The notes beneath the pieces were generated by a model. The model did not search any database. It worked only from the letters and a program-made list of their open reading frames with translations, and was not told the origin of the DNA. This document shows positions 1 to 61,315 of a stretch of DNA of 61,315 bases, piece by piece (the first letter of the stretch is position 1; the number at the start of each line of letters is the position of its first letter). Location of the stretch: the NCBI GenBank assembly GCA_038232515.1, contig JBBSHS010000002.1, forward strand, positions 1 to 61,315. Reading direction: 5' to 3'. This DNA is from Acidimicrobiales bacterium. GTDB lineage: Bacteria > Actinomycetota > Acidimicrobiia > Acidimicrobiales > JAUJNH01. The position numbers and the translations under genes are program-made.

Positions 1-180
1 CCGGCACTCGCGTCCCCGCTGCTCGCCATGGCCGCCTTCGTTGGCTTCTCGCGGGTGCACACCGGGTTGCACTACCCCTCCGATGTGGTCGCTGGCGCGC
101 TCATCGGCGTGGGGGTCGGTCTGGTCGGGCGCCGGATCGGGGCCCTTGGCGGCGGGACCTCCGTCGAGGCGCCATCGTGA
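1..180 (+). CDS. PAP2-family phosphatase, C-terminal end (5' part outside window)
   Basis: Frame-1 read-through from nt 1 gives ...AFVGFSRVHTGLHYPSDVVAGALIGVG..., matching the PAP2 motif SRxxxxxHxxxD. Stop TGA at 178-180. Confidence 0.7.
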   Translation, partial: PALASPLLAMAAFVGFSRVHTGLHYPSDVVAGALIGVGVGLVGRRIGALGGGTSVEAPS

Positions 181-211
181 GCCGCGCGGCTGTTCGACCC
201 AGGATCGGCGC

Positions 212-1090
212 TTGGGCGTTTCGGTGGCCGTCATGCTTCTCGCCGCGGTAATGGCGGGCGGCGGCGGCGGACAAGCCACCATTGCTACCCCTCTGCCCAC
301 CGCGCCCGAGCCGGCGGTATCGCCGCCGTCGAGTGACCGGCTTCCGGGCACGGTGCTGCCCCTGGCAGGCACGCCGGAGGGTGTCGCCGTGATCCGCTCG
401 GGGGCGGCGGCGGTAAGCGTGCGCGATCCGAACGCGCTCGTGCTGTTCGACCGGCCAACCCGACCGCCCAGCGGACCCTCCCGATGAGCGGATCGGCCCG
501 TCACCTGTTCCTCGGAGGGCCGGATGGGCCTGCTCGTCCCCCAGGAGTCCGACGATCGGTTCGTCGCCGTGGATCTGCCCAGCGGCCGCATCCTCGCCTC
601 GGTCCCCGTCGGCCGCCAGCCCCACGATTCCATCCAGGTCGGGCCGGACACCGTGTTCGTGGCCGACGAGCTGGCTGACACCATCCACATCGTGCGCGAT
701 GGCGTCGTCACCAAGGTGGTGGGTGCCCCCATCCAGCCCGGCGGGATGGCGTCGTCGCCGGACGGCTCTGTCATGGTCACCGTCGCGGTCCGGGGCCGGC
801 GGATCACCGCCTACCGCAACGACGGGTCGATCATCGGCAGCGCCAACTGCGGGGCCGGCCCGACCCATGCCGTCACCGGTGCCGGCGGCCTGTACTGGGT
901 GGTCGACACCAACGGAGGGGCGATCCTCGGCTTCAAGGTCGACGGGCAAGGGCCCCGCCAGGTGGCCCGTATCCCGGTCGGGGCCAAGCCCTATGGCATC
1001 GCCCATGACGACAGCCGCTCGACGCTGTGGATCACGCTGACCCCCACCAACCAACTGGTCGGCCTGCACCTGAAGGGCACGTCGATCACG
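212..1090 (+). pseudogene. YVTN-type beta-propeller lipoprotein, disrupted
   Basis: ORFs 41..487 and 524..1513 share one frame and both read like propeller blades (GTPEGVAVIRSG, VPVGRQPHDSIQVGPDTVFVADE, GAKPYGIAHDD). They are separated by an in-frame TGA at 485-487. Between about 484 and 530 the blade-like reading (ARHLFLGGPDG) sits in another frame. Propeller-like sequence stops near 1085. It is a paralogue of the intact gene at 2632..3816. Confidence 0.55.
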
Positions 1091-1100
1091 TCGCGCACCC

Positions 1101-1544
1101 GTCGAGCAGAAGAACTGGACCCATGTCCGACAGCTGGTCGGCTACCTCCGCTTCGACACTCCCGACGAACTCGCCGTTCTCAACGGGATCTGGGAGCTCG
1201 ACATGGGCTCCACCAACCTGCTCTTGGCCCAGCAGAAGCTGGTCTCCAAGCAACAACGGCGCCAAGGTCACCAACGGTACGACCGAGCAGCCACCCCCTG
1301 TCAGCGAATCCTCGACCACCAGGCCAGCACGGAGCCCTGTCGATCTCAGCTGCGAACGGCCATGGTCGGCGTCCATCCCGGGAACCTCTGCCGCCAGGTC
1401 CAGGCGCTCACCAGCCAGCTCGAACGCCTGGCGCTGACCAAGATCCCCGCACCTGCCAAGCCCCGTGTCAACATCGCCTTCAACCACCGCTCCCAGCCGG
1501 AGGTTCTACCTGAGGCAACGACTCAGCCTTCCCGGAGGATTTGA
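1101..1544 (+). mobile_element. C-terminal remnant of an rve/DDE integrase-type IS transposase
   Basis: The frame containing ORF 1203..1544 reads VEQKNWTHVRQLVGYLRFDTPDELAVLNGIWEL..QQKLVSK..YDRAATPCQRIL..PRVNIAFNHRSQPEVLPEATTQPSRRI*. This is the stereotyped tail of actinobacterial integrase-core transposases. No N-terminal part or ends are present. Confidence 0.6.
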
Positions 1545-1804
1545 CGTGAGGCAACAGGGAGGTGCGGCGGGGAGTGAACGGCCCGCCGTTGTCCGCCGCG
1601 ATGTCAACTCTGTCTGGCGGAAGGGCATATGAGGTGGGCGGCCAGGTGAGGGTGACTTCGTGGTAACCACGGCCCATACCGTCAGATCAGATCGCTAAGC
1701 CATATGGCTCGGCGCTGCCTGTTGAGTGATCGCTGAGTGGCCCCGCCAGCATGCAACAATCCCGGCTGTGACTCTCCTCGAACCTGGCGCAAACCTTGAC
1801 TCCG

Positions 1805-1810
1805 TAGGGT
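1805..1810 (+). promoter_or_regulatory. -10-like box TAGGGT, 9 nt before GTG 1820 (leaderless candidate)
   Basis: TANNNT hexamer, no Shine-Dalgarno sequence between the box and the start codon. Confidence 0.35.
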
Positions 1811-1819
1811 TGGACCATC

Positions 1820-2635
1820 GTGGAGCGTGATCAGGAGGTACTCACCCGTCGCCAACTGCTGCTGGGCGTGGCCGGTGCGGGTGCCCTGGCGGCCGGCTGC
1901 TCGGGGGGCGGAGGCCACGCTTCGGCGCCCACGACCACAGCCCCGGGCGCTCCGGGTGGTGGGGCGTTGCCCACGGTCACCACCATGGCCAGCGCCGCCG
2001 GCGCCGGCGCGGTCGACGGGGTGGCCGCCTACGTCTCCAACGGCCCGGCGACCGGTCGGTCGGTGGCTCTGACATTCCACGGTTCGGGGGAGGTGGCCCT
2101 CGTCGAGAGGCTTCTCGACGAGGCCAAGCAGGAGCAATGCCCGATCACAGTGTTCGTCGTCGGCCAGTGGTTGATGGCCAACCCGGCGGCCGGACGACGC
2201 ATGGTGGCCGACGGTCATGAACTGGCCAACCACACCTTCACCCACCCCAGTCTGTCCAGGCTGGGTGCGGCCGCCGTCGCCACGGAGATCACCGGCTGCC
2301 GCGACGCCCTGGGCCACGTCCTCGGATCGCCGGGCCGCTGGTTCCGTCCATCGGGCGTCGAGACCCGGCCCAGCGATCTCATCTTGAGCCAGTCGGTGGC
2401 GGCGGGCTACCCCACGGTCATCGGGTTCGATGTCGATCCCATGGACTACAAGGACCCGGGGGCCGACGCCGTGGCCAGTCGGACCATCGCCGGGCTACAC
2501 GGCGGCGCCATCGTCAGCCTCCACACCGGCCACGCCGGCACCGTGGCCGCGTTGCCCCGCATCGTCGCCGCCGTGCGCAGCCGGGGCCTCGAACCGGTCA
2601 CGGTGAGTGACCTGCTCGGTCCTCCCCACCCGTGA
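1820..2635 (+). CDS. polysaccharide deacetylase (NodB-homology) with Tat/lipoprotein-type signal
   Basis: TRRQLLLGVAGAGALAAGCSG signal. NodB-like VALTFHGSGE...ITVFVVGQW...GHELANHTFTHP. Confidence 0.85.
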   Translation: MERDQEVLTRRQLLLGVAGAGALAAGCSGGGGHASAPTTTAPGAPGGGALPTVTTMASAAGAGAVDGVAAYVSNGPATGRSVALTFHGSGEVALVERLLDEAKQEQCPITVFVVGQWLMANPAAGRRMVADGHELANHTFTHPSLSRLGAAAVATEITGCRDALGHVLGSPGRWFRPSGVETRPSDLILSQSVAAGYPTVIGFDVDPMDYKDPGADAVASRTIAGLHGGAIVSLHTGHAGTVAALPRIVAAVRSRGLEPVTVSDLLGPPHP

Positions 2636-3816
2636 ACAACAGACGCAGCCTGGTCGTGGTCGCCGCCGCTCTGCTGGTGGGTGCCGCCTGCTCGTCCGGC
2701 AGGGCCACCAGCGCGCAGTCGAACGGTGGGGGCCGGGATCGGGCCGGGAACGGCGGCTCGGCGGTCGGCCCTCCGGGTCGGATCGAGAGCGGGATGCCCC
2801 TGATCACCGCGCCCAAAGGCCCGACCGACGTGTACGACCACACCCGGCCAGGCCAGCTGAGCCCGGCTGTGGACGGCGTCCCCAGTCGTGTCTACGTGCC
2901 CAACAGCGAGTCGAACACTGTGGACGTCATAGACCCAGCCACCTTTTCCGTCGTCGACCACTTCCCGGTGGGGGTGCTGCCCCAGCACGTGACCCCGTCG
3001 TGGGACCTCAAGACGCTCTACGTCGACAACGACTCCGGCAACAGCTTGACGCCCATCGACCCGGCGACGGGACGTCCCGGATCGCCCATACCGGTCGAGG
3101 ACCCTTACAACCTCTACTTCACGCCCGACGGGAAAAGAGCCGTCGTCGTGGCCGAGAAACTGCGTCGCCTGGACTTCCGCGACCCCCATACGTTCCAGGT
3201 GGTCAAGAGCCTGCAGGTGCCGTGCCAGGGGGTCGACCACGCCGACTTCACCGCTGACGGGTCCATCATGATCGTCAGCTGCGAGTTCTCCGGCGAGCTG
3301 CTCGAGATCGACCTCGACGCCATGGCGTTGCGGGGCGTGCTCCACGTCGGTGCCATGCCCCAGGACGTCAAGCTGAGCCCGGACGGCCGGGTCGTGTACG
3401 TGGCCGACGGCAGGAACGGGGTGGATGTGATCGACCCGGTGCAACTGCGCCAGATCGGCTTCATCCCCACGGGGAAGAATGCCCACGGGTTGTACATCAG
3501 CCGCGACTCCAAGGTCATGTACGTCTCCAACCGGGGGGCCAAGGGCGCTCGTGAGGGCACCGTGTCGGTGGTCGACCTGCCCAGCCGGACGGTGTCGGCC
3601 ACGTGGCCGATCGGAGGAAGTCCCGACATGGGTGGAGTCTCTGCCGACGGCACCCAGCTTTGGCTGAGCGGCCGCTACGACGAGGCGGTCTACGTCATCG
3701 ACACGAGCAGCGGGGCCCTACTCCACACCATCAAGGTGGGCAAGGGCCCGCACGGCCTCTGTGTCTTCCCCCAGCCCGGGCGCTACTCCATCGGCCACAC
3801 CGGCGTCTTCCGTTAG
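2632..3816 (+). CDS. YVTN-family beta-propeller repeat lipoprotein
   Basis: Signal peptide plus lipobox (LLVGAACSSG). Repeated blades (VYVPNSESNTVDVIDPAT, VVYVADGRNGVDVIDP, VMYVSNRG, VYVIDTSSG). GTGA start/stop overlap with the upstream gene. Confidence 0.85.
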   Translation: MNNRRSLVVVAAALLVGAACSSGRATSAQSNGGGRDRAGNGGSAVGPPGRIESGMPLITAPKGPTDVYDHTRPGQLSPAVDGVPSRVYVPNSESNTVDVIDPATFSVVDHFPVGVLPQHVTPSWDLKTLYVDNDSGNSLTPIDPATGRPGSPIPVEDPYNLYFTPDGKRAVVVAEKLRRLDFRDPHTFQVVKSLQVPCQGVDHADFTADGSIMIVSCEFSGELLEIDLDAMALRGVLHVGAMPQDVKLSPDGRVVYVADGRNGVDVIDPVQLRQIGFIPTGKNAHGLYISRDSKVMYVSNRGAKGAREGTVSVVDLPSRTVSATWPIGGSPDMGGVSADGTQLWLSGRYDEAVYVIDTSSGALLHTIKVGKGPHGLCVFPQPGRYSIGHTGVFR

Positions 3817-3874
3817 CGCCTCGTCTCGGAGGTCGCCGCAGGAGAGGCCCGGCCCGCAAGCCGAGGTGGATCGG

Positions 3875-3880
3875 TAACGT
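3875..3880 (+). promoter_or_regulatory. -10-like box TAACGT, 7 nt before ATG 3888 (leaderless candidate)
   Basis: TANNNT spacing, no Shine-Dalgarno sequence. Confidence 0.35.
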
Positions 3881-3887
3881 CGTCCCC

Positions 3888-4595
3888 ATGTGTGGGCGCT
3901 ACGTTGCCGCCACCCCGCCGGCCGAGCTGGCTGCCCAGCTGGGAGTCACCGAAGTCAGGGCTGACGATCTCGGGCCCCGCTACAACGTCGCGCCCACGCT
4001 GCCGGTGTATGCGGTTGCCGAATCACACGGCATCCGGGCGCTGGGGACCTTCCGGTGGGGCTTGGTTCCCAGCTGGGCCAAAGACGCATCCATCGGCAGC
4101 AAGCTCATCAACGCGCGAGCCGAATCGGTGGCCGACAAACCTGCCTTCCGCAACGCCCTGGGCCGGCGTCGTTGCCTCATACCGGCCGACGGTTTCTACG
4201 AATGGCAACGCTTAGGGTCCAAACCGAAACAGCCTTTCTATCTGCGGGCGGCAGACGGGAAGCCACTCGTGTTCGCCGGACTGTGGGAGGTGTGGCGTGA
4301 CCCGCAGGGCCCCGACGCCGATCCTTTGCGGACGTGCACGATCATCACCACTGGCGCCAACGCCGAGGCCGGTCGGGTCCACGACCGTATGCCGGTGCTG
4401 CTGCCCCCGCCGACGTGGGACGCGTGGCTCGACCGGGACAACCACGACGTGGCCTCCCTCCACGGCCTGCTGGTCCCGGCTCCTGACGGTGCCCTGGCAG
4501 TGCAGCCGGTGTCCAACACCGTGAACGACGTGCGTCACGAGGGTGCCGACCTGCTCGACGCCCCTGAGGAGCAGGAGCAACAGCAGTCGCTCTGA
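3888..4595 (+). CDS. SOS-response-associated peptidase (SRAP/YedK-HMCES family, abasic-site processing)
   Basis: Canonical N-terminus MCGRY (catalytic Cys2), then ...RWGLVPSWAKD...INARAES...RRCLIPADGFYEW. The in-frame upstream part of ORF 3603.. is Arg/Pro junk. Confidence 0.9.
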   Translation: MCGRYVAATPPAELAAQLGVTEVRADDLGPRYNVAPTLPVYAVAESHGIRALGTFRWGLVPSWAKDASIGSKLINARAESVADKPAFRNALGRRRCLIPADGFYEWQRLGSKPKQPFYLRAADGKPLVFAGLWEVWRDPQGPDADPLRTCTIITTGANAEAGRVHDRMPVLLPPPTWDAWLDRDNHDVASLHGLLVPAPDGALAVQPVSNTVNDVRHEGADLLDAPEEQEQQQSL

Positions 4596-4727
4596 CAGTG
4601 GGGGCATCAGAGCCTGTGCTCTGCACGAGCCGTCACCGGCTGTCCTTCGCAGCAGAGAATGGAGATCCAATCAGCCGGCGCCAATGCGGACCGTGGTTGG
4701 CCGACGAGCCCGAGGGGGGCCGGGCCC

Positions 4728-6614
4728 TCAGGTCAGGGGATCGCGCAGGGCGGCGAGGATGGTGGCGGCCACGCCTTCGCCGTCGAGACCCAGGCGGGCG
4801 AGGATGGCCGCCACCTTGGCGTGGGGGATGTACTCCGACGGCGTACCGAGCACGAGGACGGAGGGCTCCTGGGCCAGTGAGGCGACGTGGTCGGCGATGG
4901 CCTGTTGGATGAAGGCGCCGGCACCACCCACGCGCATCCCGTCCTCGACGGTTACGACGAGACGATGGCGGCCGGCGTCGGCGATCATGCGTGGGTCGAG
5001 GGGCCGCACCACCCGTACGTCCCATACGGTGGCCGACACGCCATCGGCAGCCAGCTTGTCGGCTGCGTCTTCGGCGGCCTCGACCATCTTGCCCACAGCC
5101 AGGATGCAGACATCGGCCGGCTCATCGCTGTCGGCACCCCGCAACTGTTGGGCCGACAGGCCGTGGCCCACCCGATCCGGCGGGACCTGACGAGCGGCGC
5201 CATTGGGGAAGCGCAGCACCGCCGGACCGTCCATGCTCAGGGCCTCGGTGAGCATGGTCGGTACTTCTTGGGCCGATGATGGGGCGAAGACGGCCATGGT
5301 GGGGATCTTGAGGCACAGGCCCAGGTCGAGCACACCATGGTGACTGGCACCGTTGTCGCCCGTGATGCCGGCTCTGTCCAAGGCGAACACGACCGGCAGG
5401 CGGTGCATGCCGACGTCGAGATTGGCCTGGTCGAAGCACCGGCTGAAGAAGGTCGAGTAGACCGCCACCACGGGTTTCAGGCCACCCATGGCCATGCCTG
5501 CGGCCAGGGTGGCGGCGTGCTGCTCGGCGATGCCCACATCATGGAAGCGGTCGGCAAAGTGGGCCTGGAAGGGCAGTAGCCCGGTGGGACCGGGCATGGC
5601 TGCGGTGATGGCGTGGATGGTGTGGTCGGCCGTCGCCGCGGCCAGGAGTGCGTCGCTGAAGGCCTGGGTGTACCCCTTGGGCGACGCCCACCCCACGGGT
5701 GGGCCGAGCTCGGGATCGAAGACGGGAGCGTCGTGCAGGCATTTCTCGTCGTCGTCCTCGGCCGGTGCGTAGCCACGGCCCTTCTGGGTGACGGCGTGGA
5801 CGACGACGGGGCCGTCGTGGGCGGCGGCCGAGCGCAGGGCCAGCTCGAGAGCCTCGACGTCATGGCCGTCGACGGGCCCGAGGTAGCGGACCCCCAGAGC
5901 CTCGAAGAAGTCGTCGGGCTCGATGACCTCGCGCAGGGCGGCCCGGACGGCCTCCAGGCCGGCCGAGGCGTAGCGGCCCACGGCCGGGAAGGACTTGAGC
6001 ATCCGGTGGGCCCGGTCCCGGTGGCGCACATAGGAGGGGCGCATGCGCAACTTGATCAGCGGCGTCGTCAGGCGGCTCACCGTGGGGGCATAGGAACGGC
6101 CGTTGTCGTTGAGCAGGATCACCACCCGGGTGCCGGAGTGGCCGATGTTGTTGAGGGCCTCGTAGGCCATGCCACCGGTCATGGAGCCGTCGCCGATGAC
6201 CGCCACCACGCGACGGTCGGTGGCCCTGGTGGCCACCGCCAGTCCGTGGGCGTAGCTCAGGATGGTGGAGGCGTGGGAGTTCTCGACCCAGTCGTGCTCG
6301 CTCTCGGCCCGGTTGGGATAGCCGGACAGACCGCCCTCTTGGCGCAGAGTGTCGAACAGGTCCCTTCGCCCGGTGACGATCTTGTGGGGATAGGCCTGAT
6401 GGCCGGTGTCCCACAGCAGGATGTCGTGCGGGGAGTCGAACACCCGGTGGGCGGCCAGGGTCAGCTCCACGGCACCGAGGTTGGACCCCAGGTGCCCGCC
6501 GGTGAGGCTGACGGCCCGGACGATGAACGTACGCATCTCCTTGGCCAGCTGGTCGAGCTGCCGGATGCTGAGGCAGCGGAGGTCTGCTGGGCTCGAGACC
6601 GTCTCCAAGAGCAT
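4728..6614 (-). CDS. dxs: 1-deoxy-D-xylulose-5-phosphate synthase
   Basis: 628 aa. GGHLGSNLGAVELT, ThDP motif GDGSMTGGMAYEALNN, full length. Confidence 0.97.
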   Translation of the reverse strand: MLLETVSSPADLRCLSIRQLDQLAKEMRTFIVRAVSLTGGHLGSNLGAVELTLAAHRVFDSPHDILLWDTGHQAYPHKIVTGRRDLFDTLRQEGGLSGYPNRAESEHDWVENSHASTILSYAHGLAVATRATDRRVVAVIGDGSMTGGMAYEALNNIGHSGTRVVILLNDNGRSYAPTVSRLTTPLIKLRMRPSYVRHRDRAHRMLKSFPAVGRYASAGLEAVRAALREVIEPDDFFEALGVRYLGPVDGHDVEALELALRSAAAHDGPVVVHAVTQKGRGYAPAEDDDEKCLHDAPVFDPELGPPVGWASPKGYTQAFSDALLAAATADHTIHAITAAMPGPTGLLPFQAHFADRFHDVGIAEQHAATLAAGMAMGGLKPVVAVYSTFFSRCFDQANLDVGMHRLPVVFALDRAGITGDNGASHHGVLDLGLCLKIPTMAVFAPSSAQEVPTMLTEALSMDGPAVLRFPNGAARQVPPDRVGHGLSAQQLRGADSDEPADVCILAVGKMVEAAEDAADKLAADGVSATVWDVRVVRPLDPRMIADAGRHRLVVTVEDGMRVGGAGAFIQQAIADHVASLAQEPSVLVLGTPSEYIPHAKVAAILARLGLDGEGVAATILAALRDPLT

Positions 6615-6623
6615 GCACCGGCC

Positions 6624-6629
6624 ACCCTA
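6624..6629 (-). promoter_or_regulatory. -10-like box TAGGGT (minus strand), 9 nt before the dxs ATG
   Basis: The reverse complement of ACCCTA lies immediately upstream of start 6614. No Shine-Dalgarno sequence. Confidence 0.35.
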
Positions 6630-6689
6630 TAGGCCGGCGGCCCGGTAGGTTCGGCGGAGATGGCGCCCCGTCCGGTGTACTGATCCGGC

Positions 6690-7010
6690 GTGGCCGTCGA
6701 CCGCTACCAGTATCTCCTGCTCCTGGCCCTGTGCCTGGTGGTGACCCTGCCCCTCGAGGTGCTGCTGGGAGTGCGGGTGTGGCGAGAGCCCCGCCGGCTG
6801 CTGGCGGCGGTGGCGCCGGCCACGGTCGCCTTCTCGATCTGGGACGTCGTGGCCATCAGGGGCCGCTTGTGGTCGTATTCGCCCCGGTACACCACCGGGT
6901 GGACCGTGGGGTTCGGGCTACCCGTCGAGGAGCTCGCCTTCTTCGTCGTGATCCCGGTGTGCGGGGTGCTGACCCTCGAAGCGGTCCGCGTCCGCCTACG
7001 GCGGCGGTAG
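6690..7010 (+). CDS. crtYc: lycopene cyclase domain protein (heterodimeric cyclase subunit)
   Basis: 106 aa, three predicted TM segments, with ...SIWDVVAI...GLPVEELAFFVVIP, the PxE(E/D) cyclase-domain motif. Confidence 0.8.
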   Translation: MAVDRYQYLLLLALCLVVTLPLEVLLGVRVWREPRRLLAAVAPATVAFSIWDVVAIRGRLWSYSPRYTTGWTVGFGLPVEELAFFVVIPVCGVLTLEAVRVRLRRR

Positions 7011-7020
7011 GACGGCGCCT

Positions 7021-7365
7021 GTGCACGCCTACACCCTCGGGGCGGTGGGATCGGTGATGGCGGTGGTGGCGCTCGAGCTGGCCTGGCTGCGCACCGGGCT
7101 TCTGGGCCGGCGCACGTACTGGATCGCCATGGCCATCGTCGTGTTCTTCCAGTGCCTGGCCGACGGGTGGCTGACCAAGCTGTCAGCGCCCATCGTCATC
7201 TATGCCGGAGGCCATTTCTCGGGCCTGCGGCTACCGTGGGACATCCCGGTGGAGGACTTCGCCTTCGGTTGGGCCCTCGTCACGCTGAGCCTGGTGCTGT
7301 GGGAGCGCCAGTCGACCCCGGCCGACGCGACCCCGGCACCCGACCCGTTGGTGCGTAGGCTCTGA
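7021..7365 (+). CDS. crtYd: lycopene cyclase domain protein (second subunit)
   Basis: 114 aa membrane protein with ...DGWLTK...WDIPVEDFAFGWALV motif. Adjacent to the first half-cyclase. Confidence 0.8.
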   Translation: MHAYTLGAVGSVMAVVALELAWLRTGLLGRRTYWIAMAIVVFFQCLADGWLTKLSAPIVIYAGGHFSGLRLPWDIPVEDFAFGWALVTLSLVLWERQSTPADATPAPDPLVRRL

Positions 7366-7368
7366 GGC

Positions 7369-7881
7369 ATGTCGACGCTGAACGTGGCGCTGATTTTCGT
7401 CGGTGCGTTCTGCGTGATGGAGCCGGTCACCTACCTGGCCCACCGCTTCGTCATGCACGGCATCGGCTGGGCGCTGCACCGCTCCCACCACGCCGCCGCC
7501 GCCGGCCGCTTCGAGGCCAACGACGCCTTCCCCCTCGTCTTCGGCTCGTTGACCGTGCTGGCCATGGCCGTCGGGTTCAATGTGTCGTCGTTGCGGTTCC
7601 TCGTGGCCCTGACGGCCGGCATCACGCTGTACGGCGCTGCCTACGGCTTCGTGCACGACGTCTACATCCACGGCCGTCTCGGCCTGTGGCCCCGCCTGCC
7701 CGGCAGTCCGGTGCTCGAGCGCCTGCGCTGGGCCCACGGCCTGCACCACCGCTACGGCGGCGAGCCGTACGGCATGCTCGTGCCGATCGTGCCGCGGGCG
7801 CTCCGCTCCCGCGCCGCTGGCGCCGTCCTCGGCGGCCATCGCTCCGCTCGGCCGCCTGCGGCGGGGAAGGCCCGAGCCTAA
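7369..7881 (+). CDS. crtZ: beta-carotene 3-hydroxylase (fatty-acid hydroxylase superfamily)
   Basis: His boxes HRFVMH, HRSHH, HDVYIH, HGLHH in CrtZ-like order and spacing. Confidence 0.85.
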   Translation: MSTLNVALIFVGAFCVMEPVTYLAHRFVMHGIGWALHRSHHAAAAGRFEANDAFPLVFGSLTVLAMAVGFNVSSLRFLVALTAGITLYGAAYGFVHDVYIHGRLGLWPRLPGSPVLERLRWAHGLHHRYGGEPYGMLVPIVPRALRSRAAGAVLGGHRSARPPAAGKARA

Positions 7882-7890
7882 AGGCATTTT

Positions 7891-8046
7891 GGAGCTCGCT
7901 GCGCTCGCCCTCATCTCCGTTCGCCTTCGGCGGAGCCGGCGGCGAACCTGTGGGGGCAAGGCCCCCACGCCCCCATCGGGGGCTGCGCCCCCGAAACACC
8001 CAGAACCGGCAAGGCCAAGGCAAGGGCCCCCACGCCCCCTTCGGGA
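7891..8046 (+). repeat. repeat family 2, copy 2A (G/C hairpin-rich intergenic element)
   Basis: GGAGCTCGCTGCGCTCGCCCTCATCTC...CGGCGGAGCCGG...GTGGGGGCAAGGCCCCCAC aligns with 41329-41448. CCCACGCCCCC at 7964-7974 and 8029-8039. Confidence 0.75.
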
Positions 8047-8054
8047 CTTGGCCT

Positions 8055-8963
8055 CTATGGGCGGAGGGCTCCTGCGCCTATGGCCACCTTTTTCCAGGTC
8101 GGCACCCGGAGGCGGGTGGAGAAGACGTCGTAGTCTTCGTCCTCCACCCGGTCGAGTATGCCGCCGTAGAGGGTGCGGGCGGCTTGGACGCAGCGGGCCG
8201 AGCGGCCGGTCAGCAGGGCGATGCCCTGATCGCCGGACCGGTAGTAGGTGCGGGTGCGCCCGATCTCGAAGCGGAGCAGATCGGCGAAACCGGGCGTCAC
8301 CCGGCGCTGGCTCAGCGCTTCTTCGGCCCCGAAGCGGCGGACGTCCTCCTCGGGCAGGTAGACGCGGCCCCGGTCCAGGTCCTCGTCGATGTCCCGGATG
8401 AAGTTGGTGAGCTGGAAGCCGATGCCGAGGTCGCGGGCGTGGTCGAAGGCGGCCGGCGAGGAGGGTGCCAGTACAGGCAGCATCATCTCGCCGATGACGG
8501 CAGCCGACCCGTCCATGTAGTCGAGCAGGTCGGCGAACGTCTCGTACCGGCACACGGACAGATCCATGGCCATGGAGCCCAGGAAGCGCCGGAAGCACTC
8601 CGGCTCGAGCTCGAAGACGCCGATGGTGTGGACGACCGCTTTGAGCACCGGGTGGTCGGAGTCTCCCCGCTCCAGGTCTTCGAAGAGGCGTTGAGACAGA
8701 GCCGCCAGCCCACGGGCCCGGGCCTCGACCGGTGCCGGGCCGAGGTCGTCGACGATGTCGTCGGCGTGCCGGCAGAAGCCGTACAGGGCGTGGACATAGG
8801 GCCGTTTGGGCTTGGGCAGCAGCGCCGTCGCCCAGTAGTAGCTCGTGCCGTAGGCCCGGTGTAGTTGCCGGCAGTGCTCGAAGCTCTGCTGCAGCGTCAC
8901 CGCTTCGGCCGGGGAAGGCTCGGCCGGGGTGCCGCCAGCGGAGCCCCGGCGCTTCACCTCCAC
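8055..8963 (-). CDS. crtB: phytoene synthase
   Basis: SYYWATALLPKPKRPYVHALYGFCRHADDIVDD and the second Asp-rich region FIRDIDEDLDRGRVYLP. Confidence 0.95.
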   Translation of the reverse strand: MEVKRRGSAGGTPAEPSPAEAVTLQQSFEHCRQLHRAYGTSYYWATALLPKPKRPYVHALYGFCRHADDIVDDLGPAPVEARARGLAALSQRLFEDLERGDSDHPVLKAVVHTIGVFELEPECFRRFLGSMAMDLSVCRYETFADLLDYMDGSAAVIGEMMLPVLAPSSPAAFDHARDLGIGFQLTNFIRDIDEDLDRGRVYLPEEDVRRFGAEEALSQRRVTPGFADLLRFEIGRTRTYYRSGDQGIALLTGRSARCVQAARTLYGGILDRVEDEDYDVFSTRLRVPTWKKVAIGAGALRP

Positions 8964-10522
8964 CCGCGCTCCACCCGCTCGGCCGCCAGCCGGCCGGAGA
9001 GCAGGACGATGGGCACCCCCACACCGGGCACCGTGCCCGAGCCCACGAACACCAGGCCCGGAACCCGCCGGTCGACGTTGCCGGGCCGGAACGGACCGGT
9101 CTGGAAGAAGGTGTGGGAAAGGGCGAAGGGTGCGCCCCGCTCCATGCCCTGGGCCTCCCAGTCGGTCGGGTCAACGAACCGCTCCTCCAGCACCTCCACC
9201 GGGTAGCCGAAGGCCTCGACCCGTTGGCGCAGGGCGGCCCGGAGTCGGTCCCGCTCGTGCGACCAGTCGACCTGGCCGTCGAGGTTGGGTGTCGGCTCCA
9301 GCACGTACAGCGCGGTGCAGCCGGGTGGGGCCAACGCCGCGTCGGTGTGGTTCTGGATGGTCACGAGGATGGAAGGGTCCGGCTGAAGGGCCCCACGTTG
9401 GATGAGGGCCTCGAAGCTCTCTTCGTAATCCCCCCCGAAATGGATGTTGTGGTGGGCCGCGTGCTCCGGTGCCCGGCCCCGCACGGCGGCCAACCACAGG
9501 GCGCAGCTGGGGGAGTAGCGGCCCCGCCGAGCAGCGCGGGGCATGGGCACCTCCGGGACCAGGCTGCGGTAGGCGACCGGCAGGTCGGGGTTGAGCACCA
9601 CGGCGTCGGCCTGGATGCGTTCACCCGTGGCCAGCCGCACACCGGTCACCGGACCGCTCGTGCCGTGACGGCGCTGCACCCGTTCCACCGTGGCGCCGAA
9701 GGTGAACGTGGCCCCTGCCTTCCCGGCGGCGGCGGCCAGCCCGGCCGCCACAGCGTGGATGCCGCCCTCGGGAAAGTAGACGCCTTCGACGGTGTCCATG
9801 TAGGTGATGACGCAGTAGAGGGCCAGGGCTTCGAAGGGAGAGACGCCGGCGTACATGGCCTGGAAGCTGAACAGCTGGCGGAGCCGGGGGTCGTCGAAGT
9901 AGCCGTTCACGGCCGTGGCCAACCGGCGGAAGCCACCCAGCCGCAGCAGCTCGATGGCCGGCTTGAGGGGCCAGGCCAGGTCGAGCGGCGAGTCGAAGTT
10001 CCGGTCGATGAAGTTGGGTACCTCGTTGCGGTACAGACGGGTCAGCCAGTCGCAGAACCGGACGAAGGCGTCGGCCTCCTTGGGGCCGCAGGTGGCCCGG
10101 ACCTCCTCGGTCATGGCCTCACGGCCATGGCGCACGTGGACCGCTTCGCGGTCCGGCCACGTGGCCCGGTACATTGGGTCGACCGGGCGCAGGGTGACGT
10201 GGTCGCCCATGTCCGCCCCGGCGGCCGCGAAAACCTGGCTGAGGATGCCGGTCATGGTCAGCACCGAAGGGCCGGTGTCGAGATGGAAGCGCCCAGCGGG
10301 CGTGTCCGGCTCCCACACGCCGGCCCGGCCGCCGGGCCCCGCCTCCCTTTCCAACACGACCACCTCGTGGCCGGCGCCCACCAGGTGGCAGGCGGCAGAC
10401 AGACCACCGAGCCCGGCTCCCACGACGATGACCCGCACCGGTCCATCGTCTACGACCTTGGCTGTGTGCGCAACGCTCACGGCCTTCGGCGTCTGCGGCG
10501 GCGGCGGCGCCGGTTGTCCCAC
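8954..10522 (-). CDS. crtI: phytoene desaturase
   Basis: N-terminal FAD fold VIVVGAGLGGLSAACHLVGAGHEVVVLE. Length 522 aa. Overlaps the crtB start. The exact start is uncertain. Confidence 0.93.
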   Translation of the reverse strand: MGQPAPPPPQTPKAVSVAHTAKVVDDGPVRVIVVGAGLGGLSAACHLVGAGHEVVVLEREAGPGGRAGVWEPDTPAGRFHLDTGPSVLTMTGILSQVFAAAGADMGDHVTLRPVDPMYRATWPDREAVHVRHGREAMTEEVRATCGPKEADAFVRFCDWLTRLYRNEVPNFIDRNFDSPLDLAWPLKPAIELLRLGGFRRLATAVNGYFDDPRLRQLFSFQAMYAGVSPFEALALYCVITYMDTVEGVYFPEGGIHAVAAGLAAAAGKAGATFTFGATVERVQRRHGTSGPVTGVRLATGERIQADAVVLNPDLPVAYRSLVPEVPMPRAARRGRYSPSCALWLAAVRGRAPEHAAHHNIHFGGDYEESFEALIQRGALQPDPSILVTIQNHTDAALAPPGCTALYVLEPTPNLDGQVDWSHERDRLRAALRQRVEAFGYPVEVLEERFVDPTDWEAQGMERGAPFALSHTFFQTGPFRPGNVDRRVPGLVFVGSGTVPGVGVPIVLLSGRLAAERVERGWR

Positions 10523-10552
10523 GAGGTCGCCTTGACGGGCGAAGGCGGCCGC

Positions 10553-11626
10553 TCAGCGGTCCCGGTCAGCCACGTAGCGGGCCAGATCTGCCAGCCCGGC
10601 CCGGGCATCAGCCGTGAGCGGAGCGGCCTCGGCCGCGGCCAGGGCGACGTCGGTCATGCGCTCGACGGTCGCCTCCACCTCGCTCCTGGCCCCCGTCGAC
10701 TCCAACACCGACTGGATGGCGGCCACCTCGTCGACGGCGAGGTCCCGGGCGCCCACCCGCTCAGCCAGCAGCACCCGGTCGGCCCCCGTGGCCCGTTCCA
10801 GGGCGATGGCCACCAGTCGGGTGGGTTTGCCCTCCCTGAGATCGTCGCCCACCGGCTTGCCCAGGACGCCGGCGTCACCGAACGCCCCGAGGAGATCGTC
10901 CACCAGCTGAAAGGCCTCCCCCAGCGGCATCCCGTAAGCCGTGAGGGCGGCAGCCCTCGTCGGCGTCAGCCCTCCGGCGAGGGCCGAGCCGAGGTGCAGG
11001 GGCCGTTCGATCGTGTACTTGCCGCTCTTGTACTGGCAGATGCGGCTGGCGGCGCCGACCGTCGGCGTGCCCCGGGCCGTGCCCAGCAGGTCCAGGTACT
11101 GGCCGACGTTCACCTCGATCCGCAGCTCGGTCCACACGTCGAGCACTTGGCGGTCGGCACCGGCCAGGAGCCGGTCGGCGTACACAAAGGCGAGATCGCC
11201 GACCAGGATGGCGACTCCCTCGCCGAAGCGGCGGCCCTCGCCCCGCCTCGCCGCCGCACTGTGGGCCCGCTCGAACTGCACGTGGACGGCGTCGAGCCCA
11301 TGGCGGCGCAGGGAGCCGTCCATGACGTCGTCGTGTACGAGTGCGAAAGTGTGGAGCAGCTCGAGGGCGGCTCCGGCGTCGACGATGGCCGGGTCGGCCG
11401 GGTCACCTCCTGTTCCGACGAACGCCCAGTGACTGAACGCCGGCCGCAGGCGCTTGCCGCCGGCGAGGATGATGCCGCGCAGCGACTCCAGAGGCAGGCC
11501 CAGTTCGGGGTCCAAGGTGGACCAGCGGGCGATCTCGTCGTCGAGCAGGGCGGCGATGCGGGCCTCGACAGCCTTGGCCACATCGCCCAGCCACGGGGGT
11601 GGCTGCACCCGTCGAGGCGCGCTCAT
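10553..11626 (-). CDS. crtE: polyprenyl (geranylgeranyl) diphosphate synthase
   Basis: FARM LVHDDVMDGS and SARM FQLVDDLLG motifs. Start taken at ATG 11626 (MSAPRR...) so the gene does not overlap the upstream gene. Confidence 0.88.
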   Translation of the reverse strand: MSAPRRVQPPPWLGDVAKAVEARIAALLDDEIARWSTLDPELGLPLESLRGIILAGGKRLRPAFSHWAFVGTGGDPADPAIVDAGAALELLHTFALVHDDVMDGSLRRHGLDAVHVQFERAHSAAARRGEGRRFGEGVAILVGDLAFVYADRLLAGADRQVLDVWTELRIEVNVGQYLDLLGTARGTPTVGAASRICQYKSGKYTIERPLHLGSALAGGLTPTRAAALTAYGMPLGEAFQLVDDLLGAFGDAGVLGKPVGDDLREGKPTRLVAIALERATGADRVLLAERVGARDLAVDEVAAIQSVLESTGARSEVEATVERMTDVALAAAEAAPLTADARAGLADLARYVADRDR

Positions 11627-11672
11627 GGGGACCGAGGCTAGGGCGGGGCCTGTTCTGAGCGTCGGCCGTCGG

Positions 11673-12533
11673 TCAGGCGGTGACCTGGGTGTTGGTCGTG
11701 TCGACGACGACGTGGCGACGGCGGTAGAACCCATTGAGCTGCCGGCTGACGGCCACACCCAGCAGGTACCCCAGTGCGAACACCAGCGCTCCTGCGACCG
11801 CGTCGAGGAAGTAGTGGTTGGCCGTCACGACGATGGCGAAGAGCGTGAGCAACGGGTACAGGGCCCACGCCATCTTGGCCCATCGCCGGCGCACGGCCCC
11901 TGAGGCGGCGCAGGCGCACCACGAGGACCAGGCGAAGTGCAGGCTCGGCATGGCCGCGAACTGGTTGGATACCCTCGCCACCGGTCCCGATTCGAAGGTC
12001 CACAGGCTGCCGAAGCAGTCGATGGTGTCGACGAAGGCCCGGCGGCACTGGTTGACGGCGTCGGGGAGGAGGCGGGGCGGGGCCAGCGGGTACGTGAAGA
12101 AGCCGACGAGGGCCAGGGCAGTGGAGAAGGCCAAGACCCAACGCCATCGGCGGTACTGCTCGGGGTGGCGCAGGAACAGCCACAACAGCACGAGGAGGGT
12201 GGCGACGAAATGGACGAGGCCGTAGTACAGGTTCCAGAACTTCAGGAAGACATGCCAGCCCAGGAACCACGACTGAATGGTCCGTTCGTGGAAGATGTGG
12301 AGCGCACGCTCCAGCTTGATGAGGCTGCCGGCGTGGCGCCGGGCCTCGGCCAGCTCGTGGACGTTCTTGACCGTGCTGTCCCGTCCCTGGATGCTCCGGG
12401 TGAAGGAGTAGACGGCGTAGAACCCGGCGAGGGCCAACAACTCCTTCCACCACCGCAGCGGCGGCAGGCGGATCGGGGCATGGCCTGGGGTCCCGACCTC
12501 CGGTGCGTTTCGCTCGGCTGACCGCAGGGCCAA
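11673..12533 (-). CDS. PAP2_3-type (Aur1/Ipt1-like) membrane phosphatase/phosphotransferase family protein
   Basis: Multi-TM protein with ...FAAMPSLHFAWS...VVTANHYFLDAVAGALV motifs. Confidence 0.7.
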   Translation of the reverse strand: MALRSAERNAPEVGTPGHAPIRLPPLRWWKELLALAGFYAVYSFTRSIQGRDSTVKNVHELAEARRHAGSLIKLERALHIFHERTIQSWFLGWHVFLKFWNLYYGLVHFVATLLVLLWLFLRHPEQYRRWRWVLAFSTALALVGFFTYPLAPPRLLPDAVNQCRRAFVDTIDCFGSLWTFESGPVARVSNQFAAMPSLHFAWSSWCACAASGAVRRRWAKMAWALYPLLTLFAIVVTANHYFLDAVAGALVFALGYLLGVAVSRQLNGFYRRRHVVVDTTNTQVTA

Positions 12534-12605
12534 CGCCTCTCCGTCCTCTGGACGCGCCGCCTAGCCGGGGAGCGTCGCGTCGTGGCCGGTAGGTTAGGCC
12601 GCGCC

Positions 12606-13325
12606 GTGCACGACTTTCGACCGACTGTTGCCGTTGCCGTCCTCGCCCTGACGGCGGCGTGTGGTTCGAGCTCCGCCTCAGGCACGAGCTCCCAGGTGGT
12701 GGCGCGGGCCCCTGACGCCACGACCGCGGCCGGTCCGGCCGAGGTCAACGTGGACGAGGGCAGCACCCATGCCCACGGCGAGGTGGACCTGGCCACCGAC
12801 AAGCTGCGGCTCAGTGTCACGACCACTCAACAAGGCACGGCCGGACCGGCCACCGAGGTGGTCGCCATCGGCCCCGACGTGTGGTCCAGGGTGGCAGGGC
12901 AGGCCCAGTGGTCCCACTCCTCAGGCCCGACCGGCGGCCTGTTGTCGCTGCCCGGCCTGGTCTCGGGAGACGTCAGAGCCCTCGTCGCGCTCGTCAGGGG
13001 CGCCAGCAGCGTCGACCCGTACGGCGGGGTGCAGGTGCGCAACTTCTCGACCCTGCGCTACGACCTCAAGACCGATCCGCAGAAGGCCGCAGCCCAGAGC
13101 CCGGCCAACGCCCCGCAGCTGCTGGCACTGGCCGGAGCCGTCGACCACACGGTGCGGCTGGCCCTCTATGTCGACCACGACAGCCGGATCCGTCGCATCG
13201 AGGCGCCCGAGGACTTCACGACCACAACCGTGGCCACGCGGTCGGATGCATCGGCGGTGGTGGCCACCGTGGACTTTATCCGCTTCGGTCTGGCCGACGA
13301 CATCGTCCCGCCACCCCCGAGCTGA
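12606..13325 (+). CDS. hypothetical secreted lipoprotein
   Basis: VHDFRPTVAVAVLALTAACGSS signal/lipobox. TAGGTT box ends 10 nt upstream of GTG 12606. An alternative start lies at 12582. Confidence 0.55.
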   Translation: MHDFRPTVAVAVLALTAACGSSSASGTSSQVVARAPDATTAAGPAEVNVDEGSTHAHGEVDLATDKLRLSVTTTQQGTAGPATEVVAIGPDVWSRVAGQAQWSHSSGPTGGLLSLPGLVSGDVRALVALVRGASSVDPYGGVQVRNFSTLRYDLKTDPQKAAAQSPANAPQLLALAGAVDHTVRLALYVDHDSRIRRIEAPEDFTTTTVATRSDASAVVATVDFIRFGLADDIVPPPPS

Positions 13326-13366
13326 GCGATTCGGAACGGTCAAGGTAAGAACGAGCTCTCTCCCGG

Positions 13367-14887
13367 GTGAGAGGGACTTTGGCCCTCCCCCGACGAGGAC
13401 GAGGTGGTGTAGTGGTGCCTGTGGACCGTGCCGGGGACATCCGCTTGGCCACGTCGTCCGGCCGCTGGCTGGTGTCGGCCTGCGTCCTCGGGTCGGGTGT
13501 CGCCCTGCTCGACGGCACGGTGGTCAACGTGGCGTTACCGGCCATCGAACGGGGACTGGGCGGAGGCCTTTCGGGTCTGCAGTGGGTGCTCGACGCCTAC
13601 CTGTTGACGCTCGGGTCGCTTCTGCTGTTGGGCGGCTCACTCGGCGACCGCTACGGCCGCAGGCGCGTCTTCCTCGTGGGACTCGTCGGTTTCACCCTGG
13701 CCTCCGCCTCGTGCGGTCTGGCCCCGACGGTGCCGTTGCTCATCGCCGCCCGAACCGTGCAGGGCGTGGCCGGGGCCCTGCTGGTGCCGGGCAGCCTGGC
13801 CCTGCTCTCGGCCGGCTTCCACCCGGACGACCGGGGCCGGGCGGTCGGCGCCTGGTCCGGCCTGGCCAGCGTGGCCACGGCCGTCGGGCCGTTCGCCGGC
13901 GGTTGGCTCGTCGACGCCGCCAGCTGGCGCTGGGTATTCCTCGTCAACGTGCCGCTGGCGTCCGTGGCTTTCTGGGTGACGGTTCGCCACGTCCCCGAGA
14001 GCCGCAACGACGACGAGGTCGGTGGCCTCGACGTGCTCGGCGCCGTCGCCGTGACCGTGGGCCTGGCCGGTGTGGTGCTCGCCCTCATCGAGGGGCCGCG
14101 GGCGCTCCTGCCCGCCGGTGCACTCGCCGCCGCGGCCGTGGTGGGGTTTGTCGGTCTGGTTTCGTTCCCGTTCATCGAGCAGCGCGCCGACGAGCCGCTC
14201 GTGCCCCTCGGCATCTTCTCCAACCGCCAGTTCACCGGGGCCAACCTCACGACCTTCACGGTCTACGCCGGTCTGGGCGCCGCCCTTTTCCTGCTGGGCA
14301 TCGAGCTGCAGGAGGTCCTCGGCTACTCCGCCCTCCAAGCCGGCTCCTCACTGCTCCCGGTGACACTGCTCATGCTCGCCCTGTCCGGCCGTACGGGGGC
14401 GCTGGCCCAGCGCATCGGTCCGCGGGCGCCGATGAGCGTGGGCCCGATCGTGGCCGGCGCCGGTCTGGCCCTGCTGTCGCGCGTCGGCCCCTCCAGCAGC
14501 TACCTCACCGGCGTGCTGCCCGGCGTCGTGGTGTTCGGCCTCGGCCTGGCCGGCGTCGTGGCTCCCCTCACCGGGGCGGTCCTGGCCGCAGTGGATGACC
14601 ACCGCATCGGCGTGGGCTCCGGCATCAACAACGCGGTGGCCCGGGTCGCCGGCCTGCTGGCCGTGGCCGTGCTTCCCGCCTTGGCCGGCATCGACACCAG
14701 GGCCACCGGCCCCGCCGGCGCCGCGTCGTTCGATGGCGGCTACAACCGGGCCATGGCCAGTGCCGCCGCTCTGTGCTGTGCCGGCGGGGTTGTGGCCTTC
14801 CTGACCGTGCGCCGCAGCCGACCCGTCCACCCCACGACGCAGCCGGCTCTCACCCATGGTTGTGGATGGTGCGATCCGGTGGCCTGA
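13367..14887 (+). CDS. MFS transporter, DHA2 (14-TMS EmrB/QacA-like) drug:H+ antiporter family
   Basis: LDGTVVNVALPAI, LGDRYGRRRVF, many TM segments, about 500 aa. Start uncertain. Confidence 0.88.
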   Translation: MRGTLALPRRGRGGVVVPVDRAGDIRLATSSGRWLVSACVLGSGVALLDGTVVNVALPAIERGLGGGLSGLQWVLDAYLLTLGSLLLLGGSLGDRYGRRRVFLVGLVGFTLASASCGLAPTVPLLIAARTVQGVAGALLVPGSLALLSAGFHPDDRGRAVGAWSGLASVATAVGPFAGGWLVDAASWRWVFLVNVPLASVAFWVTVRHVPESRNDDEVGGLDVLGAVAVTVGLAGVVLALIEGPRALLPAGALAAAAVVGFVGLVSFPFIEQRADEPLVPLGIFSNRQFTGANLTTFTVYAGLGAALFLLGIELQEVLGYSALQAGSSLLPVTLLMLALSGRTGALAQRIGPRAPMSVGPIVAGAGLALLSRVGPSSSYLTGVLPGVVVFGLGLAGVVAPLTGAVLAAVDDHRIGVGSGINNAVARVAGLLAVAVLPALAGIDTRATGPAGAASFDGGYNRAMASAAALCCAGGVVAFLTVRRSRPVHPTTQPALTHGCGWCDPVA

Positions 14888-14934
14888 GCGGCCCTGGCCC
14901 CGGCCCGCGGGCGGGGCGTCGATGCCCCTACGCC

Positions 14935-15531
14935 CTAGGACTTCGGCCCGACCAGGGCCAGGCTCACCTGGCCGCCCAGGACGGCTACGGCCAGGCGCGG
15001 GGCCGTGGCTGAGGGCACGGCCACGGTGACGGACCGGTCGTCGACGGCCACCACCGAGGCCTCGGGGGCCACGATCCCGACGACCTCGCCACCGACGACG
15101 TCGACCCGGTCGCCGACCGATACCGCCGGTGTGGCCGACGAACGGGGGACGGCCACCGCCCGTTGGCCAGGGGCGACCAGGCCGGCCAGGCCGGCACCCG
15201 GGGCCACCCGGCCGGCCAGGACCACCTCGCCGGCGACGAGGGCCACCAGAGCGGTGTGGCCCACCGGGGCGGAGGCCACGTCGGCGTCAGGGAGGGCGGC
15301 TACAGGGACCACGGCCGTGCGCACGTCATCGGCGCCGAGCACCGTGCCCGCGGCCACGGCCCGGGCGACGACCGGCACGCGGCGGGTGGGCCCCCACCGG
15401 TCGGCTTCGACCACCCGCCCGTGCACCACGACGGCCGTGACCAGCCCGAGCGCAGCAGCCAGGAGCAGGCGGGGAAGGGGGCGGCGAGCGGGCACAGGGG
15501 CCTCCGGAAGATCGACGGGAGGCGCGGACAC
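14935..15531 (-). CDS. SAF-domain (CpaB-like) membrane-anchored protein
   Basis: N-terminal TM segment, then VPVVARAVAAGTVLGADDV...ALVAGEVVLAGRV, a SAF-like pattern. Confidence 0.6.
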   Translation of the reverse strand: MSAPPVDLPEAPVPARRPLPRLLLAAALGLVTAVVVHGRVVEADRWGPTRRVPVVARAVAAGTVLGADDVRTAVVPVAALPDADVASAPVGHTALVALVAGEVVLAGRVAPGAGLAGLVAPGQRAVAVPRSSATPAVSVGDRVDVVGGEVVGIVAPEASVVAVDDRSVTVAVPSATAPRLAVAVLGGQVSLALVGPKS

Positions 15532-15606
15532 GAGGCGCGAGCTCAGACTACTGCGGCTCAGGATATCCGAGCGTTCGGCCCGTCGTGGCTCTTGGCGCTC
15601 CGTGCG

Positions 15607-16437
15607 CTACAGCGGTCCGCTGGCCAGCGCGGAGGCACACGAGCAACCCGGTGTGGCGGGGATGGCCGGGATGGCGGAGAACAGCATCCGCCTGGTCTTG
15701 TCGACGTTGTCGGCCAGGACACCGAAGACCTCGTCCATCGTCACCGGGCGGATCCCTTCGACCCCCTCCAACCCGGTGTCGTAGTCGGTCACCAGTGCCA
15801 TCGCCGCGTAGCAGATGCCGAGCTCGCGGGCGAGGGCGGCTTCGGGGTACTGGGTCATGTTGACGACGTCCCAGCCCATCTGGGCGAACCAGCGGCTCTC
15901 GGCCCGGGTGGAGAACCGAGGCCCCTGGATGACGACCACGGTCCCGCCGTCGCGCACGGCCACGCCCTCGGACCGGGCGACGTCCACGGCCACGGCCCGC
16001 AGCTCGGGGCAGTACGGATCGGCGAAGCCGATGTGGCCGACCACCCCGCCGTCGAAGAACGTGTCACGCCGGCTGCGGGTGCGGTCGACCAGCTGATCGC
16101 AGACGACCACGTCGCCTGGGTGCACGTCCGGCCGCAGCGAGCCCACGGCGCACGGTGCCAGGATGCGCTGGACGCCCAGCTCCCGCATGGCCCACAGGTT
16201 GGCCCGGTAGTTGACCTTGTGAGGCGGGTGCTCGTGGTGGGCGCCATGGCGGGGAAGGAAGGCAACCCGGCGGCCGCCCACGGTGCCTACGGCCACCGGA
16301 GCAGACGGCTCCCCGTACGGGGTGTGGACCGGGACATGGGTGACGTCGTCCAAGAAGGCGTAGAAGCCCGAGCCACCGAACACGCCTATGCCGGCGACGG
16401 GAGGGTCGGTCACCGGCTCCGAGGTCGGGAGGCTCAC
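15607..16437 (-). CDS. mtnP: S-methyl-5'-thioadenosine phosphorylase
   Basis: IGVFGGSGFY...RHGAHHEHPPHKVNYRANLWAM...MTQYPEAALAREL. GTG 16437 was chosen as start because the upstream in-frame stretch is Arg/Pro junk. Confidence 0.9.
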   Translation of the reverse strand: MSLPTSEPVTDPPVAGIGVFGGSGFYAFLDDVTHVPVHTPYGEPSAPVAVGTVGGRRVAFLPRHGAHHEHPPHKVNYRANLWAMRELGVQRILAPCAVGSLRPDVHPGDVVVCDQLVDRTRSRRDTFFDGGVVGHIGFADPYCPELRAVAVDVARSEGVAVRDGGTVVVIQGPRFSTRAESRWFAQMGWDVVNMTQYPEAALARELGICYAAMALVTDYDTGLEGVEGIRPVTMDEVFGVLADNVDKTRRMLFSAIPAIPATPGCSCASALASGPL

Positions 16438-16444
16438 CTCGGGC

Positions 16445-16903
16445 TCAGGAGGCTGCCGCCGCCGACCCGGGCCCGGACGGCGGACGCGGCCCCTTCGACG
16501 ACCTGGATGACGGCGTTGGGCCGGGAGAATCCTTGGGCGACGACTCCCGTCCCTTGGACGACCTGAGATCTCTGGACGACGCCGGATCTTTGGACTGTGC
16601 AGCTTCCTTGGACGACCCCGGGCCCTTCGAGGAATCGGGCTCCTTGGCCTTGCCTGGCCCGGAGTCGCTGCCGGAGCCGGCGTCGGACGTGTCGGTCTTG
16701 GACGACTGCGACGATCCGGAGGCCGAGGCGCGGGAGTCGGTCTTGTAGAAACCACTGCCCTTGAAGGCAATGGCGATGTTCCCGAACACCTTGCGCAGTG
16801 CACCGCCGCAGGCCGGGCATTCCTTCAGGGAGTCGTCCTTGAAGCTCTGGACGACCTCGAGGTGCTGGCCACAGCTCTTGCACGCGTACTCATAGGTGGG
16901 CAT
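16445..16903 (-). CDS. FmdB-family zinc-ribbon protein with long Ser/Lys/Asp-rich disordered tail (Rv0991c/Ruc-like)
   Basis: MPTYEYACKSCGQHLEVVQSFKDDSLKECPACGG (CxxC...CxxC), followed by about 100 aa of low-complexity sequence. Confidence 0.85.
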   Translation of the reverse strand: MPTYEYACKSCGQHLEVVQSFKDDSLKECPACGGALRKVFGNIAIAFKGSGFYKTDSRASASGSSQSSKTDTSDAGSGSDSGPGKAKEPDSSKGPGSSKEAAQSKDPASSRDLRSSKGRESSPKDSPGPTPSSRSSKGPRPPSGPGSAAAAS

Positions 16904-17050
16904 CTACGCTCCGGTTGGCACTCCGACGTTGCGAGTGCCAATGGTAGCGGCCGCCAACGCCCAGCGACACCGAAGGCCGCCACCGTACCCGGGCCGTCCA
17001 GGTCCCATCGAGGTTCGGTCCAGGTGGCGTCCAGGTGCAAGGATCATGCC

Positions 17051-17932
17051 ATGGTGCGGACCGCGGTGATCCCGGCGGCGGGTCTGGGCACGCGTTTCCT
17101 GCCCGCCACCAAGGCCACCCCCAAAGAGCTGATCCCCCTGGTCGACAAGCCGGCAATCCAGTGGGTGGTGGAGGAGGCGGTGGCCGCCGGGATCGAGCGG
17201 GTGGTGCTGGTCACAGGTCGGGGCAAGGGTTCGATCGAAGACCACTTCGACCGCAGCCCCGAGCTCGAGGCCTCCCTGGAGGCATCGGGCAAATGGGCGC
17301 AGCTGGACCAGGTGCGGGCCATCGCCTCCCTGGCCGAGGTGGTGTCGGTGCGCCAGGGCCGCCCCATGGGCCTGGGGCACGCAGTGGCCTGCGCCCGCGC
17401 CGCCTTGTCGGCGGACGAGACGTTCTGCGTGCTCCTCCCCGACGACATCATGCATCCCACCTCCTCGCTGCTGTCCGACATGCTCGCCGTCACGGCGCGA
17501 ACGGGTTCCAGCATCGTCGCCCTGAAGATCATCCCAGGGCCGGCCATCTCGGCCTACGGTGTGGCCTCGGTCGACCCGCAGAGCGACTCGGATTGCCCCC
17601 GGCTGGTCGACATGGTCGAGAAGCCGGCGTTCGGAGATGCGCCCTCCGATCTGGCCGTGATGGGTAGGTACGTCTTCACGCCCGCCATCTTCGACGCCAT
17701 GGACCGCGTCGGTCCCGGGGCTCAGGGTGAGCTGCAGTTGACCGACGCCATCCGCCTGCTGTGCCACGAGGAGACCGTGTACGGACTGCCGTTCACGACC
17801 GGCCGGTTCGATGTCGGCGACAAGCTCGAGTTCCTGCTGGCCACGGTCGAGCTGGCCCTCGAGCATCCCGATCTCGGTGATCGGTTCGCCGACGGCCTCA
17901 CCGCGCTGGTCAAGCGCAAGGGATTCGTGTAG
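17051..17932 (+). CDS. galU: UTP--glucose-1-phosphate uridylyltransferase
   Basis: AVIPAAGLGTRFLPATKATPKELIPLVDKPAIQ. Start at ATG 17051. Confidence 0.95.
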   Translation: MVRTAVIPAAGLGTRFLPATKATPKELIPLVDKPAIQWVVEEAVAAGIERVVLVTGRGKGSIEDHFDRSPELEASLEASGKWAQLDQVRAIASLAEVVSVRQGRPMGLGHAVACARAALSADETFCVLLPDDIMHPTSSLLSDMLAVTARTGSSIVALKIIPGPAISAYGVASVDPQSDSDCPRLVDMVEKPAFGDAPSDLAVMGRYVFTPAIFDAMDRVGPGAQGELQLTDAIRLLCHEETVYGLPFTTGRFDVGDKLEFLLATVELALEHPDLGDRFADGLTALVKRKGFV

Positions 17933-19147
17933 TTGGCTCTCGTCCCGCTGGCCGACGCCCGCCGCCGGGTGCTGGCCGGTTGCGCCCCGCTGCACCCGCG
18001 GGCCGTCCCTTTGGCCGAGGCGCTCGGGTGTGTGACCTCCATGGCCATCGAGGCCGAGGAGGCGGTGCCGCCGTTCGCCAACTCCGCCATGGACGGGTTC
18101 GCGGTGAAGGCGGCTGACACCCCGGGCCAGCTCGAGGTGGTCGCCACCCTGACCGCCGGCTCCTCGGCGCAGGGCGTGGTCGTGCGCCCCGGGCAGGCGG
18201 TGCGCATCATGACCGGCGCCGCCGTCCCTGACGGGGCGGACGCCGTCGTGGTGGTGGAGAGAACGACGAAGCTGGACGGGGCGCCGGAACGGGTCCGCAT
18301 CGACCACGCCGCCGCCCCCGGCGATCACCTCCGAGGCGCGGGGGAGGACGTCGACGTGGGCCAGCAGGTGTTCCCGGCATCCACACCGGTGACTCCGGCG
18401 GTACTCGGCGTGCTGGCCAGCCTGGGCGTGGCCCGGGTGCCGGTGTTTCCCCGGGCCCGGGTGGGCGTGCTCTCCACCGGCGACGAGCTGGTCGAGGGTG
18501 CAGGGGCGTTGCTGCCCGGGCAGATCCGTGACTCGAACCGCCCGCTACTGCTGGGCCTGTGCCGGCAATCGGGTTTCACGCCGGTCGACCTGGGCATCGC
18601 CCGTGACACCGAGGCCGACGTCCGCGCCGGCCTGGAACGGGGTCTGTCGTCGTGCGACGCCGTAATCACCTCCGGCGGGGTGTCAATGGGCGAGCTCGAC
18701 TACGTCAAGGTGGTGCTGGACGAACTGTCCGGCGGCACGTTCTCGTGGATGCAGGTGGCCGTCAAGCCGGCCAAGCCGCTCGCATTCGGCGTCGTCGGTG
18801 AGGTGCCGGTGTTCGGGCTCCCCGGCAATCCCGCCAGCTCGATGATCAGCTTCGAGTGCTTTGCCCGCCCCGGCATCCGCCAGCGCATGGGGGTCCCCCA
18901 GGAGCAGCTCGGTCGCCCGACGGTCGAGGCCGTGGCCGACGATGGCCTGCGGCGTCGGCCCGACGGTAAGGTCCATCTCCTGCGGGTGGTGATCGAGTGG
19001 CACGGCGGCGCCTACCACGTGATTGACGCCGGCGGCCAGGCGTCGAACCTGCTGCGACTGGCGGCGCTGGCCAACGGCCTGGCCGTCGTGGCCGACGGCG
19101 ATGGCATCGAGCCCGGCGGCCCGGTCGAGACCTGGTTGCTGGACTGA
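17933..19147 (+). CDS. moeA: molybdopterin molybdotransferase
   Basis: MoeA fold signatures (SAMDGFAV, STGDEL, GGVSMG, LPGNP). TTG start abuts the galU stop. Confidence 0.92.
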   Translation: MALVPLADARRRVLAGCAPLHPRAVPLAEALGCVTSMAIEAEEAVPPFANSAMDGFAVKAADTPGQLEVVATLTAGSSAQGVVVRPGQAVRIMTGAAVPDGADAVVVVERTTKLDGAPERVRIDHAAAPGDHLRGAGEDVDVGQQVFPASTPVTPAVLGVLASLGVARVPVFPRARVGVLSTGDELVEGAGALLPGQIRDSNRPLLLGLCRQSGFTPVDLGIARDTEADVRAGLERGLSSCDAVITSGGVSMGELDYVKVVLDELSGGTFSWMQVAVKPAKPLAFGVVGEVPVFGLPGNPASSMISFECFARPGIRQRMGVPQEQLGRPTVEAVADDGLRRRPDGKVHLLRVVIEWHGGAYHVIDAGGQASNLLRLAALANGLAVVADGDGIEPGGPVETWLLD

Positions 19148-19155
19148 CGCTTCGG

Positions 19156-19180
19156 GCGCCGGCCGCCCGGCGGCCGGCGC
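19156..19180 (+). terminator. GC hairpin after moeA (11-bp perfect stem GCGCCGGCCGC/GCGGCCGGCGC, loop CCG)
   Basis: Begins 9 nt after the stop. No U-tract (actinobacterial I-shaped type). Confidence 0.45.
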
Positions 19181-19252
19181 GAGATTGGGTGGCCACGTGG
19201 CCTTCCCGGGCCATCCGGGCCGCTGAAGGCCACCGCCCGACCCAATCTCGCG
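19178..19252. repeat. repeat family 3, copy 3A (nested imperfect palindrome)
   Basis: CGCGAGATTGGGT-N6-GTGGCCTTC-N19-GAAGGCCAC-N6-ACCCAATCTCGCG. Confidence 0.85.
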
Positions 19253-19278
19253 GCTGGGGGGTACGACGGCGACGGCGG

Positions 19279-19284
19279 TAGCCT
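19279..19284 (+). promoter_or_regulatory. -10-like box (GG)TAGCCT, 7 nt before the moaA ATG (leaderless candidate)
   Basis: TANNNT hexamer, no Shine-Dalgarno sequence. The same GGTAGCCT octamer is seen before pcrA and folD. Confidence 0.4.
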
Positions 19285-19291
19285 GGGACCC

Positions 19292-20275
19292 ATGCCGGAT
19301 GCGTTGGTGGACCCGTTCGGACGGACCGTGCGGGACCTGCGCATCTCGGTGACCGACCGCTGCAACTTCCGGTGCGGCTACTGCATGCCCGAAGAGGGCA
19401 TGACCTGGTTGGCCCGCAACGAGATACTTGACTTCGAGGAGATCGAGCGCATCGCCCGGCTCTGCGTCGACCGGTTCGGCGTGGACTCGATCCGCCTCAC
19501 CGGTGGTGAGCCCACGGTGCGGGCCCAACTCCCCGTGCTGGTGGCCCGGCTGGCCGCCCTGGGCACCGACCTGGCCATGACCACCAACGGCGCCACCCTG
19601 GGACTGCTGGCCGACGACCTCCGGGCGGCCGGTCTCCAACGGGTCAACATCAGCCTCGACACGCTGCGCCCTGACCGGTTCATCGAGCTGACGCGGCGAG
19701 ACCGGCTCGCCCAGGTGCTCGACGGCATCGACAGCGCTCTTCGGGTCGGGTTCAACACGGTCAAGGTCAACGTCGTGCTCATGCGCGGTGTCAACGACGA
19801 CGAGGTCCTCGACCTCGCCGCCTTCGGCCGCCAGCGGGGCGTGATCGTCCGGTTCATCGAGTTCATGCCTCTGGACGCCCAACTCGGTTGGGGGCCCGAG
19901 CGGGTGGTTCCGGCGGCCGAGGTGGTGGCGGCCATCGACGCCCGTTGGCCCCTCGAGCCGGTGCAGCGGGGGAGCCAGCCGGCCACCACCTACCGCTACC
20001 GGGACGGCGCCGGCGAGGTGGGCGTCATCGCCAGCGTCACCCAGTCGTTCTGCTCCACCTGCGACCGGGTGCGCCTTACCGCTGACGGCATGTTCCGCAA
20101 CTGCCTGTTCGCCCGCCGCGAGACCGACGTGCGGCCCATCCTGCGGGGCGGGGGCAGCGATGACGAGCTGGCCGGAGCCATCCAGGCCGAGGTCGGACGC
20201 AAATGGGCCGGCCACCAGATCGGCCAGGTGGCCTTCCTGCGGGCCAACCGGTCGATGAGCCAGATCGGCGGCTAG
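19292..20275 (+). CDS. moaA: GTP 3',8-cyclase (radical SAM)
   Basis: CNFRCGYCMP radical-SAM cluster and C-terminal CSTCDRVRLTADG cluster. Confidence 0.96.
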   Translation: MPDALVDPFGRTVRDLRISVTDRCNFRCGYCMPEEGMTWLARNEILDFEEIERIARLCVDRFGVDSIRLTGGEPTVRAQLPVLVARLAALGTDLAMTTNGATLGLLADDLRAAGLQRVNISLDTLRPDRFIELTRRDRLAQVLDGIDSALRVGFNTVKVNVVLMRGVNDDEVLDLAAFGRQRGVIVRFIEFMPLDAQLGWGPERVVPAAEVVAAIDARWPLEPVQRGSQPATTYRYRDGAGEVGVIASVTQSFCSTCDRVRLTADGMFRNCLFARRETDVRPILRGGGSDDELAGAIQAEVGRKWAGHQIGQVAFLRANRSMSQIGG

Positions 20276-20337
20276 GGAGAATCGCAGCCGTCCGGCCGGC
20301 TCCGCCGGCGAACCCTGGCGGCGATAGCATCGGCCCC

Positions 20338-20922
20338 GTGACTGGCCGCGGTTTCACCCACCTCGACCCGCTCGGCCGTGCCCGGATGGTGGACGTCACC
20401 CCCAAGGAACCCAGCCACCGCCGGGCCATCGCCCGCTGCAAGGTCTTCATGCAGCCCGAGACGACCAGCGCGGTGGCCACCAACGCCATCACCAAAGGCG
20501 ACGTGCTGGCGGTGGCGCGGGTGGCGGGCATCCAGGCGGCCAAGCGCACGCCGGACCTCATCCCGTTGTGCCATCAGCTCACCATCGGCTCGGTATACGT
20601 CAACTTCGTCATCGGCGACGCCGATGTCGAGGTCGAGGCCACGGTGGAGACCGTTGACCGCACCGGAGTCGAGATGGAGGCCCTGATGGCCTGCTCGGTG
20701 GCCGCGCTCACCATCTACGACATGTGCAAGTCTTCCGACCGGGCCATGTCCATCGGCGAGCTGGCGTTGTGGGAGAAGAGCGGGGGGCGGCGGGGCACCT
20801 ACCGCCGGGCCGAGCCGCCGGTCGGCGTCGAGCGGTCAGCTGCGCCCGTCGGCGGGTTGCCCGACGCCGACCTCGACGGCGGCGCCGAGCTCGTCGACCT
20901 CGTCGATCCCCCCGGCGAGTAG
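20338..20922 (+). CDS. moaC: cyclic pyranopterin monophosphate synthase, with about 35-aa C-terminal extension
   Basis: FTHLD...ARMVDV...KGDVLAVARVAGIQAAKRTPDLIPLCHQL...GVEMEALMA. GTG 20338 chosen as start. Confidence 0.9.
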   Translation: MTGRGFTHLDPLGRARMVDVTPKEPSHRRAIARCKVFMQPETTSAVATNAITKGDVLAVARVAGIQAAKRTPDLIPLCHQLTIGSVYVNFVIGDADVEVEATVETVDRTGVEMEALMACSVAALTIYDMCKSSDRAMSIGELALWEKSGGRRGTYRRAEPPVGVERSAAPVGGLPDADLDGGAELVDLVDPPGE

Positions 20923-21084
20923 CCCCAACGGGCTACCCCGGCCCATGGTCGCACTGGCCCGAACGGGCCGGGTCGGTTAGGGTGCGGGCCTTACAGCACG
21001 ACGCAACGGGTGGCAACGTCCCAGCATCCGCGAGATGTGGGCGGTGTCCAAGTACCGTCGCCGAAACGAAGGTAGGTCGAGAGT

Positions 21085-21642
21085 TTGGGGACCATTCTGC
21101 TGCTGCTCGTTTTGGCGGGTCTGTGGATCGGAGTCGGCGCCTGGTGGGTCTCCGGGCGCCAGAGCGACAGACCCGTCGACTCCATCAGCAGCTTCCGGCG
21201 CCAGCTGGGGACGCTGGAACGCCGGGCCCCGAGCCTCGTGGCTCCCGCCAATCGGATGCGGGCGCCGGGGCCTCGGTACAACGGGCCCCAGGTGGTGGCC
21301 GACCGGCCCGGGCCGGCCCGGCCCGTGGTCGCGGCACGTTCGCACTCCCCCTCCGCGTACCGTCGTCAGGCGACCCAGAAGCGGCGCCGCGACATCTTCT
21401 TCGGCTTGATCCTCGCCGCTGTGCTCACCCTCCTCGGGGGCTTGGTGCCCACTCTGCGCCTGTTGTGGGCCGTGTGTGCCGCCGACCTGGCTCTCCTCGG
21501 TGCCTACTGCGCCCTGCTGGTGCGCATGCGGGGTATTGCCGCCGAGCGGGAGATGAAGGTGCACTACCTGCCCAGGGCGGTTCCCGACCGGTTCTACGCC
21601 GTCTCGCCGGCGAACGCCCTGCTCCGCCGCTCCGCCAACTGA
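21085..21642 (+). CDS. hypothetical membrane protein
   Basis: N-terminal TM segment (ILLLLVLAGLWIGVGAWW) and two C-terminal TM segments. High third-position GC. TTG start uncertain. Confidence 0.5.
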   Translation: MGTILLLLVLAGLWIGVGAWWVSGRQSDRPVDSISSFRRQLGTLERRAPSLVAPANRMRAPGPRYNGPQVVADRPGPARPVVAARSHSPSAYRRQATQKRRRDIFFGLILAAVLTLLGGLVPTLRLLWAVCAADLALLGAYCALLVRMRGIAAEREMKVHYLPRAVPDRFYAVSPANALLRRSAN

Positions 21643-21694
21643 CGCCGGCGCCCTCACCGGTCGGCGGGGCCTCGGGTACGATCGTCAGCCGCCC

Positions 21695-21770
21695 GGGGGT
21701 GTAGCTCAGTCGGCAGAGCACTTCGTTCGCAACGAAGGGGTCGGCGGTTCGAATCCGCTCACCTCCACCA
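21695..21770 (+). tRNA. tRNA-Ala (anticodon CGC), CCA encoded
   Basis: GGGGGTGTAGCTCAGTCGGCAGAGCACTTCGTTCGCAACGAAGGGGTCGGCGGTTCGAATCCGCTCACCTCCACCA. Has the G3:U70 identity pair, anticodon loop TTCGCAA and T-loop GGTTCGAATCC. Confidence 0.95.
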
Positions 21771-21923
21771 ACCAGCCAGCCAGTGTTCGTTCGAGGCGGA
21801 GCTGAGCTACAGCTTCGATGTCTCTCCGTCGGCCCTGCAGCATGGGAACATTCGTGGGTCTCCGACCCATGGCCGACTCAGGCGCGTGCTCGGGCCCGCA
21901 TTGCAGCTTGCTATGCTGAAGGC

Positions 21924-22172
21924 ATGACGCAGTTCGTCACCCGGTTGGACGAGCAGCTTGTTGCGGCAGTTGACGCCCTGGTGGCTGACGGCGTCGTGGC
22001 GACCCGCTCGGAAGCGGTGCGCATGGGCTTGGAGCGGTTGGTCGACCGGCATCGCCGCCAGCAGATCGGCGAGCAGATCGCCGACGGCTACCGCCGGCGG
22101 CCGCAGACGGAGGAGGAACTCAAGGGGTTGGACGAGGCGACACGGGCTCTGATCGGAGAAGAGAGCTGGTGA
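21924..22172 (+). CDS. ribbon-helix-helix antitoxin (MazE/CopG-like)
   Basis: 82 aa, MTQFVTRLDEQLVAAVDALV...RSEAVRMGLERL. GTGA overlap with the toxin gene. TATGCT box ends 6 nt upstream of the ATG. Confidence 0.75.
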   Translation: MTQFVTRLDEQLVAAVDALVADGVVATRSEAVRMGLERLVDRHRRQQIGEQIADGYRRRPQTEEELKGLDEATRALIGEESW

Positions 22173-22480
22173 GCCCGCCCCGGCAGGGGGAGATCTGGTG
22201 GGCTGAAACTGAGGACGCCCGGCGTCCGGTGCTCGTCGTAACCCGCTCCGAGGCAATCGCCGTCATGACCACGATCGTGGTGGCGCCAGTCACACGGACG
22301 GTGCGCCGGATCCCGACCGAACTGCGTCTGGGCGCCGAGGAGGGTTTGGCGGTCGGATGCGCGGCGTCGTTCGACAACCTGCAACGGATCCGTCGGTCGT
22401 CGCTCACCGAGAGGGTGGGCGATCTCGGATGGCGTGGCGACGAGATGTGCACCGCTCTTCGGGCCCTCGCCGACTGTTGA
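22169..22480 (+). CDS. PemK/MazF-family type II toxin (mRNA interferase)
   Basis: GEIWWAE...RRPVLVVTRSEAI...VVAPVTRT...P.ELRLG..EGL...CAASFDNLQRI. Confidence 0.8.
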   Translation: MSPPRQGEIWWAETEDARRPVLVVTRSEAIAVMTTIVVAPVTRTVRRIPTELRLGAEEGLAVGCAASFDNLQRIRRSSLTERVGDLGWRGDEMCTALRALADC

Positions 22481-22529
22481 GGCTGTCCGACCTGGAGCCG
22501 CCCCCGGCCCCCAACCGGTCGACCACGAC

Positions 22530-22720
22530 AGCCGGTGCATCCTGGATTCGTGGCTGTTCCAGGAGCGCGTGCGCCACGCGGTATCCGGTCGGCCCATCAC
22601 TGTCCGGTCTGCTCGACCGCTTCTGGTTTGTGGAGTGGGACCTGCCCTGCGGTACCGAGCACAGCCAGCAGGTCCTGACGCATCCGGGGGCTAACCTCAG
22701 CGTCGGCCGCGCCGATGCTG
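22530..22720 (+). pseudogene. N-terminal remnant of an AraC-family regulator
   Basis: ...TRYPVGPSLSGLLDRFWFVEWDLPCGTEHSQQVLTHPGANLSVG resembles the N-terminal domain of actinobacterial AraC regulators. No HTH part follows, and there is a frame break upstream. Confidence 0.35.
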
Positions 22721-22817
22721 GTGCCGACGATGCCGTAGCGGGCCACATCGAGGTTCGCCTGAACGTGCACCCCCTCCCCCGCGGGCAGCCGTTCCGGGAA
22801 AAATCTACCGTGGCCCC

Positions 22818-23645
22818 ATGTGGCCCACATCGACCCGGCGGGTCGTAGCCGACGACGGCACGCCCATCGCCGCACGCGTGACGGGGGATGGCGACGCGGT
22901 GGTGCTCGTCCACAGCGCGGCATCGGACGCCCGGCAATGGGCCAGGCTGATGCCGCTGCTGGCCCCGAGCTTCAACGTCGTGGCCATGGACCGCCGGGGG
23001 CGTGGAGCGAGTGGGCCTCAGCGCCCCGGTCACTCGCTCGCGGTCGACTACGGAGACGTTGCCGCCGTCGGCTCGTCGATCTCCGGGCCCGTGCACCTGG
23101 TCGGCCACTCCTCGGGGGCCCGCTACGCCCTCCACGCCGCGCTGCGCATCCCCGGCTTGACGAGCCTGGTGCTGTACGAGCCTCCCGCCCCGGAGGGGTT
23201 TTGCGATGCCTCGCTCGACCGTATGTCCGTCCAGGAGTCGGCCGGGGACCGGGAAGGGGTTCTCCGGACCTTTTTCGTCGATCTGGTCGGGGTTGAGGAC
23301 GAGGAGTTCTCCATGCTCGGGGAGCGACCGATCTGGCCACTCATGGTCGACAACGCCCTGACCGTGCCGGCCGAGCTCCGGGCCGCCCGTAGCTACCGGT
23401 TCGACCCGGCGGCGTTCGCCGGGCTGGCCGTGCCCACCCTGCTCCTGGTGGGTGAGCTCAGCGGTCCGGAACTGCGCACGGTGGCCGGACGAATCGCCGA
23501 CGCTCTGCCCGACGCCCGTGTCGTCACCCTTGCCGGTCAAGGGCACGGAGCCATGTTCAGCGCCCCTGACCTCCTCGCATCGGTGCTCCAGGGCTTCTTC
23601 GAGGAGGTCGGGCACGGACCGCCGGACCGGTCAGACGGGCCCTGA
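22818..23645 (+). CDS. alpha/beta hydrolase
   Basis: VVLVHSAASDARQW, nucleophile elbow GHSSGA, C-terminal GHGAM. Confidence 0.85.
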   Translation: MWPTSTRRVVADDGTPIAARVTGDGDAVVLVHSAASDARQWARLMPLLAPSFNVVAMDRRGRGASGPQRPGHSLAVDYGDVAAVGSSISGPVHLVGHSSGARYALHAALRIPGLTSLVLYEPPAPEGFCDASLDRMSVQESAGDREGVLRTFFVDLVGVEDEEFSMLGERPIWPLMVDNALTVPAELRAARSYRFDPAAFAGLAVPTLLLVGELSGPELRTVAGRIADALPDARVVTLAGQGHGAMFSAPDLLASVLQGFFEEVGHGPPDRSDGP

Positions 23646-23682
23646 CCCACGCAGGAATGCCGTCGCCGCCGGCGGGCCCGGC

Positions 23683-24021
23683 CTATCCGCCGGCGGTTGG
23701 TGGCTCCCAGCCCAACAGCTCGAGGTGGCAGCGGGCCAGCCGCTCGTAGGCCTGGAGCAGATCGTCCCTGGCTGCGTCGAGGGCTCCGGGCGGGGCCGGC
23801 TCCGGCTTCCACCGGCCCCGCAGTGGCTCGGTGGCCACCAGTGACTCCAGAGCGTGCGAGGCATTTCGCAGACCCTGATGGGCGCGGTGCAGCTCTTCTC
23901 GTTCCTCGGCCGACAGGTCTTCAGGCCGGCGCCCTTGGTCGGTCACTTCTTCTCGCTTTTCCTCGTCAAAGGCCGATTTGCGGCGTTCGGCCGCCTGGGA
24001 AGAAACATCGAACGGGGGCAC
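23683..24021 (-). CDS. hypothetical small charged protein
   Basis: 112 aa, helical and charged. GTG start. Once the family-1 insertion is removed it lies 19 nt after the ilvA stop. Confidence 0.45.
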   Translation of the reverse strand: MPPFDVSSQAAERRKSAFDEEKREEVTDQGRRPEDLSAEEREELHRAHQGLRNASHALESLVATEPLRGRWKPEPAPPGALDAARDDLLQAYERLARCHLELLGWEPPTAGG

Positions 24022-24033
24022 GGAACGATAGTG

Positions 24034-24278
24034 CCGGGGCTTCGCCCCCGCCCGACGAGGCGGTCAGGTCATCCTTCGGCCTACCAGCGGCGATGTTCTT
24101 CACCCGCACCGTACGGGGGCATCCTGCGTTCGTGGGCTGGCCGTCATCCTCGAACCCGACCCGGCCCTCCCACACCGCTACGCCATCAGTTTCGACAAAC
24201 TCGAAGCGGGCATCACTGACCTTGTCGGCGCGGCGCGGAACTTGGCTCAATCGTGTCGGTTCCTAGGCAAGCGCCTAG
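24034..24278 (+). repeat. repeat family 1, copy A
   Basis: Aligns with 28026-28258 and 50051-50300. 5' hairpin GGGGC-TTC-GCCCC at 24036-24048. 3' hairpin CTAGGC-aagc-GCCTAG at 24263-24278. Flanked by TAGTGCCGG at 24029-24037 and 24276-24284. Confidence 0.9.
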
Positions 24279-24287
24279 TGCCGGCTT

Positions 24288-25496
24288 TCACTCCTGGCCC
24301 GACCGCAGGAGCTCGACCTGGTAGCCGGCGCCCCGCAGGGCGTCGACCACCTGGTGGCGATGCCCGGGATTGCGGGTCTCCAGGGTCAACATCACCTCGA
24401 CGTCCCGCAGGGCGATGTTGACGCCCGCCCGATGGTGTTCGACCTCCAGGACGTTGAGGCCCATGCTGCCCACCAGGGCCAGCAGGCCAGCCAGGGAGCC
24501 CGGCTCGTCGGCCACGACGAGGCGAAGGAGGAGGTATCGGCCGGCGGCTGACAGGCCGTGGTCGATGAGCTTGATGAGCAGGAGTGGATCGACGTTGCCA
24601 CCGGAAAGAATGACGACCACCGGTCCGGTGCCCGGGACTTTGTCGGCCAGCACAGCGGCGAGGCCCACGGCCCCCGCCGGCTCCACGACGGCCTTGGCCC
24701 GTTCCAACAGCAGGAGCAGCGACCGACTGATCTCCTCCTCGTGGACGGTCACGAGATCGTCGACGTATGCCTGCACGTGGGACAGGGTCAGGTCGCAGAC
24801 CTGTTTGACGGCGATGCCGTCGGCCATGGTCGCCATCTGCTCGATACTGGTCGGCCGGCCGGCGTTGACAGAGGCCTGCATGGACGCCGCTCCGGCCGCC
24901 TCGACGCCGATCACGCGCACGTCGCGCCGGGTGTGGGCCAGGGCGGTGGCAACCCCCCCTATGAGGCCGCCGCCCCCGACGGGCACCACGACGGCGTCGA
25001 CGTCCGGTGCCTCCTCGGCGATCTCCAAACCGACCGTGCCCTGCCCAGCCATGACCAAGGGGTCGTCGAATGGCGGCACGAACACGGCGCCGGTGTCGGC
25101 CGCGTAGGCCTGGGCCAGAGCCAGGGCGTCGTCCACCACGAGGCCGGCCAGCCGTACCTCGGCGCCGTACCCGCGGGTGGCGTCAACCTTGGGCAGGGCC
25201 GCCGTGACGGGCATGAACACCACCGAGGCGTGGCCCGTGCGGCTGGCCGCGAAGGCCACTCCCTGGGCATGGTTGCCGGCGGAGGCGGTGACCACCACGA
25301 CCCCATCGGGCAGCCGGCTGATGCAGTTGTACGCCCCTCTGACCTTGAACGAGCCCGTGCGCTGCAGGTGCTCAGGCTTGAGCAGCACGTCACGGCCGGC
25401 CAGCCGGGACAGGGCCTCCGCCCGGTAGACCGGGGTGGGTCGTACGACGCCCCTGACCCGGTCACGGGCATCCTGGATGTCCGACAGGCCGATCAC
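24288..25496 (-). CDS. ilvA: threonine ammonia-lyase (threonine dehydratase), single ACT-like domain form
   Basis: [18 protein letters not shown] (PLP Lys), GGGGLIGG, C-terminal ACT-like region. GTG 25496 is the only start codon near the conserved N-terminus. Confidence 0.92.
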
Positions 25497-25655
25497 CGCT
25501 ACCCACGCTACGGCCCCCTCTGGTGGGCGGCTGCGGCGGGCGGCAGGCGTGCGGTTTGCCGGTGGGCGACCCACCCCGTATCGTTGCCGGGTTGCTCCGC
25601 CCTGCCCCGGCGGGCGCGGGCCGGCCCCGTAGACCGAGTATCCGAAGGAAGCCGC

Positions 25656-26105
25656 GTGCGCACGTACTCCACCAAACCCAGCGACATCACCCGTGCCTGG
25701 CACGAGGTCGACGCCGATGGCCTCGTCCTCGGTCGGCTGTCCACCGAGGTGGCCCGCATCCTGCGGGGGAAGCACAAGCCCTACTTCGCCCCGCACCTCG
25801 ACACCGGCGATCACGTCATCGTGGTCAACGCAGCCAAGATCGTCATGACCGCGGGCAAGGCCGACAAGACCGTCAAGTACCGTCACTCCGGCTACCCGGG
25901 GGGCATCCGCTCGCGCACCCAAGCCCAGCTATTGGACACCAAGCCCGAAGAGGTGGTGCGCCGGGCCATCAAGGGCATGTTGCCCAGGGGCCCGCTGGGC
26001 AGTCAGATGCTGCGCAAGCTGAAGGTCTATGCGGGGCCCACCCATCCCCATTCCGCCCAACTGCCGCAGGCTCTCGACCTGGCCGGCGCCCGGCGGGCGT
26101 CGTAG
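25656..26105 (+). CDS. rplM: 50S ribosomal protein L13
   Basis: [20 protein letters not shown]...GRLS..VA..LRGKHKP.F.PH.D.GD.V.V.NA. GAAGGAAG lies upstream of the start. Confidence 0.96.
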
Positions 26106-26140
26106 CCTCCGACACCGACTCAGCAGAACAGGACGCCGTC

Positions 26141-26533
26141 GTGCCCAAGCCCCTCACCCAGACCACCGGCCGCCGCAAGCAGGCCATCGCCCGTGTCCGG
26201 TTCCGTCCCGGCACCGGCGTCATGACCGTCAACCGGCGGCCTCTGGACCAGTACTTCCCCTCGGCCACCCACCGCATGGTCCTGTCCGAGCCCCTGCGGG
26301 TGGCCGGCATCGAGGACGCCTACGACATCGATGCCACCATCACCGGCGGCGGCACGTCGGGTCAGGCCGGCGCCCTTCGGCTGGGCATTTCCCGCGCCCT
26401 GGCCGAGCTCGACCCCGACCAGCGCACACCGCTCAAGCGGGCCGGACTGCTCACCCGGGACGCCAGGGAGAAGGAGTCCAAGAAGTACGGTCTCAAGAAG
26501 GCCCGCAAGGCTCCGCAGTACTCCAAGCGATAG
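26141..26533 (+). CDS. rpsI: 30S ribosomal protein S9
   Basis: [16 protein letters not shown]...VN...GGG.SGQAGA.R.GI.RAL....LTRD.R.KE.KKYG..KARKAPQ.SKR. Confidence 0.96.
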
Positions 26534-26536
26534 TCG

Positions 26537-27955
26537 GTGGGGACCCGTCCCCGCTTTGGGACCGACGGTCTTCGCGGCGTCGCCAACACCGAGCTGAGCC
26601 CCGAGTTGGTGCTGGCCCTCGGTCGGGCCGCGGCCCGTGTGCTGGGCGGCGGCACCTGGTACGCGGCCCGTGACACCCGCCGGTCCGGAGTGATGCTGCA
26701 GGCCGCGCTGTGCGCCGGCCTCGCCTCCGAGGGGGCCGAGGTCCTGGATCTGGGTGTGCTGCCCACACCGGGCGTCGCCTACCTGTCGGCGGCCGACGGC
26801 GTGCCTGGGGCCATGATCTCCGCCTCCCACAACCCATTCGGGGACAATGGCGTGAAGCTGTTCGGCCCCGGTGGCCGCAAGCTGGTCGATGCCGCCGAAG
26901 CCGCCATAGAAGCCGAGCTGGACATCGTCCTGGCCGCCGGCGCCGACGGGGGCTCGGGTGGCGGTGCGGGTGCCCGCCGGCGCTCGGGCGCCGTCGTCGG
27001 CACCCTGCGGCCGGCTCCGGCCGAAGCCACCGAGCGCTATCTCCACCACCTCGTCAGCTCTCTCGAGGGCCGTTCCCTCGATGGCCTGCGTGTCGTCGTC
27101 GACTGCGCCCACGGCGCCGCGTCCACCATCGGGCCCCTCGCCTTCGAGCGTCTCGGGGCACGGGTCGACGTGATGGGCCACAGGCCCGACGGCGCCAACA
27201 TCAACGACGGCTGTGGCTCCACCCAGCTCGACGCCCTCCGGGCTGCGGTCGTGGCCCACCAGGCCGACGCCGGCGTGGCCTTCGACGGCGACGCCGACCG
27301 CTGCCTGGCCGTCGACCACACCGCAAGGGTGGTGGACGGCGACCACATGATGGCCATCTGCGCCACCGACCTGCAGGCCCGTGGCCTCCTCCCCGACCAC
27401 ACGGTCGTGGTCACGGTCATGACCAATCTGGGCTTCCGACACGCCATGGCCGCCGCCGGCATCACCGTGCGCACCACGCCCGTCGGTGACCGCTACGTGC
27501 TGGAGGACCTGGATGCAGGCGGCTACGGGCTGGGCGGCGAGCAATCGGGCCACCTGATCTTCCGCCGCCTGGCCTCCACCGGGGACGGTGTACTCACCGG
27601 CCTGGCCGTCCTGGACGTGGTGGCCCGTTCGGGCCGTACGCTGGCCGACCTGGCCGGCGCGGCCATGACCCGTCTGCCTCAGGTGCTGCAGAACGTGGTG
27701 GTCGCAAATGGGTCGGTCCAGGCCGCCCTGGCGACCGCCGATCCGCTGTGGGCCGAGGTGCGGGCCGTCGAGGCCGAGCTCGGCGACGAGGGGCGGGTGC
27801 TGTTGCGGCCCAGCGGCACCGAGCCGCTGGTGCGGGTGATGGTCGAGGCGGCGACGGCCGAGCAGGCGGAGGCCCTGGCCGCCCGGGTGACCAGGGCTGC
27901 CGAGCGGTGCCTGTCGGCTCCAGACCCCCATGGCGGGGACCAACTGCGGGGGTGA
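26537..27955 (+). CDS. glmM: phosphoglucosamine mutase
   Basis: FGTDGLRG, active-site SASHNPFGDNGVK, GDGDADR, GEQSGH. Confidence 0.96.
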   Translation: MGTRPRFGTDGLRGVANTELSPELVLALGRAAARVLGGGTWYAARDTRRSGVMLQAALCAGLASEGAEVLDLGVLPTPGVAYLSAADGVPGAMISASHNPFGDNGVKLFGPGGRKLVDAAEAAIEAELDIVLAAGADGGSGGGAGARRRSGAVVGTLRPAPAEATERYLHHLVSSLEGRSLDGLRVVVDCAHGAASTIGPLAFERLGARVDVMGHRPDGANINDGCGSTQLDALRAAVVAHQADAGVAFDGDADRCLAVDHTARVVDGDHMMAICATDLQARGLLPDHTVVVTVMTNLGFRHAMAAAGITVRTTPVGDRYVLEDLDAGGYGLGGEQSGHLIFRRLASTGDGVLTGLAVLDVVARSGRTLADLAGAAMTRLPQVLQNVVVANGSVQAALATADPLWAEVRAVEAELGDEGRVLLRPSGTEPLVRVMVEAATAEQAEALAARVTRAAERCLSAPDPHGGDQLRG

Positions 27956-28025
27956 TGGCGAGCCGTCGTCCACTACGGGGCGGGTGGTGCGGATGGCAGC
28001 GCCCATGCCTGGCGCCAAGCTCCTA

Positions 28026-28258
28026 ACGGGGCTTCGCCCCCGCCCGACGAGCACGTCATCCCAGGGGCTACGAGCGGCGATGTTCTTCACCCGCACCATG
28101 AGCACAGTCGCCCTGCGTTCGTCGGGGCCGTCACCCTCGAACCCGACCCGCCCCTCCCGAAACGCTGGTTCGACAAACTTGGAGCGGCCTCACCGGCCTT
28201 GCCGACGCCGCATGGAACTTCAGTCAATCGTATCGGCTCCTAGGAGCCAAGCTCCTAG
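28026..28258 (+). repeat. repeat family 1, copy B
   Basis: 5' hairpin at 28028-28040. 3' hairpin CTAGGAGC-caa-GCTCCTAG at 28240-28258. Flanked by GCCAAGCTCCTA at 28014-28025 and 28246-28257. Confidence 0.9.
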
Positions 28259-28261
28259 CCT
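28256..28261 (+). promoter_or_regulatory. -10-like box TAGCCT, 8 nt before the glmS ATG (leaderless candidate)
   Basis: TANNNT hexamer, no Shine-Dalgarno sequence. Overlaps the right-hand direct repeat of family-1 copy B. Confidence 0.4.
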
Positions 28262-28269
28262 GACCACCC

Positions 28270-30123
28270 ATGTGCGGCATCATCGGCGCCACCGGCTCTG
28301 ACCCAGTTCTCCCCCTCCTGCTCCAGGGGTTGGCCCGCCTCGAGTACCGGGGTTACGACTCCGCCGGCGTGGCCCTGGTCGACGGCGACCGCATCTGGCG
28401 GTGCCGACGGGCCGGCGGCACCAAGTCGGTGGCCGAGCTGTCCGAAGCGGTGGGTGACGCTCCTGTAGGCCTGGTCACGGGCATCGGCCACTCCCGATGG
28501 GCCACCCATGGTGCCCCCACCGAGGTCAACGCCCATCCCCACCTCGACGGCACCGGGCGGTTGGCGCTGGTCCACAACGGCATCATCGAGAACTACCGGG
28601 AGCTGGCCCGCAGCCTCCCCCAGGGCGGGGACGAGCTGGTGAGTGACACCGACACCGAGGTCCTGGCCCACCTCATCTCGTCCCGGGTGGGCAGCGGGCT
28701 CGGGTTGGCCGACGCCGTGCGGGCGTGCCTGCGCCAGGTCGAGGGCAAGTTCGCCATCGCCGTGGTCCACGCCGACGAGCCCGGTCTGGTCGTCGGCGCC
28801 CGGCGGGGGTCACCGCTCATCTGCGGCCGGTCCGACGGCACCGCCTACCTGGCCTCTGACATTCCCGCCATCCATGGCCGGGCCAAGGAGTTCTACGTCA
28901 TCCTCAACGACCAAGTGGTCGAGCTCGGCGCCGGCATCATCCGCATCACCGACCTGGCCGGCCACGAGGTCGAGCCGGTGGCCCGGGAGGTCACCTGGGA
29001 CCTCGAGGCGGCCGAGAAGGGCGGCTACCCCGACTTCATGCTGAAGGAGATCCACGAGCAACCGGCGGCCGTCCGCGACACCCTGCTGGACCGCATCGTC
29101 GGCGGTCGGCTGGCCCTGGACCAGGTACGCCTGTCCGACGACGACCTGCGCCAGGTCGACAAGGTGTTCATCGTGGCCTGCGGATCGAGCTTCCACGCCG
29201 GCATGGTCGGCCGCCTGGCCATCGGCCACTTCGCCTCGCTGCCCGTCGAGGTCGAGATCGCCAGCGAGTTCCGCTACCGCGACCCGGTGCTCGACGGCAC
29301 CAGCCTGGTCATCGCCGTCAGCCAGTCGGGCGAGACGCTGGACACCATGGAAGCAGTGGCCCACGCCAAGGCCATGAGCAAGGCCAGGGTGCTGGCCGTG
29401 TCCAACGTGGTCGACTCCTCACTGGCCCGCGACGCCGACGCCGTGCTCTACACCCGGGCCGGTCCCGAGATCGGTGTGGCATCCACCAAGTGCCATCTCG
29501 CCCAGCTGGTGGCCATGCAGGTCATCGCCCTCTACCTGGCCCAGGTGCGGGGCAAGCTCTACCCCGAGGAGGTCGAGCACCAGCTCGAGCACCTGCAGCG
29601 TCTGCCGTTGCGCATAGAGGCGGCCATCGCCCGGCGGGCCGAGGTGGAGGCCGTGGCCGAGGCCGTGTCCGGTGGGCGCGACTTCTTCTTCATCGGCCGC
29701 AACGCCGGCTACCCGGTGGCCCTGGAGGGAGCGCTGAAGCTCAAGGAGATAAGCTACCTGCGGGCCGAGGGCTACCCGGCGGGCGAGCTGAAGCATGGCC
29801 CCATAGCCCTGGTCGAGCCGGGCACCGTGGTGGTGGCGGTGGCCACCCGCAGCCACCTGAGGGACAAGATCATCTCCAACATCGCCGAGGTGAAGGCCCG
29901 GGGAGCCACGGTCGTCGCCCTGGTCGACGAGCGCGACGCCGGCGATGCCAACGTGGTCGGTCTGGTCGACCACGTACTGGCTGTGCCCTGGGCCGGCCAC
30001 GTCCTGTTCCAGCCGGTGGTCGACGTGGTCCCCCTCCAGCTGTTCGCCTACGCCCTGGCCAAGGCCCGTGGCAACGACGTCGACAAACCCCGCAACCTGG
30101 CCAAGGTCGTCACCGTGGAATAG
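28270..30123 (+). CDS. glmS: glutamine--fructose-6-phosphate aminotransferase (isomerizing)
   Basis: MCGIIG N-terminal nucleophile, two SIS domains, C-terminal ...NLAKVVTVE. Confidence 0.97.
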   Translation: MCGIIGATGSDPVLPLLLQGLARLEYRGYDSAGVALVDGDRIWRCRRAGGTKSVAELSEAVGDAPVGLVTGIGHSRWATHGAPTEVNAHPHLDGTGRLALVHNGIIENYRELARSLPQGGDELVSDTDTEVLAHLISSRVGSGLGLADAVRACLRQVEGKFAIAVVHADEPGLVVGARRGSPLICGRSDGTAYLASDIPAIHGRAKEFYVILNDQVVELGAGIIRITDLAGHEVEPVAREVTWDLEAAEKGGYPDFMLKEIHEQPAAVRDTLLDRIVGGRLALDQVRLSDDDLRQVDKVFIVACGSSFHAGMVGRLAIGHFASLPVEVEIASEFRYRDPVLDGTSLVIAVSQSGETLDTMEAVAHAKAMSKARVLAVSNVVDSSLARDADAVLYTRAGPEIGVASTKCHLAQLVAMQVIALYLAQVRGKLYPEEVEHQLEHLQRLPLRIEAAIARRAEVEAVAEAVSGGRDFFFIGRNAGYPVALEGALKLKEISYLRAEGYPAGELKHGPIALVEPGTVVVAVATRSHLRDKIISNIAEVKARGATVVALVDERDAGDANVVGLVDHVLAVPWAGHVLFQPVVDVVPLQLFAYALAKARGNDVDKPRNLAKVVTVE

Positions 30124-30209
30124 CCATGACCCGAGCATGACTGGCGGCGCGGGCGTCGCCGACCGGTCCTGGTGGAACCCGTGCGGCCGCCGGGTGCGAG
30201 GATGGGCCT

Positions 30210-30575
30210 GTGATCGTCGGCATCGGCATCGACGCGGTCGAAGTGGCCCGGTTCGGGCGCATCCTCGATCGCCGACCCGGCTTCGCCACGCGGGTGTTCA
30301 CCCCCCAGGAGGAAGCCGACTGCGCCAATGCGCCGCAGCGGCTGGCCGCCCGGTTCGCAGCCAAGGAGGCGGCCATGAAGGCGCTTGGGGTGGGCCTGGG
30401 CGCCTTCGGGTTCCACGACGTGTCGGTGGCGCGAGCCGTGTCGGGCGCACCGTCGCTGGTGGTGTCGGGCCGGGCCGCCACGCTGGCTGCCGAGCAGGGT
30501 GTGACCCGCTGGCTGGTGTCGCTCACCCACACCGACACCCAGGCCCAGGCCTTCGTGGTGGCGGAAGTGCTCTAG
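30210..30575 (+). CDS. acpS: holo-[acyl-carrier-protein] synthase
   Basis: IVGIGIDAVEVARF...FAAKEAAMKALG...SLTH. Confidence 0.9.
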   Translation: MIVGIGIDAVEVARFGRILDRRPGFATRVFTPQEEADCANAPQRLAARFAAKEAAMKALGVGLGAFGFHDVSVARAVSGAPSLVVSGRAATLAAEQGVTRWLVSLTHTDTQAQAFVVAEVL

Positions 30576-30579
30576 AGAG

Positions 30580-32064
30580 GTGCAGCCCGTCGTCACCGTC
30601 GAGGAGATGCGGGCCGTCGACGCCGCTGCCCTGGAGCATGTCAGTCATCACGAACTGGTGACGCGTGCCGGCAGCGCCCTCGCCCGCACCGCGCTGGGGC
30701 TGCTCGGAGGCGCTTACGGCCGACGGGTGGTGGTGGTGGCCGGCAAGGGCGACAACGGCAACGACGGCCGGGTGTGTGCCGACCGGCTGCGCCAGCGGGG
30801 GGTGCGGGTCACGGTGGTCGACGCGGCAGACGCCCGGGACCACCTTGGGGAGTGCGACCTCGTCGTCGACGCCGCCTACGGCACGGGGTTCAGGGGCCGC
30901 TATGCGCCCCCTGACCCGGGGCCGGCACCCGTGCTGGCGGCGGACATCCCCAGTGGCGTCGACGGCGACATCGGCTTGGGGCCCGACGCCGTGTGGGCCG
31001 GGGTCACCGTCACGTTCGGGGCGCTGAAGCCGGGGCTGCTGCTGGGTGACGGGCGGTTGCGGGCCGGAGTCGTGCTGGTCGAGCCCATCGGCCTGGGGGC
31101 CGACGCCGCCGGCCGGGCCACCATCCATCTGGTGGACGACGCCGACGTGGCGCTGCCCGGCCGGCCGGCGCAGGCCCACAAGTGGCAGACGGCGGTGCAG
31201 GTCGTGGCCGGGTCGCCCGGTATGAGCGGGGCGGCCACCTTCGTGACCCGGGCCGCGCTGCGGTCCGGCGCCGGCTACGTGCGGCTGGCCAGCCCCGGCG
31301 TGGGGGCCGCCGATCTGGCCTCGACCGAGGCCGTGGGCTCGTCGCTGCCAGCGACGGGCTGGGCCGAACACGTCCTGCGCGGCCTCGACCGCGTGAAGGC
31401 GCTGGCTGTCGGCCCCGGCCTGGGGCGCGGCGAAGAGACCGTCGGTCAGGTGCGTGCCCTGCTGGCCCGGGCCCCGGTACCGGCCGTGGTCGACGCCGAC
31501 GGCCTCAACGCAATCGGCTCGGTGACGGAGCTGCGGCGCCTGAGCCTGGCCCGGCCCGCTCCGACAGTGGTCACCCCCCACGACGGTGAGTTCGCCCGCC
31601 TCACGGGTTCCCCACCGGGAGCGGACCGCATCGGCGCAGCGCGGGAGCTGGCCCACGGGTCCGGGGCCGTCGTCCTGCTCAAAGGCACGACCACGGTTGT
31701 CGCCGCCCCCGACGGGCAGGTGCGCCTGGTCACGGCCGGCTCGTCCCGGCTGGCCACGGCCGGCACCGGTGACGTGCTCTGCGGGGTCATCGCCGCCTTC
31801 CTGGCCCGGGGCATGGCGCCGCTCGACGCCGCCTCCGTCGCCGCCCACGCCCATGGCCGGGCAGCCACGATGCTGGGCCGGGCCGAGGGGCTGGTGGCCG
31901 GCGACCTCCCCGACCTCGTGTCCGACTGGTTGTGCGGGGTCGTGATGGGCCCGGATGGGGGCGATCAAACGGTGAGAACGTCTGATCACCCCTACATGGG
32001 CCCATCCAAACGGTACGGCCCCGGGCCGCGGACGCTGGCGGCGCAGGTAGGAGCCACCCGGTGA
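30580..32064 (+). CDS. nnr: bifunctional NAD(P)H-hydrate epimerase / ADP-dependent dehydratase
   Basis: YjeF_N motif VVVVAGKGDNGNDG. C-terminal carbohydrate-kinase part with LKG..T and GTGDVL. Confidence 0.88.
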   Translation: MQPVVTVEEMRAVDAAALEHVSHHELVTRAGSALARTALGLLGGAYGRRVVVVAGKGDNGNDGRVCADRLRQRGVRVTVVDAADARDHLGECDLVVDAAYGTGFRGRYAPPDPGPAPVLAADIPSGVDGDIGLGPDAVWAGVTVTFGALKPGLLLGDGRLRAGVVLVEPIGLGADAAGRATIHLVDDADVALPGRPAQAHKWQTAVQVVAGSPGMSGAATFVTRAALRSGAGYVRLASPGVGAADLASTEAVGSSLPATGWAEHVLRGLDRVKALAVGPGLGRGEETVGQVRALLARAPVPAVVDADGLNAIGSVTELRRLSLARPAPTVVTPHDGEFARLTGSPPGADRIGAARELAHGSGAVVLLKGTTTVVAAPDGQVRLVTAGSSRLATAGTGDVLCGVIAAFLARGMAPLDAASVAAHAHGRAATMLGRAEGLVAGDLPDLVSDWLCGVVMGPDGGDQTVRTSDHPYMGPSKRYGPGPRTLAAQVGATR

Positions 32065-33224
32065 CGCAGTTCCGGCCGTCGTGGGCCGAGGTCGACGTGG
32101 GGGCCATCGCCGCCAATGCCCGGACGCTCGCCGGCCTGGCCGCGCCGGCCCAGCTGTGCGCGGTGGTGAAGGCCGGTGGTTACGGCCACGGCGCGGTGCG
32201 GGCGGCCGAAGCGGCCCTCGACGGTGGGGCCACCTGGCTGGCCGTCGCCCTCGTGGAGGAGGGCGTCGAGCTGCGGGATGCCGGCATCGACGCCCCCATC
32301 CTCCTGCTGTCCGAGCCTCCGGTCGGTGCCTTCGCCGACGTGGTGGCGGCCGATCTGCGGCCCACCGTCTACACCGCCACCGCTGTCGAGGCGGCGGCCA
32401 AGGCCGCAGCTGCGGCTGCCGGCGTGGCCACGGCCGGCGCCGACGCGGGTGACCGTCGTCTCCGACGGCTGGCCGTGCACCTCAAGGTCGACACCGGGAT
32501 GCACCGGGTCGGGGCCCCGCTCGAAGACGTCGTCGACCTCGCCGCTGACATCGTGGCCCGTCCCGAGCTCACCCTCGAGGGCCTTTGGACCCACTTCGCG
32601 GTGGCCGACGAGCCCTGGCGCGACCAGTTCACCGAGGCTCAGCTGGAGCGCCTGCTGGCCGTGCAGCGGACGCTCGCCGCCCGGGGGGTCCGGCCCCGCC
32701 TGCTGCACGCCGCCAATTCGGCCGGCGCCATCGCCCATCCGGCGGCCCGGCTCGACCTCGTGCGCTGCGGCATCGCCCTGTACGGCCTCGACCCCTCGAC
32801 CGAACTGGCCGGCCGGGTGCCGTTGGTGCCGGCGCTGTCGTTGAAGTCCCGCGTCTCCCAGGTCAAGGAGATTCCCGCCGGCGAGGGCGTGAGCTACGGC
32901 CTGCGCTGGACCGCACCCGAGCGCACGACCGTCGCCACCGTGCCGCTGGGCTACGCCGACGGCGTACCCCGGCGTCTGTCCTGCGCGGGCGCCGACGTGC
33001 TCCTCGGCGGCCGGCGCCGGCCCATGGCCGGCACCATCACCATGGACCAGCTCCTGGTGGACTGCGGCCCGCGGTCAGACGTGCGGGCCGGTGACGAGGT
33101 GGTGCTGATCGGCAGGCAGGGCCACGACGAGATCCCGGCGTGGGAGTGGGCCGCCAAGCTGGGGACCATCGGCTACGAGGTCGTGTGCGGGATCGGCCCC
33201 CGCGTGCCGAGGATCTCGATCTGA
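32061..33224 (+). CDS. alr: alanine racemase
   Basis: AVVKAGGYGHGA (PLP Lys), ...ANSAG..., GYADG. Start overlaps the nnr stop. Confidence 0.95.
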   Translation: MTQFRPSWAEVDVGAIAANARTLAGLAAPAQLCAVVKAGGYGHGAVRAAEAALDGGATWLAVALVEEGVELRDAGIDAPILLLSEPPVGAFADVVAADLRPTVYTATAVEAAAKAAAAAAGVATAGADAGDRRLRRLAVHLKVDTGMHRVGAPLEDVVDLAADIVARPELTLEGLWTHFAVADEPWRDQFTEAQLERLLAVQRTLAARGVRPRLLHAANSAGAIAHPAARLDLVRCGIALYGLDPSTELAGRVPLVPALSLKSRVSQVKEIPAGEGVSYGLRWTAPERTTVATVPLGYADGVPRRLSCAGADVLLGGRRRPMAGTITMDQLLVDCGPRSDVRAGDEVVLIGRQGHDEIPAWEWAAKLGTIGYEVVCGIGPRVPRISI

Positions 33225-33263
33225 CGGGCCCGCCGGACCCCAGGCGTGTCGCCGGTACGCCGG

Positions 33264-33269
33264 TAATCT
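33264..33269 (+). promoter_or_regulatory. -10-like box TAATCT, 9 nt before ATG 33279 (leaderless candidate)
   Basis: TANNNT hexamer, no Shine-Dalgarno sequence. Confidence 0.35.
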
Positions 33270-33278
33270 GCACCGTCC

Positions 33279-33854
33279 ATGGGTGCGCTGGCCGACCTTG
33301 TCCTGGAGGCGTCGACCTGCACCCGCTGTGGGCTGTCCGCCGGCCGCACCCAGGTGGTGTTCGGCGAGGGCCCCGTCGACGCCCGCCTGCTCATCGTGGG
33401 CGAGGCACCGGGCAGGGACGAGGACCTTCAGGGTCGCCCGTTCGTGGGCCGTTCGGGCCAGCTGCTCGAGCGGATTCTGCGCGAAGAGGGCGGCTTGTCC
33501 CGTGGCGACTGCTACATCACCAACGTCAACAAGTGCCGACCGCCGGGCAACAGAGACCCCCACCCGCCCGAGGTGGCGGCATGTCGACCATGGCTGGACC
33601 GCCAGCTCGAGGTTTTCAAGCCGGTGGTGGTGCTGACGCTCGGTAACTTCGCCACGCGGGCTCTGCTCGGCACTACCGACGGCATTACCAAGCTGCGGGG
33701 CCGGGTCTACTCCTGGCAGGGCGGCGCCGTACTCGTGCCCACGTTCCATCCGTCCGCCGCCCTGCGCGGCAATGCCGCCGCCCTGGCCGGTATGCGGGCC
33801 GATATGGTGCGGGTGAGAGAATCCCTCGACCGCACCGGTCCGGTGCTGTCGTGA
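33279..33854 (+). CDS. udg: uracil-DNA glycosylase, family 4
   Basis: C.RC.L...VVFGEG.....L.IVGEAPG.DED..G.PFVG.SGQLL and HPSAALR. Confidence 0.9.
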   Translation: MGALADLVLEASTCTRCGLSAGRTQVVFGEGPVDARLLIVGEAPGRDEDLQGRPFVGRSGQLLERILREEGGLSRGDCYITNVNKCRPPGNRDPHPPEVAACRPWLDRQLEVFKPVVVLTLGNFATRALLGTTDGITKLRGRVYSWQGGAVLVPTFHPSAALRGNAAALAGMRADMVRVRESLDRTGPVLS

Positions 33855-34405
33855 GCGCCACGCCGAGCCCATGGGCCGGTTCGTCGCTCCAGGCCTGCAC
33901 CACGTCGACCGCGTCGGTCGAGGCGACCCGGGCGCTGGCCGCGGCCGTGGCCGAGGTGGTGCAGGCGGGCGACGTGGTGCTGCTGAGGGGTGAGCTGGGC
34001 GCGGGCAAGACCGCCTTCGTCCAGGGTTTCGCCGTCGGGCTGGGGATCACCGACGTGGTCACCAGCCCGACGTTCACCCTGGTGGCCGAGCACACCGGCC
34101 CAGAGCTCACCCTGCTGCACGCCGACGTGTACCGGCTCGACTCCGTGGCCGAGGTACTCGATCTCGGGCTCGGCCAGATGGTTGACGACCGCCTTTGCGT
34201 GCTCGTGGTCGAATGGGGCGAGCGGGCCACGGTCGCCCTGCCCGGCGACCGACTGGAGGTGACCATCGATCTCGGAGGCGATGATGACGAGCGCAGGATC
34301 CGGGTCACGCCGGTCGGTCGCTCGTGGGCCGACCGGCGTGGCGCACTGGCCGCCGCCGTGGTCGGCGCCAGGGACGCCGTCGGGGACATGGGCCACCAGC
34401 CATGA
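33851..34405 (+). CDS. tsaE: tRNA t6A37 biosynthesis ATPase TsaE
   Basis: LRGELGAGKTAFVQG...VTSPTFTLV...LLHADVYRL. Confidence 0.88.
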   Translation: MSATPSPWAGSSLQACTTSTASVEATRALAAAVAEVVQAGDVVLLRGELGAGKTAFVQGFAVGLGITDVVTSPTFTLVAEHTGPELTLLHADVYRLDSVAEVLDLGLGQMVDDRLCVLVVEWGERATVALPGDRLEVTIDLGGDDDERRIRVTPVGRSWADRRGALAAAVVGARDAVGDMGHQP

Positions 34406-35103
34406 TCATCCTCGGCATCGAGACGGCCACCGACCGGGCCGGTGTGGCGCTGGGAGGCGACCAGGGCGTGGTGGCCTCGTTCTCGGTCAACCGCGGGCGA
34501 CGGCACGTCGAGTCACTGGTGCCGGCCGTCGCCACCTGCTGCCAGCATGCCGGCGTCCAGCTGAGCGAAGTGACCTGTGTGGCCGTCGACGTCGGCCCCG
34601 GGCTCTTCACCGGACTGCGGGTGGGTGTCACCACGGCCAAGGCGTTGGCCTCGGCGCTGGGCGCGCCCATGATCGGCATGTGCAGCCTCGACGTGCTGGC
34701 CTTCCCGCTACGGCACACGCCCACTTTGGTGGCCGCCGTGGTGGATGCCAAACGGGGCGAGGTGTTCTCGGGGCTGTACCGTCACGTGCCCGCCGGTACC
34801 GTGTCGGTGAGAGGGCCCATGGTCGGCCTCCCCGAGGAGCTGGCCGCCGAGCTGGTGAGGCGGCACGAACCCGTGCTGGCCGTCGGCGACGGCGCCCGCC
34901 GCCACGCCCTCGTGCTGTCACAGGTCCACCTCCTCGAGCTCGACCCGGTCGGCTTCACCCATCCGACGGCTGAGTCGTTGGTGGAGCTGGCCCATCCCCT
35001 GGCGGTGGCGGAGCAGTTCGTGGCCCCATGTGATGTCCTGCCGCTCTACCTAAGGGCGGCCGACGCCACGGCCAACTTCCAGACGCTCCGCCGGGGCGCA
35101 TAG
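34402..35103 (+). CDS. tsaB: tRNA t6A37 biosynthesis protein TsaB
   Basis: MIILGIETATDRAGVAL...VDVGPGLFTGLRVG. ATGA overlap with tsaE. Confidence 0.9.
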   Translation: MIILGIETATDRAGVALGGDQGVVASFSVNRGRRHVESLVPAVATCCQHAGVQLSEVTCVAVDVGPGLFTGLRVGVTTAKALASALGAPMIGMCSLDVLAFPLRHTPTLVAAVVDAKRGEVFSGLYRHVPAGTVSVRGPMVGLPEELAAELVRRHEPVLAVGDGARRHALVLSQVHLLELDPVGFTHPTAESLVELAHPLAVAEQFVAPCDVLPLYLRAADATANFQTLRRGA

Positions 35104-35105
35104 CG

Positions 35106-35678
35106 GTGGCCGCCCGCCAACCCGACGCCTCCGCCCATCCAGGCGCCGACCTCGAGGTGCAACTCGTGCCCATGCGGCGGCGGCACCTGCGCCACGTCCT
35201 GCAGATCGAACGCCAGGTGTACCCCCGGCCGTGGACCTATGTTCTGTTCTCCCAGGAGCTGAGCCTGGTCACCAGCCGGGCCTATTACGTCGCCCGGGTC
35301 GACGGACAGGTGGTGGGGTACTCCGGGGTGATGCTCAGCCTGGAGGACGCCCACGTGACGAACATCGCCGTCGAGCCCGAGTGGCACCGTCACGGCATCG
35401 CCCAGCGGCTGCTGGCCAACGACGCCCGTGAGGCGATGCGCCGCGGCGCCCGGCACCTGACCCTGGAGGTGCGGGTGTCGAACATCGCCGCCCAGGCTCT
35501 GTACCGCAAGTTCGGCTTCGCCCCGGCCGGGGTGCGCCGCAACTACTACGTCGAGACCAACGAGGACGCCCTCATCATGTGGGCCGACGACATCTGCTCG
35601 CCCGGGTACCGGCGCCGGCTCGCCACCCTGGAAGCCCAGGTGCCGGGCACGACCGTCATCGAGTGCATCGCTCCATGA
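35106..35678 (+). CDS. rimI: ribosomal-protein-alanine N-acetyltransferase (GNAT)
   Basis: YPRPW...NIAVEPEWHRHGIAQRLL...LEVRVSN..A..LY.KFGF. Confidence 0.85.
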   Translation: MAARQPDASAHPGADLEVQLVPMRRRHLRHVLQIERQVYPRPWTYVLFSQELSLVTSRAYYVARVDGQVVGYSGVMLSLEDAHVTNIAVEPEWHRHGIAQRLLANDAREAMRRGARHLTLEVRVSNIAAQALYRKFGFAPAGVRRNYYVETNEDALIMWADDICSPGYRRRLATLEAQVPGTTVIECIAP

Positions 35679-36757
35679 GAGAGCTGAGCGACCCTTCGAG
35701 TCGACAGCAGGAGCGACCGGGGCCCGACCGCCCCTTCGAGCGGGAGTCCAGGAGCGACCTCGTGCTCGGCATCGAGACGTCGTGCGACGAGACCGCCGCC
35801 GCGGTGGTGGCCGGCGGGCTCGACATCCGCTCGTCGGTGGTCTCGTCCCAGATCGACCTGCACGCCGGCCTGGGCGGCGTGGTGCCCGAGATAGCCAGCC
35901 GGGCCCACGTCGAGCTGCTCGCCCCCGTGGTGGAGCAGGCCCTGACGGAGGCGGGCGGCCTCGGCGGCCGTGACATCGGCGCGGTGGCCGCCACCGTCGG
36001 ACCGGGTCTCATCGGCGCCCTGCTGGTGGGCGTGGCCCATGCCAAGGCCACCGCACTGGTGTGGGGCGTGCCCTTCGTCGGGGTCAACCACCTCGAGGGT
36101 CACATCTACGCGTTGTTGCTCGACGACCCGGATCTTACGCCACCGGTGGTGGTGCTGCTCGTCTCGGGTGGCCACACCATGCTCGTCCTGGTCGAGGGCC
36201 ACGGGCGCTACCGGCTGCTGGGCCAGACGATCGACGACGCCGCCGGCGAGGCGTTCGACAAGGTGGCGCGGTTCCTGGGGCTCGGCTACCCCGGCGGCCC
36301 GGCCATCGACCGGCTGGCCGGCCAGGGCGACCCCACCGCCGTCGCCTTTCCCAGAGGCCTGCCCGGCGACTCGCTGGACTTCTCGTTCTCGGGCCTCAAG
36401 ACCTCGGTCACCCGGTGGGCCCGGGCCCATCCCGAGGCCCGGGTGGCCGACATCTGCGCCTCCTTCCAGGAGGCGGTGGTCGACGTGCTGGTGACCAAGG
36501 CCCGCCGGGCCGCCGATCAGGTCGGTGCCGTGGGCCTGTGCCTGGCTGGCGGCGTGGCCGCCAACACGTCGCTGCGGCGGCGGGTCGTCGACGCCTGCCT
36601 CCAGGACGGCCGTCGGGCCCATCTGCCCAGCCCGGCCATGTGTACCGACAATGCCGCCATGGTGGCCGCCACCGGCTGGTGGCAGCTCCAGCGGGTCGGG
36701 CCCACCCCCCTTGACGCCGGCGCTGACCCGCAGATGCGGCTGCGCCTGTCGTCCTGA
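35675..36757 (+). CDS. tsaD: tRNA N6-adenosine threonylcarbamoyltransferase
   Basis: LGIETSCDETAAAVV...HLEGH...VSGGHT...GYPGGP. ATGA overlap with rimI. Confidence 0.95.
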   Translation: MRELSDPSSRQQERPGPDRPFERESRSDLVLGIETSCDETAAAVVAGGLDIRSSVVSSQIDLHAGLGGVVPEIASRAHVELLAPVVEQALTEAGGLGGRDIGAVAATVGPGLIGALLVGVAHAKATALVWGVPFVGVNHLEGHIYALLLDDPDLTPPVVVLLVSGGHTMLVLVEGHGRYRLLGQTIDDAAGEAFDKVARFLGLGYPGGPAIDRLAGQGDPTAVAFPRGLPGDSLDFSFSGLKTSVTRWARAHPEARVADICASFQEAVVDVLVTKARRAADQVGAVGLCLAGGVAANTSLRRRVVDACLQDGRRAHLPSPAMCTDNAAMVAATGWWQLQRVGPTPLDAGADPQMRLRLSS

Positions 36758-36828
36758 CGGCTCCCGGGCCCGGTCGCGGGCACAGCGACGGCTGGGCGCG
36801 TCTGTGAGGATGAGGCAGTGTTAACCCT

Positions 36829-37020
36829 ATGGCCACTTTTGCGATCCGGGCGATGACCGTGCTCGGCGTCGTCGTGATGGCCCTCCTGGTACCTGTGGCC
36901 GTGGGCCTCATCGCCACCCTCGGCAAAGGTGTCGGGGCCTTGGCCGGCGTGGGGTTGGTGGCCTGGCTCACGGTGGCCGTGGCCACGGCGCGGGTGCTGT
37001 GGCTCGTCGCGACGGCCTGA
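36829..37020 (+). CDS. hypothetical small two-TM membrane protein
   Basis: 63 aa, very hydrophobic, high third-position GC. No homology recognised. Confidence 0.4.
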   Translation: MATFAIRAMTVLGVVVMALLVPVAVGLIATLGKGVGALAGVGLVAWLTVAVATARVLWLVATA

Positions 37021-37060
37021 GCGGCCGACCGCTTGCACGGGGCGCCAGACGCGCCTAGCG

Positions 37061-37087
37061 TTAGCACTCGCAAGGTCTGAGTGCTAG
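37061..37087 (+). promoter_or_regulatory. CIRCE operator (HrcA binding site) upstream of groES
   Basis: TTAGCACTC-N9-GAGTGCTAG, against the consensus TTAGCACTC-N9-GAGTGCTAA. Lies 38 nt before the groES ATG. Confidence 0.9.
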
Positions 37088-37124
37088 CAACCAGCACGCA
37101 CGAGTGCCAACGGAGGCAAACCTG

Positions 37125-37418
37125 ATGAATCTGAAGCCCCTGGATGACCGCATCGTCGTCCGGCCCAGCGAAGCCGAGGAAAAGACGGCCTCCGGGCTGG
37201 TCATTCCCGATACCGCCAAGGAGAAGCCCCAACAGGGCGAGGTCCTCGCCGTGGGCCCTGGTCGGCGCGCCGAGAACAGCGGCGAGCTCATCCCGCTCGA
37301 CGTGACCGTGGGCGACACCGTCGTCTACTCCAAGTACGGCGGCACCGAGATCGCCGTGGACGGCGAAGACCTGCTCATCCTGACCAGCCGTGACGTGCTG
37401 GCCAAGGTCGACAAGTAG
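37125..37418 (+). CDS. groES: co-chaperonin GroES
   Basis: [51 protein letters not shown]-like Shine-Dalgarno sequence upstream. Confidence 0.96.
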
Positions 37419-39095
<1,677 letters not shown>

Positions 39096-39125
39096 CAGCC
39101 GTCCCCTCGGGGATTGGTCGAACTG

Positions 39126-39155
39126 GAACGGCCGGGCCGAGAGGCCCGGCCGTTC
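39126..39155 (+). terminator. perfect 13-bp GC hairpin after groEL
   Basis: GAACGGCCGGGCC-GAGA-GGCCCGGCCGTTC, about 30 nt after the stop. No U-tract. Confidence 0.6.
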
Positions 39156-39184
39156 CGCGTGCCCCTTCGCTAGCGTGTGCCGAC

Positions 39185-39457
39185 ATGGATGAGCGCCCGC
39201 CCCCCCAACCGGCCAAGCTGCTCAACATCTGGGAGGCGTGGCGGAGGGGCGAATCGCTTCCCGGCCGGACCATGGCCGACCTCAAGTTGGGCGGGCTGCG
39301 GGAGCTGCTCGAAGCCGATCCTGACGAGTCCACCAGCCAGGTCCTGCTGGCGTCGTGGATGAAGTGGGAGAAGGCGCAGGTCGGGCCGGGCGAGGTGCTG
39401 GCCGAGATGGAGGCGGCGGGCGTCGACCAGGCGCTGACCCGGTTGGCCACCGCCTGA
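39185..39457 (+). CDS. hypothetical small protein
   Basis: 90 aa, high third-position GC. TAGCGT box ends 8 nt before the ATG. Confidence 0.45.
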   Translation: MDERPPPQPAKLLNIWEAWRRGESLPGRTMADLKLGGLRELLEADPDESTSQVLLASWMKWEKAQVGPGEVLAEMEAAGVDQALTRLATA

Positions 39458-39622
39458 GAGACGCTGGGCAGCGGGCGCAGATGGCGGACCGCCAGGTGGT
39501 CTCGCGGCCGCCTGCTGACCCTGGTGATCGACCATCCATAGGACAACCTTGGTCGGCGGCGCGCCCGACGCCGATGACAGCTCCACCGCTACCATCCCCC
39601 TATCGGCACTCCGACGTTCTCC

Positions 39623-40042
39623 GTGGCGCCGGCCCGACCCGCCACTCGGGTGACGGCGATGGCCAGCGGAGCCGCTCTGTCCGGCCTGTCTCTGCTCGTC
39701 GGCCTGGTCGACCCCAACCGGCACCACTACTTCGGCGAGTGTCCGTTGCGGGCCCTGACCGGGCTGTGGTGCCCGGCGTGCGGGGCCACCCGGGCCTCTT
39801 ACGCCATGTTCCACGGACACGTGGTCACGGCCTTCCACGACAACGTCCTGTGGTTGGTGCTGGGACCGATCGCCGCCTATGCCTGGTTGGCCTGGGCGCT
39901 GGAGGCATTCGGCCGTCCCGTGCTGCCCCGGGTGCGGGTCGGTCCCCGCTCGGCTTTCGCCTTTCTGGTTGTCCTGGCCGCTTTCTTCGCCTTGAGGAAC
40001 GTGCCGGTGGCGCCGTTCACAGCCCTGCGCCTGCCCATCTGA
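39623..40042 (+). CDS. DUF2752-family membrane protein
   Basis: CPLRALTGLWCPACGATRA motif followed by TM segments. An ATG at 39659 is an alternative start. Confidence 0.7.
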   Translation: MAPARPATRVTAMASGAALSGLSLLVGLVDPNRHHYFGECPLRALTGLWCPACGATRASYAMFHGHVVTAFHDNVLWLVLGPIAAYAWLAWALEAFGRPVLPRVRVGPRSAFAFLVVLAAFFALRNVPVAPFTALRLPI

Positions 40043-40116
40043 GCCGACCCGACCCTTCCGCCAGGCAGGACCGGTCCGGCGGTACGCTGGCTCCTTCAGG
40101 GACCTCAGGAGGCAGG

Positions 40117-41280
40117 GTGGCCGAGATCGAGATCGGGCTGGGGAAGTCGGGGCGCCGGGCCTACGGGTTCGACGAGGTCGCCATCGTGCCCAGCCGGCGT
40201 ACCCGCGACCCGGAGGACGTCGACATCTCATGGGAGATCGACGCCTACCGATTCGAGTTGCCCCTCATGGCGTCGGCCATGGACGGCGTCGTCTCGCCGG
40301 CCACGGCCATCGAGATCGGCAGGCTGGGTGGCGTCGGCGTGCTCAACCTCGAGGGCCTGTGGACCCGCTACGACGACCCCGAGCCGCTGTTCGAGGAGAT
40401 CTCCCAGCTCGACACCGACAAGGCCACGGCTCGAATGCAGCAGATCTACATGGAGCCGATCAAGCCGGAACTGGTGACGCAGCGCATCCGGGAGATCAAG
40501 GAGGCGGGCGTGGTCTGCTGCGCCTCGCTCACCCCCCAGCGCACGACCCAGTTGGCTCCCGCTCTTCTCGAAGCCGAGCTCGACCTGTTCGTCATCCAGG
40601 GCACGGTCGTGTCCGCCGAGCACCTCTCCCAGACCGTCGAGCCGCTCAACCTCAAGCGCTTCGTGCGCGAGCTCGAGATCCCCGTCATCGTCGGCGGTTG
40701 CGCCAGCTACCAGGCCGCGCTCCACCTGATGCGTACGGGGGCGGCCGGGGTGCTCGTCGGCGTCGGGCCGGGCCAGGCCTGCACCACCCGGGGCGTGCTC
40801 GGCATCGGGGTGCCCCAGGCCACCGCCATCGCCGACGCCCGCGCCGCCCGCATGCGTCATCTGGACGAGACCGGCGTGTACATCCACATCATCGCCGACG
40901 GGGGGATGGCCAGCGGTGGCGACGTGGCCAAGGCCATCGTCTGCGGCGCCGACGCGGTGATGATCGGCTCGCCGCTGGCCGCCGCCTTCGAGGCCCCGGG
41001 GCGGGGCTACCACTGGGGCATGGCCACGTTCCACCCGACCCTGCCCCGCGGTGCCCGGGTGCGCACCCCGCCGCGTGGGTCGCTGCGGGAGATCCTCGTG
41101 GGGCCGGCCCACGAGAACGACGGGCGTATGAACCGGTTTGGTGCCCTTCGCACCTCGATGGCCACCTGCGGCTACGAGACGGTCAAGGACTTCCAGAAGG
41201 CCGAGGTCATGGTGGCCCCGGCTCTGCAGACCGAGGGCAAGAGCCTCCAGAAAGCCCAGCACGTGGGCATGGGCCACTGA
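40117..41280 (+). CDS. guaB3: GuaB3-type IMP dehydrogenase-family protein (no CBS insert)
   Basis: YGFDEVAIVPSRRTRDP...PLMASAMD...GVGPGQACTTR...IIADGG. AGGAGG lies 4 nt upstream of GTG 40117. Confidence 0.88.
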   Translation: MAEIEIGLGKSGRRAYGFDEVAIVPSRRTRDPEDVDISWEIDAYRFELPLMASAMDGVVSPATAIEIGRLGGVGVLNLEGLWTRYDDPEPLFEEISQLDTDKATARMQQIYMEPIKPELVTQRIREIKEAGVVCCASLTPQRTTQLAPALLEAELDLFVIQGTVVSAEHLSQTVEPLNLKRFVRELEIPVIVGGCASYQAALHLMRTGAAGVLVGVGPGQACTTRGVLGIGVPQATAIADARAARMRHLDETGVYIHIIADGGMASGGDVAKAIVCGADAVMIGSPLAAAFEAPGRGYHWGMATFHPTLPRGARVRTPPRGSLREILVGPAHENDGRMNRFGALRTSMATCGYETVKDFQKAEVMVAPALQTEGKSLQKAQHVGMGH

Positions 41281-41282
41281 AC

Positions 41283-41311
41283 GGGGGGAGGGGCCAAAGC
41301 CCCGTCCCCCC
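41283..41311 (+). terminator. G/C hairpin directly after the guaB3-type gene
   Basis: GGGGGGAGGGGC-CAAA-GCCCCGTCCCCCC, with one mismatch and one G-U pair. Confidence 0.4.
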
Positions 41312-41328
41312 GGCCCCCTCCCGTTTAT

Positions 41329-41448
41329 GGAGCTCGCTTCGCTCGCCCTCATCTCTCCGGCGAGGACCGGCGGAGCCGGATCCTCGCCATGTGGGGGACA
41401 AGCCCCCCACGCCCCCCCGGCCGGCTTCGCCGGCAAACCCACGCCCCC
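41329..41448 (+). repeat. repeat family 2, copy 2B
   Basis: GGAGCTCGCTTCGCTCGCCCTCATCTC...CGGCGGAGCCGG...GTGGGGGACAAGCCCCCCAC. CCCACGCCCCC at 41406-41416 and 41438-41448. Confidence 0.75.
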
Positions 41449-41517
41449 AGCCCTCGCCGGTGAGCTGGCGAACCGGCGGCTTGTGGGTCGCGTATCCTTC
41501 GGCATGAGCCCGAAGCC

Positions 41518-43071
41518 ATGACCGATGCCCTCGGGCACGACACGGTCCTCGTCGTCGACTTCGGCGCCCAGTACGCCCATCTGATCGCCCGGCGGGTGCG
41601 TGAGGCGCACGTGTACTCCGAGATCGTGCCCCACACCATCAGCGCGGCGGAGGTGGCGGCCCGGCGCCCGGCCGGCGTGATCCTGTCCGGGGGGCCGGCC
41701 AGCGTCCACGTTCTGGGCGCCCCGCGGCTGGACGCCGACCTGTACACCAGCGGGGTCCCGGTGCTGGGCATCTGCTATGGCGCCCAGCTGGTGGCCCAGC
41801 AGCTGGGCGGCGACGTGGCCCGCACCGGCATGGGCGAGTACGGCCGCACCTCGCTCACCGCCGCCGACGTGGCCAAGGCCAGCCCGCTCATGTCCAAGGC
41901 TCCCCCCAGCTTCGACGTGTGGATGAGCCACGCCGACTCGATCCAGCTCGTCCCCGAGGGCTTCCGGGTCACGGCCCGGACCGCGCAGATCCCGGTGGCG
42001 GCCCTGGAGGACGTGGGCCGGCGCCTCTACGGCCTGCAGTTCCATCCCGAGGTGGTTCACACCGCTTTCGGGCAGGAACTGCTGAAGGCGTTCCTGTACG
42101 ACGTGTGTGGGTGCCGGCCGACGTGGACGATGACCAACGTCATCGAGGAGTCGGTGGACGCCATCCGGGCCCAGGTCAAAGGGGAGAAGGTGATCTGCGG
42201 GCTGTCGGGTGGGGTCGACTCGGCGGTGGCCGCCGCCCTCGTGCACAAGGCCGTGGGCGACCAGCTGACCTGCGTCTTCGTGGACACCGGGCTGCTGCGG
42301 GCCGGTGAGGCCGAGCAGGTGGAGGGGACGTTCCGCCGCCAGTTCCAGGTCGACCTGGTGCACGTGAAGGCGGCCGACCGCTTTCTCGAGGCCCTCAACG
42401 ACGTGCTTGACCCCGAGCGCAAGCGCAAGATCATCGGCGAGACGTTCATCCGGGTCTTCGAGGAGACGGCCGTGGACTTCGACCACTCCCGGTTTCTGGT
42501 GCAGGGGACGCTCTACCCCGACATCATCGAGTCGGGCACCAAGGACGCGGCCCGCATCAAGAGCCACCACAACGTGGGCGGGCTGCCCGACGACATGCAG
42601 TTCGAGCTGGTCGAGCCCTTGCGCAACCTGTTCAAGGACGAGGTTCGGGCGGTGGGGGAGGAGCTGGGCCTGCCCGAGGAGATCGTGTGGCGGCAGCCCT
42701 TTCCCGGCCCGGGTCTGGCCGTGCGCATCGTCGGCACCATCACCTGGGAGCGGGTCGAGATACTGCGGGCGGCGGACGCCATCGTCACCGAGGAGGTGCG
42801 CCGGGCCGGCCTGTACCGCGACCTGTGGCAGAGCTTCGCCGTTCTGCCCTGCGTGCGGACGGTCGGGGTGATGGGTGACGAGCGCACCTTCGCCTACCCG
42901 GTCGTCATCAGGGCGGTCACGTCCGACGACGCCATGACCGCCGACTGGGCCCGCCTGCCCTACGACGTCCTGGAACGGCTGTCGTCCCGCATCATCAACG
43001 AGGTGCCCGGTGTGAACCGGGTGGCCCTGGACATCACCAGCAAGCCTCCCGGCACCATCGAGTGGGAGTAG
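41518..43071 (+). CDS. guaA: GMP synthase (glutamine-hydrolysing)
   Basis: GATase domain (ICYGAQL, H.E), ATP-PPase SGGVDS, C-terminal ...KPPGTIEWE. Confidence 0.97.
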
Positions 43072-43076
43072 CCGCC

Positions 43077-43147
43077 CGAGATTGGTTCCAGCCGTGGCCT
43101 TCGCGGCCGAAAATCGACGCTGAAGGCCACCAGGCGACCCAATCTCG
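43077..43147. repeat. repeat family 3, copy 3B
   Basis: CGAGATTGGTT-N6-GTGGCCTTC-N19-GAAGGCCAC-N6-ACCCAATCTCG. Starts 6 nt after the guaA stop. Confidence 0.85.
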
Positions 43148-43201
43148 AGATGTCGAGACCGTTGGGCCGGCGCATCCGGCGAGGGCGACCGGGGTGGCCG
43201 G

Positions 43202-43207
43202 TAGCCT
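43202..43207 (+). promoter_or_regulatory. -10-like box (GG)TAGCCT, 10 nt before the pcrA ATG
   Basis: Same GGTAGCCTGG string as upstream of moaA. Confidence 0.35.
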
Positions 43208-43217
43208 GGTAAGCCAC

Positions 43218-45455
43218 ATGCCGTCAGCCGTCGACGACCTCCTCACCTCGCTCAATCCCGTCCAGCGGGAGGCGGCCACCCATCCCGAGGGGCCGCTGCT
43301 GATCGTGGCCGGGGCCGGCTCGGGCAAGACCCGGGTCCTCACCCACCGCATCGCCTGGCTCGTCGCCGAGCGGGGGGTGTCGCCCTTCCAGATCCTGGCC
43401 ATAACCTTCACCAACAAGTCGGCCGAGGAGATGAAGCACCGGGTAGCCGCGCTCGTCGGCCCGGTGGCCGAGCGCATGTGGGTGTCGACCTTCCACTCCG
43501 CCTGCGTGCGAATCCTGCGGCGTGACGCCAGCCGCCTCGGCTACAAGTCGAGCTTCACCATCTACGACCAGATCGACGCCGTCCGCCTGGTCGGCTACGT
43601 CCTGCGCGACCTCGACATCGACGCCAAGAAGTTCCCGCCCCGCAGCGTCCACGCCGTCATCTCCGCGGCCAAGAACGACCTGGTCGACTTCGAGGCCTAC
43701 AAGGCGGCGGCCCGCACCATCTACGAGCGCAAGATCGCCGAGGTCTACGCCGAGTACCAGAAGCGGCTGCTGGCCGCCTCGGCCATGGACTTCGACGACC
43801 TGCTCAGCGTCACCGTCCACCTGCTGCAGGCCTGTCCCGACGTGCTTGAGCACTACCGCCAACGCTTCACCCACCTGATGGTCGACGAGTACCAGGACAC
43901 CAACCGGGCCCAGAACGAGCTGGTGATAATGCTCGGTTCCGGGCACCGCAATGTCTGCGTGGTGGGCGACTCCGACCAGTCCGTCTACCGCTTCCGGGGT
44001 GCCGACATCCGCAACATCCTGGAGTTCGAGCGGGCTTTTCCTGACACCACCGTTGTCGTGCTGGAGCAGAACTACCGCAGCACCCAGACCATCCTCGATG
44101 CCGCCAACGCCGTCATCGCCAACAACTCCCGGCGCAAGCCCAAGGCCCTGTGGACCGAGTCGGTGGGCGGCGAGCTCATCACCAGCTACCACGCCGAGGA
44201 CGAGCACGACGAAGCGGCGTGGGCGGTGGGCGAGATGGGTCGCCTCCACCACGACGAGCAGGAGCGTTGGGGGGACATGGCCGTGTTCTACCGGGCCAAC
44301 GCCCAGAGCCGGGCCGTCGAAGAGCAGCTGGCCCGCCACAACGTCCCCTACAAGGTGGTGGGCGGCACCAAGTTCTACGATCGCCGCGAGGTCAAGGACC
44401 TACTGGCCTACCTGCGGGCGGTGAACAACCCGAGCGACGAGGTCTCGATCAAGCGGGTCGTCAACGTGCCCAAGCGGGGGGTCGGCGAGGTGTCCATCTC
44501 CCGCCTCGACGCCTTCGCCACCCGCGAGGGGATCGCCTTCGCCGACACCTTGGACCGGGCGGCCGAGGCCGGCGTCAGCGGCAAGGCCCTGAGTGGGGTC
44601 GAGGACCTGCGCCGGTTGCTGATCGACCTGCGCCTGCTGGCCCAGGGAGGTGGCGACGGCCATGGGTCAGGTCCCGGCGTGCTGCTGGAAGAGCTGCTGC
44701 GCGTCACCGGGTACGCGGCCGATCTCGAAGCCGAGCGCACCATCGAGGCCGCCGGCAGGCTTGAGAACGTGGCCGAGCTGGTGGGTGCGGCCCATGACTA
44801 CGAGTCGCTGGCCTCGTTCCTGGAGGACACGGCCCTGCAGTCCGACCAGGACGAGTTGGACGGCGACGACTCCAAGGTGCTGCTGATGACCCTGCACACG
44901 GCCAAGGGCCTGGAGTTCCCGGTCGTATTCCTCATCGGCCTGGAGGACGGAGTCTTTCCCCATCAGCGCAGCCTGGCCGAGCCCGACGAGCTGGAGGAGG
45001 AGCGGCGGCTGGCCTACGTCGGGATCACCCGTGCCCGCCAGCGGCTGTACCTCACCCACGCCTGGAGCCGCAGTATGTGGGGCCAGACGCAGTACAACCC
45101 CCCCAGCCGCTTCCTCCGGGAGATCCCGCCCCAGCTGGTGCGGGCGGCGCCGGACAGCCGGTCGGCCCTGTCGGCCGGATCGTCGCGTAGCCGGGGCTGG
45201 GGCGGCGGCCTGTCGATGCGCGACCGGGTGGTGGAGTCGGCCATGCGCTCCGGACGCGGGGCCACGCCCGTGCGCGGCTCGGGAGCGGACAGCCTCGGGC
45301 TGCGGGCCGGTGACGACGTCGTCCACGGCAAGTGGGGCGAAGGAGTGGTCCTGGAGGTCAGCGGCACGGGCGAGAGGTCCGAGGCCGTCGTCCGCTTCCC
45401 CGGCCTGGGCGAGAAGTCCCTGGCCCTGTCGCTGGCGCCCCTGAAACGGGCGTAA
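43218..45455 (+). CDS. pcrA: ATP-dependent DNA helicase PcrA/UvrD1
   Basis: LNPVQREAA...AGAGSGKT, DEYQDTN, full set of SF1 motifs. ATG 43218 chosen as start. Confidence 0.95.
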   Translation: MPSAVDDLLTSLNPVQREAATHPEGPLLIVAGAGSGKTRVLTHRIAWLVAERGVSPFQILAITFTNKSAEEMKHRVAALVGPVAERMWVSTFHSACVRILRRDASRLGYKSSFTIYDQIDAVRLVGYVLRDLDIDAKKFPPRSVHAVISAAKNDLVDFEAYKAAARTIYERKIAEVYAEYQKRLLAASAMDFDDLLSVTVHLLQACPDVLEHYRQRFTHLMVDEYQDTNRAQNELVIMLGSGHRNVCVVGDSDQSVYRFRGADIRNILEFERAFPDTTVVVLEQNYRSTQTILDAANAVIANNSRRKPKALWTESVGGELITSYHAEDEHDEAAWAVGEMGRLHHDEQERWGDMAVFYRANAQSRAVEEQLARHNVPYKVVGGTKFYDRREVKDLLAYLRAVNNPSDEVSIKRVVNVPKRGVGEVSISRLDAFATREGIAFADTLDRAAEAGVSGKALSGVEDLRRLLIDLRLLAQGGGDGHGSGPGVLLEELLRVTGYAADLEAERTIEAAGRLENVAELVGAAHDYESLASFLEDTALQSDQDELDGDDSKVLLMTLHTAKGLEFPVVFLIGLEDGVFPHQRSLAEPDELEEERRLAYVGITRARQRLYLTHAWSRSMWGQTQYNPPSRFLREIPPQLVRAAPDSRSALSAGSSRSRGWGGGLSMRDRVVESAMRSGRGATPVRGSGADSLGLRAGDDVVHGKWGEGVVLEVSGTGERSEAVVRFPGLGEKSLALSLAPLKRA

Positions 45456-45459
45456 GCGG

Positions 45460-45921
45460 TCAGGCCGGTCTTGGCGTGGCCGGTTTCTCCCTGGTGCTGA
45501 AGGCGACCTGCCAGGACGTGTCGGTGGCGCCGTCGATGCTGAACGCCCACGCGTAGCGGTGCCCCGGCTCCAAGGGCAGCGGGCCGAAGTTGACCACCAG
45601 AGGAATGTCGAGCGGCGTGCCGGGGGCCAGGTCCTCGGGCCGAAAGGCCTGGAAGTCGCCGCTGACGATGAGGGCCTCGTTGCCGTTCTGGGTGGGCAGG
45701 AACACGTGGCCACCGTCCTCGTCGACCAGTTCGAGGGTCCAGTGGAAGGGGCGGTCGGCGTCGGTCCACGGGACATCGACCTTGACGGCGATGGCCATGG
45801 GGGACGGGTCGGGCCCGACGAACGACCAACCGCCGCCGAGGATGTACAGCTTGCCGTCGGCCACCTGGGCCGAGTCGCACAACAGCATGGTGACCTTGGG
45901 TGCGGCGGGATCGTCAGCCAT
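45460..45921 (-). CDS. conserved hypothetical protein
   Basis: 153 aa, clean coding signal (LLCDSAQVADGKLYILGGGW...). TAGGGT box (minus strand, 45930-45935) ends 8 nt before the ATG. Confidence 0.65.
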   Translation of the reverse strand: MADDPAAPKVTMLLCDSAQVADGKLYILGGGWSFVGPDPSPMAIAVKVDVPWTDADRPFHWTLELVDEDGGHVFLPTQNGNEALIVSGDFQAFRPEDLAPGTPLDIPLVVNFGPLPLEPGHRYAWAFSIDGATDTSWQVAFSTREKPATPRPA

Positions 45922-45935
45922 CGTCGGGCACCCTA

Positions 45936-46001
45936 CCGGGGCTTCGCCCCCGCCGGACGAGCAGGTCAGTGTTAGGGCCTACGAGTGGCCCTTCGTGGCC
46001 T
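45936..46001 (+). repeat. repeat family 1, short/degenerate copy D
   Basis: CCGGGGCTTCGCCCCCGCCGGACGAGCAGGTCAG matches the 5' end of family 1. Similarity then decays, and the copy ends in GGCCTAG. Confidence 0.5.
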
Positions 46002-46201
46002 AGACCACCGGCTGGCCGGCGCCGCCGAAGCCGCCGGCCCGGCCACCGCCACACTCGGCCAAGGCTTTCCGCCCCGAAAGCGCTGCCCCATCAGTGAGCC
46101 TGCCGCAGATCTGCCCCGCATTGAACGAATCTGAACCGTCCTGGACCGTGCCGAGGCAGAGCCGCACGGGACGTCCTGGTCGGTAACGCCGGACAACCGC
46201 C

Positions 46202-46768
46202 TCAGCCGGACCGCCTCAGCCGCCCGGGTGACGTCGTCGTGGATGTGGTCGTGGGAGGCGAGGGAACGGCCGGACCGCTGTAGGGGGCGTGCAGGTCGAT
46301 GACCACCTCGGGGCCCTTGTGCACCTCGACGGGAAAGGCGGTGAGCCCCGTCCCGCTCAGGGGGTAGAGGGCCGAGGGATCACACCCGTCCACGAAGCGC
46401 AGACCGGCGGCGTCGTAGCGCACCCCGCATCGCCGGGGCCTTCCGGGCGGCGCCGCCTGGACAGCCCACCAGCCGGCGGCCGCATCGTCTCCTTGGTGGA
46501 GCAGGTACACGTCCTTGTCGCCCTGCAGGGCCTGGAACAGGATCGGGCCGCGGTTGGCGTACTCCTCGGCCAGGAACGATGCCCGGCCTGCCGAGAAGTC
46601 GTTCCTGCCCAGCCCCTTGCCGCCCGTGGCGCTGAGCAGGTTCACCACGAACAGGACCAGCAGCCCTGCGCTCAGCAACCCGAGCAGGCCCGACAGCACC
46701 AGGGCCACGCCCTTGTTGTGCTTCAGAGCCGAAGGGCGGCCCGGCGGACGGAGGACCTGCTGCTCCAC
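46202..46768 (-). CDS. hypothetical membrane-anchored protein
   Basis: The C-terminal 188 codons of the long ORF 46202..48052 contain a TM anchor (VALVLSGLLGLLSAGLLVLFVV) and a plausible globular part. The upstream portion is antisense to sucC. GTG 46768 taken as start. Confidence 0.5.
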   Translation of the reverse strand: MEQQVLRPPGRPSALKHNKGVALVLSGLLGLLSAGLLVLFVVNLLSATGGKGLGRNDFSAGRASFLAEEYANRGPILFQALQGDKDVYLLHQGDDAAAGWWAVQAAPPGRPRRCGVRYDAAGLRFVDGCDPSALYPLSGTGLTAFPVEVHKGPEVVIDLHAPYSGPAVPSPPTTTSTTTSPGRLRRSG

Positions 46769-46825
46769 ACTCCTAGTATGCGGGCTCGTGCCGGGCACCG
46801 GCGACGCCGGACGAACGGGAGCTCG

Positions 46826-48013
46826 ATGGACCTGATGGAGTACCAGGGCAAGCAGCTCTTCGCCCGCTACGGCATCGCCGTGAGCCCCGGCGGCGTGGCC
46901 GACACGGTGGAAGAGGCGGTGGCCCAGGCTGACGTCGCCGGCTATCCGGTGGTCGTCAAGGCCCAGGTCCAGGTGGGAGGGCGGGGTAAGGCCGGGGGCG
47001 TCAAGCTGGCGGCCGACGAGGGGGAGGTCCGCCAGCACGCCAGCAGCATCCTCGGCCTCGACATCAAGGGCCACGTCGTGAAGCGCCTGTGGATCGAGCA
47101 CGCCTCTGACATCGCCGCCCGGGACGGCCGTGACTGCGAGTACTACGCGTCCTTCACCCTCGACCGGGCGGCCAGGCTCCACCTCGGCCTGCTGAGCGCC
47201 CAGGGCGGCGTCGACATCGAGCAGGTGGCGGCCATCGCCCCCGACGCCGTGGCCCGCATCCACGTCGACCCCGTCGACGGCCTCACCGAGGATGCCACCC
47301 GGGCCTGGGTGGCGGCTGCCAACCTCGACCCGGCGGCCGCCGAGGGCACGGTGTCGATCCTGCGTCGGCTGTACAACGCCTACGTGGAGGGTGACTGCGA
47401 CCTGTGCGAGATCAACCCGCTGGTCCTCACCCAACAAGGTGACGTCAAGGCGCTCGACGCCAAGGTCAGCCTGGATGGCAATGCCCGGTTTCGCCACCCC
47501 GAATGGTCGGAGCTGACCGGCACAGAGCAGCTCGACGAACGTGAGCACCTGGCCAGAGAGAAGGGCCTGCAGTACGTGGGCCTGGACGGGACGGTGGGCA
47601 TCATCGCCAACGGCGCTGGCCTGGCCATGAGCACCGTCGACGTCGTCAGCCAGGTGGGAGGGGCGCCGGCCAACTTCCTGGACATCGGCGGCGGGGCCAA
47701 CGCCGCGGTGATGGCCAGCGCCCTCGAGGTCATCAGCTCCGATGCCAAGGTCACGGCCATCTTCGTCAACATCTTCGGGGGCATCACCAGGGGCGAGGAG
47801 GTGGCCACCGGCATCGTCGAGGCCCTGGGCCGCGTCGACCTGCGGGTACCCATCGTGATCCGTCTGGACGGCACCAACGCCAAAGAGGGTAGAGCCATCC
47901 TCGCCCCTCACCAGAGCAACATGCTGATCAGCCAGCCCACCATGCTGGACGCCGCCCGTACGGTCGTCGCCATGGCCGCGGCCGCCGCCGCCGAAGGCGC
48001 CGGAGGCGCCTGA
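46826..48013 (+). CDS. sucC: succinate--CoA ligase (ADP-forming) beta subunit
   Basis: [17 protein letters not shown]...[16 protein letters not shown]...NIFGGI. Confidence 0.96.
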
Positions 48014-48014
48014 A

Positions 48015-48914
48015 ATGGCGGTCTTCGTCGACGAGTCCACGACGGTCGTCATCCAGGGATTGAGCCCGACCAGCCAGGGTCGCTACCACGGGCTGCGCAA
48101 CCGGGACTACGGCACCCGGGTCGTGGCCGGCACCAACCCGAAGCGGGGCGGTACGGCGGTGGACGGCATCCCGGTTTTCGCGTCCGTCCGGGAGGCGGTC
48201 GACGCCACCGGCGCCAACGCCAGCTTCAAGTCCGTGCCCCGCGTTTTCGCGTCGGCCGCCGTGGACGCGGCGGCCGCCGCCGGCATCGCCTTCATCGTCT
48301 GCATCACCGAGGGCATCCCCGCCCAGGACGAGGCGCTGACCTACAACCTGCTCAAGAGGAACTTCCCCGGTTCGCGCCTGCTGGGCCCCAACTGCCCGGG
48401 GATCATCAGCCCGGGCAAGTGCAACATCGGTATCACGGCCGGTGAGATCGCCCTGCCGCCCCAGCCCGGCCAGCCGTCGGTGGGCATAGTGTCGCGTTCC
48501 GGCACCCTCACCTACCAGGCCCTCTACGAGCTGAAGGCCAAGGGCATCGGTGTCAGCACATGCGTCGGCATCGGCGGCGACCCCGTGCCCGGTACCTCTT
48601 TCATCGACTGCCTGGAGGCGTTCGAGGCCGACCCCGAAACCCAGGCTGCGATGATGATCGGCGAGATCGGTGGCTCGGCCGAGGAGGAGGCGGCCGATTT
48701 CATCAGGTCGCAGATGACCAAGCCGGTGTCGGCCTACATCGCCGGCGTCACCGCCCCGCCCGGCCGGAAGATGGGCCACGCCGGGGCCATCGTTTCGGGG
48801 GGCAAGGGCACGGCGCGGGCCAAGATCGAGGCGCTCCGGGCGGCCGGGGCCCATGTCGGTATGAACCCGACCGAGGCCGGCGAGTTGATGGCCGAGATCG
48901 TGATGACGCTGTAG
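48015..48914 (+). CDS. sucD: succinate--CoA ligase alpha subunit
   Basis: VIQG..G..G......[19 protein letters not shown], and the phospho-His loop GHAGAI. Confidence 0.96.
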
Positions 48915-48924
48915 CCGGCCAGCT

Positions 48925-48999
48925 CGCGAGATTGGGTCCCAGCGTGGCCTTCACCGCCGATTTTGACCGGTGAAGGCCACCACACCACCCAATCTCGCG
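48925..48999. repeat. repeat family 3, copy 3C (central loop inverted relative to 3B)
   Basis: CGCGAGATTGGGT-N6-GTGGCCTTC-N20-GAAGGCCAC-N6-ACCCAATCTCGCG. Starts 11 nt after the sucD stop. Confidence 0.85.
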
Positions 49000-49023
49000 C
49001 CGCAGACTGCGTACCCTGGCCTC

Positions 49024-50043
49024 GTGATCAGGGTCGCCGCCGTCGCCCTGGTTGCCGTTCTGGTGGCGGCCGGGTGCGCAGGCTCATCGCCGGCGGCCCG
49101 GAGGGCAACCACGACCAGGGGGCCGGGCGGCACCGGCTCCTCGGCGGCCGCTGCCGGCGGGACGGTTGCGCCGCCGACGACGGTGGCCCCGCCCACGGTC
49201 ACCACCGTCCCGCCGGTGACCTTGGCCGGCGGCCGTCCACCTCGGCTGCTGGTCTCGCCCCACGGGGTCGTGGTCCCGGTCGTCGGAGGTACCGGCCCGC
49301 CGTGGACGGTGAGAACGCCGTGCGGTGCCACCGCCTCCACCACGGGCACACCCCTGGCCCATGCCACCATCGTCCTCGACCCCGGCCATGGCGGCGACGA
49401 GATGGGCGCCATCGGGCCCAACGGGCTGACCGAGAAGGCCCTGAACCTCGCCGTGGCCACCCAGGCCCAGGCCGCTCTGGCCGCCGCCGGCGTCTCCGCC
49501 GTGCTCAGCCGCGCCGCCGACTACCGCATGACCCTGGACGCCCGGGCCGCCGTTGTGGCCGCCGACCAACCGCAGGCCACGGTGTCCATCCACCACAACG
49601 CCAACCCCGACGGGCCCCACGACGGCCCCGGCACCGAGACCTACTACCAGCTGGCCTCGTCGACCTCGAAGCGGTTGGCCGGCTTGGTCTGGGAGGAGGT
49701 CACCAGAGCCCTGGCGCCCTACCACCTGGCTTGGGAGGGCAACACCGATGCCGGTGCCAAGTACCGCCTCGCCACATCCGGGTCCGACTACTACGCCGTG
49801 CTGCGGGCCCACCCGTCCACCACTTCTGTGCTGGCCGAACTGGCCTTCGTCACCGACCCGCCGGAGGCCACGGTGCTGGCCCGGCCCGACGTCCAGAAGG
49901 TCGAGGGCCAGGCGGTGGCCCGTGGCATCGTCCGCTGGCTGACCACCAAGGACCCCGGCTCCGGCTTCGTGACCCCCTACCCCCGCACCGAGCCGGCCGG
50001 GCCCGGCGGCGGGAGCGCAGGTTGCACCGACCCACCGCTTTGA
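49024..50043 (+). CDS. N-acetylmuramoyl-L-alanine amidase (Amidase_3) lipoprotein
   Basis: Signal/lipobox VALVAVLVAAGCAG, Pro/Thr/Val-rich linker, catalytic region IVLDPGHGGDE...SIHHNA. TACCCT box ends 6 nt before GTG 49024. Confidence 0.85.
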   Translation: MIRVAAVALVAVLVAAGCAGSSPAARRATTTRGPGGTGSSAAAAGGTVAPPTTVAPPTVTTVPPVTLAGGRPPRLLVSPHGVVVPVVGGTGPPWTVRTPCGATASTTGTPLAHATIVLDPGHGGDEMGAIGPNGLTEKALNLAVATQAQAALAAAGVSAVLSRAADYRMTLDARAAVVAADQPQATVSIHHNANPDGPHDGPGTETYYQLASSTSKRLAGLVWEEVTRALAPYHLAWEGNTDAGAKYRLATSGSDYYAVLRAHPSTTSVLAELAFVTDPPEATVLARPDVQKVEGQAVARGIVRWLTTKDPGSGFVTPYPRTEPAGPGGGSAGCTDPPL

Positions 50044-50050
50044 GGGGCTA

Positions 50051-50300
50051 CCGGGGCTTCGCCCCGCCCGACGAGCGGTCAGGTCATCCTTCGGCCTACT
50101 AGCGGCGATGTTCTTCACCGCACCCTGCGGGGCATCCCGCGTTCGTGGGATGGCCGCCATCCTCGAACCCGACGCAGCCGTCCACGCCGGCTACGCGGTC
50201 AGTTCGACAAGCTCGAAGCGGCCATCACTCACCATGTCGGCGCGGCGCGGAACTTGACTCCATCGTGTCAGCTTCTAGGCGCCCAAGCGCCTTGGGCGCC
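50051..50300 (+). repeat. repeat family 1, copy C
   Basis: 5' hairpin at 50053-50065. 3' hairpin GGCGCCCAAG-cgc-CTTGGGCGCC at 50278-50300. Starts 8 nt after the amidase stop. Confidence 0.9.
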
Positions 50301-50313
50301 GAGATGGCGGCGA

Positions 50314-50319
50314 TAGGGT
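50314..50319 (+). promoter_or_regulatory. -10-like box TAGGGT, 7 nt before the purN ATG (leaderless candidate)
   Basis: TANNNT hexamer, no Shine-Dalgarno sequence. Confidence 0.4.
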
Positions 50320-50326
50320 CGGTCCG

Positions 50327-50923
50327 ATGCGACTGGCCGTGCTGGCGTCGGGGACGGGGTCGGTCCTCGAGGCCATCCTGGAGGCGGGGCTGCCCGTCTC
50401 GGTCGTGCTGGTCGACCGGCCGTGCCCGGCCACGGCCGTGGCCGCCAGCCACGGTGTCACGACCTCGGTGGTCGAGAGGGACAGCTTCGGCCCCGACTTC
50501 GACCGCGACGCTTACACCGAACGGGTGGTCGACGTCCTGCGCCGGTCCCACGTCGACGTGGTGGCCATGGCCGGTTTCGGCACCGTCCTCAGCCCCCGGG
50601 CCCACAAAGAGTACGGCGGGCGCATCCTGAACACCCACCCGGCGCTGCTGCCCTCGTTCAAGGGTTGGCACGCCGTGCGTGACGCTCTGGCCTACGGCGT
50701 CAAGGTCACCGGTTGCACCGTCCATGTGGCCGGCGAGGAGGTCGACACCGGACCGATCCTGGCCCAGGAGGCCGTGCCCGTCCTGCCCGGCGACTCCCAG
50801 ACGACGCTGCACGAGCGGATCAAGCTGGTCGAGCGTCGGTTGTACCCCGACGCCATCGCGTCATTCCTGCACGATCTCGAGACCCTGGAGCGAACAGTGA
50901 GCGAACCGAGCGGGCGACGATGA
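50327..50923 (+). CDS. purN: phosphoribosylglycinamide formyltransferase
   Basis: MRLAVLASGTGS...ILNTHPALLPSFKG...TGCTVH.V.EE.D.GPI. Confidence 0.95.
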   Translation: MRLAVLASGTGSVLEAILEAGLPVSVVLVDRPCPATAVAASHGVTTSVVERDSFGPDFDRDAYTERVVDVLRRSHVDVVAMAGFGTVLSPRAHKEYGGRILNTHPALLPSFKGWHAVRDALAYGVKVTGCTVHVAGEEVDTGPILAQEAVPVLPGDSQTTLHERIKLVERRLYPDAIASFLHDLETLERTVSEPSGRR

Positions 50924-52476
50924 GGGCGCTGCTGTCGGTCTACGACAAGACCGGGCTGGAGGGCCTGGCCGAGGGGCTGGTGGCCCTCGGTTGCGAGCTG
51001 GTGTCGAGCGGCGGGACCTCGGCCGCCCTCGCCGGAGCGGACATCGCCCACACCGCTGTCGAATCTGTCACCGGCGCTCCGGAGATGCTGGGAGGCCGGG
51101 TCAAGACGCTGCACCCGGCCATCCACGGAGGCATCCTGGCCGACCTCGACAAGCCCGCCCACAGAGCCGATCTCGAGGCCCGGGGAATCACCCCGTTCGA
51201 CCTCGTGGTGTGCAACCTGTACCCCTTCAGTGCCAACCCCTCGGTCGAGCTCATCGACGTCGGGGGCCCCACCATGGTGCGGGCGGCGGCCAAGAACTGG
51301 GCCCACGTGGGGGTCCTGGTCGACCCCGGCGACTATGGGGCGACGCTGGACGAGCTACGTCTACGGGAGGGCCTGACCGACGTCACCCGTCGGCGCCTGG
51401 CCCGCAAGGCGTTCGCCCACACCGCCGCCTACGACGCGGCCATCACCACGTGGTTCGACGAGTCCGACCCCACCCCCACGGCCGACCGACCGGCGCTGCC
51501 TCCCACACTCCACCTCAGCCTCGAGCGGGTGGGCGGAGCCCTCCGCTACGGCGAGAACCCGCACCAGCACGGAGCCCGCTATCGCGAGACGGGGCGGACG
51601 TCGTGGTGGGACGGGGTCGTCCAGCACGGTGGCATCGCCCTGTCGTACCTGAACCTGTTCGACGCCGAGGCGGCCTGGCAGCTGGTACACGATCTCGGTC
51701 GGGGCGGCCCTGGCGCCCCTGGCGATGGGCCCAGCCGCCCGTGCGCGGCCATCGTCAAGCACGCCAACCCGTGCGGAGCGGCGGTGGCCGACGACATCCG
51801 GTCGGCCTACGACAAGGCTTTCGAATGCGACCCGATGTCCGCCTTCGGCGGCATCGTCGCCCTGAACCGTCCGGTCGACGTGAACCTGGCCGAGAGCCTC
51901 ATCGCCAACCCCAAGGCCGACGTGCTCATCGCCCCGTCGTTCACCCAGGAGGCGCTGCACCTCGTCACCACCAAGAAGAAGAACCTGCGCGTGCTGTCAG
52001 CGCCGCCTCCCAACCGCGACTCTCTGGAGCTACGCCGGGTCGACGGCGGCTTCCTGGTGCAGGACGCCGACCGGTTCGTGACCACCCGGGCCGACTGGCG
52101 GGTGGTGACCGACGCCCGACCCACCGAGGGCCAATGGGCAGACCTGGAGCTGGCCTGGAAGCTGTGCGCCTACGTGAAGTCCAACGCCATCGTGCTGGTC
52201 AAGGACGGCGTGGCCATGGGCATAGGCGCCGGCCAGCAGAACCGCCGGGACTCGGGCGAGATCGCCACGCGCAAGGCAGCCGGCCGGGCCGAGGGGGGCG
52301 CCTGCGCCAGCGACGCTTTTTACCCCTTCCGCGACGGTCTGGATGCCGCCGCCGCCGCAGGGGTGGCCGCGGTCATCCAGCCCGGCGGCAGCTTGCGCGA
52401 CGACGAGGTCATCGCCGCTGCCAACGAGCACGGCCTGGCCATGGTGATGACCGGCGAGCGCCACTTCCGCCACTAA
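50920..52476 (+). CDS. purH: bifunctional AICAR transformylase / IMP cyclohydrolase
   Basis: [13 protein letters not shown]...[15 protein letters not shown]...C-terminal ...[15 protein letters not shown] overlap with purN. Confidence 0.97.
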
Positions 52477-52509
52477 GAGGCGGGACCAGCCGCCCGCCGG
52501 CCGCCGGGC

Positions 52510-53076
52510 TCAGCCCAAGAGCTTCGGCACGGCGAACGACCGGCCGGCGAGGTCCAGGATGCCGTCCTTCAGAACGGCGTGCCGGGCGTAGGAGGCGACA
52601 CCGCCGGGGCGGGGATCGGTGAGTAGCTCCAGCTGAGCCTCCGCCAGGTTCACGATGACGTACGGCTCGATGCCCTCGGCCGCGTAGATACGGGCCTTGA
52701 CCCGGCGGTCGGCGGTGATCGAGGAATGGGCCACCTCGATGACCGCCGCCAGCTCTGCGGGGTAGGGATGGCGGTGGGCGGGGAGGCCGGCGGCCACCAA
52801 CGCGATGTCCGGTTCCGGCTCGGATCGGGCCAGCGTGACCGGCAGCTGGCATCTCACCTCCCAGGGCGACCCGACGAGCGCCAGGGTGAACAAACGGGTC
52901 AGGCGTTGCACGGCGGCGGCATGCGGCGGACTGTTCGTCACCTTCGGGACCAGCCACCCTTCCAGGAGCTCGAGGCGGTCGTCCGGCTGCACGACGCCGA
53001 TCTCGGCCAGCCGGTGGTACTCGTCCACGGTGAGCTGGGCCACCGGCCACGGAGCAGTTCCGGAGGCACGGGCCAT
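52510..53076 (-). CDS. Uma2-family (DUF820) putative endonuclease
   Basis: LTVDEYHRLAEIGVV..DDRLELLEGWLVPK...P.H......L....L......V....PV.L....EPEPDIALV. Confidence 0.75.
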   Translation of the reverse strand: MARASGTAPWPVAQLTVDEYHRLAEIGVVQPDDRLELLEGWLVPKVTNSPPHAAAVQRLTRLFTLALVGSPWEVRCQLPVTLARSEPEPDIALVAAGLPAHRHPYPAELAAVIEVAHSSITADRRVKARIYAAEGIEPYVIVNLAEAQLELLTDPRPGGVASYARHAVLKDGILDLAGRSFAVPKLLG

Positions 53077-53092
53077 GGGCGCATCGTACCGG

Positions 53093-53098
53093 TAGCCT
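53093..53098 (+). promoter_or_regulatory. -10-like box (GG)TAGCCT, 7 nt before the folD GTG (leaderless candidate)
   Basis: TANNNT hexamer, no Shine-Dalgarno sequence. Confidence 0.4.
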
Positions 53099-53105
53099 CC
53101 AGCCG

Positions 53106-53954
53106 GTGACGGCGCAGCTGATGCCCGGTGGCCCGGTGGCCGAGGCCGTGCTGGCCGATCTGGGGCCCCGGGTCAAGGCGCTCGGCCACGTGGGGCTCGG
53201 CACCATCCTGGTGGGCGAGGCCCCGGCCTCGGCCGGCTACATCCGCATGAAGCACGAGGCGTGCGCGGCGGTGGGCATCGAGAGCTACCACCAGCAGCTG
53301 CCGGAGTCCGCCACCCAGGCCGACGTGGTGGCCGCCATCGGCCGTTTCAACGAGGACCCCCGTGTCCACGGCATGGTCGTGCAGCACCCGATACCCAGAG
53401 GCCTCGACTACGAGTCGGCACTGCTGAGCATGGACCCCGACAAGGACGCCGACGGGCTCCACCCGACCAACATGGGCCGCCTGGCCATGTCGATGCCCGG
53501 GCCGGTGCCCTGCACCCCCGCTGCCATCGAGGCCATGCTGGCCCACTACGCCATCCAGGTGGCCGGTCGCAACGTCGTGATATTCGGTCGGGGCACGACG
53601 CTGGGTCGCCCCCTCGCCCTGCTGCTCAGCCAGAAGCGGCCGACCGCCAACGCGGCGGTCACCGTCGTCCACACCGGCGTCCCCGACCGCTACCGCTACA
53701 CCCGGGAGGCGGAGATCCTCATCGCCGCCGCCGGCGTCCCGTCGGTCATCCGCCCCGAGCACGTCCGCCCCGGCGCGGTGGTCGTCAGCGGCGGCATCAA
53801 CTACGAGGGTCGCCGGGTCCTGCCCGACGTGGACGAGTCCGTGGCCGACGTGGCCGGCTGGATCACCCCCCGGCTGGGCGGCGTCGGCCCCATGACGGTG
53901 GCCTTCCTGCTGAAGAACTGCGTCGAGGCCGCCGAGCGGCGCTACCGGGCCTAG
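53106..53954 (+). CDS. folD: bifunctional methylenetetrahydrofolate dehydrogenase / methenyl-THF cyclohydrolase
   Basis: ILVGE.PAS..Y...K.....GI, DADGLHP.N.G.L, CTP..I..ML, VV.G.G...G.P. Confidence 0.95.
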   Translation: MTAQLMPGGPVAEAVLADLGPRVKALGHVGLGTILVGEAPASAGYIRMKHEACAAVGIESYHQQLPESATQADVVAAIGRFNEDPRVHGMVVQHPIPRGLDYESALLSMDPDKDADGLHPTNMGRLAMSMPGPVPCTPAAIEAMLAHYAIQVAGRNVVIFGRGTTLGRPLALLLSQKRPTANAAVTVVHTGVPDRYRYTREAEILIAAAGVPSVIRPEHVRPGAVVVSGGINYEGRRVLPDVDESVADVAGWITPRLGGVGPMTVAFLLKNCVEAAERRYRA

Positions 53955-53965
53955 GTTCTGGGCCG

Positions 53966-54832
53966 ATGGCACGGATCGCCGATCTGCTGGGGGCGGGGCG
54001 AACGTTCTCCTTCGAGTTCTTCCCGCCCAAGACCGACGCCGAGCAGGCGGCACTGGTGCGGACGCTGCGCGGACTCGAGCCGCTGGAGCCGTCGTTCGTG
54101 TCTGTCACCTACCGGGGAGGCCGGTCGTCCCGGGCCCGCACAGTCGGGCTGGTGGCCGGGATGCTCACCACCACGTCCCTGACCCCCATGGCCCACCTCA
54201 CCTGCGTGGCCCACACCCGCCTGGAATTGGCGGAGATCCTGGTCGACCTGCGCCGGGCCGGCGTCGAGAACCTGATGGCCCTGGGCGGCGACCCCGTCCC
54301 GGGCGAGGACCCGGGCGAGTTGCTCCACGCCATCGAGCTGGTCGAGCTGGCCCGGGCCATCGGTGGGTTCTCGATCGGTGTGGCCGCCCACCCCCAGATC
54401 CATCCCAACTCGCCCGACCGCGTCTCCGACCGCCGCTACCTGGCCGAGAAGCTGGCGGTGGCCGACTTCGCCGTCACCCAGTTCTTCTGGCGCTCGACCG
54501 ACTACGTGCAGATGGTCGACGAGCTGGCCGCCCTGGGTTGCCACAAGCCCGTCCTGCCCGGGGTGATGCCCCTCACCAGCCTGGCCTCGGTGCCCCGTAT
54601 GGCCCAGATGGGCGGCCCGGTGCCGGCCGAGGTCCTGGCCAGGTTCGACGGGGTGGCCCCCGACGACGTCCGATCGGTGGGCATCGACGTCATGACCGGA
54701 CTGTGCGGAGACCTGCTCGAATCAGGCGCCCCGGGCCTGCACTTCTACACTCTGAACCAGTCCAGAGCGACACGCCAGATCTACCAGAACCTCGGGCTCG
54801 GCCCCGCCCGCTCGGACGACCCCGCCGCCTGA
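53966..54832 (+). CDS. metF: methylenetetrahydrofolate reductase
   Basis: FSFEFFPPKT...SVTYRGG...MAHLTC...ALGGDP. ATG 53966 chosen as start. Confidence 0.9.
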   Translation: MARIADLLGAGRTFSFEFFPPKTDAEQAALVRTLRGLEPLEPSFVSVTYRGGRSSRARTVGLVAGMLTTTSLTPMAHLTCVAHTRLELAEILVDLRRAGVENLMALGGDPVPGEDPGELLHAIELVELARAIGGFSIGVAAHPQIHPNSPDRVSDRRYLAEKLAVADFAVTQFFWRSTDYVQMVDELAALGCHKPVLPGVMPLTSLASVPRMAQMGGPVPAEVLARFDGVAPDDVRSVGIDVMTGLCGDLLESGAPGLHFYTLNQSRATRQIYQNLGLGPARSDDPAA

Positions 54833-54889
54833 GCCGGCCGTCGACGATGGCGGCCGGGCGTCCAGGCCATGGCAGTACGCTCGTCGCCA

Positions 54890-56089
<1,200 letters not shown>

Positions 56090-56093
56090 AGGG

Positions 56094-57074
56094 ATGCCCG
56101 AGCCCGTCCACGTCGCCATCACCGGTGCCGCCGGCCAGATCGGCTACAGCCTGCTGTTCCGTGTCGCTGCCGGCGACATGCTCGGCCCCGATCAGCCCGT
56201 CGTTCTCCATCTGCTGGAGATCACGCCTGCACTCGGCGCCTTGAAAGGCGTCGTCATGGAACTGGACGACTGTGCCTTCCCCACGTTGGCGGGCGTGGCT
56301 CAGACCGACAGTGCCGACGAGGCCTTCGACGGCGTCGACATCGCCCTTCTGGTGGGCAGCCGCCCCCGGACCAGGGGCATGGAGCGCAAGGACCTGCTCC
56401 AGGCCAACGGCGCCATCTTCACCGTGCAGGGCAAGGCGCTGGCCGAGCGGGCGGCGGCCGACGTGCGGGTGCTGGTGGTGGGAAACCCGGCCAACACCAA
56501 CTGCCTCATCGCCATGAACAGCGCCCCCGGTCGCGATCCCCGGCGGTTCACCGCCATGGTCCGGCTCGACCACAATCGGGCCAAGGCTCAGCTCGCGTCC
56601 AGGCTCGGGGTCCATGCCGGTGACGTGAAGAAGATGACGATCTGGGGCAACCACAGCGCCACCCAGTACCCCGACATCTTCCACGCCGAGGTTGGTGGCC
56701 GGCCCGTGGTCGACGCCGTGGGAGACCCCGACTGGTTACAGGCCACCTTCATCCCGACCGTCCAGCAGCGCGGCGCCGCTGTCATAGAAGCCCGGGGGTC
56801 GTCGTCGGCGGCGTCGGCCGCCTCGGCCGCCATCGACCACGTGCGCGACTGGGTCAAGGGCACCCCGGCGGACGACTGGGTGTCGATGGGGGTGCCTGCT
56901 GATGGCAGCTATGGCGTCCCCGAAGGCGTCGTCTACGGCTACCCGGTCACCTGTTCGGACGGCGACTGGGCCATCGTGCCCGGTCTTGACATCGACGAAT
57001 TCTCGCGCGCCCGGATGGCGGCCACCAGGGACGAGCTGTTCGAGGAGCGACACGCCGTGGCCGGCCTGCTGTGA
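56094..57074 (+). CDS. mdh: malate dehydrogenase
   Basis: [17 protein letters not shown]...GNPANTN...WGNHS.TQ. Confidence 0.96.
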
Positions 57075-57089
57075 AGACCAGCCCCGGCC

Positions 57090-57512
57090 TCATGGCGCGG
57101 CCGGCGGAGCGCCGACGGTCTCGGGTGGAATCGGCGCCGTTGGGGCCGTGGGCTCGGGCTGGCTTGGGCCGGATGGCGATGGCGTCCACTGTGCCCGTCC
57201 TCGACGGAGTGCTCCCAGTCGCTCCAGGTACTCGTCGGCGTTGATCTCGCCGTGGGCCAGGCGCAGCTCGAGCACGTGCTCGGCCGGCCCCGGCTCCGCC
57301 GGGCGCTCCGCAGCGGCCCAGGGCCGACCAGGCCCGGGGGAGCCGCTCGGGCCTGGTCGCCGGAACAGCAGCAGGCCGGCGTAGACCAGCAGGGCGATGA
57401 TGGCGCCGGGGAGCACGAGACCGAAGAGCAGACCGAACAGCAGGCCCACGAAGGGGTGGCCGCCCCTCATGGAGGCGTCTCCTATACGCAGGGCCAAAGC
57501 GAGGATTGCCAT
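57090..57512 (-). CDS. SHOCT-domain membrane protein
   Basis: N-terminal TM region, Pro/Gly linker, then LELRLAHGEINADEYLERLGAL (SHOCT-like). Confidence 0.65.
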   Translation of the reverse strand: MAILALALRIGDASMRGGHPFVGLLFGLLFGLVLPGAIIALLVYAGLLLFRRPGPSGSPGPGRPWAAAERPAEPGPAEHVLELRLAHGEINADEYLERLGALRRGRAQWTPSPSGPSQPEPTAPTAPIPPETVGAPPAAP

Positions 57513-57536
57513 CTGTGACCTCCAGGGATCAGCGGA

Positions 57537-57869
57537 TCAGGCCGTGGTCGTCGGTATGGGCGACGAGGGGGGGGAAGTCGGTGTACCGCCGGGCGACAGC
57601 CCCGGCGACAACGGGTGGGCGGGTGCCGGCGAAGGGCCGACCGGGCGGTGTCGGCCTCCAGGCCGGACGCCATCCGGCCCTCGGTTGAACGGTGGGCCGC
57701 CCCATGGTCCACGCCCATTGTCCAAGCCGGGGCCGGCCGGTCCATGAAGCGGGGCCGGGCCGGAGTAGGGGCCGCCTCGGTGGTCGACGAGCAACACTCC
57801 GCCCACCTCGATGACCAGGAGGATGGTGGCCGCCCCGGCGACCAGTGCAGCACGGCGCTTGGTGCTCAT
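57537..57869 (-). CDS. hypothetical membrane-anchored Pro/Gly-rich protein
   Basis: MSTKRRAALVAGAATILLVIEVGGVLLV anchor. The rest is low complexity. Confidence 0.35.
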   Translation of the reverse strand: MSTKRRAALVAGAATILLVIEVGGVLLVDHRGGPYSGPAPLHGPAGPGLDNGRGPWGGPPFNRGPDGVRPGGRHRPVGPSPAPAHPLSPGLSPGGTPTSPPSSPIPTTTA

Positions 57870-58071
57870 GGTCCCGAGCGTGCACGGCAGATCTGAGACC
57901 CAGCTGAAGACCAGATGGGACTCCGCCGCCTTCGTCCATCCTCGGAGCCCCGACCGTGGCCGCGGGCCGGTCCCCGGGCCGGTTCCGGGCCAGTCTGGAG
58001 CGCTTCGGCCGCGGCTGCGCCACTGGGCCGGCCGCACCCCCCGGAGCGGCCGGCCCAGCAGGGCGATCCTG

Positions 58072-58290
58072 TCAGACGGCCATGGTGGGCGGCAGCGTCA
58101 TCCCCGCCCGGCCCAGATAGGAGAGGCGGTTCTCCACCGCCGTGTGCCATGCCGCCAGGTCCAACTCGAAGTGCTCTCGATCGCCGTCCTCAAACGCGTG
58201 TTCCAGTTCGTCGAACGCTGCGTCCTCGGCATCCAGGAGCACCCGGTAGCGCTCCAGAAAGTGGTCATCGATGGCCTGCGTCAACGTCAC
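58072..58290 (-). CDS. hypothetical small acidic protein
   Basis: 72 aa, helical and acidic, good codon bias. GTG start. Confidence 0.45.
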   Translation of the reverse strand: MTLTQAIDDHFLERYRVLLDAEDAAFDELEHAFEDGDREHFELDLAAWHTAVENRLSYLGRAGMTLPPTMAV

Positions 58291-58387
58291 TCGTCACCCC
58301 CCGGTGAACGGTCGTTGCTTGATCTCTGCAGCCTACGCTCCTCGGGCTGCCCGGCTCAACCGTCGATTGGCACCGGCCACCCCTTCA

Positions 58388-58999
58388 TTACATGAACGAG
58401 TCGCCGCTGTTCTGCGGAGCCCGCAGCAGGACGTAGAACTGGCAGTCGCCGAGCCGGTTGGCCCGGGCGAACCGGTCGGCCCGCTGATAGGCGGTGCCCC
58501 CGGTCTGGGCCACGCGCTGAGCGTCGGCCACGTCGCCGGCCTGTAGCAGCGACGCGTAACGCCGGCCCACGGCGGCGTAGCTATGCCAGTCGGCCAACCA
58601 CGCCTGCACGGCCGCCGCCTGGGCGGGCTCGTCCACGGGGATGGTGCCGAGTTTGGCCGCCAGTCGGGTGATGCCGTCGGCCGCATGGCTGACGTCCGCC
58701 GCCGTCTGGGCGGCGGTGACCACGTCGGTCTTGCTCTTCGTCGTGGGCGGACGCAGATCGGGCAGCGTGGCGCGGCATGTCTGGCTGGCGGTGGACAAGA
58801 AGACGCCGTCGGTGACCACGCGGGGGCCGTCGTCGGGACGATGCAGGAAATGGACGGCACCGAGGGTGACGACGGCGATCAACACGGCGCAGACCAACAG
58901 CACCCACAGGACCGTCCGGCGACGCTCGGGCTGGGGCCCGGCGGTGAGGGCCGGCGGGGCCGGCGTGCGGCTGTCGGTACTCGTGCTCAACGGTCTCAC
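58388..58999 (-). CDS. hypothetical membrane-anchored protein
   Basis: TM anchor VLWVLLVCAVLIAVVTLGAV followed by a soluble domain. GTGA overlap with the upstream SCP2 gene. Confidence 0.55.
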   Translation of the reverse strand: MRPLSTSTDSRTPAPPALTAGPQPERRRTVLWVLLVCAVLIAVVTLGAVHFLHRPDDGPRVVTDGVFLSTASQTCRATLPDLRPPTTKSKTDVVTAAQTAADVSHAADGITRLAAKLGTIPVDEPAQAAAVQAWLADWHSYAAVGRRYASLLQAGDVADAQRVAQTGGTAYQRADRFARANRLGDCQFYVLLRAPQNSGDSFM

Positions 59000-59385
59000 T
59001 CGTAGGTGGTGGTGGCGCGGAGGTGGCCGAGGGCGGAGGCGACCGCAGCCAGGGCCGCTGATCCTTGCACGACGGCAGACGGGTCGCCCTTCACCTTGAC
59101 CCGTCCGGTCATGAAGGCGGTCGGCAGGCTCAACCTGCCGGTGGCGACGGCAACCGCGGTGCCGTGGTCGGCGGTGATGGTGACGTCGGGCCGGGACACG
59201 TCGCCGGCGGTGGCCACGAGTCGGCCGTCGGCTACCCGGATGACATAGCGGAGGTCGCCGTCGGGCCCGTCGGTGACGACCTGTTGGACGGTGAGCTGCA
59301 GGTTGGCCGCGGCCTGGCGCACCACCTCGCTGGCCCCCGCCTCGGTCACCGCCTCCAGCCATTCGGCGCTCAGGTAGCGGACCAC
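58996..59385 (-). CDS. SCP2 sterol-binding-domain protein
   Basis: YLSAEWLEAV...LRYVIRV.DG......G.....DVTITADHGTAVAVATGRLS...AFMTGRVKVKGD. Confidence 0.75.
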   Translation of the reverse strand: MVRYLSAEWLEAVTEAGASEVVRQAAANLQLTVQQVVTDGPDGDLRYVIRVADGRLVATAGDVSRPDVTITADHGTAVAVATGRLSLPTAFMTGRVKVKGDPSAVVQGSAALAAVASALGHLRATTTYE

Positions 59386-59569
59386 GGTTGACCGGTCTAG
59401 GGCGGCCGGCCCCGTTTTCGCCAGCCGGGCCTGGTCCCCGGGCTCCCGTCGGTGGTGACGGCGGGCGGTGGTGACGGTGGGCTCTCTGCCCGCCGAGGGG
59501 GTCACCGTCCATTGGGTCGGGTAGGACAGGTCGCAGGGACCCACAGTCCAACCCAAAGGAGCGCCAGAC

Positions 59570-60124
59570 ATGTCGACCGAGTCGAGTTCGAAGCCTCTTG
59601 GCCACCGCATCGCCTTCCTGGCCACGGACGGCGTCGAACAGGTCGAGTTGACCGGGCCCTGGAAGGCGGTCGAAGAGGCCGGCGCCGAACCGGTCCTGGT
59701 CAGCACCAAGGAAGGCAAGATCCAGGCGAAGAACCACATGGACGACGGTGACACCTTCGCCGTCGACCAGACGGTGGGCCACGCCGACCCGGGTCAGTTC
59801 CACGCCCTGGTGCTGCCCGGCGGCGTGGCCAATCCTGACTTCCTGCGCACCGACGCACAGGCGGTCGCATTCGTACGCGCCTTCAACGAGGCGGGCAAGC
59901 CCATTGCGGTGATCTGCCACGGACCGTGGACGCTCATCGAGGCGGGGGCGGTGGCCGGGCGCACCATCACCTCGTGGCCATCGGTGGCCACCGACCTGCG
60001 CAACGCCGGCGCCAACTGGGTTGACGAGGAAGTTGTGGTCGACGGCAACATCACCAGCAGCCGCAAGCCCGACGATCTGCCCGCCTTCTGCCGGACCCTG
60101 CTCCGGGAGTTCAAGCTCTCCTGA
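59570..60124 (+). CDS. DJ-1/PfpI-family type 1 glutamine amidotransferase-like protein
   Basis: RIAFLATDGVEQVEL...LVLPGG...IAVICHGPWTLIEAG...ITS. Confidence 0.88.
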   Translation: MSTESSSKPLGHRIAFLATDGVEQVELTGPWKAVEEAGAEPVLVSTKEGKIQAKNHMDDGDTFAVDQTVGHADPGQFHALVLPGGVANPDFLRTDAQAVAFVRAFNEAGKPIAVICHGPWTLIEAGAVAGRTITSWPSVATDLRNAGANWVDEEVVVDGNITSSRKPDDLPAFCRTLLREFKLS

Positions 60125-60145
60125 CGACCCGGGCCTGTTCGCCGG

Positions 60146-60547
60146 TCAGCCCCGGTGGGCTGTAAGGCGGCGCCTCACCTCGGCCATGACCAGCTCGGCC
60201 TCGGCATGCCAGTTGTCCAGGAGCCACAGGCGGGTTCCATCGCGCAGCAGTACCGCCGGCCGTCGGCGGCCTCCATCCGGCCCCCACGGCACGATGTCAT
60301 GAACCTGTGCCCAGCCAACACGGCGGACCCGGCCCGAGGTCGACCGCAGGGTCAGGCCGCGGTCATCGGCCCGGGTACCGCTCTGGCGGGCCAGCGCGGT
60401 GGCCACCAGGAAGCCCAGGCAGGCGGCCACCCGGGCCGCGGCGAGGAGGTTCCAGCCGTGTCCGGCCACGGCCAGGATGGCCCACACTGCGGCCCCGAAG
60501 AGCCAGAACAGCCACTGACGCCCGGGTCCCGAGTCGTACGGTTCCAC
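60146..60547 (-). CDS. hypothetical membrane protein with PH-like C-terminal part
   Basis: Two TM segments, then GLTLRSTSGRVRRVGWAQVHDI. GTG start. Confidence 0.5.
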   Translation of the reverse strand: MEPYDSGPGRQWLFWLFGAAVWAILAVAGHGWNLLAAARVAACLGFLVATALARQSGTRADDRGLTLRSTSGRVRRVGWAQVHDIVPWGPDGGRRRPAVLLRDGTRLWLLDNWHAEAELVMAEVRRRLTAHRG

Positions 60548-60622
60548 CCCTCCACCGTATTTGGACGGGTTCGGGAGATCCGACCGGGGGTGGGCCTGGG
60601 AGTGCCGCCAGTGGCGGAGTGT

Positions 60623-61315
60623 TCAGATCCGGTCGTACAGGATGGCCCGTTTGACCTCTTCGATGGCCTGGGTGACCTTGATGCCGCGGGGACAGCACTC
60701 GGTGCAGTTGAAAGCGGTCCGGCACCGCCACACGCCGGAGCGTCGGTTCAAGATGTCGAGCCGGGCGTCGGCCGCCTCGTCCCGTGAGTCGAAGATGAAC
60801 CGGTGGGCGTTCACGATGGCGGCGGGGCCGACGTAGGACGAGTTGCCCCAGTAGATCGGGCAGGAGGTGGTGCAGCAGGCGCACAGGATGCACTTGGTGG
60901 TGTCGTCGTAGCGGGCCCGCTGCTCGGCGGTCTGGTGGCGTTCGGTGTAGCCCGGGTCGTGGGTGTTGACCAGGTACGGCAGGACGGAGCGGTACTGGGC
61001 GAAGAAGGGCTCCATGTCGACCACCAGGTCCTTGATCACGGGCAGTCCCCGGATGGGCTCGAGGGTGATCTCGGTGCCGACGTCCTGGATAAGCTTGATG
61101 CAGGCCAGCCCGTTGGCGCCGTTGATGACCATGGCGTCGGACCCGCAGACTCCGTGGGCGCACGAGCGCCGGAACGACAGGGTCCCGTCGACCTCCCACT
61201 TGGCGGTGTGGAGGGCGTCGAGCACCCTGTCGGTGGGCTCGGCCGCCACCACGAAGGTCTGCCAGTGGGGCTTGGTGTCGGCTTCAGGATCGAACCGCTT
61301 CACCCGCATGGTCAC
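60623..61315 (-). CDS. sdhB: succinate dehydrogenase / fumarate reductase iron-sulfur subunit (start at or just beyond the window edge)
   Basis: Three Cys clusters: CAHGVCGSDAM, CILCACCTTSCP, CRTAFNCTECCPRGI. A possible ATG lies at 61309. Confidence 0.93.
   Translation of the reverse strand: MTMRVKRFDPEADTKPHWQTFVVAAEPTDRVLDALHTAKWEVDGTLSFRRSCAHGVCGSDAMVINGANGLACIKLIQDVGTEITLEPIRGLPVIKDLVVDMEPFFAQYRSVLPYLVNTHDPGYTERHQTAEQRARYDDTTKCILCACCTTSCPIYWGNSSYVGPAAIVNAHRFIFDSRDEAADARLDILNRRSGVWRCRTAFNCTECCPRGIKVTQAIEEVKRAILYDRI

What the first reader, a model, noticed from the sequence alone, without database searches (positions are those of the whole stretch)
24029..24284. Family 1: a co-oriented, non-coding interspersed element of about 230-250 nt without terminal inverted repeats
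Three stretches align almost base-for-base on the + strand: 24034-24278, 28026-28258 and 50051-50300. A short fourth copy lies at 45936-46001.

Shared blocks are GGGGCTTCGCCCC(C)GCCCGACGAG, AGCGGCGATGTTCTTCACC(C)GCACC, CTGCGTTCGTGGG, GCCGTCATCCTCGAACCCGAC, TTCGACAAACTCGAAGCGG, GGAACTT, CAATCGTGTC and a terminal (T/C)TC(C)TAGG.

- All copies are intergenic and all point the same way. The flanking genes are on the minus strand at copy A (ilvA and a small ORF) and on the plus strand at copies B and C (glmM/glmS, amidase/purN).
- Copies A and C differ by several 1-2 nt indels, so no reading frame survives on either strand.
- The two ends are not inverted repeats of each other. Instead there is an invariant 5' hairpin (GGGGC-TTC-GCCCC) and a 3' hairpin.

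I do not recognise the sequence as any RNA family I know. It is not a glmS ribozyme, riboswitch, tmRNA, RNase P or SRP RNA.

Working hypotheses are a non-autonomous, TIR-less mobile element (for example an IS200/IS605-type PATE-like element, or something retro-mobile) or a mobile structured-RNA gene. Four copies in 26 kb of otherwise core genome is a striking density.
Basis: seen in the sequence. Interest (0 to 1): 0.78.

Follow-up and report, generated by a model that had tools for sequence, protein, structure and literature searches.

The report
Mini-copies of an uncatalogued mobile element
The four repeats are short, gene-less leftovers of a widespread 1.8-kb jumping element that no database lists as mobile, and whose only protein is predicted to fold like a plasmid rolling-circle replication nuclease rather than like any known transposase.

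Summary
There are three co-oriented copies of 232-244 nt (A 24035-24278, B 28027-28258, C 50052-50294) and one 67-nt mini-copy (D 45937-46003).

They are not RNA genes and not IS200/IS605 derivatives. They are internal-deletion, MITE-like derivatives of a roughly 1.75-1.9 kb single-gene element. Each keeps the first ~28 nt of the left end and the last ~200 nt, which is the decayed C-terminal coding part plus the right end.

The full element reads flank-CTA(A>G)|CGGGGCTTCGCCCCAGCCCGACGAG ... 534-aa ORF ... AACTTGACTC ... hairpin ... CTAG|flank. It has no terminal inverted repeats and no target duplication. Head-to-tail tandems occur.

It is found at many unrelated sites in Actinomycetota and on Burkholderia, Rhodococcus and Mycobacterium plasmids, always annotated 'hypothetical protein'. 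The protein family is large (15,305 clusters at 50% identity) and has no Pfam or NCBIfam transposase match.

A confident AlphaFold model (pLDDT 85.6) shows an N-terminal TBP-like double beta-sheet. Its best solved match is the Rep_trans rolling-circle initiator RepSTK1, followed by a MarR-like winged helix. An invariant K-x-Y-x-K strand mirrors the R-x-Y-x-K catalytic motif of Rep_trans.

My best reading is a new IS family that uses a Rep_trans-like tyrosine nuclease and moves by a single-strand or rolling-circle route. The derivation is shown. The chemistry is inferred.

The parts
24035..24278 (+). Copy A, 244 nt. Left-end hairpin GGGGC-TTC-GCCCC at 24036-24048, then the GCCCGACGAG box. Decayed ORF remnant at about 24065-24238. 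AACTTGGCTCA box at 24239-24249. Terminal hairpin CTAGGC-AAGC-GCCTAG at 24263-24278.
   Evidence: nhmmer. blastn against the full-length L022 element maps A 1-28 to element 1-28 and A 31-150 to element 1581-1698. tblastn detects the coding remnant.
28027..28258 (+). Copy B, 232 nt. It is preceded by CTAA (28023-28026) and ends in the hairpin CTAGGAGC-CAA-GCTCCTAG (28240-28258), 11 nt before the glmS ATG.
28011..28026 (+). A right-end-like terminus, GGCGCCAAGCTCCTAA, lies immediately upstream of copy B. Twelve of its bases are identical to B's own 3' terminus. It is either the target, or the relic of an earlier copy into whose end B inserted.
   Evidence: Read directly from the sequence. Left flanks of many insertions resemble the right-end terminus.
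50052..50294 (+). Copy C, 243 nt. It is preceded by CTAC (50048-50051) and starts 9 nt after the Amidase_3 stop codon. The terminal CTAG has mutated to CTTG, so this copy is probably immobile.
45937..46003 (+). Copy D, a 67-nt mini-copy. It has the same left end and the same deletion junction as A-C, followed by GGCC-CTTCGT-GGCC and a terminal CTAG. It is preceded by CTAC (45933-45936).
24029..24034 (+). Atypical left junction of copy A: TAGTGC instead of CTAN. The 9-mer TAGTGCCGG recurs at 24276-24284, across the right junction. This is unexplained.
   Evidence: Read directly from the sequence.

Best explanation
The four repeats are non-autonomous, internally deleted descendants of one ancestral deletion of a roughly 1.8-kb single-gene mobile element. 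That element is widespread but is not catalogued as an insertion sequence.

The parent has asymmetric ends.
- Left end: it starts CGGGGCTTCGCCCCAGCCCGACGAG, a 5-bp hairpin plus a box, directly after a flanking CTA(A>G).
- Interior: a 5' UTR of about 120-170 nt and a 534-aa ORF.
- Right end: an AACTTGACTC box, one or two small hairpins, and a terminal CTAG.

There are no terminal inverted repeats and no target duplication.

The protein has an N-terminal TBP-like two-module beta-sheet domain of the kind found in Rep_trans rolling-circle initiators and relaxases, followed by a MarR-like winged helix.

I infer the following mechanism. The protein is a metal-dependent tyrosine nuclease, with Y327 in an invariant K-x-Y-x-K strand as the candidate nucleophile. 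It nicks one strand next to the end hairpins, after CTAR. It releases or copies the top strand as a circle whose junction reads CTAG|CGGGG. It then pastes that strand 3' of a CTAA or CTAG in the target.

The window copies keep only the cis sites, roughly 28 nt of the left end and the right end. They can therefore move only when a full-length copy elsewhere in the genome supplies the protein.

What is shown:
- the derivation from the ORF-bearing element;
- the exact ends, and the many independent insertion sites;
- the absence of terminal inverted repeats and target duplications;
- the predicted fold.

What is inferred:
- that the protein is the transposase;
- the tyrosine chemistry;
- the single-strand or rolling-circle route;
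- the exact cleavage phase.
For: Derivation from a longer element:
- In L022, L045 and L096 the 5' motif and the 3' ~200 nt are separated by about 1.6 kb that holds one ORF.
- The window copies map to element positions 1-28 and about 1581-1808. They retain recognisable C-terminal codons.
- A, B, C and D share one deletion junction.

Mobility:
- Half of 112 genomic hits to the 5' motif have the ORF about 150 nt downstream, and many sit at contig ends.
- The identical protein P0027 sits behind at least 7 different left flanks, and P0022 behind 8, with sequence identity stopping exactly at CTAA|CGGGG and at CTAG|.
- The same element occurs at three different sites on Burkholderia, Paraburkholderia and Caballeronia plasmids.
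- L091 carries a head-to-tail tandem with junction CTAG|CGGGG.
- Other genomes have their own left-end-plus-right-end mini derivatives of 100-270 nt.

Target:
- Across 107 left flanks, C, T and A at positions -4 to -2 each exceed 92%. Position -1 is A in 79% and G in 16%. Position -8 is A in 71%.
- An IS end ...GTAGTACTAG is unoccupied in L313 and L314 and occupied in L312.

Hairpin covariation at the left end:
- GGGGC/GCCCC in most copies, GGGGT/ACCCC in the P0027 element, GAGGC/GCCTC in the Burkholderia and M. riyadhense copies.

Protein:
- More than 8,000 clusters at 90% identity, all 'hypothetical protein', typically on contigs of about 1.9 kb.
- 15,305 clusters at 50% identity.
- No Pfam, NCBIfam or PHROG family match.
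- AlphaFold model with pLDDT 85.6.
- The best Foldseek PDB hit is the Rep_trans initiator RepSTK1 (4cij, E 2e-3, probability 0.98), followed by TBPs and MarR regulators.
- The best BFVD hit, A0A2N9QVX7, is the same TBP-fold protein that the archaeal Rep-Arvir initiator hits. Rep-Arvir has the same layout of TBP-like domain plus MarR-like wHTH (PMC13107129).
- D23, E114, E253, K325, Y327, R335 and D345 are invariant in alignment A3; K329 and E337 are nearly invariant there (90% or more). All lie on predicted strands of the sheet or immediately after one, in the case of D345.
- Rep_trans uses R-x-Y-x-K plus three carboxylates, each on a separate strand, and nicks at a conserved hairpin (PMC4797284).
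Against: - The similarity to Rep_trans and Rep-Arvir is structural only and borderline. Foldseek E-values are 2e-3 and 2e-4, with TM-scores of 0.2-0.36.
- Profile-profile comparisons with DUF7845 and with RepC are not significant. Pfam PF02486 and PF25227 do not match.
- I could not inspect model coordinates, so clustering of the candidate catalytic residues is untested.
- No circle junction, empty site at the same locus, or biochemical result is available.
- It is unresolved whether the fourth base of the left CTAN belongs to the target or to the element (against 112).
- Copy A has an atypical left junction.
- No full-length copy lies in the window, and the host genome is not in the collections. 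Whether these copies are still mobilisable is therefore unknown.
- Four copies in one orientation has only a 1-in-8 chance probability, which is weak evidence.
Confidence: 0.68

Rival explanations
1. The elements are IS200/IS605-type PATEs, or TnpB/omega-RNA relics: non-autonomous elements mobilised by a Y1 HUH TnpA.
For: Same-strand subterminal hairpins, no terminal inverted repeats, no target duplication, and insertion next to a fixed tetranucleotide. These are the hallmarks of IS200/IS605.
Against: The master copies encode a single 534-aa protein with no match to Y1_Tnp, OrfB_IS605 or any NCBIfam IS model. Its predicted fold is a TBP-like double sheet, not an HUH/RRM or RuvC fold. Rfam finds no omega-RNA-like family.
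Confidence: 0.03
2. The parent is a cut-and-paste or site-specific element that uses double-stranded DNA. One version is insertion into CTAG with a TA or CTA duplication, as in IS630. Another is core-sequence recombination, as in IS110 or IS607, possibly guided by an RNA from the conserved 5' UTR. On this reading the TBP-like protein is a new recombinase rather than a Rep-like nickase.
For: CTA is present on both sides of every insertion. Targets resemble the junction of right end and left end: left flanks look like the right-end terminus and several right flanks start with CGG. The 120-170-nt 5' UTR is conserved. L023 and L062, and the IS630-like ends, suggest the fourth base travels with the element.
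Against: There are no terminal inverted repeats. No DDE, DEDD, tyrosine- or serine-recombinase domain is present. The mini-copies lack the UTR yet were amplified, although an RNA could in principle act in trans. Tandem head-to-tail copies and duplicated terminal modules are typical of rolling-circle read-through. The best structural relative is a nicking Rep protein.
Confidence: 0.17
3. The 1.8-kb unit is primarily a tiny rolling-circle replicon (plasmid or satellite) that integrates occasionally. On this reading the window copies are decayed integrated replicons rather than transposon derivatives.
For: The fold is Rep_trans-like, and the layout of hairpin plus conserved nick-like site resembles a double-strand origin. 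Many contigs are about 1.8-2.1 kb long.
Against: The short contigs carry non-overlapping chromosomal flanks on both sides, not a circular permutation. Copies sit inside megabase chromosomal contigs and large plasmids at many sites. Amplified mini derivatives made only of the two ends are transposon behaviour.
Confidence: 0.07
4. The repeats are genes or cis-elements for a structured RNA, for example a riboswitch-like leader. The 5' end weakly resembles the guanidine-III aptamer.
For: There is a weak Rfam hit (RF01763) of 13.2 bits against a gathering threshold of 36. Copy A folds slightly better than shuffled sequence, z = -2.3.
Against: No Rfam family reaches threshold. The covariation term of the A/B/C consensus fold is unfavourable, +4.9 kcal/mol. 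Copy B has z = -1.6. The interior is homologous to protein-coding sequence. The flanking genes are unrelated and lie on both strands.
Confidence: 0.03

Closest known systems
Rep_trans rolling-circle initiators and MOBT relaxases (PF02486: RepC/RepD of pT181-family plasmids, RepSTK1, CTXphi RstA, Tn916/ICESt3 relaxases)
   Same: The predicted catalytic domain is a TBP-like beta-sheet of two pseudo-symmetric modules, and the best PDB match is RepSTK1. An invariant basic-x-Tyr-x-Lys motif lies on a strand, an R-x-E motif on the next strand, and invariant carboxylates on separate strands (compared). A helix-turn-helix-type DNA-binding domain lies C-terminal of the catalytic domain. The DNA site is a family-wide conserved hairpin next to the break point, with variable sequence beside it, like ICRII and ICRIII.
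   Different: There is no detectable sequence or profile similarity. The protein is about 200 aa longer. It is encoded in a 1.8-kb unit that is integrated at many chromosomal sites with defined ends and gives rise to mini-copies. Rep_trans proteins are known from plasmids, filamentous phages and conjugative elements, not from insertion sequences (PMC13107129; literature searches).
Rep-Arvir / RepSNJ2 (DUF7845, PF25227) of archaeal pleolipoviruses and plasmids
   Same: The size is the same (about 540 aa). The architecture is the same: an N-terminal TBP-like domain of about 300 aa, a MarR-like wHTH and a helical tail. The top BFVD structural neighbour, A0A2N9QVX7, is the same. The relationship to Rep_trans is visible only by structure. 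A DNA hairpin acts as the cis site.
   Different: hhalign gives no similarity. The Tyr context differs (KHYYM against KQYHK). Rep-Arvir is archaeal, this family is bacterial. Rep-Arvir is described as a replication initiator of viruses and plasmids, not as the enzyme of an IS-like element.
IS91/ISCR and IS200/IS605 (HUH single-strand or rolling-circle insertion sequences) and their non-autonomous derivatives (PATEs)
   Same: Asymmetric ends with hairpins, no terminal inverted repeats, no target duplication, insertion next to a specific tetranucleotide, tandem or read-through products, and short derivatives made only of the ends.
   Different: The enzyme has no HUH motif-bearing domain and a different predicted fold. 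The end sequences and the target (CTAR) are different.
MITEs
   Same: Short, non-coding, multi-copy, derived from an autonomous element by internal deletion, and dependent on a transposase supplied in trans.
   Different: Classical MITEs have terminal inverted repeats and target duplications. These have neither.

Membership tests
Non-autonomous (MITE-like) derivative of an autonomous element | Shares both termini with a longer, protein-coding element | tested here: met
   Window copies map to positions 1-28 and about 1581-1808 of the 1808-nt L022 element.
Non-autonomous (MITE-like) derivative of an autonomous element | Has no intact transposase gene of its own | tested here: met
   Only 12-17 residue remnants are detected by tblastn, and frames are broken by indels.
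Non-autonomous (MITE-like) derivative of an autonomous element | Presence/absence polymorphism at orthologous sites | tested here: inconclusive
   The nearest genomes share only 79% GlmS identity. Their glmM-glmS spacer lacks the element but cannot be aligned base for base. Exact-pattern scans for this subfamily found nothing.
Classical MITE | Terminal inverted repeats and a target-site duplication | tested here: not met
   The ends are not inverted repeats. Nothing is duplicated beyond the shared CTA.
IS200/IS605 (and PATEs) | Master copy encodes Y1 HUH TnpA and/or TnpB | tested here: not met
   No Pfam or NCBIfam match in 23 members scanned.
IS200/IS605 (and PATEs) | Same-strand subterminal hairpins, no inverted repeats or duplication, insertion 3' of a fixed tetranucleotide | tested here: met
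   This shows the element works like an IS200/IS605 member, not that it is one.
IS91/ISCR/Helitron | Y2 HUH transposase | tested here: not met
   No Y2_Tnp, Zn_Tnp_IS91 or NCBIfam IS91 match.
Rep_trans superfamily | Match to PF02486, or profile-profile similarity to RepC/RepD | tested here: not met
   hmmscan of 22 members found nothing. hhalign against the RepC alignment gave probability 0.14.
Rep_trans superfamily | TBP-like catalytic fold: two pseudo-symmetric five-strand modules | tested here: met
   In the pLDDT 85.6 model, two beta-alpha-beta4-alpha halves span residues 15-186 and 246-377. Foldseek finds 4cij RepSTK1 at probability 0.98, E 2e-3, then TBPs. BFVD returns TBP-fold hits at E 2e-4. 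TM-scores are low (0.2-0.36), so support is moderate.
Rep_trans superfamily | Catalytic Tyr in R/K-x-Y-x-K on a strand, plus three carboxylate metal ligands on separate strands | tested here: inconclusive
   K325 and Y327 are invariant and K329 nearly invariant, on predicted strand 322-329. R335 (invariant) and E337 (nearly invariant) lie on strand 333-340. D23, E114 and E253 are invariant on other strands. Their spatial clustering could not be checked.
Rep_trans superfamily | Mg/Mn-dependent nicking at a hairpin with a covalent 5'-phosphotyrosine | not testable with these tools
   This needs biochemistry.
Rep-Arvir (DUF7845) | Match to PF25227, or profile similarity | tested here: not met
   HRPV-3 ORF9 matches PF25227 at 5e-115. 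Our family does not match it. hhalign probability is 0.3-0.5.
Rep-Arvir (DUF7845) | Architecture: TBP-like N-domain, MarR-like wHTH and C-terminal helices, about 540 aa | tested here: met
   compared with PMC13107129.
IS110/IS1111 | DEDD transposase | tested here: not met
IS630/Tc1 (CTAG/TA targets) | DDE_3 transposase, terminal inverted repeats, TA duplication | tested here: not met
   IS630-type elements appear only as neighbours or targets.
Any Rfam RNA family | Covariance-model score at or above the gathering threshold | tested here: not met
   Only a tRNA was found in the whole window. The best hit on the element is 13.2 bits against a threshold of 36.

The most novel reading that the evidence does not exclude
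The parent element defines a new class of prokaryotic insertion sequence. Its transposase is a non-HUH, TBP-fold (Rep_trans/Rep-Arvir superfamily) tyrosine nuclease that moves a single DNA strand by a rolling-circle or peel-and-paste route into CTAR sites. That would add an enzyme superfamily to the short list of known transposase chemistries. It would also link plasmid and virus Rep_trans initiators to transposons, in the way HUH Reps are linked to IS91, IS200 and Helitrons.
Probability: 0.5. Interest if true: 0.9.

Novelty: new variant of a known kind. Interest (0 to 1): 0.8.

Why it matters
A very large protein family (15,305 clusters at 50% identity across soil Actinomycetota, Burkholderiales plasmids and others) is annotated everywhere as 'hypothetical protein'. 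Yet it behaves as the sole gene of a mobile element with precise ends.

Recognising it would have three practical effects:
- It would correct genome annotation.
- It would explain many contig breaks in actinobacterial MAGs.
- It would explain short intergenic repeats such as the four in this window, which sit a few bases from the ends of core genes such as glmS, purN and the ilvA-like gene.

If the Rep_trans-like chemistry is confirmed, it would be the first transposon family found to use that nuclease superfamily. That would parallel the HUH story and give a compact, sequence-specific system of one protein and about 100 nt of cis DNA for moving single-stranded DNA.

Tried and rejected
- Rfam at gathering and at permissive thresholds found nothing relevant.
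- A genome-wide scan with the 18-mer GCGGCGATGTTCTTCACC returned 118 unrelated loci. None matched the element by nhmmer, so that scan was wasted.
- Two specific patterns for this mini-element subfamily gave zero hits in genome contigs and in metagenome contigs. Copy number outside the window and the direct parent remain unknown.
- Exact-protein look-ups of PurN and GlmS found no contig. The host genome is not in the collections. The closest GlmS has 79% identity and comes from Acidimicrobiia-like MAGs.
- The first AlphaFold run used a narrow alignment, gave pLDDT 65 and returned only wHTH hits. It was superseded by the run on the diverse alignment.
- PDB sequence-profile searches found only weak wHTH and uS2 noise.
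- PHROGs and tblastn against phages found nothing.
- hhalign against HRPV-3 ORF9, a DUF7845 alignment and a RepC alignment was not significant in any case.
- Searches for empty sites on plasmids, using joined flanks, found no true empty site for the Burkholderia copy. For the Rhodococcus copy they gave only an indirect comparison.
- I considered and rejected a 12-nt target duplication at copy B. Other copies show no such duplication, and the upstream 16-mer looks like a right-end terminus.
Full report
**The observation**

The three long repeats and the short one are real. A profile built from A, B and C finds only four + strand matches in the 61-kb window: 24030-24281, 28023-28260, 50048-50297 (E-values from 1e-69 to 6.5e-82) and 45933-45989 (E 8e-8). 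Excluding gaps the copies are 81-91% identical and differ by many indels.

All four lie between genes:
- A sits 9 nt beyond the stop codon of a PALP (IlvA-like) gene on the minus strand.
- B lies between glmM and glmS and ends 11 nt before the glmS ATG.
- C starts 9 nt after the Amidase_3 stop codon, upstream of purN.
- D lies 15 nt upstream of a DUF6941 gene.

Rfam finds nothing on them.

**Where they come from**

The 25-nt 5' motif CGGGGCTTCGCCCC(N)GCCSGACGAG occurs in more than 112 contigs of one-genome-per-species bacteria. Most are Actinomycetota, and the motif very often sits right at a contig end, which is the signature of a multi-copy repeat.

In three loci the profile matched the 3' two-thirds of the window element about 1.6 kb away from the 5' motif. 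The interval holds a single ORF of 534-548 aa. In 56 of the 112 loci this ORF follows the motif by about 150 nt.

Mapping the window copies onto the 1808-nt L022 element gives A 1-28 = element 1-28 and A 31-150 = element 1581-1698. B's tail corresponds to element 1754-1786. tblastn still reads FGLPAAMFFTRT and GLRAAMFFTRT in A and B, matching residues around 493-508 of the protein.

A, B, C and D share the same junction between the left end and the C-terminal coding region. One internal deletion of about 1.55 kb therefore happened once, and the deleted form was then copied to new sites. D is a further-shortened 67-nt version that keeps a terminal CTAG. No full-length copy lies in the window.

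**Anatomy of the parent element**

Twenty-four full-length copies and two sets of copies with identical proteins at 7-8 different sites each fix the ends to the base:

flank-CTA(A)|CGGGGCTTCGCCCCAGCCCGACGAG ... 5' UTR ... ATG ... stop ... AACTTGACTC(A) ... [CCGGCTTCGCCGG hairpin, in many lineages] ... C(A/T)AG-N3-4-CTAG|flank

- The ends are not inverted repeats of each other. Instead both carry a GGC-TTCG-CC-type hairpin on the same strand.
- Nothing is duplicated beyond the CTA present on both sides.
- L091 holds two copies head to tail with the junction CTAG|CGGGG.
- Some copies have the last 8-17 nt duplicated in tandem (L083, L312, L320).

The left-end hairpin covaries:
- GGGGC/GCCCC in most copies.
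- GGGGT/ACCCC in the P0027 element.
- GAGGC/GCCTC in Burkholderia, Paraburkholderia and Caballeronia plasmids and in M. riyadhense.

The plasmid copies sit at three different sites with the same CTAA| and CTAG| junctions.

Other genomes carry their own mini derivatives of 100-270 nt, made of a left end plus a right end. The right-end terminal hairpin of the window copies also changes compensatorily: CTAGGC..GCCTAG, CTAGGAGC..GCTCCTAG and CTAGGCGC..GCGCCT.

**Target**

Over 107 distinct left flanks, positions -4 to -2 are C, T and A in more than 92% of cases. Position -1 is A in 79% and G in 16%. Position -8 is A in 71%. Many left flanks look like a right-end terminus (C[AT]AG-NNN-CTA), as does the 16-mer upstream of window copy B.

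CTAG is eight-fold under-represented in the window (19 observed, 164 expected), and 7 of the 19 lie in the four copies. This scarcity fits the position of the insertions next to stop codons and gene ends.

In Rhodococcus plasmids an IS end ...GACTGTAGTACTAG is followed by ordinary flank in L313 and L314. In L312 it reads ...GTAGTACTAC|CGGGG...CTAG|TCGC.

Whether the fourth base of CTAN is target or element is not settled:
- The P0022 set (seven sites with A, one with G next to a right-end-like flank) and the tandem junction favour insertion 3' of CTAR, with the element being CGGGG...CTAG.
- L023 and L062 (both T) and the IS630-like ends favour a cut at CTA|N in a CTAG target.

**The protein**

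The protein has more than 8,000 relatives at the 90% cluster level. All are 'hypothetical protein', and their contigs are typically 1.8-2.1 kb. A profile search finds 15,305 clusters at 50% identity, 2,278 of them below E 1e-30.

On 28 plasmids of Rhodococcus, Burkholderia, Paraburkholderia, Caballeronia, Mycobacterium and Bradyrhizobium it is annotated 'hypothetical protein' or, once, 'ArsR family regulator'. Pfam, NCBIfam (which carries the models NCBI uses to name IS transposases) and PHROGs give no family. Only weak winged-helix hits appear near residues 440-510.

With a diverse alignment AlphaFold gives pLDDT 85.6. The model has two similar beta-alpha-beta4-alpha halves (residues 15-186 and 246-377), then a winged helix and long C-terminal helices.

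Foldseek results:
- PDB: the top hit is 4cij, the Rep_trans rolling-circle initiator RepSTK1 (E 2e-3, probability 0.98), followed by TATA-binding proteins and MarR regulators.
- BFVD: TBP-fold proteins, led by A0A2N9QVX7 (E 2.3e-4).

A 2026 paper on the archaeal initiator RepSNJ2 (Rep-Arvir, DUF7845) reports exactly this pattern. It had only wHTH hits in PDB, the same A0A2N9QVX7 in the viral library, a TBP-like N-domain plus a MarR-like wHTH, and a relationship to Rep_trans invisible at the sequence level. It validated the catalytic Tyr and the acidic residues by mutagenesis (PMC13107129).

Rep_trans enzymes carry the catalytic Tyr in R-x-Y-x-K on a strand, an R-x-E strand after it, and three carboxylates on separate strands. 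They nick a family-wide conserved hairpin (ICRII) next to a specificity repeat (PMC4797284).

In our family K325 and Y327 are invariant and K329 nearly invariant on predicted strand 322-329. R335 is invariant and E337 nearly invariant on strand 333-340. D23, E114, E253 and D345 are invariant, on other strands or, for D345, immediately after the last strand. The correspondence is by inspection. hhalign against DUF7845 and RepC is not significant, and I could not examine coordinates.

**Mechanism**

Shown:
- A single-gene unit with exact asymmetric ends is present at many unrelated sites.
- It forms head-to-tail tandems.
- It spawns derivatives made only of its ends.
- It lands next to CTAR without duplication.

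Inferred:
- The protein nicks the top strand beside the end hairpins, through Y327 and a bound metal.
- The strand between the left and right ends is displaced or copied and closed into a circle with the junction CTAG|CGGGG.
- The circle is reopened and joined into a nicked CTAR target.

This accounts for the lack of inverted repeats and duplications, for the resemblance of targets to the right-end terminus (one active site cleaving the same short motif), and for tandem and duplicated-terminus products (failure to terminate). It also accounts for the ability of about 28 nt of left end plus the right end to be mobilised in trans. The common orientation of the four window copies is compatible with strand-specific insertion but is weak evidence (chance probability 1 in 8).

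Copy C has lost its terminal CTAG, and the 9-19% divergence between copies suggests an old, probably quiescent family in this genome.

**Rivals**

- IS200/IS605 or another HUH element is excluded by the gene content.
- An RNA gene is excluded by the coding origin, the lack of covariation and the Rfam results.
- A double-strand recombinase or DDE-like mechanism with a CTA core remains possible (17%), because the cleavage phase is unresolved and the fold evidence is moderate.
- A tiny integrating replicon is unlikely, because the short contigs carry chromosomal flanks rather than circular permutations.

**Novelty**

I found no paper in the searchable library describing a transposon with a Rep_trans or TBP-fold enzyme. 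The 2026 paper states that Rep_trans proteins are known from plasmids, filamentous phages and conjugative transposons. ISfinder could not be queried.

I therefore file the window repeats as mini-copies of a new, uncatalogued IS family. That is a new variant of the known kind 'single-strand or rolling-circle IS plus non-autonomous derivatives'. I put about an even chance on it representing a new transposase class.

Noticed in passing
window 19178-19252, 43075-43149, 48925-48999: A second interspersed repeat family: a 75-nt nested palindrome with 13-nt inverted ends (CGCGAGATTGGGT ... ACCCAATCTCGCG) and an inner GTGGCCTTC/GAAGGCCAC stem. Copies are 73-79% identical (family D2). It looks REP- or MITE-like and is unrelated to the element studied here.
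   Followed up: no
L022 (- strand) about 6250-6180; L311 about 2905-2995; L325-L344 upstream of the ATG: Full-length elements carry a conserved 11-nt inverted repeat in the 5' UTR (GGCTCCGGTCG ... CGACCGGAGCC). Its 3' arm covers the GGAG just before the start codon. It probably occludes the ribosome-binding site against read-through transcripts. The window mini-copies lack it.
   Followed up: partly
Proteins P0391-P0510 (haloarchaeal DUF7845 / Rep-Arvir homologues): Many of these archaeal 'replication initiators' also lie on contigs of about 1.9-2.0 kb. One cluster (P0477) is seen on 42 contigs, some within chromosomes. They may also be the genes of IS-like elements.
   Followed up: no
window 24029-24037 and 24276-24284: The 9-mer TAGTGCCGG occurs at both junctions of copy A, overlapping the start of the left end and the end of the right end. 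Copy A alone lacks the CTAN left flank. The downstream flank (TGCCGGCTTTCACTCCTGGCCCGAC) also loosely resembles a left end.
   Followed up: partly
L312 4684-4703; L083 3' end; L320 downstream of the ORF: The last 8-17 nt of the right end (a small hairpin or spacer plus CTAG) is tandemly duplicated in some copies: CTAGCTAC twice, CTAGCCAT twice, and CGACCAAGGGTCG(G/C)TA(G/C) twice.
   Followed up: no
L327/L332 and L330/L334 (metagenome contigs): The same right flank is paired with different left flanks across samples. These are either assembly chimeras across the repeat or real one-ended events.
   Followed up: no
L312-L314, and L004, L020, L028, L056, L075, L089, L100, L112 left flanks: Insertions recur right after ...GGCTG(T/N)AGTACTA. 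In Rhodococcus this is the end of another IS that has a transposase gene upstream. In L326 a DDE_3 (IS630-type) gene is the upstream neighbour. IS ends seem to be favoured landing sites.
   Followed up: partly
window 24031-24073: The left end gives a 13-bit match to the guanidine-III riboswitch model through the shared CCGACGAGG string, far below the 36-bit threshold. I regard it as chance.
   Followed up: yes
alignment A3 against A6: The only local hhalign alignment with RepC is statistically insignificant. It pairs our LNG(H)EWAKRQ...F.ALDNGF with RepC EFNPNK...WLKQN...FTRLDLAFD, the segment that holds the metal ligand D142. This gives an alternative candidate, D195, for that ligand.
   Followed up: no
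window 21695-21767: A tRNA gene at 68 bits, 2.3 kb upstream of copy A. There is no evident link to the element.
   Followed up: no

Follow-up and report, generated by a model that had tools for sequence, protein, structure and literature searches.

Several described groups of mobile elements share individual features with the family of repeated elements analyzed here. IS630/Tc1-mariner elements and their MITEs use a CTAG (TA) target with a 2-nt TA duplication, and short non-autonomous derivatives of IS630/Tc1-mariner elements lie in promoters and at gene ends, as do those of the present family; however, IS630 elements carry terminal inverted repeats and a DDE transposase known to Pfam and NCBIfam, whereas the present family has asymmetric ends and a protein that matches no transposase model, and, unlike IS630/Tc1-mariner, it shows occasional duplications of 5-17 nt. 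IS200/IS605 elements and PATEs resemble it in their asymmetric ends with a terminal or sub-terminal hairpin and in their non-autonomous, hairpin-bearing derivatives, and an IS200/IS605 element likewise inserts directly 3' of a short fixed sequence with which it also ends. Yet neither a Y1 HUH TnpA nor a TnpB was matched in the family by Pfam or NCBIfam, and, in contrast to the single-strand peel-and-paste transposition of IS200/IS605, the family constrains the 3' base (G, in a palindromic CTAG) and duplicates its target. IS91, ISCR, and Helitron elements also have asymmetric ends and a short specific target, and their weakly defined end carries over adjacent DNA, much as appears in a glmS-derived module of two copies discussed below (A and C); but the HUH Y2 transposase domains (Y2_Tnp, zinc-binding) are absent from the family, and IS91, ISCR, and Helitron elements duplicate no target. 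IS110/IS1111 elements are similar in lacking inverted repeats, in their short or absent duplication, and in the long structured non-coding 5' region that precedes the recombinase gene, but no DEDD or Transposase_20 domains occur in the family, and its unrelated flanks indicate that the target is not set by a programmable RNA. With no match to the Pfam and NCBIfam models that define the proteins of IS630, IS200/IS605, IS91, and IS110, the family is best described as a new insertion sequence (IS) family with non-autonomous derivatives.

The window, by which we mean the whole stretch of DNA that was analyzed (61,315 nt from a member of the Acidimicrobiales), contains three full copies and one partial copy of a non-coding element of 232-244 nt within 61 kb. 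Copies A, B, and C align over approximately 240 nt, with homology running through the last CTAG, and the homology of copy D is limited to the first ~55 nt. None of the copies contains an intact ORF, and the indels that distinguish them have lengths not divisible by three. All four lie on the forward strand. Copy A (24034-24277), located just beyond the 3' end of ilvA, runs from CC-GGGGCTTCGCCCC... to ...TTCCTAGGCAAGCGCCTA, and copy B (28026-28257), located upstream of glmS, begins with AC-GGGGCTTCGCCCCCGCCCGACGAG and is homologous to copy A over 28027-28258. Copy C (50051-50293) extends from the left junction GCTA^CCGGGGC to ...CTTCTAGGCGCCCAAGCGCCTT^G (a caret marks junctions throughout), and only the left end of copy D is recognizable (45936-45990; junction CCTA^CC). 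The left-terminal hairpin GGGGC-TTC-GCCCC is invariant in the family (28028-28040 in B, 24036-24048 in A, and 45938-45950 in D), except that copy C (50053-50064) lacks one C in the distal arm (GGGGC-TTC-GCCC, then C); in a set of 28 diverse elements, none of the five pairs varies.

Copies A-D are non-autonomous, MITE-like derivatives (without inverted repeats) of a large and so far unannotated IS family, since both of their termini are shared with full elements and no homologue of the ~537-aa ORF of those elements is found in the window. The autonomous element measures ~1.8 kb (1.75-1.85 kb) and consists, in order, of CTA^(A/G/C)C-GGGGCTTCGCCCC(A)GCCCGACGAG, a structured leader, the ~537-aa ORF, and AAACTTGACTCA, followed usually by a small hairpin, then C(A/T)AG-N4-CTA, and finally the G of ...CTA^G. 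The left 24 nt of the window copies are identical to the family terminus, and their right-end motif (GGAACTTGACTC/ATCGT...CTAG) matches AAACTTGACTCA...CTAG of full elements. Both termini are common to full-length and short forms, and short forms of 100-270 nt with both termini are present in several genomes. Tested as MITEs in the strict sense, the window copies show no terminal inverted repeats, as CTA is all that the left end ACGGGGCTTCGCCCC has in common with the reverse-complemented right end. Their interior may be a remnant of the transposase gene, but its tblastn similarity is weak (E ~0.01).

A scan for the left terminus GGGGCTTCGCCCC(N)GCCSGACGA, with one genome per species, identified at least 114 loci, spread widely over the Actinomycetota. 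Among the matches listed are Mycobacterium, Pseudonocardia, Frankia, Nonomuraea, Kribbella, Egibacteraceae, Kineosporiaceae, Acidimicrobiia, and others, along with a few from non-actinobacterial bins, and many of these listed matches lie within a few bases of contig ends; recognizing the family would correct annotation and explain many assembly breaks in actinobacterial genomes. At one locus (L100), two full copies stand head to tail, 1,845 bp apart. A search of public metagenomes for the window's own subfamily revealed no other copies and one chance match in a membrane-protein gene, and literature searches by terminal sequence, by CTAG-targeting actinobacterial IS, and by Rep_trans/TBP-fold transposases retrieved no description of the family.

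The copies might alternatively be structured RNA genes or regulatory leaders rather than mobile DNA, with incidental flanking repeats. They are intergenic and adjoin gene starts or ends, and for A and B the plus strand folds a little more stably than shuffled sequences do (z = -2.0 and -2.2, respectively); nevertheless, a search of the window against Rfam at gathering and permissive thresholds, extended to four full elements, matched only one tRNA, relatives lack the elements at the same loci, and both termini are shared with multi-copy, assembly-breaking, protein-coding elements of 1.8 kb. We consider this explanation highly improbable.

An initial sequence-only reading of the window had proposed that the elements represent real insertions with a preference for (C)TAG. 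The preference is strongly confirmed: among the matches listed, the three bases of the left flank over 110 insertions are C in 100, T in 97, and A in 106 cases, and nearly all complete copies listed have a G directly behind the right end. The two bases that follow CTA are part of the element and differ between subfamilies, being AC in most cases. In approximately 30 complete copies among those listed, the same 3 nt, in some cases 4-5, stand in the left flank and at the right terminus, and a filled site (L119, GTACTA[element...CTA]GTCGC) can be compared with an unfilled paralogous site on another plasmid (L120, GTACTAGTCGC). The canonical duplication of the family is only TA or CTA, two lengths that cannot be distinguished from one another. 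An A at position -9 is also enriched (77 of the 110 left flanks listed), partly as a result of the recurrent flank GGCTG(T/G/C)AGTACTA, which in Rhodococcus forms the end of another element; from the sequence of its C-terminal transposase portion alone, we judge that element to be IS701-like. Copies of one element within the same genome have unrelated flanks beyond CTA (L025 versus L070, and six copies in Micromonosporaceae), which rules out targeting programmed by a guide RNA.

The four left junctions in the window read as first described, namely CCTA^AC (B), GCTA^CC (C), CCTA^CC (D), and GATA^GTGCC (A). The junction of copy D is indeed the complement of a TAGGGT box, the reverse complement being TAGGGT-GCCCGACG-ATG on the minus strand, where the box ends 8 nt before the ATG at 45921. 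Because a CTAG target falls inside -10 boxes (TAGNNT) and TAG stop codons, insertions hit the promoters of leaderless genes and the ends of genes. CTAG is depleted in the window (19 sites versus 64 expected), and 7 of the 19 sites lie inside the four copies; recognition of the family would explain some of the CTAG sites in CTAG-poor genomes.

Copies A and B had further been described as bracketed by perfect direct repeats of 9 and 12 nt, respectively, interpreted as copy-specific target-site duplications. Direct reading bears out the 12-mer GCCAAGCTCCTA at 28014-28025 and 28246-28257 and the 9-mer TAGTGCCGG at 24029-24037 and 24276-24284, each occurring nowhere else in the window. Shuffling yields 0.01 expected matches for the 12-mer (two or more in 0 of 100 shuffles) and 0.36 window-wide for the 9-mer (two or more in 7 of 100 shuffles). 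As a position-aware control, the longest common substring between a 40-nt window at the left junction and a 100-nt window at the right end was determined for pairs of unrelated copies; it reached at least 9 nt in ~0.7% of pairs and 12 nt in 0 of ~2,960 pairs, confirming that the repeats at A and B exceed chance. Their description requires modification on two counts. The repeat at B extends to 15 nt with one mismatch, and the CCGG in the repeat at A is the start of the element itself. Moreover, while target duplications are likely at B (15-17 nt) and A (TAGTG), the repeats are not simply copy-specific, since the duplicated segment at B is homologous to the right ends of A and C. Around copy C, no direct repeat was found, as first reported (longest common substring of 5).

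Within the family, these 9-nt and 12-nt repeats are exceptions, and long repeats are rare (3 of ~40 complete copies among those listed). The third case, locus L112 in another genome, has a 19-nt repeat with a duplicated core of 16 nt (CA...CA) that sits between a non-canonical right end (CCA, not CTA) and a CCA^GC left junction, and the repeat overlaps 2-3 nt of each element end. All three long duplications (A, B, and L112) begin with YA, and two of the three also end with YA. Such ends are expected if every joint requires a (C)YA site and the joints occasionally fall on two neighboring sites in place of the two strands of a single palindrome. In the mechanism that we propose, the protein of the element would cut both strands of the CTAG palindrome 3' of (C)TA, giving a 2-nt stagger; occasionally, the two joints would use two nearby YA sites rather than one, and the interval between them would become duplicated (TA...TA, 15-17 nt in B; CA...CA, 16 nt in L112; TAGTG, 5 nt in A).

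Comparison of orthologous loci bears out that the copies arose by insertion, as relatives L115, L116, and L121 lack an element upstream of glmS. In L116 (GlmS 80% identical), the glmM stop codon TGA is followed by 23 nt and then the ATG; the sequence preceding glmS reads ...gaccggCCTAGCCTGgcctcATG in L115 (GlmS 93% identical) and ...gacgctgcgaaCTCCTAGCCTGgcccccATG in the closest relative, L121 (GlmS 94.7% identical), whose empty glmS site reads gcgaaCTCCTAGCCTGg...ATG. Neither the 9-mer nor the 12-mer is present in any relative compared. The reading of TAGCCT (28256-28261, forward strand) as the -10 box of a leaderless glmS also agrees with these loci: in the window (ATG at 28270), L115, L116, L117, and L121, a TAGCCT or TAGGCT precedes the ATG by 6-8 nt, a position that supports its presumed role as a -10 box. 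Consensus promoter and terminator scans around copies A and B returned nothing.

Copy B carries its duplicated segment as GG(C/A)GCCAAGCTCCTA, 15 nt in length, or 17 nt if counted from TA to TA. The first occurrence, GGCGCCAAGCTCCTA (28011-28025, forward strand), includes in its last 12 nt the left repeat as originally delimited, ends in the CTA of the target CTAG, and aligns with the empty site gcgaa-CTCCTAGCCTG of L121. The original right end of the element, ...AATCGTATCGGCTCCTA, stops at 28242 and is followed by the second occurrence, GGAGCCAAGCTCCTA (28243-28257, forward strand), which pairs with the CCTAGG end of the element as the 3' hairpin. One substitution and one A missing from the left occurrence set it apart from the right one, and this decay fits the standing of B as the most diverged copy (76% identical to A). 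If the left occurrence is host DNA, the junctions of B both conform to the canonical pattern (CTCCTA^AC at its left end, GGCTCCTA^GG at its right), the joints lying 15 nt apart. Most likely, the left repeat is host DNA and B carries a true target duplication of 15-17 nt, given that the empty glmS site of the closest relative resembles the reconstruction proposed in the sequence-only reading. That reconstruction aligns with L121 at a score of 53, compared with 38 for an alternative reconstruction; CTCCTAGCCTG is contiguous in the alignment, and GC-GCCAAG falls opposite GCTGCGAA. An ungapped comparison of L121 with the left flank of B finds identity at 7 of the 12 positions upstream of CTA, where ~3.6 would be expected by chance. 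Against a host origin, the comparison involves one relative and ~16 alignable intergenic bases, and L115, at about the same distance as L121, differs just upstream of CCTAG.

The same flank could instead be read as the leftover right terminus of an older copy. A second copy would then have inserted into the CTAG regenerated at its right junction, forming a tandem as at L100, and the first would have been lost but for its last 15-19 nt, for example by cleavage at the inner CTAG. Several observations are consistent with such a history: head-to-tail tandem copies do exist at L100, every right junction recreates a CTAG target, and the left flank of B can be aligned with its right end across 19 positions that include a single gap and a single mismatch (CCT-GGcGCCAAGCTCCTA versus CCTAGGaGCCAAGCTCCTA). 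Furthermore, A and C share the module, so that the right occurrence of the repeat of B lies inside what A and C treat as element, and the right-end consensus of the family, C(A/T)AG-N4-CTAG, resembles CAAG-CTC-CTAG. However, the empty site of L121 already reads gcgaa-CTCCTAGCCTG, the alternative reconstruction is the one that aligns worse, and no further remnant of an older copy was found upstream. We regard descent of the left repeat from an older copy as unlikely, and favor duplication of host DNA.

Under the favored reading, B would have landed in the CTAG of the glmS -10 box, where the duplication would have regenerated, beside an essential gene, both TAGCCT and ~15 nt of the promoter context upstream of this box. 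The glmS case thus suggests that a duplication can rebuild the promoter of an essential gene. The pre-insertion site would have contained GCCAAGCTCC, reading GCCAAGCTCCTAGCC. A later mobilization from glmS would have used the outer CTA as its right boundary and carried along the 15-nt host segment. This segment (module GGCGCCAAGC) would now form the right terminus of A and C, reshaped into a hairpin in each copy. In agreement with this, the terminus of copy C (GGCGCCCAAGCGCCTT) and GG-CAAGCGCCTA of copy A are homologous to the duplicated host segment of B. A and C probably descend from the glmS copy by such 3' transduction, judging from these alignments, and the explanation as a whole (derivatives of an IS family, CTAG insertion, duplication of B at glmS, and later carry-over to A and C) is the one that we find reasonably probable. 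Further features speak against it: the upstream joint of B would need an ancestral CCTAGG where the window now reads CCT-GG, and, as family right ends show C(A/T)AG-N4-CTAG, CAAG-CTC-CTAG could be ordinary right-end sequence instead of host DNA taken up by the element.

The 3' hairpins formed by the CTAGG-containing ends and their flanks fold as first described (-5.9, -7.9, and -14.9 kcal/mol as DNA for A, B, and C, respectively), and the host occurrence of the 12-mer alone has no fold (-0.6 kcal/mol). The arms differ among copies, being CTAGGC/GCCTAG in A, (C)TAGGAGC/GCTCCTA(G) in B, and GGCGCCCAAG/CTTGGGCGCC in C, where the hairpin reaches into 50294-50300. Each of these differences improves pairing (a C-to-A change in B, a deletion with a T-to-G change in A, and, in C, an extension into the flank), which suggests that the terminal hairpin is under selection.

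At copy A, the left 9-mer TAGTGCCGG (24029-24037, forward strand) is composed of the flank TAGTG (24029-24033) and the CCGG of the element (24034-24037), homology of A to C and B starting at 24034/24035. In the right 9-mer (24276-24284, forward strand), TA belongs to the terminal CTA^G junction and GTGCCGG to the flank; the right end of the copy reads ...GCGCC before this TA. As copies C and D likewise begin with CCGGGGC, CCGG is read as the start of the element itself, and only TAGTG (5 nt) appears attributable to duplication. The identity of CCGG between element start and flank is not explained by a simple duplication, and its chance probability is about 1 in 60 to 1 in 250. Removal of the element leaves the 19-nt spacer between ilvA and the small ORF that had been pointed out (24022-24037 plus 24285-24287), and the ilvA stop codon (TGA; tca on the forward strand) at 24288-24290 lies 10 nt past the last base of the copy. 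No empty site for copy A was recovered: in L121, no element occurs within the 124 nt available at the ilvA locus, and the flank is unalignable past the ilvA stop, a TAG codon that sits in a CTAG.

Copy A and L112 could also be accommodated by site-specific recombination of the attP/attB type, in which the repeats would be stretches where a similar target matches the junction of a circular donor, formed by its right end joining its left end, and the length of a repeat would reflect the likeness of the target to that junction. The target of A, TAG-TG-CCGG, resembles the junction TAG^CCGG, the repeat at L112 overlaps both element ends, a head-to-tail junction is present in L100, and the ends are asymmetric without inverted repeats. 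But in ordinary copies nothing beyond CTA is common to element and target, flanks are unrelated among copies of an element within one genome, identity in copy B is confined to one side, and the protein bears no tyrosine, serine, or DEDD recombinase signature. On balance, we find recombination of this type improbable, and retain cleavage 3' of (C)TA with occasional use of two sites as the working mechanism.

In most of the loci listed, the full element contains one ORF of ~535-540 aa that starts with MT(V/L)(A/P)RSV.DVL..HV.FE.ECIDRMY. Being the only ORF of a multi-copy mobile unit, its product is inferred to be the transposase. Sequence and profile searches against Pfam, NCBIfam, PHROGs, and PDB found no family match, even at E = 10, nor did Pfam searches with isolated N-domains; diverse members gave only weak winged-helix matches near residues 430-490. 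The family is large, with at least 8,000 members in a database clustered at 90% (8,000 of 8,000 scored candidates passed) and 13,356 representatives at the 50% identity level (E <= 0.001), and tblastn places the protein on plasmids of Rhodococcus, Mycobacterium, Mycolicibacterium, and the Burkholderia group. Every source that names the protein, RefSeq included, calls it a "hypothetical protein". More than 13,000 protein clusters (50% identity) of an IS family found in mycobacteria, Rhodococcus, Frankia, Pseudonocardia, Acidimicrobiia, and Burkholderia plasmids now bear this label, and neither Pfam nor the NCBI naming models nor Rfam recognizes the family.

A diverse alignment of the protein contains 13 invariant residues (D23, R24, E114, Y146, G155, F158, P166, N174, Q250, E252, K328, R338, and D348). 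With this alignment, AlphaFold produced a model with a pLDDT of 83.8 and a pTM of 0.70; with a shallow alignment (73-90% identity), pLDDT was 52 and a fold search showed only the winged helix. The predicted structure shows a C-terminal winged helix. Foldseek found no PDB match at E <= 0.001. The best match (E 0.01, probability 0.85, TM-score 0.33) was to 4cij, a rolling-circle initiator of the Rep_trans type; MarR-type winged helices came next, and a search of a viral library returned several unnamed proteins and TATA-box-binding protein (TBP). Rep_trans proteins have a TBP-like fold. The N-terminal beta-rich, putatively catalytic region of the modeled protein, where the match to 4cij lies, may have a TBP-like, Rep_trans-like nickase fold, and Rep_trans (PF02486) initiators and MOBT relaxases also resemble the family in having a hairpin at the presumed nick end. 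The protein differs from them, however, in lacking any signal at the sequence level: Pfam gave none, and hhalign of the family profile against pT181 RepC, a single-sequence template, gave a non-significant probability of 0.1, with one short suggestive stretch (NGNE...GF.pLDNGF versus NPNK...GFTRLDLAFD of RepC), which is weak evidence against the sequence motifs and catalytic tyrosine of RepC/RepD being present. We treat this weak, model-based resemblance as a lead and not as a finding.

It is conceivable, albeit doubtful, that the protein represents a new class of transposase, in which a TBP-like, Rep_trans-type nickase fold joined to a winged helix would nick 3' of CTA at the terminal hairpin and at CTAG targets. 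Rep_trans proteins have been reported from plasmids, filamentous phages, conjugative transposons, and archaeal viruses, and not from insertion sequences (PMC13107129). If the proposal is true, the family would be the first among insertion sequences to rely on an enzyme of this kind, adding a transposition chemistry and possibly a compact tool for sequence-specific DNA insertion, and the use of two nick sites would account for duplications of variable length as well as for flanking DNA being carried over. The leader might then also join the reaction, beyond a part in translation control. This conserved structured leader of ~110 nt separates the left terminus from the start codon in full elements and is absent from the window copies. 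It comprises three inner hairpins and an outer helix, GGCTCCGGTCGG...CCGACCGGAGCC, that holds the Shine-Dalgarno sequence and is predicted to sequester the ribosome-binding site; 11 of the 29 predicted pairs show compensatory changes.

The tetranucleotide CTAG, the target of the insertion-sequence family from which the four short non-coding copies A to D derive, is strongly depleted in the window as a whole, with 19 sites observed compared with 64 expected from shuffles, and 7 of the 19 fall within these four copies. Among loci from other genomes, one subfamily recurrently sits directly 3' of (CTAC)GGCTG(T/G/C)AGTACTA (L119:1300-1342 versus L120:480-515; also L004, L031, L061, L084, L091, L098, and L110), which in Rhodococcus is the end of a different, transposase-bearing element. 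The family thus frequently inserts in CTAG at the end of that element, which was judged by eye, from C-terminal protein sequence, to be IS701-like.

Junctions are not uniform across the family. In one subgroup of copies (L016, L036, L071, L072, L080, and L112) the left junction reads CCA|GC or GCA|GC rather than CTA|AC, and the right end of L112 is CCA instead of CTA, corresponding to the left junction of its subgroup. These variants hint that the cleaved trinucleotide of the target may have to match the element's own terminus. At right termini and in some left flanks (L092, L062, L119:3185-3203, and L004), 8-nt units whose last four bases are CTAG are repeated in tandem, as in CTAGCCATCTAGCCATCTAG and CTAGCTACCTAGCTACCTAG; these resemble traces left by successive rounds of insertion and excision, or by two-site joining, at the CTAG of the terminus.

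Immediately 5' of the start codon, full-length elements carry a conserved, structured leader of ~110 nt (L100:4750-4862, aligned with 27 other loci), in which an outer helix holding the Shine-Dalgarno sequence encloses three inner hairpins; compensatory changes are present in this alignment, and the leader has no Rfam family.

In the two closest relatives (L121:2727-3756; L115:1-225), glmM and glmS are separated by an oppositely oriented gene of 306 aa, the start of which resembles a signal peptide, whereas the corresponding gap in the window comprises just 70 nt (27956-28025) plus copy B. The window ilvA is four codons (SGQE) longer than that of L121 (window 24281-24306 versus L121:7300-7320), whose TAG stop sits within a CTAG. 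The 26 nt encoding this extension are similar to the element left end (CCGG..CTT.C.C.CC.G.CCCGAC), a likeness that could be due to chance or could be the trace of an older insertion. A 112-aa ORF (MPPFDVSSQAAERRKSAFDEEKREE..., 23683-24021, minus strand) occupies the interval from the upstream gene (end 23645) to copy A; the relative L116 lacks such a gene at this place, where ilvA overlaps with the pseudouridine synthase gene.

A further repeat family of ~75 nt, unrelated to the CTAG-targeting elements, has three copies in the window (19178-19252, 43075-43149, and 48925-48999), which are 73-79% identical to the reference. In this family a GTGGCCTTC...GAAGGCCAC palindrome is flanked by long terminal inverted repeats, CGCGAGATTGGGT...ACCCAATCTCGCG.
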